Assembly (NCBI GenBank): GCA_965644495.1
Contig: CBFFSA010000066.1
Span: forward strand, 1-37,240
Source of the DNA: Perkinsela sp. CCAP 1560/9
Lineage: Eukaryota > Protista > Euglenozoa: Kinetoplastea
Reading direction: 5' to 3'
Length of the DNA stretch: 37,240 bases
This document shows positions 1 to 37,240 of this stretch, one piece after another (position 1 is the stretch's first letter; each line of letters begins with the position of its first letter). The translations under genes and the position numbers were made by a program. The notes under the pieces are model-generated. The model was given only the letters and a program-made list of their open reading frames with translations, had not been told where the DNA came from and did not search any database.

Positions 1-652
1 GTACGAGAATGAGGACGAGAAGGAGGACGAGAAGGAGAACGAGAAGGAGAACGAGAAGGAGAACGAGAAGGGGGAGAACGAGGAGAACGAGAGGAAGGGG
101 GAGAATGAGGAGAACGAGAGGAAGGGGAAGAACGAGGAGAACGGGGGGAGAGAGAGGCAGCTGCTCGAGAAGAAGAAGACTTGATCCGAGATAAGAGAGA
201 ACGAGAAGGAGTGGAAAGAGGAGGAGAGGAAGAGGGAGAGGGAGAGAGAAATTTAGACTTAGAGGGAGAAGAAGAAGATCGAAGAGGGAGAGAATGTAAA
301 TGGGAATGATTTGATTTCTTTCCTCCTGGCAGAATTATTGAAGGAGAAGAAGAAGAAGAAGAAGAAGAAGAAGAAGAGGAAGAGGGAGAGGGAGAGGGAG
401 AGAAAGAAGAGGGGGAACGAAGAGAAGGCGGAGAACGGGGAGAACGGGGAGAGAGAGAGGAGGGAGGGAGAGAAGGAGAGGGGGATCGAGCGGGAGAGGG
501 GCATGGGGAAAGAGAAGGAGAGGGAGAAAAGAAAGGAGAGGGGGAAAGAGAAGGGGGGGGGAAACGAGAGGGAGAGGGAGGGGGGGAGGAATGAGAAGGA
601 AACCGAGAACGAGAAGGAGAATGAGCAGGAGAATGAGAAACTGAAGAACTAA
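1..652 (+). repeat. Purine-rich (GA) low-complexity tract; may be the tail of an E/K/R-rich gene entering from the left
   Basis: Degenerate GAGAAC/GAAGGA/GAGAGG units; ORFs are only E/K/R/G runs with no recognisable domain. Confidence 0.5.
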
Positions 653-1576
653 AAGTTCCTGATCCTCTTTCTTCTCTCTCTCTTTCTTTTCTTTCTCTTT
701 CTCTTCCCTCTTCCAACATGATTTTGAGAGAAGTAGAAGAGACAGAGTTTCTTAACCCGAAAGGGGAATATAAAGAATCTCCAAGAGAGAGAGAAGAAAA
801 GGTTCGAGAGTTTCCAATTCGATCAAATTTGGGGAGAACCCATTCTTGTTTTTCTTGATTTTCTGAGAAAAGAAAAGAAGAAAAGAAAAGAAGAAAAGAA
901 GAAGAAAATAAATAATAAATAAATAAATAAAACAAAAAAAAAATGAATCAAAAGAAAGAATAAATAATAAATTATTTATTATTAATAAATAATGATAATA
1001 AAACAAAAGAAACAATAAAAACAAAAATAAAAACAAAAATAAAAAATAAAAATAAAATAAAAATAAAATAAAATAAAACCTTGTAATTCATCCTTTTCTT
1101 TTTCTCTTTTCCTCTCTCTCTGTTGGCCAATTGTAGTTCTTCTTCTCTTTGGCCCTCCTTTTCGTATCGATAACCATCTCTCTGCCATCTCTCTTCTCTC
1201 TCTTCTCTCTCTTCTCTCTCTTCTCTTTTTTTTCTCTCTCTCTTTCTCTTTCTCCTCTCTCTCTCTTTCTCTCTCTCTCTCTCTTGTTCTCTTCTCTTTT
1301 TCTTTTTTCCCTTTCTCTCTCTCTTTCTCTTTTCTTTCTCTCTCTTCTCTTTCTTTTTCGGTTGCCGGTCCAAATTTTGTGTGTTCTTTTTTAGAGCTCT
1401 AAATTCTTTTGTTGTTTCGTCTTTGTTTTCGGTGTCGTTTTGTTTTTTGTTTTTTGTCAAAAGAAAAAAAAAAAGGAAAGAAGTTTTTTGTGAAACAAAA
1501 AAAAATTGATTTCAAAAGTTGATTATTTTTTTCAAACTTTTGACGAAAAAAATTGTCTTTTCTTTTGATTGATTGA

Positions 1577-1801
1577 ATGATCGTTTTCATTAAAACACTG
1601 ACCGGAAGAACTATCTCTCTCGATGTTGAAAGTTCTGACTCCATTGAAAATGTGAAGGCAAAGTATGATGAGAAGGGGGGGATTCCTTCTTCTCAACAAC
1701 GCCTTGTTTACAAAGGAAGAATGTTGGAAGATGGCCGTACTTTGTCTGATTATAACATTTGCAAGGAGGAGATGCAATGCACATGCTTCTTCGTCTGGTA
1801 G
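1577..1801 (+). pseudogene. Divergent ubiquitin-like gene with an apparent frameshift near the 3' end
   Basis: [29 protein letters not shown]...[25 protein letters not shown] follows ubiquitin closely. The expected tail (AMHMLLRL, cf. STLHLVLRL) is in another frame from ~1770 and is followed by a GTAG donor-like site at 1798. No in-frame terminal GG could be reconstructed. Confidence 0.75.
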
Positions 1802-2679
1802 ATTCTTTCTTTCTTTCTTTCTTTTCTTTCTTTTTTTTTTGGGGGGGGGAGGGGTGGTGAACCAATATTCTATTGGTGGGTTCTCTCTTTCCTTTTCAGG
1901 TAGTGGGTTTTTTTTGACATTTTCATGTCGTTGGCTGATAGGCTTTTAGGTATTAAAAACCGCCCATATTTTTTAAAACTGACTTGATGGATATCCGGGA
2001 TATTCACAGAAATCCTTCCCGTCAGGGAAATAAAAAAAAGGAAGTTTCTGTTTTTTTTTTTGCTTTTTCTTTCGACAAAAAAGAAAGAAAAGAAAAAAAA
2101 AGAAAAAGAAAAAGAGAGAGTTGTGTTCACTTTTTGGTTTGTTGGTGCACCATGTCGAACCCTGGTCCAACAAGTGGCAAATCTCCCCTCTTTGGAGGCA
2201 CAGCAGGAAACTCATCCGGTACTGGAACACTTTTTACTTCTTCTGATTCTGTCTTTTCAAAAGATGGGAAATCCTCCTTTTTTTAATTTCTTTCTTTTTT
2301 TTGCTTTCTTCCTTTTCTTCCTTTTTCTTGCTTTCTTCCTTTTCTTCCTTCACCTGATGTTGAAAAAACTTTTTGCCACCTTCTTTCTTGTTTCCCTGAT
2401 GATTACTTGGATCAATTCAATCAGATATTTCAGAATTGGGCTTCCCAGAAAGATCATATTCTTGAGAAAGGAGTTGCTTCTTCCTCTTCTTCTTCCCCTT
2501 CTTCTTCCTCTTCTTCTTCCTCTTCTTCTTCCTCTTCTTCTTCCTCTTCTTCTTCCTCTCTTCCTTTCAATTTTGCAGAGGAAGAATCATCCACAAGTTT
2601 ATTCTCTGTCTGCCGAGAAGAAATTGATCCAGAATTTCCCCGACCACGTTCAGTTGATCTTGTTCTTTCTGGAAATGTG

Positions 2680-2880
2680 TTACGTATTTCTTTTGGCTAT
2701 TCTGTTGAGAAGAAGCGATTTTCTCTTCTTTTCTCTGTTCGTGGGCGAATTCGATCAAGAATCCATTCTGCATGTGGATTTTTCAATGAAGAGAATGGAA
2801 CCATTGAACAGGGTCAATGCACATGTGAAGTGGGCCAAGGAAGTCAGTGTTCCCACATCGAAGCAGGTTTTATGGTTTTG
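2680..2880 (+). other. SWIM-type zinc finger domain (CxC...CxH) in frame with the Fanzor A reading frame
   Basis: IEQGQCTCEVGQGSQCSHIEAGFMVL (core 2818-2856), preceded by beta-strand-like FSLLFSVRGRIRSRIHSACGFFNEENG. Confidence 0.75.
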
Positions 2881-4796
2881 GCAGGAATCAAGGCTGGTCT
2901 TCTCCCTTCAATTTGGAGTAACTCTCGTTCTGGCTTCTCTCTCCCCAAAAATACTGAAGTGATTCCGTACCTCCAATCAACAGTTGCCTCCATTGCTCGA
3001 TTGGGTAAAAGACGGTTTTTGACGTGTAACGACACCCTCGTAAAAAAACAATTTGCAAAAAAGGTTTATGGGAACATGATAAAGAACCCCTGAAAGGATT
3101 TGTGAACGAAAATCTCCACTTCAGGTCATTCTCTTTTTTTTAAAAAAAGAAACACAACCACCCTTCCCCCCTCCTTCCTTCCCCCTCCTTCCTTCCCCCT
3201 CCTTCCCCCCTTCCTCCCTTTCCTAATAAAAAATTCAAATTTTGCTTTGAAGTTGAAAATTTTTATTCACTAAAAACAAACAGTAAAATCTCTTCTGCTC
3301 AACCAAAACAATCTGGAGAGAGAAAGGAGTGGGACAAGGGTCTTCAAGCAATGTGCTACGAAAAAGAACAGGAAGAAAAAAAAAGAGATTGGAAGGAGAG
3401 AGACAGATTCACTCATGTTGGGGTCGATCCAGGGAGAAGATGTGTAATTTCAGCTGTGATTTATCCAGTGCGAAATGGGGAAAATCTCCCAGATCTGTCA
3501 CGCAAAACAAGTTCTCCACGACTTCGTGATGCGTCCTCTTCTGGAGGGGAGGAGGGGAGAAAATTGGTCTCGAAGAACAATCATCAACGGTTTTTTTTTC
3601 TCTCAATTTTCTCTTCCTCTTCTTTCTGTTCTTTTTCTCTTTTTTTCTATCCTTATTTTTCTATTTTTTTTCTTTCAAAGTCACCTCTTACTATGTTCTT
3701 TTTTTCTCTCTCTCTCCCCCTTTCCCTCACACACACTTTTCTCATTTCTCATTTCTCATATCTCTCTCTTCTCTTGTACAGGATAAAAATTTTGCACTCT
3801 TATGGAAAGAGCGGAGACTGTCCCTCTTGGAAAGGGGGTTGTTTGGAGAACAAGATGATGATGTGGCAGCAAAAGTTGTTTGCCACATTGATCTCAAAGG
3901 GAGCGAGAGAGAGTTTGTGGTTGCGATGAACCCAGGCAAGAAGGGAGGAGAACCGGAGGAGACGAGCACCACCGTTGGAGAAAAGGCATTGTCTTCTCGC
4001 ACCAGTCCGGAGCAATATGGAACAGACGGACCAAAGATGATGTTCGAATATTGAAAGGAATATCGCTGTTGGAGAAAGCAGCAGTGGGAAGAAGAGGGGA
4101 AGAAAAAGTGGTCAAAACAAGAGAGAAGAGATCGGAAAAAGAAGGTTCAAGAGGACCATTTCTTTGAAACCTATGTTTTGACGAAAGGTCGATACCGTTC
4201 TCTCCTTAAGTTGGATGTGAAGAAGAAGGGAGAGCTGTCATGGAAGCGAAAGAGAAAAAAGAAACAGAGTCAAGGAAGTGATCAGAAGAAGAGATTGAGT
4301 CGAAATTTTTCGCAAAGAAGAAGAAGGAAAAGAAGAAGGAAAAGAAGAAGAAGAAGGCGATGAAGAAAATCCAAAAAAGGGACAGAAGAAACTCAACACC
4401 GATGGATGGGGAGCCGAGTTTGTGGCTTGCAAAGAAGAGAAGGAACTCAACACCTCGAACTGGGAGTCACTCCTTCGGAAAAAACGATTTTCGAAGAAAC
4501 AAAAAATGCATTCTACGATTGCGAAGGAGATCCGAACAAAAGCACATCACGTTTGGAATCAAGTGAAGAAGAAGGCAATGGAACAGACTACTTCTCTTCC
4601 TCCAGCTGATATGGATGAGTTTCCACCAATCTGTGTGATTTGGGGAGATGGGACGTTCTCTGCAACCAGCAGATCAGGTCCGATTGCCAATGACGGCTTG
4701 AAAGATGACCTTGCTCCATTCTTTGATGAATGTGTTTGGGGGATTGAAACATCATTGAGGTGGAGCTCCACTATCGCAGTCATCACGATATTAAAA

Positions 4797-4828
4797 TCGC
4801 CCTTTGAGGGATATCCCTCAAAGGGCGA
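4797..4828. repeat. Perfect 32-bp palindrome (templated inverted insertion)
   Basis: TCGCCCTTTGAGGGAT/ATCCCTCAAAGGGCGA; the left arm is absent from the aligned position in copy B. Confidence 0.9.
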
Positions 4829-4872
4829 AACGGAATTTTAAGTCTAACTCCAAGGAATCTTCCCTTGCTGCT

Positions 4873-5048
4873 GTTGTGGCCCGGCACTGATATTGCCTGG
4901 ACTCTTCCGATTTATTTCGTGTTAAACGGTTTGTTCTCTTTCCTCTTTGTTTTTTTTGGGAAGTTCTCGCAAGTTCAAATCAAATTTTGATTACGTGGCA
5001 TTGGGCATTGTTTTATTGGATACTAATCTTTTGCAATTTTGTTCGTTT
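4873..5048 (+). ncRNA. Putative omegaRNA scaffold / element right end of Fanzor A
   Basis: Strong nucleotide similarity to the reverse complement of 9271-9438 continues well past the stop codon (GTTGTGGCCCGGCAC...CAAATTTTGATTACGTGGCATTG...TTTTATTGGATACTAATCT.TTGCAATTT...TCGTTT) and then ends abruptly. This matches where Fanzor/TnpB omegaRNAs are known to lie. Confidence 0.7.
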
Positions 5049-5135
5049 AATACACTTCATAGCAATGCAAACTACCAGATTTTTTTTTTCATAAACTGCT
5101 TTCACTCGATCTCGGAGAGAAACTATCGAAACTCC

Positions 5136-6702
5136 TCAAACCGTAACTTTCGAAAGACCAAGTGCCCGACAATAATCACTGCAAACGTGTTTCTTAAAAA
5201 ACCTTTTGAACCCATTCTCCCCCAAATTGGTTCCCCCAAAGCCAAACCCAGTATCGGTATGAAAAGCCGGGTCAGTAAGTATGAACTGATTCCTTGCAGA
5301 AGAGAAGCACCCCTGAATATCAACCATCATCATCCTCCCCTTGAACAACTCATAAGAGAAATGGGACAGAGCATGAGCTGCAGGAAAATTGGGGTCCTGA
5401 AAGTCTCCATTGTTGCTGTACTTGGTGAATTCAAATTCATCTGGCAAGAGTGGCTCCAAGCACCAGAACTGTCGCGCCGGCTTTCCTCCCTGGATTTCCT
5501 CTTGTGAGCTAAAATAAAAAGAGTATTTTTTTTGAAATTGTGATGTTGTTTTTGTTATTGTGGAGGGATAGATATGGTGAGTTCATTCTTACCTCTGTGA
5601 GAGTGGCAGGACGATTTTCCCACTCGACCAGATCACAAGGTAACATCTCAAACCGGGGCATAGTTTTCATTTTGTGTTTCATTTTGTTGAATTTCGCCAC
5701 CACAAAGATCCCAATGAAGTGAACAGCAACTGACCCCTTCAAGTCACTCAACTCTTCTTCCAGCTCATGATAGATGTCTATCATGTGCTTTATTACGTGG
5801 GGTTTGTGCTTGAGCTGGGCATAGTAAGCGTACCGAAACGTTCCTTTATCAAATGGACGTGGCTTGAGTGTCCCACTCAGAACAACCGCTTCTTCAGTGA
5901 ACTCCAAAAAATCAATCGATTCGAAAGAAGAGGCAGAGATGTGAGAAAGTAGGTCAGAAGTCGTTTTGACTTTGTATTTCTTCAACTTTAATACAACTGG
6001 AAATGCGACGCTCCAGTCCACAATCGTTCTGTCCAAATCAATATTTTCTTCGTCCGCCTTCCGAATTTCTAATTGTTCAATTAGCCTTCTCAATTTCTCC
6101 ATTCGAGCAAGTTGACTCAACTCCTTTTTGTCAAGGCTTGATTGTCTCGCCGCTTCGCCCAGCTCCCTCCTCGCCCTCAACTTCTCTCTCTCGAGCTGAA
6201 GCTGCTGCATCTGCTGGTCTAATTCTTGCAATTTTCTCTGTTTGCGTACTTGGCGACAGCATTCTCGAAGCTGTTTCTTCTTCTCCGCGATTTCGAGGAG
6301 GTTTTCGAGTTCTTTTTTTGCTTCCTCAACTTGGAGGCTTCTCTTTCGTCTCTCAATTTCCTCGCGCAACTGCGACTCCATTTCGACTTCGATTTCGCCC
6401 TGTATGGCTTCCATTTGTTGTCGTCTTTTCTCAGTCTCGAAAATCTGCCTGAGCCTCATCTTTTCGACCTCCAGACGCATGTTCAGTGCTTCCTCTTCTC
6501 TTTTCCTTCTTCTCTCATCTCGTTCCAATTTCTCTTTCTCTGCCTTTTCAGCTTTGATTCTTTGGACTTGGAGTTTCAATTCTTCAATTTCTCGATGCCG
6601 TTTTTGTTTTATTCTGGCTTTCTCTTCGTCCAGTTCTTTTTGTAAGGAGTCAATCTCCCTTCTTCTGCGGCGCTGAGCCTCTGTCAGCCCGTCATCCGCC
6701 AT
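5136..6702 (-). CDS. Alpha-kinase (MHCK/eEF2K family) with an N-terminal coiled coil; one intron 5490-5592
   Basis: PFDKGTFRYAY, VIK, spliced TE|GGKPARQFWCLEP, FTKYSNN, HALSHFSYE, VDIQG, LTDPAFHTD, FGGTNLG..GF..FF..H.C...C. Intron position matches the paralog at 24677-28187. Confidence 0.92.
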
Positions 6703-6945
6703 CGGGCTGACAAAAAAGCGAAACTGAAGTTCCCGTCTTCCCGTGGTATGGACTTCAATTGCGAAAATTGAGAGAGGGTCCGGAATTTGTTTGACCAAAT
6801 TTGGTTTCTTACGTCTTTATTTGAAATAAAATTTCGTGAAAAACCGAAAACTTTCATTATGCTTTAAAAAATTATTATGCTTTCATTTTTTTTATTTCAA
6901 ATTGTTACAATTGAATAAATTCCTCTCAATCTCTTCACAACCCAT

Positions 6946-8859
6946 TCAATCACCTCCCTTCTCAAGTCTGTCAAGTTTCTCCTGGATTTCTTTTATCTTC
7001 TTTTCTCGTGCCATCTTTTCTTGCAACGCATCGATATCTCTCTGAATGTCTTCTTCTTTTCGTGGTGGGGTCGCGCTGACAAAAGTTTGTTGTGAGGCTC
7101 TAGGCGACACGCGTCCTCGAGAGGGCGACACATGCTCTCGAGAGCTGAGAGATGTGAATTTCAATGGAATACTTGGACCAGCAGGAGTCTTAGAGCCTTT
7201 CAATTCAATGGACAGTGATCTTCTCATTTTGTTCTTCTGTTCTAATTTTAATTTGAGAACGTCAATGCCCATTGTAAGCAGGTCCATTGTCCTGCCCATG
7301 TTGTACACAATCTCTCCGCTGTCGATACGTTTCTTGAGCGGACCCAAAAACGAGATATAGATCTCGAACAGCCATGAGGCGCTGTCGAATAAAAAACGAG
7401 GAAGTGGACTACTGTCTGAAGAGGCGAGAAGATAAGGTTTGATTGCATCACACATCTTCACGAAGGTGTGGAAGTGAGATTTGAAGTTGAACTCTCCCGA
7501 AGGAACAGTGTATGTTGCAACTTTCTTTAGGAAGTGGCAGAAAAAGACGAAAGAGATACCAAAAGGAGTTAGTCCCTCCACTTGCTCCAGATCCGATCCA
7601 GGGGATTCCAAGTAATTGATAAAACATTTGGCCTGCTCTTCCAATAACGAAAATAATCCTGGGAAGTACCGACCAGACAATTTTTGAATGAAACAAATCG
7701 GTAAATTTGTTTCAAAGACGAGGTGCAGTAACTCGATTACGTGTGCCAGGTATTGTTCACGGTACTTCACTTCCGGTTGTAGGTACTTCACTTTCGGTTT
7801 TGATTTGTTGATAATCTCATACAAATAATCCCTTTCTATCATCGCTATCACAAACCTTTGTGCAGGTGATTTCTCCTGAGATGTTTTTGTAGTCTCAAGC
7901 CGTAAAAGAGAGAAACAAAGATCGAGAAACCGATGCTTGTTCTTCCACTCTATCTCCCTCACCTTACTTTTGTGAACAAAACAATCTTCGATATGGCGCC
8001 AGAATGTGTCTTCATGTCGCGGAATAACCAGTCTCACCAATGACGACTTGGCCTCAGTCAAAGAGATGATCAACTGCAGCCTGTCAATCAATTGCATACG
8101 ATTCTCAGAGTCAAAGTTGAACGATTGTGTCATGCCCCCAGCAGTGAGGCGTTGGAACAAAAAATCAAAGAGTGTTTGGAAGATGAAGCCAGTTTTGGTG
8201 TCTGCTTGGATCAGTGCATCCACCAGCTCAATCCCTTCCTGGTCTCCAACCACAAATGCACCTGGGAGGTAGTGTTTGTTGTCGTCGTGAACAATAAGCG
8301 CAATGAACCTGTTTTTTTTTTGATGGATGAGAAAAAAAGAAATTTGTAAAAAAAAAAATAGCAAAGAATTCTTTTTAAAAAGGAGAGAAACTGATCGGGG
8401 ACATGTCGAGCCATGAACAACATCATAAGTCTCATTACCATAAAAAAATCATTTACTTTCGAAAAAGAAGAGATTTGGATCACATTACTCAAAGTTGCAT
8501 GGTCACTCACCAACTTGGCCACTTTTGGATGCCACTTGCCACACTGCAACAACTCTGTCATCAATCGGACCTGGAGAAAACTCTGCTCATTTCTCTCGCA
8601 TGGGCGTCCAAGATCCATCTGTTTGCGAATAACATATTCAAGAAGATCTTGCCAAGTACGATCATCTTTCACTTTCTGGTGGAGTTTCTCCATTTCCCCT
8701 GAAAGATGGGTCCCATCTTTGTAAGCCTGTTCTTGTGTGAGGGAAACATAGGTGGTCTGACCAGCTAGATGAAGAAAACCAAAAAGAAAGAAAAACCTGA
8801 ATGATTTTGGAGCGCTCATCACGGATATCCTGTTCACTGACAGGATCCAGATCGTCCAT
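6946..8859 (-). CDS. Uncharacterised alpha-helical protein (family X, copy 1) with a C-terminal short coiled coil; about two short introns
   Basis: Long ORFs joined across GT..AG introns near 8757-8796 and ~8310-8370. Motif-level homology to 19397-21266 (QAYKDGTHLS/QGFQKGEHLS, VHDDNKHYLP/VHDQNQTLIP, RYFPGLFSLL/RYFPSLISIL). Confidence 0.75.
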
Positions 8860-9270
8860 GTCCCTGCGTTTGGGTTGCTTCGAGAGCAAGGGCACACAGA
8901 TGAAACAGAGGATGATTTTCCAAAAAAAAAAAAAAAAAATTCGTGGAGGCTACATTTAGGGCCCTTTTTAAAAAGAAATTTCATTTAAAACGCAAGGAAA
9001 TAATTTCTTTTTTTTTCGATCGAGGCGAATCGATCAACTTTCTCAAGAAAAGGGGTGAAGTCTTTGAAAAGAGACAGGTCAAATGAAGAAAAAAAGAAAC
9101 TCGTTCGGTCTTATAGCTCGAGCTTCTTCCAGTGCAATCTCTCCTTTTCTCTGAAACTTGGGGAGACATGATTAATGATTTTTCATCTGAGTTGAATTGG
9201 AAGATTCATCCAGACATGCTCTTCAATGTTGATGAAACTCTCCTCCGAATTGCGAAAAATGGTCAACTGG

Positions 9271-9438
9271 AAACGAGCTAAATTGCAACAGATTAGTATC
9301 CAATAAAACAATGCCACGTAATCAAAATTTGGTTTGAACTTGTGGAACTTTCGGAAAGAGGAAAAGAGGAAAGAACAAACATGTTTAACACGAACTAGGT
9401 CGGAAGGTCCCAGAGCAATCTTGGTGCCGGGCCACAAC
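9271..9438 (-). ncRNA. Putative omegaRNA scaffold / element right end of Fanzor B (overlaps the ORF end)
   Basis: Shared with 4873-5048; conservation ends at CTCGTTT (9271), after which the flank CCAGTTGACCATTTTTCG is unique to this copy. Confidence 0.7.
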
Positions 9439-12400
9439 ACTGGGCTGAAAATTTCCTTTCGCCCAGTCGGGGATCTGATGATGGATCCGGTAATGGAGCT
9501 CCACCTCAATAATATTTCTCGCTGCTGCCAGATCCCGACTCCAGGGACGGTGACATTCGCCACAGCGGTAAGCCTTCTGTTAGGGTTTGTGAATATTCAA
9601 AAAAAAAATCTCTGGAAAGAAAAGGGGTGGGGGAGAAGCAAGAGAGCAGTGATACAAAAAACCAAAGATGAAAAAAAAAGAACAATAAAAAAGTCCAAAA
9701 AACAAAAATTGTACAAAGAACAAGGAAAAACTGTGTGATTCCATTGGGTTGTGAACACAAAAGAAGAGGGAAGGAGGGGGGGGGGATGTTAAGAAGAAGA
9801 AAAAAAGAGTTTTCAAAAATAACCTGTCTCGAACAAGGAAGCCACTTGGATTCATTCTTGATGTTACTTTCCTTTGGGGCACCTTTCTTTTTTTTGAGCA
9901 AAGGTGTTTTGCAACATGGTGAGTACTTTGTGGTTCCGTACTCAATCCCCCAAACACACTCATTAAAGAACGGAGCAAGATGATCTTTCAGACCATCATT
10001 GGCAATGGGACCTGATCTGCTTGTAGCAGGGAAGGTACCATCTCCCCATACCAAAAGAATTGGTGGAAGCTCCTTGGTCATCCCAATCTCCTTGTGGTGG
10101 ACTTCTTTTGCTCTTTCCCAAACAATACGAGCTTTTGTAAGGAGTTCATTGGCAATGGTCGAGTACATTTTTTGTTTTTTCGAAAAACGTTTTTTCCGAA
10201 TCAGTGAGTTCCAGTTGCACTTGTTCACATCTTGGGCAGTGCTGCTGAACTCGACCCCCCATGAATCCCTCAGGAATTGTTTGAGTTTTTGTTGTTGTTC
10301 TTCTTCATCTTCTTCATCTTCTTCATCTTCTTCCTCTTCCTCTTTTTCTTCAGCTCCATCTTCTTCTTCTTCTTTTTTCTCTTTTTCTTTTTCTTCTTCT
10401 TCTTCTTTCTCTTTCTCTTTATTCTCGAAAAACTCTTCTTTCTCCCTTTTCTTTTTCTTTTTCTTTTCCTTTTTCTTCCACATCCTCTTTCTTTTTGTTG
10501 GTCTTTTGACTCTTCCTAATGGAGCCCTTCTACATTCCCTCTCTCTCTTTTTCTTCCAAGAATACTCTCTCTTAGCTCCCGCATCCAACTTGAGGAGAGA
10601 ACGGTATCGACCTTTGGTGAGAACGTACGTTTCAAACAAATGGTCCTCCTTCATCTTCATTTTCCGATCTCTTCTCTCTTGTTTGGACCATTTTTTCTTC
10701 CCCTCGTCTTTTCTCCAGCATCGATATTCCTTCCAATACGATGTTACCGTTTCTTCCTGTGTGATATGGGGAAGTGTACTTTCTCCAATGGTAACCACTT
10801 GCGGGTGTCTTTGTCCCTCTTTGTCCAATTGGGTTTACCACCATAAACTGTCTCTCTTTTCCTTTCTCATCAACATGGGAGACAATGGTGGCCTCATCAC
10901 CAAACCATTTGTGCTCCAATAAATCCAATCTCTTTTTTTGCCACAATTGCAACAAATTTTCTTTCTTTTTCTCCTGTACAAGAAGAGAAATAAGAAAAAA
11001 GCAAAGTGAGTGAGAGAGAACGAGAAAGGCAAGTCAAAAGAGAGAAAAGAAAAAGAGAGAAAAAAAAAATAGAAAGAAAAAAAGGAAAATATGATGATGA
11101 GATAAAAAAACCTTTTTCGGTGATTCTTCTCCTCGACCAATTTCCCCCCCTCCCCTCTCTCCAGAAGAGGAGAGTTCTGGGAGATTTTCTCCATTTCGCA
11201 CTAGACAAATCGCAGCCGAAATTACACATCTTCTCCCTGGATCGACCCCAACACAGAGTGAAAACGGGTGGTTCTCTGCTTCGATTTTCTCATTCTCTTC
11301 TTTCTCTTCTTTTTCTTTTTCTTTTTTCTCTTTTTCTTTTTTCTCTTTTTCTTTTTTCTTCTTCCTCTTCTTCCTCTTCTTCCTCTTCTTCCTCTTCTTC
11401 TCCCTCTTCTTCGTCTTCTTTTTCTTTTCTCTCTTGTTCTTCCTCCTGCATCTTGATCCATGCGTTTTGTCGAGCAACGATTTTTTTGATTGTGTCCAAC
11501 GACGTTTTCTCCCTTTGGATCTGCAATGAATCACAAACCCCCCGGAGCTCACTCATCCGCATTCGTTTCAATACTTCAACAGGTACAGCTTTAAAATTGG
11601 AAGGAATTTGGAGTTTGGTAGTTCTCTCAAAATTCGGTCGAAATTGATACCCGTCCGTCGAAAAAGAACAAAAATCGTTTTGTTTCATTAATTTGCCCTG
11701 AAACAGATTGCTCGAAGGTCCTTGGCCCCACTCTTTTCCCTGGTTCGGTGGAGCAGAAGACATTTTCCTGTTTTTGTTTTAGTGGGAGTTGAATAAAATT
11801 TTTCAAGTTGAAGGAAATTGAATTTGAGATCATGTTTTTTTGTTGTTGTTGTTGTGTGTTGTGTTGTTGTATGGTTGTGCCCCCAAGCAAGGGGGAAGAA
11901 GGGGTGGGGTGTTATGAAAAAAAAAATACCGAAGATGTAAATTTTTGTCCACAAATCCTTGCAGGGGTTTGTCTTCGTCCTCCTGGTAAACCCCTTTCGC
12001 AAATTGCAGTTTAACAATTGTATTGTTAAAGGTAATGAACCGCCTATTACCCACTTTACTAATGGGGGCAACTGTTCGACTAGCAATCCCAATTTCGAGA
12101 AGTTTGTCTTGCAGCTGCAAAAAGAATGGAACAATTTTGAGGGCATTTTTCTTGCTGAATGCGTTGTCTCTCTTCAAGGTTGTTTGCTGAAATTTAGGTA
12201 CCAATGGTGCCAACTCTTTGGAAACAAAGTTTTCGACCGCATCCCTTCCGTCTTCACTCTTAAATCCTTGCACAGCAGGAAAAGAACAGTTCTCACCTCC
12301 CAACAATTGACCCACTAAAACGCGAGAACAATAATAAGTCGAATTGTTCTTTTTCTCATCCGAGAAACGATTGGTTATCTTGTGGATGAGAAGCTTTTTG

Positions 12401-14077
12401 CAAAAGCCACGAACTCTTCGGAGACCAACAAGAAAATTCGTTATTTGTTGATTTCGGATTTGATGGGTCCACATAATCAGAATTTTCTTTCCCTTCGCTA
12501 TACCTTCCTCCAATTTCGGAAGTGGAGATTTGGAGTTGAGGGCAATTCGTAGCTGCTCCCGAAAGGAACCATACTTCGTTTCCAATTTATCACTGCAAAG
12601 GATATTGTACAACCGAACGTGACCTCGAATTCCTTGACTGCATTTCAAAGTTTGGTTCTCGAAATCGCCGGAGGTCAGCCAGGCAATACGGAGAAAGAAA
12701 TCCCAAAGAGACTCGAGTGATTCTTTCGCTTCAAGAGGAGAACAACTCTCCCTTTTGTAGCCTTCAAAGTGGACAGCCGAAAGAATTGAGGTGATATAAG
12801 CTATCTCACTCAAACACCGACTCATTGCAGGTACAAAAATCCGAAGGAACGATGTTTGTGGACAAACACTCGAGCAACTTGTTGTTCGTGTGAAAGATTT
12901 GTTCTCGACAACACCATCTTTGGTTTTGGGATCTGAAGATAAAGACAAACGTTGCTCGTCCACCAGTATATCGTCAGCTTTTGATTGAAGGGCTGCCAGT
13001 AGATCTTCTTTCGAAATATCATGGTTCTCCCACGTCAGTTTTCCTTTGTCAATCGCGTTCATCGCCTGCTTAACTGATCGTGACGTATTCAGCTTTCTAT
13101 AACCTTGTATTTTTGCATCCCCCACAACCTTCTGATAAGAAGAACTATTGAAAAAAAAAAGAAATCAATGAATTTGAAAGTTTCCTGAAATAAGAAAAAA
13201 AAAATAAATCGCAAACACACACAAAAAAAAGAGAAATAAAGCGAAAAGTAGAAGAGAGAACTTTGAAAGTGGAGGTTGTGAGGTTGAAACCAATAAAGGA
13301 GCAGGCTTTGTATGATGACTCTTCTGAGACAAAGTTGAAGGAGACTGACCAAATACACCAGCAGAGGAAGAACTGGAGCAGCGTTTTGTGCGAGTTTTCG
13401 AAGCATGTTGCTGAAGGTGGTGTGGATTAACTTGTGGTGTTGGGTGTTGGGTGTCCAACATCAATACACTTGAACGAGGAGGTAATGGTGGCAGTAACGA
13501 CGATGATGTTTGTGGTTCCTTGAGCATCGTCCTAAATTTTTTGCCTTTCGGTTTGTTTTCCAGGCTCAACCGACGATTCTGAGAGGTTGAGTGAGGATCT
13601 TGAGAAGGTTGTGTTTCACAGTGTTGAGCTGATGCTTCAGTAGTAGTGATACCACCTGAAAATAGAAAAAACAAGAAGAGGACAGAGAAGAGAAAAGTGA
13701 GACAAGAGTGTTAATCGGAGGAGAGAACACTGAGAAAAAACCTTGGGAATCCTTTGGTTGTTGTTGACCTCCAGCAGGGCCAGAGAATAAGGGATTGGAG
13801 TTAGTAAACTCCTCATCATCATCATGTTTCGCTCTTTTGGTTGGAGGACGATCAGTTGTTTGTGGTGAATTGAGTGCTGAATGACTGCTGAGTGATTGCT
13901 TTCTACTGCTGGAAAACATTTTTTTTTTTTAATAACAATAAGGGAATAATAATAAGGGAAGCAAAAAAAAAAGATCGAAAAAAGACCTCTCCACCCACTA
14001 CTCCTGTTGCTAGGCGACACTTCCATCTGCATTGGTGATGCTTTTGTCTTTTTCTCTTTTTTCTCCGGAGTCTCCAT
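9385..14077 (-). CDS. Large spliced Fanzor1-like RNA-guided nuclease, copy B (roughly 1,250-1,300 aa; two apparent frameshifts; 5' exons uncertain)
   Basis: FSTDGYQ; RuvC-I VGVDPGRR (Asp 11241-11243); LLVWGDGTFP; RuvC-II WGIEYGTTKYSPCC (Glu 9941-9943). After intron 9577-9823 (GTTATT...CTAACAG) the frame reads KAYRCGECHRPWSRDLAAARNII, giving the CxxC and RuvC-III Asp (9532-9534), with TAA at 9385-9387. Other introns: 10974-11111, 11768-11929. Frameshifts at ~11355 (A-run) and ~10830. Start is ATG 14077 or 13919. Confidence 0.92.
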
Positions 14078-15365
14078 CCAGGACTTTCGCTCTTTAATTA
14101 AAATAATTTGTCAATAAAATAATCTGAATCACTTCAGAAGAAGAAAAAGAAAGAGAAAACCAAATCAAAAAAAAGGAAATCGAGAAACTGATTGAAACTG
14201 AACACAAAACCAAGACGAACAATTGAAGAGAAAAATGACATCTTGTCAAAAACATGTTGACGACAGGTACTCACCGGCACAATTTATCGTCACGTGGAGG
14301 GGTTGGGTGTGACACAGACCACAGAAGGCTCTTTTCTCCGAAGAATATTCACTGAAGAATTAAATAGTGTCGTCTATCTTGCCGCATGGGTGGGTTGAGG
14401 TCATCCCACTCAACACCCAACTTTTTTGTTTTCACGACCATCCTTTCTTCAAACTCTGCAAAAGCCCCAAAAGAGAAAAGAAAAAGCGCGTTTTTTGATT
14501 TTTTTTTTTTTTTCGGTTCGTTTTTCCTCTCTCCAACTCCCCCCCCAAAGCCAAGCCGCAGAAACAAAAAACAAATCATCCCAGAACAAATTGTTGTTTT
14601 TCTTTTTCTGTGAGATGACAATTTTATCAAAAAACAAGAAAGACAGAACAATTGAAAGGATTTTTGTGGTGATGTTTTGGAGTTTTATGAACAAATTAAA
14701 TAGTTCTTTTGATGTTCAAACAACTCTTTTTTCTTCTTTGATATTTTTAAGCTATTTGATCCCTCAAGAATTGAATGTCGCAGAAGATGATCCAATTCTC
14801 ACTGAGAGAGAGAGAGAGAGGGGAGTCAGGGAGTTAGGGAGTCAGGGAGACTTGAGATCCCACCAGACAAGGTTCTTTTTTTTCTTTTTCTTTTCCTCTT
14901 TTTTTTTTTTTTTTTCTTTTTCTCTTTTTTTTTCTTCCTTCCTTTTCTTATGTTTAATCTTCTGTTTATCTTCTGTTTAATCTTTTATTTTAAAACAGAG
15001 ACAAAAGTGTTCCATATCTTATCAGAAAAGAGTGGAAATTGAAAAGGGTCCTTTTCCTTGATTGATCTGCTTTCAATCAGAGGTTTTTTCTTCTTTTCTT
15101 CCTGTTTCTTCCTTATCTTTTCCTCTTTCCCTTTGAAAAGAGAAAAGTTCGAGATGATATCATTTTTTGATTTTTCTCTTTCTTTTCTCTTGCTCTCTTT
15201 TCATTAAAGGGATGAAATATTTTTCTTCTCACTGTGGTTTCTTTACTTTTGATAAATATTTTTGAGTCAGAGGAGATAATGAGAACAAAGAATTTATTAT
15301 TGGTTAAAGCTGCAAAATCCTGCTATTTTCAAGAAAATAATCCCTCAACGAGTGCATGGCAGTTG

Positions 15366-15496
15366 CAGCATTTGAAATCAACCACATCAAATCAATCTCC
15401 CAATCCCTCCCCCAAGAAGAAGAAGAATACCATTCCCAATCCGTCTACATCACAATTATCACCAAACTCCTCATCCAAACAACTTCAATTTTTCCA
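15366..15496 (+). pseudogene. Inverted ~130-bp copy of part of the gene at 16006-17571
   Basis: Near-identical to the reverse complement of 16798-16934 (AFEINHIKSISQSLPQEEEEYHSQSVYITIITKLLIQTTSIFP), followed by stop codons. Confidence 0.85.
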
Positions 15497-16005
15497 CCCA
15501 ATTTTTCCACCCATTGATACTCTGTTCTCCTGCAGGCTTTCACCCTTTCCACCAATCTTCTTTCTTGGTCATATTAGTGACCAACTACTCGACCAAAACC
15601 TCTAAAAAAGAAACCAGATTTCTTTTAGAAAAAGTTTCCTTTTTTTTGAAAACTTTTTTTTGGGATTTTAGTTTGTGCCTGGCAGATTGCTTGCTTATCC
15701 AGCGAGTCAATTATGGCAAGCTCCTCCAAAGACCCAATATTTTTTTTAATAGATTCTGAGGTTTTATTTTTTCTTTCAAACAAGATTCTTTTGTTAACAG
15801 TGGCATTCGATTTCTTTCAAAAATAATTTCACAGGAAATGATTTTTAATAAAATATTTTAAAAAATTATCTTTAAAATTGATCATTTAAGGAGAAAGAAA
15901 AAGAAAAAAAAAGAAAGGGGGAGAGAAAGAGAAAGAGAGGGAAGAAGAAGGAAGAGAGAGGTAGAGGAGAGGTAGAGAAAGAAAGAGAGAAGAGGAATAA
16001 ACAAT

Positions 16006-17571
16006 TCACCAAAAACTTGGAGAAGAAGTGGTTGAGACACAGGTCAAACCATTTTCAGTTGTAATTTTGAAATTGGATTTGAGACAAAACTTAATTGAAG
16101 AGATCAATGATGAAAAAGAAGGATCAAAGGAAGGAAGAGTTTTCAATAAATTGCAAAAACAAGATGGACTTGCAGCAGCTTTCTTATGGACCAAATCATT
16201 TGTCAAAATCAAAGAATGGACAAGAGAGATCGAAAATGATCCACTTTCCAAAATATTGTTGATGAGAGAAGTCACCTCTTCAAAGACAAAGATTCCCAAA
16301 GACTTTGATTTGGTCATATTGATCAGAACGGACATAAGAATTGTTGATTTGGCATTGGGAGAAGCAATTGGATCAATGGCAACCGCATGAGCAACAGCAG
16401 CAAGGCTATTTGAATCTCCTCCAACCAATCTCTTTTCCCATCCTCGCAAGCGAAGTTGACAAGAAGCATCTTGTGAACAAACTCCAACATTAACCATTTG
16501 AGAAAGAAGAGAGATTGAGAGAATCTGACTCAACCTGGGGAAGTATTCTGTGATTATATCTTCAAAGATTGAGAGAGAGGGGGGGTGAGAGGCGGAGAGA
16601 GAGAGGAAGGAAGAGAGGATGGAGTTGAAGGTTTGGTCTGGGGTGGGAGAGAGAGAGAGAGAGAGAAGGATATTGGAGAGAATTGTGGGGTTTGGGTGGA
16701 AGAGAAGGAGAGAGAGGAGAGAGGGTTGTTGGTGTTGGAGTTGGAGTGATGGAGTTGTTGGAACTGTTGGAGTTGATGGAGTAGTTGATGGAGTTGATGG
16801 AAAAATTGAAGTTGTTTGGATGAGGAGTTTGGTGATGATTGTGATGTAGACGGATTGGGAATGGTATTCTTCTTCTTCTTCTTCTTGGGGGAGGGATTGG
16901 GAGATTGACTTGATGTGATTGATTTCAAATGCTGTTAATTTTTCTCGGTTTTCTTTTTCTCTTTCCCCTCTTTCCTCTCTTTTCTCTCTTTTCTCTCTTT
17001 CTTCTTTTTCTCTTTCTTCTCTTTCTTCTTTTTCTCTTTCTTCTCTTTCTCTTTTTTCTTTTTCTCTTTCTTCTGTTTCTCTTCTTTCTTCTCTTTCTCT
17101 TTCTTCTTCTCTTTCTTTTTCTTCTCTTTCTTCTCTTTCTCTTTCTTCTCTTTCTCTTCTTTCTTCTCTTTCTCTTTCTTCTTTTTCTTCTTTTTCTTCT
17201 TTTTCTTCTCTTTCTTCTCTTTCTTCTCTTTCTTCTCTTTCTCCTCTTTCTTCTCTTTCTTCTCTTTCTTCTCTTCTTTCGAGTTTTTCTCTCTCTCTTC
17301 TGTTTCTCTTTGCTCTGTTTCTCTTTGCTTTCCTTTTTTCTTTTTGTCTTTCTTCTCTTTCTTCCCTTTCTTTTCTTTCTTCCTCTCCTTCTTCTCTTTC
17401 TCTTCTTTTTTCCTCGTTTCTTTCTCGTTCTTCTCTTTCCCGTTCTCTTCTTTCTCTTCTATTTTTCTGTTTCCTTGCTCTCTGTTTCTCTTTTCTCTCC
17501 CTTTCTCTCTCTTCGCTTTCGCTCTCTCTTTCCACCCCTTTTATCTCTCCTAAAACCAGACCACAATCCAT
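16006..17571 (-). CDS. Hypothetical protein: E/R/K low-complexity N-terminal part followed by a helical region
   Basis: 521-codon ORF with a protein-like C-terminal 300 aa; start uncertain; no family recognised. Confidence 0.5.
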   Translation of the reverse strand: MDCGLVLGEIKGVERESESEERERERKEKQRARKQKNRRERREREREERERNEEKRREREEGEEERKEREEREERQKEKRKAKRNRAKRNRREREKLERREEREEREERGEREEREEREEREEKEEKEEKEEREREERREREEREREEREEKEREEEREREERRETEEREKEKREREEREKEEREEREKEEREKREKREERGEREKENREKLTAFEINHIKSISQSLPQEEEEEEYHSQSVYITIITKLLIQTTSIFPSTPSTTPSTPTVPTTPSLQLQHQQPSLLSLLLFHPNPTILSNILLSLSLSPTPDQTFNSILSSFLSLSASHPPSLSIFEDIITEYFPRLSQILSISLLSQMVNVGVCSQDASCQLRLRGWEKRLVGGDSNSLAAVAHAVAIDPIASPNAKSTILMSVLINMTKSKSLGIFVFEEVTSLINNILESGSFSISLVHSLILTNDLVHKKAAASPSCFCNLLKTLPSFDPSFSSLISSIKFCLKSNFKITTENGLTCVSTTSSPSFW

Positions 17572-17863
17572 TCAATACTTATTATTTCAAAAAAAAAACC
17601 CCCGAAAAAAAACCCCAAAGTCAAAAATTGGCATAATGCCATCATTTTATTTGTTGCTGCTCAAAATGTGCACCCATTGATGAACAAGTTGTTAAAATTT
17701 AAATTTTTTTTTTTTAATCTTTTTTCTTCAAGGATGGGCAGACTCCTCTTGAGAAAGAAAATTTTGCAGAAATTGTAAAGATTTTTATTGAATATCGTGC
17801 CAGTGTGAATATTCAAAACAAAGTTTTTTCTTTTTTTTTTATGTTCTAGTTTTTGTTTTTTGA

Positions 17864-19043
17864 TCAACTCACACAATCTCCCTTGTCAAAATTGTCACTC
17901 TCCTCATCATCCTCAATCCCCTCTCGATCATACTTCATCTTCCTTCCACGAGGGAAAAGAGGATTTCTCCAAACCCAAATAGAAACCAAATAGACAGAAA
18001 TCAACAAGAAACCCCCCCTACAATGACCACAAAGAAAAAGAAATATTTTTTCCAAAGACGCCAAACTATTCAACCTCACTGTATCCAATTTCTCTACCAC
18101 CACCATCTCCAAGAACTGGAATAAGTCGAACTTCCGCATGATCTCCATTTTCAAAACTCTGGCGATCGTCTTGAAACTCAAACTCAAATTTCGAATTCAT
18201 TTTCTCAGTTGGCCCGTAGATGACAATTTTTGAATAATAATTTTTGATTGGTCCGTTGGAAAAAAGATGGAACATTGCATCATGATCCTGATCAACACCA
18301 ACTTGAAAACGTTCATCGCGAAGGTAACTGGTTTGAATAAGAGAATCATACGTATTGCCATCATTCCCATTATTTGTGTACTTGGTACTGGCAAGGAACT
18401 CCAGCTGAGTGTCTGAACAAAAACTGGTGTGACATTTTGTCTCGGAATGATAACATCGAGCATCAAGGAAGTATGTAGTGCCACCTCCGTGATTTTCTTG
18501 AAAAGAAAGGAAGTCTTGTTTGGATAGAGGTTCCAGTCTGAAATCCAAGGCAAGGATCGGATTCGTCCTCTGGGAAGTGTGAAGTACTTCACACTTCACA
18601 GCAATAGTGAAACTAAAGGGGTATGATTCAACGAAATCAACTCGCTCAATTGTAGAGGAGGTGTTGATCCCAAATTGGAAACGGAATGGTCGCAACTTCG
18701 TTTCAAAGAGCGACAAACACTGCTTTCTTTTGTTGGTTGAAGTGAGATAACATCTTGGAGAGAGACAGAGTGGGAGGACTGGGACGATTGCCTGGAACTC
18801 GTGAGAAGGAACTGAGAAGAGAAGAAACGACAAAAAACGACAGTTGTTGTTGTGAAGAAAGTCATCAGCAGAAAGATTGGGTTGGGTTGATCGGGTTCGT
18901 CTCGGAGTATTTGGGACACTTGCGTTGTTCTCCTTCTTGGAATTTGGCTGCAAACACAAAGTACGTTGCAAGAGTCGTTCCGTTAGCCGCCACAAAGGGC
19001 AGAAAGGTTCCACAGTGTGTCCCCTTGATAATAGGAAGCTCAA
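17864..19043 (-). CDS. Hypothetical protein (probably spliced at ~18070 to a terminal acidic exon)
   Basis: 325-codon ORF of normal complexity, GTTGAA donor after YSE and a downstream exon ending DKGDCVS*; 5' end uncertain. Confidence 0.45.
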
Positions 19044-19396
19044 CCCTTTGATAGAGAAGTGGTATTTCCAAGTCCCAAATCATCTGTATGCCTCTTCAGA
19101 AATCGCTGAATTGTCGAGCGTGAGCTCGTCTTGATATTTTTGAAAACATATCTTCAGCCGCTTTGTTCAACTGTCCAAGGTCTTTGAAAAAAATAAAATT
19201 CATCAAAGCAACAAAAAGGAGAATCACGTCGAGAAAATTTCCTTTTCTTTGTGAGAGATTTTAAGCCCGAAAAATCAGCACAAGGGAGCGTTTTTGCACA
19301 AAATAAATAAAATTGCGCCACTTCTGTGGCGAAAATAGGGATTTAATAAAAATAAAAGTTTTTTTTTTTTTGAAAACCAAAAAGAAAGTTCGGGGT

Positions 19397-21266
19397 ATGG
19401 ATCCCTTTGCTGGGTTGGACAATCGACGTTCTGAACTTCAAGATTCTTTGCTCTTCCATCGTTCTCGTGAACGCGAGGTTTTGATTTTTGGCTTCTCTTT
19501 CCGTCTCTTCTTGTTTTTTGTCTTCTGGAGAAATTTTCTCTATCTTCCTCATAAAATATTGTTTTGTGTGTTGGTTCCTTTGGATTTACAAAAGAGAAAA
19601 ACAGGGTTTTCAGAAAGGAGAACATCTGTCAGAGTTGTTTCCAGATTTTCCACAAATCTGGGCGATATTTGATGAAGATTTCGCTTCCTTGCTTTCGCCT
19701 TCAAATCCCTCCTCTCCCTCAACTCAAAACTCAACATTCAACACAACCCAAATCAAACTCTTGCTCCAAGTGTTGTGGTTAGGAAGAGAGCACCAGAAGA
19801 TAAACAACATCACTTCCAACCCTGAAATCTACTCTCATGCCCTCCATATCGCAAGAGCAGCCCCCCCTGATATCTTCCTCGACTTCATCCTCGACTTTCT
19901 TCTCTTTCTTCTCCGCCACTCTGAATCCTCCAAAAAGGACCTCTTCCAATATTTCGTCCATGACCAAAACCAAACTCTCATCCCAATAATTTTACCATGC
20001 GACACTAACACCATCCATCCAAAGACCGAGTGTTATTTAAGAGAAGTCATCCTCGAAGACAAATTAAAAGGAACAACATATCAGCTCCTGTTCAACCACC
20101 TTCTCTTAGTCTTGTCAGGGCAGAGAAACCCTTGGTCTTCTCTTTCTCTCTCTCTCTGTAATCTCGTTCTTAATCTGATCGCAATGGCCAAGGCAAATGG
20201 CTTAGTTCAGCTTCAACTTCCGCCACATCATTACTGTTTCTGGAGACGGTTTTTGACAAGAAAGATTGAGGGAGAGGAGAGGGAAGAGAGTAAGGAGTGT
20301 GAAAGCCAGGGGGAAGATTCACACTTGACGCACCACCTTCTTGATCTCTTTTCTTTTCTTTTAAGTTGTATTCCTGAATGTCACGAGGAACAACAACAAT
20401 CAGAACAATCAGAACAGCAAAAAGCATCCAAACCAGATATGATAGTCGTTGAAGCTTTTGTCAGAGCAATTTATTGTGAGCGAATTCAATTAATTCTCGA
20501 TGACCAACTCCTCCAATACCAACTCAAACCCCAACACCAACAATTCCAACAGCACTGCAACAGTACCACCACCACCTTATCCCTTTCCTTCATCTTGAAG
20601 CTGCTCTATCAACTTAGCAGAAGTGGAGTGCTCCCTCACAACAACTTCAGTCGATATTTCCCCTCTTTGATTTCGATCTTGTCATCACAAGCGATGTCGC
20701 ACCTCCACCAACTCCAAACCGATCTAACCACATCAAATAACTCGCAACAAACAGGCATTAGCTCTTTCCTTCTTTGGAAACTGATCAAACAGTTGTTCTT
20801 CCAGTACCAAAAAAAAGACTTAGAGGAAGTGTTCCTACCCTTTTTGAAGATTGTCAAAGATCTTTTGAAGCAGTTACGGAAGATTGACGAGAATGGAACC
20901 CAACGATCTTTGAAGGTGCGGGAGTGTGCGGAGTGGGTGTTTGATCTTCAAGCTCTTCTTCTTCTTCCACTAAAAAAATTCCTCTCCCCTCCTCAATTTG
21001 AAGATGAAACTTTTTACCCAGAACTAGCCCCAGAGTTGGCTTCCATTCTTAGCTACTTCGATGGCGCTGGGCCGAGTGGTTTGGTCCCTCCTCGACACAT
21101 CAAAAATGAGCCGGTTCAAGACAATCAGGTCATGATCCAATGTCCTCCCACTCCAATGTCCAACTCAGAAAAGATCAAAGAATTGAAAGCACAAATTGAA
21201 GAGTTGAAACGACAGAAGCGGTTGGAGGAACTGGCCCGCGAAATTGAAAGACTTGAGAAGAAGTAG
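19397..21266 (+). CDS. Uncharacterised alpha-helical protein (family X, copy 2) with a C-terminal short coiled coil
   Basis: First exon MDPFAGLDNRRSELQ...ERE, then an intron, then a ~560-codon ORF. Homologous to 6946-8859 (LVQLQLPPHHYCFWR/LVRLVIPRHEDTFWR; CAEWVFDL...LPLKK/SASWLFEI...GPLKK). Confidence 0.78.
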
Positions 21267-21689
21267 ATCGAAGAAAGAGCTATTTTGTTTCATTTAACAA
21301 GAAGTTGTTACATTGAGATAGAAAAAGACGGATGAGAAATAAATTCATTTCTTTTTTGTGTTTACACCTTTGTTCATTTGAGCCTTTTTAATTTCATGAA
21401 TTTATTTAAAAATCCGAAAAAAAAGGAAAGGAAGGAAGTTCCCAAACAATCCCTCGCAAGCAAATCTTGTGACGGCGTGATAAAATTGGCCACTCTTTTA
21501 GCACATCCGGTTTTGGTCATCGGAGCTCCAAGAAAATGTCTGGACTTTTGGGTACTTTTTTACATCTCGGTCTGGACTCGTAGAAAAATCAAAAAGTTTC
21601 TTGTTCTCCAACTCCTTCTTTTTGCATTTTTTTTCTCTCCTTCTCCGCTTTCGGAGAACTTTTGTTTGTTTCCTCTTTTCGAAAGAAAA

Positions 21690-24416
21690 ATGGAGGGTTT
21701 TCTCAGAAATTTGTTTGAACCCAAGTCCCCCTCTTCCGTGGTGGTGGAGCGAGATGCTGCGGTGGCGAACCCGGTCATCCAAGAGAGGGTCACTGAAGAT
21801 ATGTTGGTAGATGGGAATTTGACTGACAAGAACGATAAACCCATCGAGTTTCCCGCGAATTTGATCAGGAAAGTGACAATTGGATTTGACAAAGATCATG
21901 ATCTTGTGATTCTTTTTGAAACGAAAAAATATCGGTATGGAATTGTGATCATTGTGGGCGACTTTAATTCTCTTGGTTGGAGGGAGTGCCAGTGTTTGCG
22001 AGATGGGATGTCTTTGGTGGAACGAGCGACTCCCGCGGACAACAATCAATTCAGTACCTGGGCTGAAAAACTCAAGGCCAAGTACAAACGTGTTCAACTG
22101 ACACCCCAAGATGGTCGCCTGTTCATTTTCATTCAACCAGAGAAAGGACAATCCCGCTTTCCTCCCGAAACCATCCAATCAACCAAGTTCTCTTTCGAGG
22201 GTGGAAACGCAATATTTGAATTCAAAACCGAAAAGAAACAATTTCAGATTACAGCTGTGCTTTTTAGCCCACATGATCCCGTGCTTGGTCTGAGCATCCT
22301 GGAATGTCAATTACTGAAGGACTTGTTCAACCTGACTGAAACTGGCGATCCGATGACTGAAGATCACTTCTTTGGGTGGTGCTTGAAGATGGTGAGGGAT
22401 TATAAGATTGTTCGAATTAACTCCGAGGGCCCCAACAAATACAAAGTTGAGGTCTTGCCAACTCGAAAAGAAGAACTGACTGTCGTCTCTCCTCCTCTTG
22501 TCGAATGGATCGAAAAACAGAAAAAGAAAAAACGGCGAGAAGGAGGAGGAGGATTGCCCCAATACCGTGGTTTTATCACTGAATCATTTCTCGTTCAGTC
22601 TGGCCAAGCAACCTTGTACAAAGGAAAGAGTAAAAAAGATGGAGCTGCTGTGGCCATCAAGGTGTACAAGTCAGAAACAGATTTTGCAGAATACAAACTT
22701 GAATTGAAGACACTTTTGAAGTTAGGGGATCACCCAAATGTGGTTTGCCTTCTGGACTTCTTCGAACAACCTTTACCTTGTCTTGTGATGCAATTCATCG
22801 AAGGAAAAAATCTCTATGATTTCTTGAAAGCGGAAGGGAAGGTTCCAGAAAAACGTGCGAAGAACATGGCCCTCAAAATTGCTGAAGGTCTTGCTTATCT
22901 TCATGAAAGCGGCTTTGTCCATCGAGATGTCAAGTCACTCAACATCATGATTGATCTCTCTGACAAGCCAGTGTTGATCGATATGGGGTTGGGGCAGGAT
23001 ATTGGAAAATCACTTACAGTAACCAAAGTCGAATTTGGTGAAGTGCAGGGAAGCCTTTTGTGGATGAGTCCTGAGACACTCGAGAGAGGTGAATATTCGG
23101 TGAAGGTTGATACATACGCCTTTGGGATTATCTTGTGGGAAATCTTATCTGGTTGTCAACCCTATGAAGACTATGCTGGACCTGCACCAGCATTGGTACA
23201 AGGAGTCATTCGTGAATCGAATCCACTCCGCCCAACATTGTCCTTGATTCCTTCTTCCATTGACCCATTTCTCGTCACTCTGATGCAGCAATGTTGGCAC
23301 CCCAAACCCCAGAGCCGCCCCAGAATGCGAGACATCACTGAGTCCCTCTCTTCTGGGATTGAACCAATAATAGGCAAACCTTCCTTAAAGGAGGACATGA
23401 TCCAACGTGTCTTCATGAAATACGATCTGCGAAAGACTGGGCGACTCGATGAAAAAAAATTCGTGTTGTTGATGAGTGAAGTGGAACCATCGATTAAAAT
23501 TCCCGACGCGAAACGTTTATTTGCAATTATTGACTCCACTGCCACTGGTTCAGGACTTTGTAGTGGAAGTATCAGCCTTGTCGCTATTATCAATTACTGG
23601 AGAGGCGTTGAAGAAGAAGGAGCAACCATTCACGAAAAACTAGATACTAAGATTAAACCTGCAATAGTGCACACCGATCCGAGATCTGGTTGGTCCATTG
23701 AAGATGTTGTCCAGGCCCTGGAGCGAAATGGTTTAAGTGAATATGTAGGCGTCTTTCAACGCAATATGGTCGATGGCCCTGTTTTAATGAATTTAACAGA
23801 TGATTGTTTGAACCGGGACCTAGGCGTTTCTCCTGCCATCCATCGCGTCCGTATTCGAAATATGCATCTTTCTGATAGTGTTTCTTTGCGAAGAGCTACC
23901 CCGACAGAGAAATCTGACAATGCTGTGGCATTCGCGGAGCTTCAAAAACAATTCAATGATCTTCGTTTGGAGAAAATAGCTCATTTGGAAGAAAAAATCA
24001 AGCAAATGGATCAAAGAAAAAGAGAGAAAGGTAGAGGATCATCAAGGTGTGGACCAGCGCCATCCACTCCACCCAGATCTTGCCGCGAACCCAGCGAGAA
24101 ATCACCGAATCAGATTCGAATTGCTGAAATTCAACAACAGATTGATGAAATCAAAGAGAAAAAAATAAAGGATCTCGAAGATAAAATTGATCGTCTCAAA
24201 AATCACAGAGGATCGTCACCGTCATCTCCTTCTCCATCTCCTTCTCCATCTCCTTCTCCATCTCCTTCTCCATCTCCTTCTGTGAGTTCAGAGATGTCGA
24301 GGATTCAATTCCTCCAAGTCCAAGTTCAAAACTTACCAAACTCTGGCCTCCCTCGAGAAGAAAAAGCAAGGAGATTGGCGCAACTGGAAACTGAAATCAC
24401 AAAACTCCTTCATTAA
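21690..24416 (+). CDS. TKL-like protein kinase with a duplicated N-terminal domain, EF-hand-like pair, SAM domain and coiled-coil tail
   Basis: Kinase motifs VAIK, HRDVKSLN, IDMG, GSLLWMSPE, DTYAFGIILWE, CWHPKPQSRP. EF-hand-like YDLRKTGRLDEKKF. SAM WSIEDVVQALERNGLSEYVGVFQRNMVDGPVLMNLTDDCL..DLGV...HR. Confidence 0.92.
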   Translation: MEGFLRNLFEPKSPSSVVVERDAAVANPVIQERVTEDMLVDGNLTDKNDKPIEFPANLIRKVTIGFDKDHDLVILFETKKYRYGIVIIVGDFNSLGWRECQCLRDGMSLVERATPADNNQFSTWAEKLKAKYKRVQLTPQDGRLFIFIQPEKGQSRFPPETIQSTKFSFEGGNAIFEFKTEKKQFQITAVLFSPHDPVLGLSILECQLLKDLFNLTETGDPMTEDHFFGWCLKMVRDYKIVRINSEGPNKYKVEVLPTRKEELTVVSPPLVEWIEKQKKKKRREGGGGLPQYRGFITESFLVQSGQATLYKGKSKKDGAAVAIKVYKSETDFAEYKLELKTLLKLGDHPNVVCLLDFFEQPLPCLVMQFIEGKNLYDFLKAEGKVPEKRAKNMALKIAEGLAYLHESGFVHRDVKSLNIMIDLSDKPVLIDMGLGQDIGKSLTVTKVEFGEVQGSLLWMSPETLERGEYSVKVDTYAFGIILWEILSGCQPYEDYAGPAPALVQGVIRESNPLRPTLSLIPSSIDPFLVTLMQQCWHPKPQSRPRMRDITESLSSGIEPIIGKPSLKEDMIQRVFMKYDLRKTGRLDEKKFVLLMSEVEPSIKIPDAKRLFAIIDSTATGSGLCSGSISLVAIINYWRGVEEEGATIHEKLDTKIKPAIVHTDPRSGWSIEDVVQALERNGLSEYVGVFQRNMVDGPVLMNLTDDCLNRDLGVSPAIHRVRIRNMHLSDSVSLRRATPTEKSDNAVAFAELQKQFNDLRLEKIAHLEEKIKQMDQRKREKGRGSSRCGPAPSTPPRSCREPSEKSPNQIRIAEIQQQIDEIKEKKIKDLEDKIDRLKNHRGSSPSSPSPSPSPSPSPSPSPSPSVSSEMSRIQFLQVQVQNLPNSGLPREEKARRLAQLETEITKLLH

Positions 24417-24676
24417 ACGCAAAACTGAACAGAACGAACCATTCTCTCGATTTTGTCTGGATTTTTTATTTATTATCTGGATATTTGATTCCCCTTGATT
24501 TTTATTTTTTTTTTTTCACCAAAACTTTTTTGACCAAAAATAAAAATTGAGTTTCCTTTCAAACTTGAGATTGTGTCCTTTTATTCAATTTTGGATTGTC
24601 CTAACTTGGAAAAAGAAGGAGGGAAGAGCAGAGAGTCGAAGACAGCAACGAAAGAGATTGGACTAAATAAGGTATT

Positions 24677-27600
24677 TCACGAAATCAAATCAATCTCTTG
24701 AACATAATTTGAAGGAAAAGTCCCAAACCGACCTTCCAATGTCCCAAACCACCAATTCCCGGGTTTCTGAGTAATTCCAATGATGTCACCACAAAGAAAA
24801 TGTAAGTCCCCTTCTGTGCTACTCTCGAAGTCATAAATTGCTCGACAGCTACCAATCTTAATTTCAGATCCAGGAAGAGAGAGATGCTGGCAGATAGGGC
24901 CACATGTGTGTGAGTCGAAAAAGCTGTTAAAGCCATTCTTGCCCATATTGGTTTCTCCAAAACCGACCCCAGTGTCGGTGTGGAACGCCGGATCGGTTAG
25001 TATGTACTTATTCTCAGAAGGAGAGAAGCAGCCCTGAATGTCTACCATCATCATACGACCTCCAAGCAGTTCATAAGAGAAATGGCTCAGAGCATGAGCT
25101 GCAGGAAAGTCAGGGTCCAGAAAGGTTGAATTATTGTTGAATTTCTGAAAGTCCCCAGATAGGATCGGCTCCAAACACCAGTATTGTCGGGTTGGTTTTG
25201 CATCCTGGAGAAGCAGGGAGGAGAGGCAGTTAGCAAAGAAGCAATTTGGGAGGAGAAGAAAAGGAAAAAAAAAGTGATTTTTAAACCTTTCTTAAGGAAG
25301 AAGGGCGTTCGGCCCAATCAAGAACATCGCAAGGTAACATTTCGAAAGAAGGAGTACCACAAGGTCTCTGCCTGTTAAATTCTCGAACGATCTCTTGCCC
25401 CAAAAATTGGACAGCTGCACTTCCTTTCAAATCATACAACTCGTCTCCTGCATCTTTGTAAATATCGATCATGTGCTTCAACACGAACCGAGCTGACGAC
25501 GATAGTGACACGGCATAATACGCATAACGGAATGTCCCTTTTGCAAAAGGAGTATCTCGAAGGGTTCCCCAAAACGGGGAAACAGCCGTTTGGAAAGACA
25601 AAAAATTCAAATCCTCAAAATTGGTGGTGGGCTTGATTACGTCTGCGATGTTCTGCCCATGAGCAGCCGAGAAAGAGGCAGTCAGCCTTTTCGATCTAAT
25701 ATGAATCGGAAAAGGTTTTGACCAATCAACAACTGTCACATCCAACAAAAGGTTTTCTTCTTCGACAACTCGTGTCTTCAATCGGTCGATCTGATTTTCA
25801 AGCTCTTTCATCCGTTTCATACGTCCTTTCAAACTCATCTCCTCGACCTCCATTTGGCGTCTTTGTTCTTCTTGTTTGTTCAGCTGCTCCAACATCTCCA
25901 TCTTCTCTCTTTGGACCTCTGCCTGACGGATGGCCTTGCGAAGTTCTTGCTTTCTACGTTCATTGTGGAGTTGTTGTCGTCGTTCTCGCAATTTCTTTTT
26001 CATCTCGTTTGCTTCTTTAGCTCGCAGGAGTTTGTCAATTTCAAGTTGCGTTTGACGACTTTTTTCGAGTTCAATAAGGTTCGTCAGCACATCAATCTCT
26101 TTCCTTCTCTCTTCTTTCCTTTTCATTTCTTTAATTTCTTCAATCTGTCGTCGAAGCTTTAGAGCCTCTACTTCAGCCTTGAGCTCCTCCATATTATAAA
26201 CTGCCTCACTCTCTTCCCCCTTCACTTCAGCCTGGCACTGCAATTTCTCAATTGCATTCTGCAACTTTTCAGCTTCTGCTTGCACTCTCTCTTCCTCTTT
26301 CTTCTTCGCTTCCGATTCTTGCTTCTTCCTCTCCTCTCGTATCTTCTCCTCTTCAACCCTCATTTCTTCAATTTCGTTCTCTTCCTCAATCGAAATACGA
26401 AGTGGGTTTATGAGCTCAATTTCAGCTTCATCTTCGGCGCCACGAGAAGGATTGATCGGCATCCTACCACAGAAATTATCAAGAAAACTCATCCGATCTT
26501 TTGGAATCCGATTTGGCTTTTTGCCTGCCACTTCCACTTTCTCCAAAGATTCAGTTGAGAAAGCTTCATTTCCGTGAGCTTCCTTTTTCTCAAAACAATT
26601 CTTGCATTCACCCGCTTTGAATGGATTGGGTTCAAATTTAGAACAATCTCCACCCATCTTCTTTGTAATGTAGTAACAAGTTGTTGGTTCCATACGCGCT
26701 ACAGCGACTGCTTTTCCAGGTTTAGGTTTCAGGAGTTTGGGCCTTGCTGTACCTTCAGGTTTCTTTAATGGTAACACAGGCAGGGGCCTTGTTTCCTCGC
26801 TGGATGGTGGCCTCGCAAACCTCTTTGGTAAAGGTTCTTTTTTCTCCCCTTCCAAGGGTCTCGCAACTGATCCGGATGATGGTCCAGCTAAGAAACTCAT
26901 TCGAGATGCATTAAGCCTCTTTGGTCGTAATGATTTCTTCTCCCCTTCATTTTCTTCTTCGCTCGAAGATTTCGCGTCTGGTTTGAGTGGTAAGGGTGGA
27001 CTGAACCTCTTTGGTGGTGGGTTTACTTCTCCCTTTCCTTCCAAGGGTCTTGCAACTGATCCAGATGATGGTCTAGCTAAGAAACTCATTCGAGATGCAT
27101 TAAACCTCTTTGGTAATGATTTTTTCTCCCCTTCATTTCCTTCTTCGCTGGCCATACTCGAGGAATTCGCAGCTGGTTTGAGTGGTAAGGGTGGCCTTGT
27201 TTCCTCGCTGGATGGTGGCCTCGCAAACCTCTTTGGTAAAGGTTCTTTTTTCTCCCCTTCCAAGGGTCTCGCAACTGATCCAGATGATCCAGCTAAGAAA
27301 CTCATTCGAGATGCATTAAGCCTCTTTGGTCGTAATGATTTTTTCTCCCCTTCATATCCTCCTTCGCTGTCCACACTCGAGGATTTCGCGTCTGGTTGGG
27401 GTGATAAGGGTGGCCTTGTTTCCTCGCTGGATGATGGCCTCGCAAACCTCTTTGGTGGTGGCTTTACTTCTCCCTTTCCTTCCAAGGGTCTTGCAACTGA
27501 TCCAGATGATGGTCCAGCTAAGAAACTCATTCGAGATGCATTAAGCCTCTTTGGTCGTAATGATTTTTTCTCCCCTTCATTTCCTTCTTCGCTCGAGGAG

Positions 27601-28187
27601 GAATTCGCAGCTGGTTTGAGTGGTAAGTCTCTTCGAGGTGGACTGAACCCCTTTGGTGGTGGCTTTACTTCTCCTTTTCCTTCCAAGGGTCTTGCAACTG
27701 ATCCAGATGATGGTCGAGCTAAGAAACTCTCTGGTGCGCCAGTTGCTGGGGAGGGTATCTTTGGGGAGGGTGTCTTTGGGGGGGGTCTCTTTGGGGGGGG
27801 TATCTTTGGGGAGGGTGTCTTTGGGGGGGGTATCTTTGGGGGGGGTATCTTTGGGGGGGGTATCTTTGGGGGGGGTATCTTTGAGGAGGGTATCTTTGGG
27901 GAGGGTGTCTTTGGGGGGGGTATCTTTGGGGAGGGTATCTTTGGGGAGGGTGTCTTTGGGGGGGGTCTCTTTGGGGGGGGTCTCTTTACCTCACCGTTTT
28001 TCTTCAGAGCTGGTTCGGAGCTGGGGTAAGCCCCTGGAGAGGTCGCTGGTGGGCCGCTGGATTTCGGCACTGAAGATGATGTTCGTCCATCTTGGTGGCT
28101 CTTTTCGTCCTGGAAACAGGTCCGACAGGTGTTTTTTTTGAACAGGTGGGGTTGATATCCTGCGCAGGGTTTTTTGAACAGGTCCAT
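24677..28187 (-). CDS. Alpha-kinase with two Cys/His fingers, Pro-rich and long tandem repeats, a coiled coil and a C-terminal SH3; intron 25205-25286
   Basis: PFAKGTFRYAY, QYWCLEP, FQKFNNN, HALSHFSYE, VDIQG, LTDPAFHTD, H.C...C. SH3 CRAIYDF..EGDLHF..GDII....GNWW.G..G.FPSNYV. Fingers C..YQPHLFKKNTCRTCF...H and CSKFEPNPFKAGECKNCF...H. Confidence 0.92.
26780..27730 (-). repeat. Coding tandem repeat of ~60-80 aa units (PKRLNASRMSFLA.PSSGSVARPLEG...)
   Basis: Five near-identical SSGSVARPLEG blocks and four NASRMSFL blocks at nucleotide level. Confidence 0.9.
27748..27985 (-). repeat. 15-bp coding minisatellite (PKIPP/PKTPS)
   Basis: About 15 copies of GGGGRGGGTRTCTTT on the + strand. Confidence 0.9.
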
Positions 28188-28495
28188 CACGTGTTGGACT
28201 TTTGTCAACTTCCCACTTTTGATATTTTGCAACAACCCCGAAAAAGAGAAAGGACGGTCTTCGAGTTCCAAATAAATCCAATGGTGCAAGGAAACTGTTT
28301 CTCGGAAAAAACCAATAAAACTGTGCCACGCAATCGAAAAGTGACCTTTTTAAAGTTTATCGTTTAGCTCTCTTGATTTAGCCTCTTTTTTCAGGGAGTA
28401 CTACCTGCGCAGCTTTGGGCATGTTTTGCGCTGACAAAAAAATTGTTTGACAAAAAAATTCAAAGAAATCTTGAAAAAGAAAGAAATTTTCAGAA

Positions 28496-30077
28496 ATGGA
28501 TCTCGAGGACATGATCGACACCTTGTTAAAAGAAAACCCAGAGAAAATCACTAAAAACCAAATGATCAAAGAGAAAGACATCGAGAAACTTTGTTTAATG
28601 GCCAAGGATATTTTGAGAGAGGAGGGGAACTTGCGAAACCTTTCCGCTCCAATTACTGTTTTGTTTCTTTTTTTGGTTTTCAAAAGAGAGAAATCTCCGT
28701 GGTTTTTGTTTAACTTGAAAGAAACAAAAAAAACAGGTGTGTGGTGACATTCATGGCCAATTTTTCGATCTTCGCAAACTCCTTCAACTTGGTGGTTCTC
28801 CAAAAAACAACAATTATATTTTTCTTGTTCTCTTTCTCTTTCTCTTTCTCTTTCTCTCACTTTCTCATTTCTTATTCTTACCTTCCCAAGGGAGATTTCG
28901 TGGACAGAGGTTATCATGGCCTTGAATGTTACCTCTTGTTGCTCTGTTACAAAGTTTGCTATCCAGACAGGGTCACTCTTCTGAGAGGAAATCATGAAAG
29001 TCGACAAATTACACAGAATTATGGTTTTTACGAGGAGTGCCTTCTGAAGTACGAGGGAGGTTATTCAATGGAAAGAAAAGAAAGAAAAGAAAAGAAAAAA
29101 AAATTCCCCTCTTCCTCACATCTTAGTCAACAGGAGCTAATATTTGGAGATACATTACAGACACTTTTGATTACTTGAATATTGCGGCATTGATCAATGG
29201 TCAAATTTTTTGTGTGCATGGCGGACTCAGCCCAAAAATCCAAACACTTGATCAGGTTAGTTTGTTCAAAAAAACATTTGATTGTTGGCTTGTTCTTCAA
29301 CTAGTTTGGGAACCACAAAAGAATTGGTGTGTTGTGATTCATATCGTGTGATCTTTTTAGATTCGATTGTTGGATCGAAAGGTTGAGCCATATGATGGCC
29401 CTCTCTCTGATATGCTCTGGTCTGATCCTGAAGAAGGAAGTGAGCGTTGGCGGGTTAGTAGCCGTGGTGCTGGTTATCTTTTTAATTCTGAAGTTGTGAA
29501 AGAGGTTTTTTAAATCATTTTTTATTCTTTGAAATGAAGGAGGAGAAGTGTTAGCCGACTTTTGTGAGAAGATGATGGAGAAGTGTGAATTGAACATTGA
29601 AATAGTTTAATCAACAAAACCATCTTGATTTAATTTGCCGATCACATCAACTGGTTGAAGAGGGATACAAATTTATGTTCAATGAGAAAATTGTGACTGT
29701 TTGGTCTGCTCCCAACTACGTTTATAGGTCTTGGATTTTTTTATATCAAACTTTGAAAAATCTCCAAAGAGAGAAAGAGAGAAAGAGAAAACAAGAGATG
29801 AAATGAAAATGATCAAAAAATTGAGTTTATCACGTTTTACAGATGTGGAAACAAGGCATCCATTTTGTGTTTTGATGACAACTTGAAAAGAAATATCATC
29901 CCTTTTAAAGAATCAGACGAGGTCTTTTTTTTTTCGTGGTACCACGCCTTTAGAAGAGTAACATGAGAGAACATGAGCGAAAGAGAGAAAGAGGGTGGGG
30001 ATCTTGTGTTAAAAATAACTCTTCGACTGCAGGTGTCAAGACCAGCTGAAAGACCCCTTCCTGAATATTTTTTGTGA
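28496..30077 (+). CDS. PP2A-family Ser/Thr phosphatase catalytic subunit (PP4/PP6-like), ~7 introns
   Basis: GDIHGQ, GDFVDRG, LRGNHE, HGGLSP, LWSDP, RSHQL, SAPNY and the C-terminal EYFL* tail typical of the PP2A/PP4/PP6 group. Confidence 0.95.
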
Positions 30078-30250
30078 ACCACCATTTCCTCAAAAAAAAA
30101 AAAACATGAAAAACAATAGAATTTCCTGTCTCACAAATCCAAAGGATTTATTATTTGAATAAATCCAAAGGATTTATTATTTGAATTACTATTGAAAAAT
30201 GTCCAAAATATGACAGCAACTTAAAAAGATAAAAATATTTCATAAAAAGG

Positions 30251-32092
30251 TTATACGTAAGCTCGACAAGAAGAAGTGATACTCGCAATCACAGCAGGTA
30301 GGAGGTCCTTTGGATCGTGGTTCTCGGAGCTATCAAATACCTTAAAAGTCCCCTTCTTCGTGGTTGCTCGATAAGCCTTTTCAAAAATTGGTAACATCTG
30401 GTCACACCCATTATCCAATTTGTAAAAATAATAATCAATTCGGTTTCGAGCGAAATATTGGATGAAATCTTCTGGATTCAGTCCGTGGGGATCTCCGTCA
30501 GGGTAATCGTCCTTATAGGGATGATAGCGACGTCCATGACAAGGTGCATCCGCAATATGAAAAATCAATCGAGTTGTCGATTTCCATGCAAATTTTGAGC
30601 AAACCTCAAAAGCACCAGCAATATCCTCAGGGTAATCACCACCACCAGAATGCACCACATCATTGATGCTTTTTTTTAGTTGTTCCAATTCTTCTCTTTC
30701 CTTAAAGTCACTAAATTCGAACCGTTTAGCATCGCGATGGTCCCTGTAAGCTACGAAGGCAATTCGAACAATTCCTCCTTGAGCTAGCTCAAGACTTGCC
30801 TTAAACATCTCCATAATCTTCGCTTGGCACTCCTTGATCCAAGTGTCCATCGAATATGTGGCATCCAATAAAATACAAAGATCAAGGCCTCTTTGAATTC
30901 TTCCCAACTCTTCCCTCAAATCATCTCGACGTCGAATCAAATCACTTTCACTTTCTGTTGGAATTTTTTTTAGACGATCCAATTCTCTCGCTCGAGCCTC
31001 ATGGGCCTTGTGTGATAATAAAACCTTATCCCGCAAATCTTCCAATTCCCTTTTCGCAGCCAAGAGGTCTGAATCTTCTGATTCCGATGGTTCTGGTGCA
31101 CCCAATTGTACTTCCATCTCTGCCATCTGTTCTTGCAAGTCTCTCAGTTGTTTTTCTGAAGCCGTTTCCGATTTTCCTGAACTTGGTAACCGTCCATCTC
31201 GAAGATCTGCAAGCTCTTTTTCCAACGCAGCTAACCTCTTTTCTGATTCCGTCGGTTCTGACTTTTTTTTTTCCTTTAATTTTGCCATCTCAGCTTGAAG
31301 TTCCGCCAACTGTCGTGCAGATGCTGAAATGACTGCTGGATTTCCTGCTGATGGTGGTTTTCTCAGAGCTTCCAATTCAGCTTTCAGGGCTGCCACTTGC
31401 CGCGCTGAGTCTGACATACCTTGGTTTGAAGAAGAGGAAGAAGGTGCAGGGGTAGCTTTCAGAGCATCCAATTCAGCTTTCAGGGCTGCCACTTGACGAG
31501 CAGAGTCTGACATACCTTGGTTTGAAGAAGAGGGAGAAGGTACAGGGGCAGCTTTCAGGGCATCTAATTCAGCTTTCAGGGCTGCCACTTGACGAGCTGA
31601 GTCTGACATACCTTGGTTTGAAGAAGAGGAAGAAGGTACAGGGGTAGCTTTCAGAGCATCCAATTCAGCTTTCAGGGCTGCCACTTGCCGCGCTGAGTCT
31701 GACATACCTTGGTTTGAAGAAGAGGAAGAAGGTACAGGGGAAGCTTTCAGAGCATCCAATTCAGCTTTCAGGGCTTCCATTTGACGAGCTGAGTCTGACA
31801 TACCTTGGTTTGAAGAAGAAGAGGGAGAAGGTACAGGGGAAGCTTTCAGAGCTTCCAATTCAGCTTTCAAGGCTTCTGCTTGACGAGCTGAGTCTGACAT
31901 ACCTCGGTTTGAAGAGGGAGAAGGTACAGGGGAAGCTTTCAGAGCATCTAATTCAGCTTTCAGGGCTGCCACTTGACGAGCTGAGTCTGACATACCTTGG
32001 TTTGAAGAAGAAGAGGGAGGAGGTGTAATTTCAGCTTTCAGAGCTTCCAATTCAGCTTTCAGGGCTGCCGCTTGACGAGCTGAGTCTGACAT
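30251..32092 (-). CDS. Stand-alone VwkA-type von Willebrand A domain protein with N-terminal helical tandem repeats
   Basis: MIDAS-like LDLCILLDATYSM, RIAFVAYRDH, GGGDYPEDIAGA, IADAPCHG, DDYPDGDP: the vWA subtype found fused to alpha-kinases such as Dictyostelium VwkA. Confidence 0.9.
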   Translation of the reverse strand: MSDSARQAAALKAELEALKAEITPPPSSSSNQGMSDSARQVAALKAELDALKASPVPSPSSNRGMSDSARQAEALKAELEALKASPVPSPSSSSNQGMSDSARQMEALKAELDALKASPVPSSSSSNQGMSDSARQVAALKAELDALKATPVPSSSSSNQGMSDSARQVAALKAELDALKAAPVPSPSSSNQGMSDSARQVAALKAELDALKATPAPSSSSSNQGMSDSARQVAALKAELEALRKPPSAGNPAVISASARQLAELQAEMAKLKEKKKSEPTESEKRLAALEKELADLRDGRLPSSGKSETASEKQLRDLQEQMAEMEVQLGAPEPSESEDSDLLAAKRELEDLRDKVLLSHKAHEARARELDRLKKIPTESESDLIRRRDDLREELGRIQRGLDLCILLDATYSMDTWIKECQAKIMEMFKASLELAQGGIVRIAFVAYRDHRDAKRFEFSDFKEREELEQLKKSINDVVHSGGGDYPEDIAGAFEVCSKFAWKSTTRLIFHIADAPCHGRRYHPYKDDYPDGDPHGLNPEDFIQYFARNRIDYYFYKLDNGCDQMLPIFEKAYRATTKKGTFKVFDSSENHDPKDLLPAVIASITSSCRAYV

Positions 32093-32103
32093 ACCTTGGT
32101 TTG
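31360..32103 (-). repeat. Eight tandem ~93-99-bp coding repeats (MSDSARQxxALKAELxALKA + Ser/Pro linker)
   Basis: Near-identical units can be counted directly in the sequence. Confidence 0.95.
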
Positions 32104-32892
32104 AGAAGAAAAAGAAGGAGGGATCAGAAAGAGAACTTTTCAGAATTTCCGGGCAACAAGATCTTCCCTGCGTGTCACTCGGTCCCTAAAAATTTTTCTT
32201 AATTTAGCTCAGACATCAAAAAGATGGTTTCTAAAAAAAAATTTTGCAAGAAGATCTTTTCCGACCGCAGAAGGGCATTTCTGAGTTCTATTATTAGACC
32301 ACTCCCCACAATTCCAAGAAGAATAAAATCAAACAAGTATTCTACAATACTGAGAGTTGTTTTTCCAGAAGAAGCTTCACCAAGAATTAAACCATAAATT
32401 TTCTTTCTCCCCGCCCCCATCACACATTCCTTCTCTCAGTCCCGAAACTTTGCAAAATAATGGGAAATAATATGGACCTGTTCAAAGATTAAAATGACAT
32501 CGGTATGGTTTTTTACACAAGAAAAAGTAGGAGAGAATGTGAAACGAAACAGAATTCGATTTGAAGGCAGGTGTCTGAACAATCTCATTGAAAAATTGAG
32601 AGTCAGTCGGAATCTGCAGGAATCCTATTTTTTTTTGTGACATCACACACATTACTGCGACTGAAGATATTTGTGATTGTGTGACAATGACAATTTTGTC
32701 AAGTTTCTGTCAAACTTTTTTTTTTCACTTTTGTCTTTTCTTTTTTTTTTTGTTTTCGATTTTTTTTTGTACCAGACCGATCACCCCACCCCCTTCCTTG
32801 TCGTCGCAGTGCGCGTCGTTGTTTCTTTTTCTTCCGGACCGAATATTTTATTACATTGAGATCAAAAAGATGTTTGCTTTTCTTTTTTTATT

Positions 32893-35800
32893 ATGCTGCT
32901 GCCATTTATGATAAATATCATTTTTAAAGAAAAAAAATTGATCTTCTCTCCCTCCAGGAAAAAGACAGGACGAAAACAACAAGATGAACAAAACTTCTCA
33001 ACTTTTGCTGGGAACCCCAGTTCTCGTCATTCCTCTTCTTTTTCCTCTTCTTCCTCTTCCTCTCCTTCTCCTTCCCCCTCCCCTTCTCCTTCTCCTTCTC
33101 CTTCTCCTTCTCAGCAGCCTTCTCCTTCTCCTTCTCCTTCTCCTTCTCCTTCTCCTTCTCCTTCTCTCCAATTAAAGTTCAAGTTTACATCTCGGCCGAC
33201 TGTGTCTCGATCATCTCAATCATCCCGACAATCCCATTCTCAACCCCATACTCGATCCCATTCTCCTTCTCCTTCTCCTTCTCCTTCTCCTTCTCCTTCT
33301 CTTTTTACTTCTCTCCAATCCCATTTCAAGTTACCATCTCGGCCGACTGTGTCTCGATCATCTCAATCATCCCAACAAGCCCATTCTCGATCCCTTTCTC
33401 TTTCTCCTTCTCCTTCTCCTTCTCTTTTCTCTTCTCTTCTCTCTTCTCTTCTCTCTTCTCCTTCTCCTTCTCCTTCTCCTTCTCCTTTTCCTTCTCCTTC
33501 TTTTAGAGAATTAGGGACTACAAAATATGAAAAATTAAATTTGCCGTATGTTCGAGAACTCCCCTCCAAAACTTCTTCTCCTTTGCAAACCTTTACATTA
33601 GGAACCAACGATGAGATGGACACCTCAATTTTTCTTGAAGAAGAGAGACCTTCCTCGGCCACATCACTGAATGATCTTTCTTCTTCTTCTCCTTCCCCTT
33701 TTCCTTCTCTTTCTCCTTCTCAGCAGCCTTCTCCTTCTCAACAACCTTCTCCTCCTCTTCTTATTTCTTCATCTCTTTCTCTTTCTCAGCAGCCTTCTCT
33801 TTCTTCAACTCCTTCTTCATATCCTCAATCATCTCGTTGTTCTTCTCAAACCCTCAGTCCTTCTCATCCTCCTCCTCAGACCCAGAGTCCTCGCCGTTTC
33901 TCTTCTCCTCTTCTTCCCCCTCCTCTTTCTCCTTCTTCTGGTCCTTCTAGAAAAAGAAAAGGAGATCAGCAGACTGGGATCCAAAATGCTTCAATGTATC
34001 AGTATCCCAAAAGAAGATCTATTTCTCAGTTTCTCCCTTCTTCTCCTCATGAGGGTGTTGTCTCCCCTCCAGCAGGCTCCTTGAAGAAGACAGAAGAAGA
34101 GTCCTCCTCCTCTCAAGAGTCCTCTTCCTCTTCAGAGTCCTTGAAGAAGACAGAAGAGTCCTTGAAGAAGACAGAAGAAGAGTCCCTTACAACTCGTAAA
34201 TTCAAGTTGAACCGAATAGTGTACCCGAAAAAGATGCAATGGTTTACCTCATACCTCCAAGATGTTGTTGTGGCAGCGTCTCGATTATCGATTGAAGTCT
34301 CGTATTTTTCAAATGCGTACATTACATATTGTCTCGAGAATCAATATCAACTTCCCTTTGATTCATTTTCAGAAATTGAAATATTCTATAATGAATGTTT
34401 GCATCTTTTTCTGCCGAGTAGACGAAAATTTCCAGAACCACAATATAACTTTACGGCTTCACTTCGAAAGAAGATGACTGAGTTTTATAAGATGGAGTAT
34501 ACTTGTGTGGATGAGGCTTTCTATTCTAAACTGGAAGAGTATTTCCAGCAGAAGCTGAAAGGAATGATTAAGGACGTGAAGCACCAAATTTCAAGGGAAA
34601 TGCTGGTAAACGCCAAAAACCACTTTCAAGAGTCGTCAAAGGGGTTTATCAAACGAGTGATTGCTTTTGATGCCCACAAGTTGTTATGGGAGGATGTTGG
34701 TTTTCAAGGTACAGGAAAAGAGGAGAAAAGAGATAGTTGCCAAAGTGGGAAGGAGAGTGGGGATGATGATGACGAGGATCAAACTGAAGACTTTCTTGGG
34801 GAGGAGGAGAAGGAGAAGGAGAAGGAGAAGGAGAAGGAGGAGGAGGAGGAGGAGGAAGTATCTTCTGTTCATGAGAATTCTGGAAAGAAAAAACTTGTGA
34901 CACAGACAAAGGTGCTTGCAGTTGCGGATCGAGTTGCCACCTATCTTTGGCCTCCCTCGAAAGAGTTCACAGGGGTCAAAAAATCAAAGAGAGAGAGAGA
35001 GAGGACCAAATTGTCGAACAACTTGTTAAGGGGGAGAGGGGTAAATTTCCAGGGCTCTTTAATGAGGTGGTTGAGTACGAAAAGAATTTAGAAAATCTTC
35101 TCAAGTACTATGGCAATCTGATGGACCGGATAAACTGAGAGTCAGAGGGAGAATGAGAAACACAGAGAGCAGTCTCAGCAGCAGCAGCAGCCACAGCAGT
35201 TGACTTTGTTTACGAATGATGACTACTGGCGATCGATGCCAAAAGTGAAAAAGTGGGCCTTTCTCCCAATTCGGTCTTACCAGATCCATCATCTTCACAT
35301 TGACACACCATTCCTTGTGACAATCTACCAAAGGGCGCACCTACAAATGTCCTGTTCTAAACCAAAGCGTATGTTAAAACGTAACCACCACCACCACACG
35401 GATGTTGATCTGCTTTCTGTCTGGAAAAAATGCTTAAATATCGAAAGCATTCCTCTCGAAAAGCCAAAAGAAAGATTTGCCTTCTTCATCAAGACTGATG
35501 GTGTTCAGTGTTCTGCAGGAATTGTTCAGCCACGGGAAATTTGCTCTCCTCCTTCTCCTCCTCTTTCTTCTTCCCCTCCTCTTTCTTCTTCCCCTGTTAA
35601 GCCTCCGAGAAAGAAGAAGAAAGAACAGTCACCAACAAAGAAGAGAAATCAAAATCTGAAGAAATTGAGATATTTTCTCCCAAAAGATTATGATTTGGTT
35701 GGCTCATCAAAAGATGTGATTATGAAACTCTCCCATGAACTTCAGACGATCTCCTCCTCCTCTTCCTCCTCCTTCTTGAAATTTGACAAGCGTGCGAATC

Positions 35801-37240
35801 AAAATGAATGCTCTAAACTCGTGGCAAAATTGATGGAGGATTTTGACAAGACTTCCCCTTCTTCCCCTTCTCCTCGGCCTTCTTCTTCTTCTTCTTCTCG
35901 TTCTCGTTCTCGTTCTCGTTCTCGTTCTGGTTCTCATTCTCGTTCTGGTTCTCATTCTCGTTCTGGTTCTAATCCATCCTCTTCATCACAACGTTCCTCA
36001 TCCATTAAACTCTCCAAATTGAAACGAGGTGTCTTTTTGGAAGAACAAATTGAAAAAGATGATGGCATCGACCTTAATTCAATCATTGGGGTGGACCCTG
36101 GCCACAAAGCCTTCTTAACCTCTGTGGTTGGAGTGGGTACAGAGAATCAGAAGTTTTTTGAACTCACACGTGGGGAGTATCTTGGTAAATCAAAGATTTC
36201 TTCTGCTCGAGCGAAGCGAACTTGTTGGAGAGAAACTGTACCACCTGATCAGAAGGAAGCTTTGGACAAACTTGCACAAATCCAGGTCCGAGGTGAGACG
36301 AAATGGTCCTCCCTGAAACCAATGATGGGAACCCGTGTTGAGATCTATGCAAAAGTTCTCTCGTATTATCACACAACACGGTTCGCGAACCAGAGATTTC
36401 GGGTTTGGCGTTTCAAGAACAAGGTGGTGGATAACTTTTTCTCCTTGGTGAACAAGTATGCAAAATCGATTGTGGTGTCGCAACAACATGGTGGTGGAAA
36501 ACAACGGTTTATCCCAACTGTCGCTTTTGGGAACGCAAATTTTCCCAGTTTTCGGTCTTCAGATGGAGTCAAAGCGCCAATTCTCACGTTGCGAAAAAGA
36601 TGGAGTAACACAGCCCGTGTTGTACTTATTGATGAGTACAAAACATCTCAACTCCATTCATCACCCACTTGTCATCACGCAAAGCTCCAGGGTTTGACAA
36701 AACGGCAAATCGAGGATCTTCACCTTCCAACAAAGAAACGAAAATCTCGCCACCCACCATCAAAGATGCCCTCCGAAACAACTCAACAACATGCTCCTGA
36801 GGAAAAAAGGACTTGGAGATGGACAAAGAGGAGAAAGAAAAAGAGAGAGAAAGATAAAAAGAAAAAGAAAAAAAAAAAGAAGGGAAAAGAAGAAAAAGAA
36901 GAAAAAGAAGTGGAAGAGGAAGAGGAAGAGGAAGAGGAAGAAGAAGAAAAAGAAGAAAGCAAAAAGAAGAAAGAACGAAGAGAGAAACAAGAAGAGAGAG
37001 AGAGAAAGAAAAAAAGAAACAAAGAAAAGAGAGAAAGGAAGAAAAAGACGAGAAAAGAGCAAGTAAAGAAGAAGGTTGAGGAGGTGTTTGAGGCAGTGAA
37101 AAGGAATCGTCGTCCACCGGAATCTTGGATCCATAAGATAACGGAGTTGCAGCAGCATCAAACTTCTATGTCACTGCACAAGGACGATGAACAACAAACA
37201 CAACACGCTCCATCACCATCAACCAGCTTGCTCACCAAAC
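32893..37240 (+). CDS. Very large Fanzor1-like nuclease, copy C (>1,400 codons, runs off the window end; two apparent frameshifts; start uncertain)
   Basis: N-lobe TTRKFKLNRIV...LQDVVVAASRLSIEVSYFSNAYI. An open frame from 35134 to the window end, not in the ORF track, reads KWAFLPIRSYQIHHLHID, FFIKTDGVQCS, RuvC-I IIGVDPG (Asp 36094-36096), ELTRGEY, VAFGNANF, RuvC-II VVLIDEYKTSQ (Glu 36634-36636). Frameshifts at the GA repeat ~34995 and at ~35133. Confidence 0.92.

Follow-up and report, generated by a model that had tools for sequence, protein, structure and literature searches.

A conserved, sharply bounded block behind two decayed Fanzor-type genes of Perkinsela sp. CCAP 1560/9: probable transposon right end and plausible guide-RNA template

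Introduction

A contig of the kinetoplastid Perkinsela sp. CCAP 1560/9 carries two copies, here called A and B, of a Fanzor-type gene, and behind both of them lies a block of similar sequence that breaks off abruptly, which raises the question of what this block is: the template of an omegaRNA, the cis-acting end of a transposon, both of these, or simply a part of the messenger or of a local duplication. The stretch of DNA analysed here, called the window, comprises 37,240 nucleotides (GCA_965644495.1, contig CBFFSA010000066.1, positions 1 to 37,240). A previous sequence-only reading had proposed that the block is an omegaRNA scaffold, that CGTTT marks the end of the element and that the sequences just beyond it are two different guides. 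Such a layout has precedents. In SpuFz1, a 75-nt scaffold extends across the 3' inverted repeat and is followed by a variable guide of 14-15 nt, and gene-less "ghost" elements occur as well; in GtFz1, the omegaRNA overlaps the coding end (PMC10432273). The scaffolds of omegaRNAs are 75-150 nt long (Xu et al., PMC11423790).

Results

The shared block and its boundary

Using blastn, positions 4872-5048 of copy A (+) were aligned with positions 9439-9271 of copy B (-) over 179 columns at 81% identity (E = 1e-37). TCGTTT forms the final bases of both blocks, and the two flanks bear no resemblance to each other over their first 20 nt (A, AATACACTTC...; B, CCAGTTGACC...), which bears out the claim of a conserved block with a sharp boundary. 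The same reading had described the copies as highly similar for about 115-160 nt beyond the stop codons, a description that holds in part. High similarity is found in the terminal core (93%), and it is lower in the coding tail (80%) and in the T/C-rich spacer (68%) ahead of the core. In copy B, the open frame enters the block by 54 nt, so that the non-coding part amounts to 114 nt, and in copy A the frame of the corresponding coding tail is disrupted by a TGA and by indels. The divergence of the introns of the two copies was confirmed, with 47-66% identity in windows of 60 columns, values that come from low-complexity introns which are hard to align. The features of both copies are collected in Table 1. 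The terminal core of copy A is a candidate omegaRNA scaffold and may at the same time form one side of a terminal inverted repeat, and the use of the A and B flanks as guides is inferred by analogy with known systems.

Table 1 Features of Fanzor copies A and B in the window
Feature	Position	Strand	Observation
Copy A body, 5'-truncated decayed Fanzor	2979..4872	+	matches B only from B 12076
Copy A decayed coding tail and T/C-rich spacer	4873..4957	+	80% / 68% identity to B
Copy A terminal core, right end of element	4958..5048	+	ends ...GTTCGTTT; boundary at 5048
Copy A flank, putative guide position (AATACACTTCATAGCAATGC)	5049..5068	+	unrelated to the B, L003 and L014 flanks
Copy B flank, putative guide position (CCAGTTGACCATTTTTCGCA), T5 run 9259-9255	9251..9270	-	flank comparison
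Copy B terminal core of right end, ends ...AGCTCGTTT	9271..9353	-	same end: L003:5945, L014:12667
Copy B T/C-rich spacer	9354..9384	-	68% A vs B; variable length in L014
Copy B last 18 codons and stop TAA (9387-9385), within shared block	9385..9439	-	translation; identical C-terminus in P0002
Copy B last exon: second CxxC of zinc finger, RuvC-III Asp (9534-9532)	9385..9576	-	translation
Copy B intron, GT..AG	9577-9823	-	skipped in X1 contig and P0002
Copy B large exon: RuvC-II Glu (9943-9941), S-P-C-C knuckle (9922-9911)	9824..10974	-	translation
Copy B exon with RuvC-I DPG (11243-11235), GAA-rich low-complexity stretch before it	11140..11763	-	open frame
Copy B first long open exon, 397 aa, no Pfam match	11935..13125	-	L014 homology continues upstream to 14598

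The same end in further copies

Searches with the block DNA, a 20-nt core pattern and the protein returned only A and B from the organism's own assembly (21 Mb, 110 contigs), in which the two copies lie 4.2 kb apart and tail to tail, and the protein search for A-type relatives returned P0002 alone. The pattern GGATACTAATCTNTTGCAAT matched four metagenome contigs, all of them by chance and between unrelated flanks, and it was not found in viral contigs. Further copies were provided by L003 and L014, two contigs of one public assembly that were reached via protein P0001 and its cluster mate P0012. Both L003:4009-5946 and L014:10483-12668 match copy B at 96% down to 9270 and then pass into unrelated sequence; the match between L014 and the window extends upstream to 14598, and L003 derives from an L014-like element by internal deletion. 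The 5' limits differ among all copies and the 3' limit is constant, and after GTTT the four copies A, B, L003 and L014 continue into four different sequences in four unrelated contexts. Conservation beyond CGTTT, which would have spoken against an element end, was looked for in L003 and L014 and stops there. Breaks at 9270 and at 5048/5049 were also found in the contigs of the sequencing runs X2, X3 and X5, where the loose ends are dissimilar and of low agreement. Since the same 3' end recurs in L003, L014 and the contigs of X2, X3 and X5, it is the end of a mobile unit and not the edge of a local duplication. The earlier proposal that CGTTT is the element end is thereby upheld, and the core is very probably the right end of a transposon.

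In run X2, the summed contig depth over the B element was 5-20 times that of the adjoining contig, a hint that the assembly may not contain all copies, contig depth not being the same as copy number. The terminal 40 nt of copy A (5009-5048) were also seen in contigs of X1, X2 and X3 with unrelated sequence on both sides, which points to copies, either gene-less or left-end ones, that the organism's own assembly does not contain.

Alleles without the insertion were sought for L003 and L014, as had been recommended, but no clean one was found, and neither a transposon-adjacent motif nor a target-site duplication could be defined. The 3' flank of L003 matched the site G000:C71:24106 (L020:1500) at 92.6% over 107 nt, starting with the first base after GTTT, which assigns the C found behind GTTT in three copies to the flank. 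This site showed no match to the 5' flank of L003 and is not a clean empty site, and because the match is partial (107 nt, 5' flank absent), it does not allow a motif or a duplication to be defined. A search of the genome with the 3' flank of L014 gave no match. As a side observation, the flanks of all three B-type insertions each contain a T5 run 8-16 nt beyond the end (9255-9259 on the minus strand, L003:5953-5957 and L014:12679-12683), an observation made post hoc with a background chance of 7-11% per 16-nt window, and copy A has a T10 run at +32. The T5 runs could be a polymerase III-type stop that sets the guide length, or a target preference.

The gene is of Fanzor type and its family is transcribed

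Researchers have defined Fanzors by a DPG motif, by a Glu that precedes the first knuckle position by six residues and by an Asp 4-8 residues past the second CxxC (PMC10711439), and all three signatures are present in the B-type gene. RuvC-I reads GVDPGRR in copy B and also in copy A (about 3421-3441), and DPGK in homologues. RuvC-II of copy B reads GIE-YGTTKY-SPCC, in which the Glu stands six residues ahead of the first knuckle position. The S-P-C-C knuckle is invariant in the homologues P0002-P0016, whereas Fanzors and TnpBs carry C-x-x-C; in the HMMER alignment with GtFz1, its Ser stands opposite the first Cys of C-P-S-C, and the spacing is kept. The last exon of copy B reads KAYRCGECHRPWSRDLAAARNI... 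and contains RuvC-III as C-G-E-C-HRPWSR-D (CxxC-x6-D).

A Pfam scan of the exons of the window, taken one by one, returned nothing. A full HMMER scan found 11 relatives of the protein among 1.8 billion representatives. Against PF07282 (TNB), whose cut-off is 26.3 bits, P0002 scored 22.0 bits, and three of these relatives, P0008, P0009 and P0010, exceeded it with 35.1, 32.8 and 31.4 bits. Among solved structures, the family profile matched Guillardia Fanzor1 (E = 6.6e-4), the mimivirus TnpB-like L79 (2.6e-3) and Parasitella Fanzor1 (PpFz1; 6e-3). The AlphaFold model of the homologue P0016 is of low confidence (pLDDT 58.5), and Foldseek with this model gave a best E value not below 0.13, with IscB, Cas12f, SpuFz and PpFz near the top. 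By its sequence the gene encodes a Fanzor-type nuclease with a TnpB-type RuvC domain, for which RNA-guided cleavage may be expected by analogy. A third, distant Fanzor candidate at 32893-37240 was not confirmed by the family profile, which gave low-complexity matches alone (E >= 0.01).

The Fanzor family gene is spliced and transcribed. P0002, the protein of an MMETSP transcript, is 98% identical to copy B and reproduces the predicted splice and stop exactly. Four GT..AG introns, 9577-9823 among them, are skipped by contigs of X1, a run presumed to be RNA, and retained by those of X2, X3 and X5. At 10093 and 10126, the X1 contig departs from copy B in the same way as L003, which indicates that a sister copy, and not B itself, was seen transcribed. 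This contig ends near 9373, upstream of the core, and among the contigs of X1 there was no RNA over 9271-9372 or across either junction.

Both copies in the window are damaged

The description of the locus as two Fanzors stands as far as the gene type is concerned, given the DPG, the Glu, the CxxC-x6-D and the profile match, but is overstated with regard to A and B, both of which are damaged. Copy A lacks the sequences corresponding to B 11704-11315 and B 9942-9518, the latter with the zinc finger and RuvC-III, has its frame interrupted by a TGA (4052-4054) and shifted near 3085, and is joined to foreign sequence at 2979. Upstream of it, the open frame 2407-3093 (+) gave a weak match to a SWIM zinc finger that does not reach the cut-off (E = 0.089), and it bears no relation to the upstream exon of B. 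Copy B has a private 13-nt insertion at about 10802-10814 (-), reading ACAAAGACACCCG on the gene strand, which shifts the frame and is absent from L003, L014 and the contigs of X2 and X3; a further frame change lies in its GAA-rich run, where the frame of L014 is continuous. The left end of the element is missing from both copies. A near-perfect inverted repeat was also observed at 15366-15496 / 16798-16934 (83 nt at 99% and 77 nt at 90%), enclosing about 1.3 kb; it lies just beyond 14598, the limit of the match between B and L014, and may represent another element that truncated B. In their own assembly, A and B are relics, A without the nuclease core and B with frame breaks. As both lack the left part of the element, their putative guides are unlikely to serve homing here, and the likelihood that either of them forms a working nuclease-RNA complex in its own genome is low.

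The core is more conserved than the coding sequence

Within the last 83-91 nt, 71 of 76 positions of the terminal core are identical between A and B (93.4%). In the best gapless exon segments, the identity at codon positions 1, 2 and 3 was 86%, 90% and 72%, a pattern indicating that the protein was under selection for most of the divergence of A and B. The identity of the core exceeds that of every codon position, and its comparison with third codon positions (119/166) gave p = 8e-5 in Fisher's test. The core was kept at 93% in copy A despite the death of the gene. Within it, a GGCATTG patch occurs once in B and twice in A, owing to a 7-nt duplication, and is lost in L003, with invariant stretches on either side.

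Structure of the putative RNA

Folding of single sequences gave no signal, with z-scores of +1.19 for the B block, -0.68 for the A block and -0.56 to +0.64 for the cores. The energy of the consensus fold obtained with RNAalifold equalled that of column shuffles (z = -0.09 and +1.06). The covariation that had been proposed as a check did not appear, since 0 of 42 predicted pairs were compensatory in an alignment of four close sequences with low power. The 3' regions of L015, L016 and L017 could not be aligned with the A/B block and so contributed no covariation, and no Rfam family matches the block. The small hairpins named in the sequence-only reading are present in the letters, but the folding tests found them no better than chance. 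A weak 5-bp hairpin, UCAAA/UUUGA, with an outer CCAC/GUGG stem is recurrent.

The left end and a sister family

At L014:5056-5120, the presumed left end, the right core recurs in inverted orientation with 78% identity (E = 1.5e-7), and a fainter, more decayed left-end trace is found in L003. These sequence matches suggest degenerate terminal inverted repeats of about 75 nt. No left inverted copy was found for A and B in the window, the two ends of L014 gave no match as a target-site duplication, and none of the genes called inside the elements matched a Pfam family of transposases.

A sister family, D, which also carries a Fanzor and measures about 6.4 kb, was found in another public assembly (L017:3385-9786, L018:547-7416 and L019:1-4650). 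Its three copies have sharp common left and right ends in three different flanks, and the right end lies 225 nt past the stop, at ...GTCAATCCTTTGACCCAATA. The layout of this right end is the same as in A and B, so a conserved non-coding tail with a sharp end is a trait of the family. No inverted repeat was found between the ends of family D. L016 has only the last ~40 nt in common with family D, and it folds better than chance (z = -2.25).

Discussion

The layout of the right end is of an already known kind, that of SpuFz1 (PMC10432273). As in SpuFz1 (Saito et al. 2023, PMC10432273), a conserved non-coding block of about 75-90 nt that includes the (here candidate) right inverted repeat follows the gene and ends at the boundary, the flank past the boundary varies from copy to copy, element ends probably also occur without a gene, and RuvC-I is DPG. 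Unlike SpuFz1, the Perkinsela gene has introns, a long body rich in low complexity and a 397-aa upstream exon, the elements of its family exceed 5 kb (2.1 kb in SpuFz1), the knuckle of the family is S-P-C-C, the core shows neither a fold signal nor a predicted first stem-loop of 7 bp, and the copies in the Perkinsela genome are truncated and broken. GtFz1 (PDB 9cer) is the best match of the family profile among solved structures, at low identity and with about 80 residues covered. Like the omegaRNA of GtFz1, which overlaps the coding end, the block of copy B includes the end of the coding sequence; GtFz1 has an Asn in place of the RuvC-III Asp (NRN aligned with RD), whereas the Perkinsela family keeps the canonical Asp. 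With the TnpB proteins of bacterial IS200/IS605 and IS607, the family appears to share a nuclease core of RuvC and zinc finger (TNB), and as with the omega/reRNA of bacterial TnpB, the RNA template would lie at the 3' end of the gene, stop at the right end and take its guide from the flank. Unlike in bacterial TnpB systems, the host is a eukaryote, the gene is spliced, RuvC-I is DPG and the Glu stands at the alternative position, no TnpA was seen, and a possible long inverted repeat takes the place of subterminal hairpins. The Fanzor2* nucleases in cut-and-paste transposons (Yoon et al. 2023, PMC10711439) resemble the present family in the canonical RuvC-III Asp and probably in their degenerate inverted ends; unlike there, neither a target-site duplication nor a transposase was identified in the Perkinsela-family elements.

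By analogy with SpuFz1, the core is a plausible template of a guide RNA, and we incline slightly towards the fuller proposal that a DNA transposon of several kb, with an intron-bearing Fanzor as its last gene, has the core (A 4958-5048, B 9353-9271) as its right end, and that the core also serves as the omegaRNA template. Following the precedent of SpuFz1, GtFz1 and TnpB, the core and about 12-20 nt of the flank would be transcribed as a right-end (omega) RNA, the scaffold of this RNA would bind the nuclease, and its flank-derived 3' part would guide the cleavage of matching DNA beside a transposon-adjacent motif. The core probably doubles as a terminal repeat for transposition, as it is inverted at the left end of L014.

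The block could instead be an ordinary 3' untranslated region within a local inverted segmental duplication, with the boundary as the breakpoint, which would account for the finding of just two copies in the assembly, arranged tail to tail at a distance of 4.2 kb. We regard this as extremely improbable, and it is already contradicted by the occurrence of the same end in the unrelated contexts of L003 and L014 and at many breaks of read contigs; moreover, conservation of the core greatly exceeds that of third codon positions, and the 5' limits vary by copy while the 3' limit is fixed. A function of the core for the gene itself, at the level of DNA or mRNA, for instance in the polyadenylation or the stability of the Fanzor messenger, would fit its AU-rich composition and its position 31-114 nt past the stop of a transcribed gene. 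Such an element would hardly be kept at 93% in copy A, where the gene is dead, nor would it be expected to stop exactly at the element boundary or to recur inverted at a left end, and we consider this explanation very unlikely as well.

The alternative with the greatest weight is that the core is a cis-acting transposon end only, that is, a terminal inverted repeat or recombination site served by a transposase in trans, and that it specifies no guide RNA. The constraint on the core and its copy at the left end, which is inverted in L014, are equally well explained by a transposase-binding terminal repeat, and this counts against the omegaRNA reading. The occurrence of the terminal 40 nt alone in contigs of X1, X2 and X3, the negative fold and covariation tests and the restriction of the likeness between family D and L016 to the last ~40 nt point in the same direction. 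Yet in every Fanzor and TnpB tested so far, a right-end RNA overlaps this very position (PMC10432273, PMC11423790), and a purely cis-acting end fits poorly with elements in which no transposase gene and no target-site duplication were seen, as it does with the ends of family D, which have no inverted repeat. We therefore judge an end without a guide RNA to be rather unlikely, though well worth keeping in mind, and retain the combined function as transposon end and omegaRNA template as the preferred reading. Bolder still would be the view that the elements belong to a deeply divergent, undescribed Fanzor lineage of a marine protist (S-P-C-C, introns, elements of 5-7.5 kb), whose near-unstructured right-end RNA is selected even where the nuclease is dead, with orphan guides that are served in trans; this is speculative and, in our estimation, improbable.

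As it stands, the locus mainly confirms the architecture of SpuFz1, described in 2023, in a new lineage, and both copies found here are relics. It also offers a clean natural example of right ends that are retained while the nuclease decays. Should the core prove to be a functional omegaRNA template, its Fanzor family would be a highly divergent one whose knuckle is unusual and whose scaffold, about 85 nt in length, is AU-rich and folds weakly, and this would inform both how little RNA structure such nucleases need and the mining of compact editors.

Follow-up and report, generated by a model that had tools for sequence, protein, structure and literature searches.

Fanzor1 proteins such as SpuFz1, GtFz1 and PpFz1 (PDB 8gkh, 9ceu, 9cer, 9cf0) are mostly 600-700 aa long (up to ~800) and carry a catalytic D-E-D triad in which a rearranged Glu lies just before the zinc ribbon. 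They also have WG-x at the old Glu position, a C4 zinc ribbon, an RD motif, and a conserved 3' end with a variable flank. In Chlamydomonas, intron-containing Fanzor1 genes lie on the non-autonomous, Helitron2-associated elements CRe-1/2/3, whose copies can be truncated at the 5' end or deleted internally while the 3' ends stay intact (PMC3627910, PMC10530073); such 5' truncation is known in Fanzor1 families (PMC3627910). In this study, we analyzed a locus in a stretch of 37,240 nucleotides from an amoeba-like protist, hereafter the window. The family to which this locus belongs shares these Fanzor1 features apart from the length, and its element resembles CRe-1/2/3 in gene content and in the pattern of truncation; however, no Helitron ends, Rep/helicase or TSD was identified. 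We propose that the locus represents a DNA element that is non-autonomous, has moved recently and encodes Fanzor1, and we give this account as a whole a probability of about 0.78. The family was not described in the literature searched.

The Fanzor1 gene lies on the minus strand and has seven coding exons and six coding introns. Exon 1 (13987-14077) is followed by exon 2 (13742-13908), which belongs to an N-terminal extension rich in S/P/T/Q and has an NLS-like basic patch, and by exon 3 (13262-13655), which also belongs to this extension. Exon 4 (11930-13144) encodes the presumed REC/WED lobe from ~12900. Exon 5 (11112-11767) contains the WED TDG motif (11650-11658), an E/K tract and the RuvC-I Asp of GVDPG (codon 11241-11243). 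Exon 6 (9824-10973) contains the RuvC insert, a second E/K tract, the bridge helix, WGD, the catalytic Glu of GIEY (codon 9941-9943) and the CC of the zinc ribbon (9911-9916). Exon 7 (9385-9576) carries CGEC (9553-9564), the RuvC-III Asp of RDLAAARNI (codon 9532-9534) and the stop codon (9385-9387). TDG, GVDPG, GIEY, CGEC and RDLAAARNI were found on the minus strand where the initial annotation had placed them, and the length of ~1,250-1,300 aa given there agrees with the ~1,283 residues counted on the spliced model of the window copy, with X at the frame breaks.

The intron that splits the zinc ribbon (9577-9823, minus strand) was detected as a GT..AG joint in contigs of two RNA-type runs, each from a different study; both DNA-type runs lacked the joint (0/2). 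The MMETSP protein P0003 spans the same junction, and relatives at ~40% protein identity have an intron in a similar place. Joints of the other five coding introns were seen in run X2, as was that of a 5'UTR intron (GT..AG, 14092-14160, minus strand; its limits were read from a joint whose two sides are 8 letters apart). These results show that the window gene is transcribed and spliced: all six coding introns appear in RNA-run contigs, and RuvC-III is joined by the splicing of 9577-9823, as had been predicted.

In the spliced model, the RuvC triad is in the order D799, E1182 and D1236, the last joined via this confirmed intron. WGD is followed by the Glu 34 residues on, 8 residues before the CC of a C4 zinc ribbon that runs into RD (CC...CGEC...RD). 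The Glu, Thr and Cys-Cys are invariant in the family (alignment A1). GIEY had been called a divergent RuvC-II; it is instead the rearranged glutamate that is standard in all Fanzors (PMC10530073, PMC13565253). In a profile search of the PDB with the family profile, the top matches were GtFz1 (E 6e-4) and PpFz1 (E 2.7e-3), while PDB searches with single sequences gave no match. Exons were searched singly, with the database proteins P0002, P0003 and P0016 standing in for the joined form. The fold evidence comes from P0016, a relative ~37-40% identical to the window protein, and not from the window protein itself. For the P0016 model (pLDDT 74.5), the top six Foldseek rows included SpuFz1 and PpFz1 (E 1.7e-3 to 1.2e-2), Fanzor2 was at rank 40 in that listing, and at Z>=8 the matches were solely the RuvC of Cas12/TnpB/Fanzor. 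The last exon matched PF07282 at E 0.0067, below the cut-off, and relatives P0008, P0010 and P0024 carry this domain. Exon 4 aligns to family members at 22-31% identity. The REC/WED region has the TDG motif and a helical region conserved across the family; the REC exon was modeled at pLDDT 34 and gave no PDB or Atlas match. No recombinase-like ORF, a Fanzor2/IS607 trait, was found near the locus, no relatives were found in viral contigs, and a pattern search of JGI contigs was likewise empty; the adjacent serine recombinase, compact size and viral association that mark Fanzor2/IS607 were not seen for the locus. The profile and fold matches support assignment of the family to Fanzor1, with a nuclease lobe that appears nearer to Fanzor1 than to Fanzor2 or TnpB, at weak E-values that come from family members. 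The earlier identification of a Fanzor with a complete D-E-D triad is borne out; both profile and fold searches put solved Fanzor1 structures first.

The window protein would be the longest Fanzor in the literature searched. Its extra length comes mainly from an N-terminal extension of ~300 aa and from charged tracts of low complexity (~200 aa), which add to a core of ~775 aa; this extension, the two long E/K tracts, the six coding introns and an intron inside the 3' block distinguish it from SpuFz1, GtFz1 and PpFz1. The RuvC-I-to-TT spacing is 385 aa, outside the D-X(125,275)-[TS][TS] of Bao and Jurka, which is a descriptive range and no functional requirement, and the D-to-E distance is 383 compared to 167-284 in relatives. 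The spacing exceeds the Bao and Jurka range because of the insert and a low-complexity tract. The insert after RuvC-I is ~155 aa, about 40% of it charged or low-complexity; its dN/dS is 0.5, and its length varies from 29 to 155 aa across the family. A precedent is the FRI (Fanzor RuvC Insertion) domain of PpFz1, a large Fanzor1 with ~100 aa inserted into its RuvC region (PMC11423790), to which the family-variable window insert is likened by place, not homology. The initial annotation had suggested that the long insert between RuvC-I and RuvC-II and the divergent GIEY may mark an undescribed clade. The size of the protein holds, but most of its added residues are of low complexity or probably disordered and give no evidence of a new domain. 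RuvC insertions and introns were already reported for Fanzor1 (PMC11423790, PMC10530073). Neither supports novelty. In our reading, the additional ~500 aa are host-style expansions of low complexity plus an N-terminus that is probably disordered, and the Fanzor1 core itself is of normal to large size. The family shows that a Fanzor1 can accommodate ~500 additional residues and numerous introns. Genes of this kind escape ORF-based surveys, and this one was missed by Pfam and by PDB searches with single sequences. As an editing tool, the full-length protein would be unattractive, although a new TAM might be gained with the ~775-aa core.

The element extent in common with the sister copy L009 is 9270-14598 (minus strand, 98.5% identity), with an exact 3' end and a 5' limit that may reflect truncation. 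Two sister copies, L008 and L009, are 98.5-99% identical to the window copy (copy A) and lie at other sites with different flanks. A diverged relative in the window, copy B (2979-5048, plus strand), is 5'-truncated and has its zinc ribbon and RuvC-III deleted; it kept the 3' block and lost the AG acceptor. Copies A and B, the sister copies L008 and L009 and the read contigs all part ways at 9270/9271. Although at different sites, the copies share this fixed last base, and the flank beyond it varies. No transposase or TIR was found for the element, and no TSD for any of the four copies. A TAM of AACA, taken from a paralogous site on contig C71, was rejected because the left end is not defined. 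The PIF1 and endonuclease genes in the neighborhood of L009 do not belong to the shared element.

Copy A has three private frameshifts: one base missing at ~13994 in exon 1 compared to L009 and the X2/X4 contigs, a break at ~11357 within the E/K tract of exon 5, and 13 extra bases at 10803-10815 in exon 6. Frameshifts had been noted earlier at ~10830 and ~11355; both are real in the window copy, but the count was short of the third, at ~13994. At each of these breaks L009 keeps the frame, and the 13 extra bases are missing from L008. None of the copies seen is fully intact: two single-base insertions are private to L009, and L008 has an internal deletion.

The initial annotation had described a conserved block overlapping and following the stop. 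This block is real and lies at the element end (9271-9439, minus strand), with 81% identity between A and B and a sharp boundary, and it is a candidate omegaRNA scaffold and right end. It contains a spliceosomal intron (9278-9380, minus strand) that the initial annotation overlooked and whose splicing was seen in run X2. Its GT donor comes 4 nt past the stop, it has a branch-like TACTAAT, and only 7 nt of the element follow its AG. The adjoining copy-specific flank (9251-9270, minus strand) differs in each copy and is the predicted guide. The "omegaRNA-like" label stays at the level of a candidate because the block folds no better than shuffles (z +1.09 and -0.08); the block also showed no covariation and no Rfam match, and a small RNA was not observed. 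A pseudoknot between bases flanking the intron was considered and is not claimed, since its four core pairs lack covariation and a review states that Fanzor1 has no such pseudoknot (PMC13565253).

By analogy with characterized Fanzor1, the protein of an intact copy would bind RNA from the element 3' end plus ~15 nt of flank. The guided protein would cut TAM-adjacent DNA that matches the guide, for example at vacated or empty sites, and the element would be maintained through repair that draws on an occupied copy. As copy A is frameshifted three times, it probably supplies guide RNA and no protein. The guide scaffold most likely includes the 3' intron. Spliced transcripts would then act as mRNA only, a hypothesis that we consider less likely than not. 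It is likewise possible, though doubtful, that this is an amoebozoan Fanzor1 lineage with a spliceosomal intron in its omegaRNA scaffold, in which host splicing picks mRNA or guide RNA. If true, it would be a eukaryotic, spliceosome-based counterpart of the intron-versus-guide conflict of IStrons (group I intron plus TnpB), where a 3' splice site at the right end potentially competes with guide-RNA formation (PMC10690162). Unlike that of IStrons, the window intron is spliceosomal, measures 103 nt and sits in the 3'UTR. Its removal takes out part of the block and keeps 7 nt attached to the guide, but the element is not excised from a host gene; competition here would be by analogy. The formation of Fanzor guide RNA from a polymerase II transcript in the eukaryotic nucleus has been noted as undetermined (PMC10690162), and a splicing event that takes away much of the candidate scaffold gives a direct handle on this question.

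The family might be a dead or dying relic, still copied or transcribed with no active nuclease and disabled by low-complexity expansions. At least one break or deletion in every copy examined is consistent with this, as are the missing RuvC-III of copy B, a frameshift in copy C and the dN/dS of about 1 between A and L009, which suggests neutral decay. However, the breaks are private to single copies, with majority DNA contigs gapless at the L009 insertion at 12508; copies differ by just 1-1.5%, the catalytic residues are kept, and a dN/dS of 0.16-0.30 between A and copy B in the nuclease motifs points to purifying selection at the deeper A-B split. We regard a relic as rather unlikely. Domestication as a host gene, its extensions serving another role, for instance RNA-guided binding that does not cut, is very improbable: seven exons, polyadenylated-type transcripts and large extra regions would fit, but there are multiple near-identical copies at unrelated sites, truncations and frameshifts are frequent, the catalytic residues are intact, and the insert varies in length (29-155 aa) at a dN/dS of 0.5.

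Two other explanations concern the 3' block. The spliced product could be the real guide, made of ~60-65 nt of upstream block, the 7-nt element end and the flank. The spliced joints, seen in one RNA run (X2) only, include the element end and A's own flank, the exonic part of the block is also conserved (80%, A vs B), and the resulting compact scaffold of ~70 nt resembles that of SpuFz1 or PpFz1, with Fanzor1 omegaRNAs of 75-90 nt on record (PMC11423790). Against this, the intron matches the exonic part in its conservation (81% to copy B), whereas ordinary introns reach 54-58%; copy B kept the block without the AG acceptor, and the spliced form folds no better than shuffles (z +1.35), all of which makes a spliced guide quite improbable. 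It is also unlikely that the block is a DNA right-end signal for some transposase, with a cryptic intron that is spliced incidentally and a scaffold that is smaller or elsewhere. An RNA fold without thermodynamic or covariation support, splicing in a single run, and a diverged locus that has only the last 40 nt of the block in common favor such a signal. Characterized Fanzors, however, use the same sequence as right end and omegaRNA (PMC10432273), ~170 nt overlapping the stop are conserved, and in the relatives L018/L021 and L019/L022 the 3' blocks are likewise conserved, contain hairpins and end sharply. In the reading that we prefer, a mobile Fanzor1 element whose flank would supply the guide, the predicted guide of copy A is specific to its site. 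A 15-nt match to this guide lies in a tandem array on contig C20 and was treated as chance.

Copy A, the minus-strand Fanzor1 gene coding over 9385-14077, is transcribed and spliced. Four sequencing runs were placed on 8950-14800 as read contigs; X1 and X4 were DNA-like, lacking GT..AG coding joints, and X2 and X5 were RNA-like. X2 contigs contained the joints of six minus-strand coding introns (13909-13986, 13656-13741, 13145-13261, 11768-11929, 10974-11111, and 9577-9823) and of a 5'UTR intron on the same strand (14092-14160). The 9577-9823 joint was also found in X5, from a separate study, and the related MMETSP protein P0003 is continuous across this junction. Therefore, the splicing on which the initial annotation had staked its reading does take place. 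The seven coding exons sum to 3,865 nt, or about 1,283 aa allowing for breaks, and the RuvC and other motifs were all present where they had been placed. Introns are already known in Fanzors (PMC10530073). In distant relatives, too, the zinc ribbon is split by an intron at a comparable position, which points to a long residence in this host group.

Database searches used individual exons, and the joined spliced model entered no search or fold. Searching the full library yielded about ten relatives (39-47% identity; ENA, JGI, and MMETSP), whose alignment showed invariant W-G, Glu, Thr, and Cys-Cys. The predicted match to TnpB/Fanzor/Cas12 was obtained with the family profile and with the modelled structure of P0016, a natural relative. 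The first PDB matches of the profile were GtFz1 and PpFz1. With the P0016 model (pLDDT 74.5), the top six Foldseek rows were SpuFz1 and PpFz1 at weak E-values, and Z of 8 or more was reached only with Cas12/TnpB/Fanzor RuvC domains. The REC/WED lobe was alignable within the family, and structural searches gave no confirmation of it. The family of copy A is a genuine and well supported new variant of Fanzor1. GIEY had been read as a divergent RuvC-II; its Glu is the catalytic residue whose position is rearranged in all Fanzors (PMC10530073; PMC13565253), and GIEY is therefore not a novelty.

Fanzor1 proteins are mostly 600-700 aa (PMC11423790), and some are about 800 aa (PMC10711439). In copy A, the first family-conserved motif is reached after about 303 aa, and charged or low-complexity tracts account for about 205 more residues, leaving about 775 aa. 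RuvC-I is separated from the next conserved strand by 155 aa, against 29-127 in relatives, and the D-to-E distance is 383, against 167-284. Neighbouring host genes are full of similar tracts, and those of L009, a sister copy, are longer still. The giant size proposed initially is real, but it seems to reflect expansion in the style of the host and not a demonstrated new domain. The first headline novelties shrink, and a different one emerges at the 3' end.

The conserved 3' block (9271-9439) is 81% identical between copy A and copy B, a diverged relative in the same window, against a synonymous-site dS of 0.6-1.0. The block had no Rfam match, folded no better than shuffles, and showed no covariation, so that its proposed omegaRNA-like nature rests on position and conservation. 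An X2 joint (GT..AG) removes 9278-9380 from this block and runs on 22 nt into the flank of copy A. A second X2 contig has eight exon bases, reaching the point of copy divergence, and a deep X2 contig terminates precisely at the donor; this splicing is known from contigs of one run. The donor is found 4 nt beyond the stop codon, with a branch-like TACTAAT ahead of the AG and 7 nt of element sequence remaining after it. The A/B identity of this intron is 81%, whereas two ordinary introns present in both copies reach 54% and 58%, which indicates constraint beyond splicing. Its AG acceptor is lost in copy B, and an unspliced X5 contig extends to 9373. Base pairing of the exonic block with the branch and acceptor regions is conceivable through complementary segments that are invariant, although invariant pairs are no proof; with such pairing, folding and splicing would compete. 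In the literature searched, where coverage was limited, we found no description of a spliceosomal intron within the guide region of a Fanzor and no report of Fanzors in Paramoeba.

Relatives from another host (ERZ25071330) have comparable conserved 3' blocks with hairpins and sharp limits. Four of these Fanzor1 loci share a conserved 3' motif and a sharply ending terminal hairpin (L018:11655-11790, L021:9825-9956, L019:11258-11403, and L022:9098-9260), and offer better omegaRNA candidates for covariation work. A second PF07282-positive gene (L022:12119-12601, -) lies near a family member.

Both frameshifts reported initially are real, but copy A has three (~13994, ~11357, and 10803-10815). Sister copies L008 and L009 (ENA assembly ERZ24900291) are 1.1% and 1.5% divergent from it, respectively. 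L009 keeps the reading frame at each of the three break sites and has two private single-base insertions. In L008, the 13 extra bases (10803-10815) are likewise absent, but this copy carries an internal deletion and other private indels. About 1% of sites in the DNA-run contigs disagree with the window, and contig depth, a poor counter, was in X1 4-5 times as high on the element as on its flanks, which fits several copies. The comparison of A with L009 gave a dN/dS of about 1; for A and B, the older copy, the value in nuclease motifs was 0.16-0.30. These results indicate that the enzyme is under long-term selection and that single insertions decay neutrally. Copy A is broken; its family probably is not.

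Copies occur at several sites, and every copy stops at 9270/9271, with sequences diverging beyond. The 5' side is variable: A matches L009 as far as 14598, and L008 and B share another upstream stretch with L009. Searches of the element revealed no TIR, TSD, or transposase. In Chlamydomonas Fanzor1 elements, too, the 3' end is fixed and the 5' part is truncated or deleted (PMC3627910). An 84-bp pyrimidine-rich stretch, 95% identical (window 2272-2355, L009:5124-5205), lies upstream of three family copies and is possibly a left end or a small repeat. The 116 bp directly past the L008 element end (L008:5946-6062) are 90% identical to an element-free site (G000:C71:24106-24222), and there is a hint in the read contigs that the flank of A (9134-9270) has a paralogue of this kind, ~140 bp long. 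These paralogous flanks may reflect homing or 3' carry-over.

Intact copies most likely encode an RNA-guided nuclease whose guide would be the element end plus flank. The nuclease would cut empty sites next to a presumed TAM, leading to homing and repair-based maintenance of the element, a scheme that has been put forward for OMEGA systems (PMC13565253). Even when broken, copies like A may still donate guides, for which SpuFz1 ghost loci are a precedent (PMC10432273). By analogy with IStrons (PMC10690162), a splice-controlled switch between mRNA and guide RNA might operate at the 3' block, a tentative hypothesis of rather low probability. The predicted guide of A had a 15-nt exact match in a tandem array (G000:C20:165434-177135, period 2,922 bp), which was treated as chance (probability roughly 0.05-0.1).

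The window is the entire contig C66 of a 21 Mb assembly of 110 contigs. It has many introns, a GC content of about 41%, and, by motif reading, alpha-kinase-like, phosphatase-like, and vWA-like genes. Perkinsela has no cis-introns, and its host Paramoeba is intron-abundant with 43% GC (PMC5601477). C66 is probably host-amoeba DNA within the endosymbiont assembly, which would explain why family matches in this assembly are restricted to C66. No indication of a viral origin was found when relatives were sought in viral contigs. Weak PF07282 matches on contigs C1, C3, C8, C10, C16, and C29 (L026-L033), several apparently repeated, may represent further TnpB/Fanzor elements in the part of the assembly that resembles the endosymbiont.

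Elsewhere in the window, copy B (2152-5048, +) joins a SWIM-like zinc-finger ORF (PF04434, E 0.089) in frame to a truncated Fanzor WED region; its zinc ribbon and RuvC-III are deleted and its 3' block is retained. An unrelated, apparently intronless third Fanzor1-like gene (32893-37240, +) runs off the contig end, with long S/P and E/K tracts and one frameshift near 35090. Just upstream of the element, contig depth rose about 100-fold in both DNA runs at 14634-14800, which marks a host repeat of high copy number that matched nothing else in the assembly. A piece of neighbouring coding sequence forms an inverted duplication (15366-15496 and 16798-16934, 93%).
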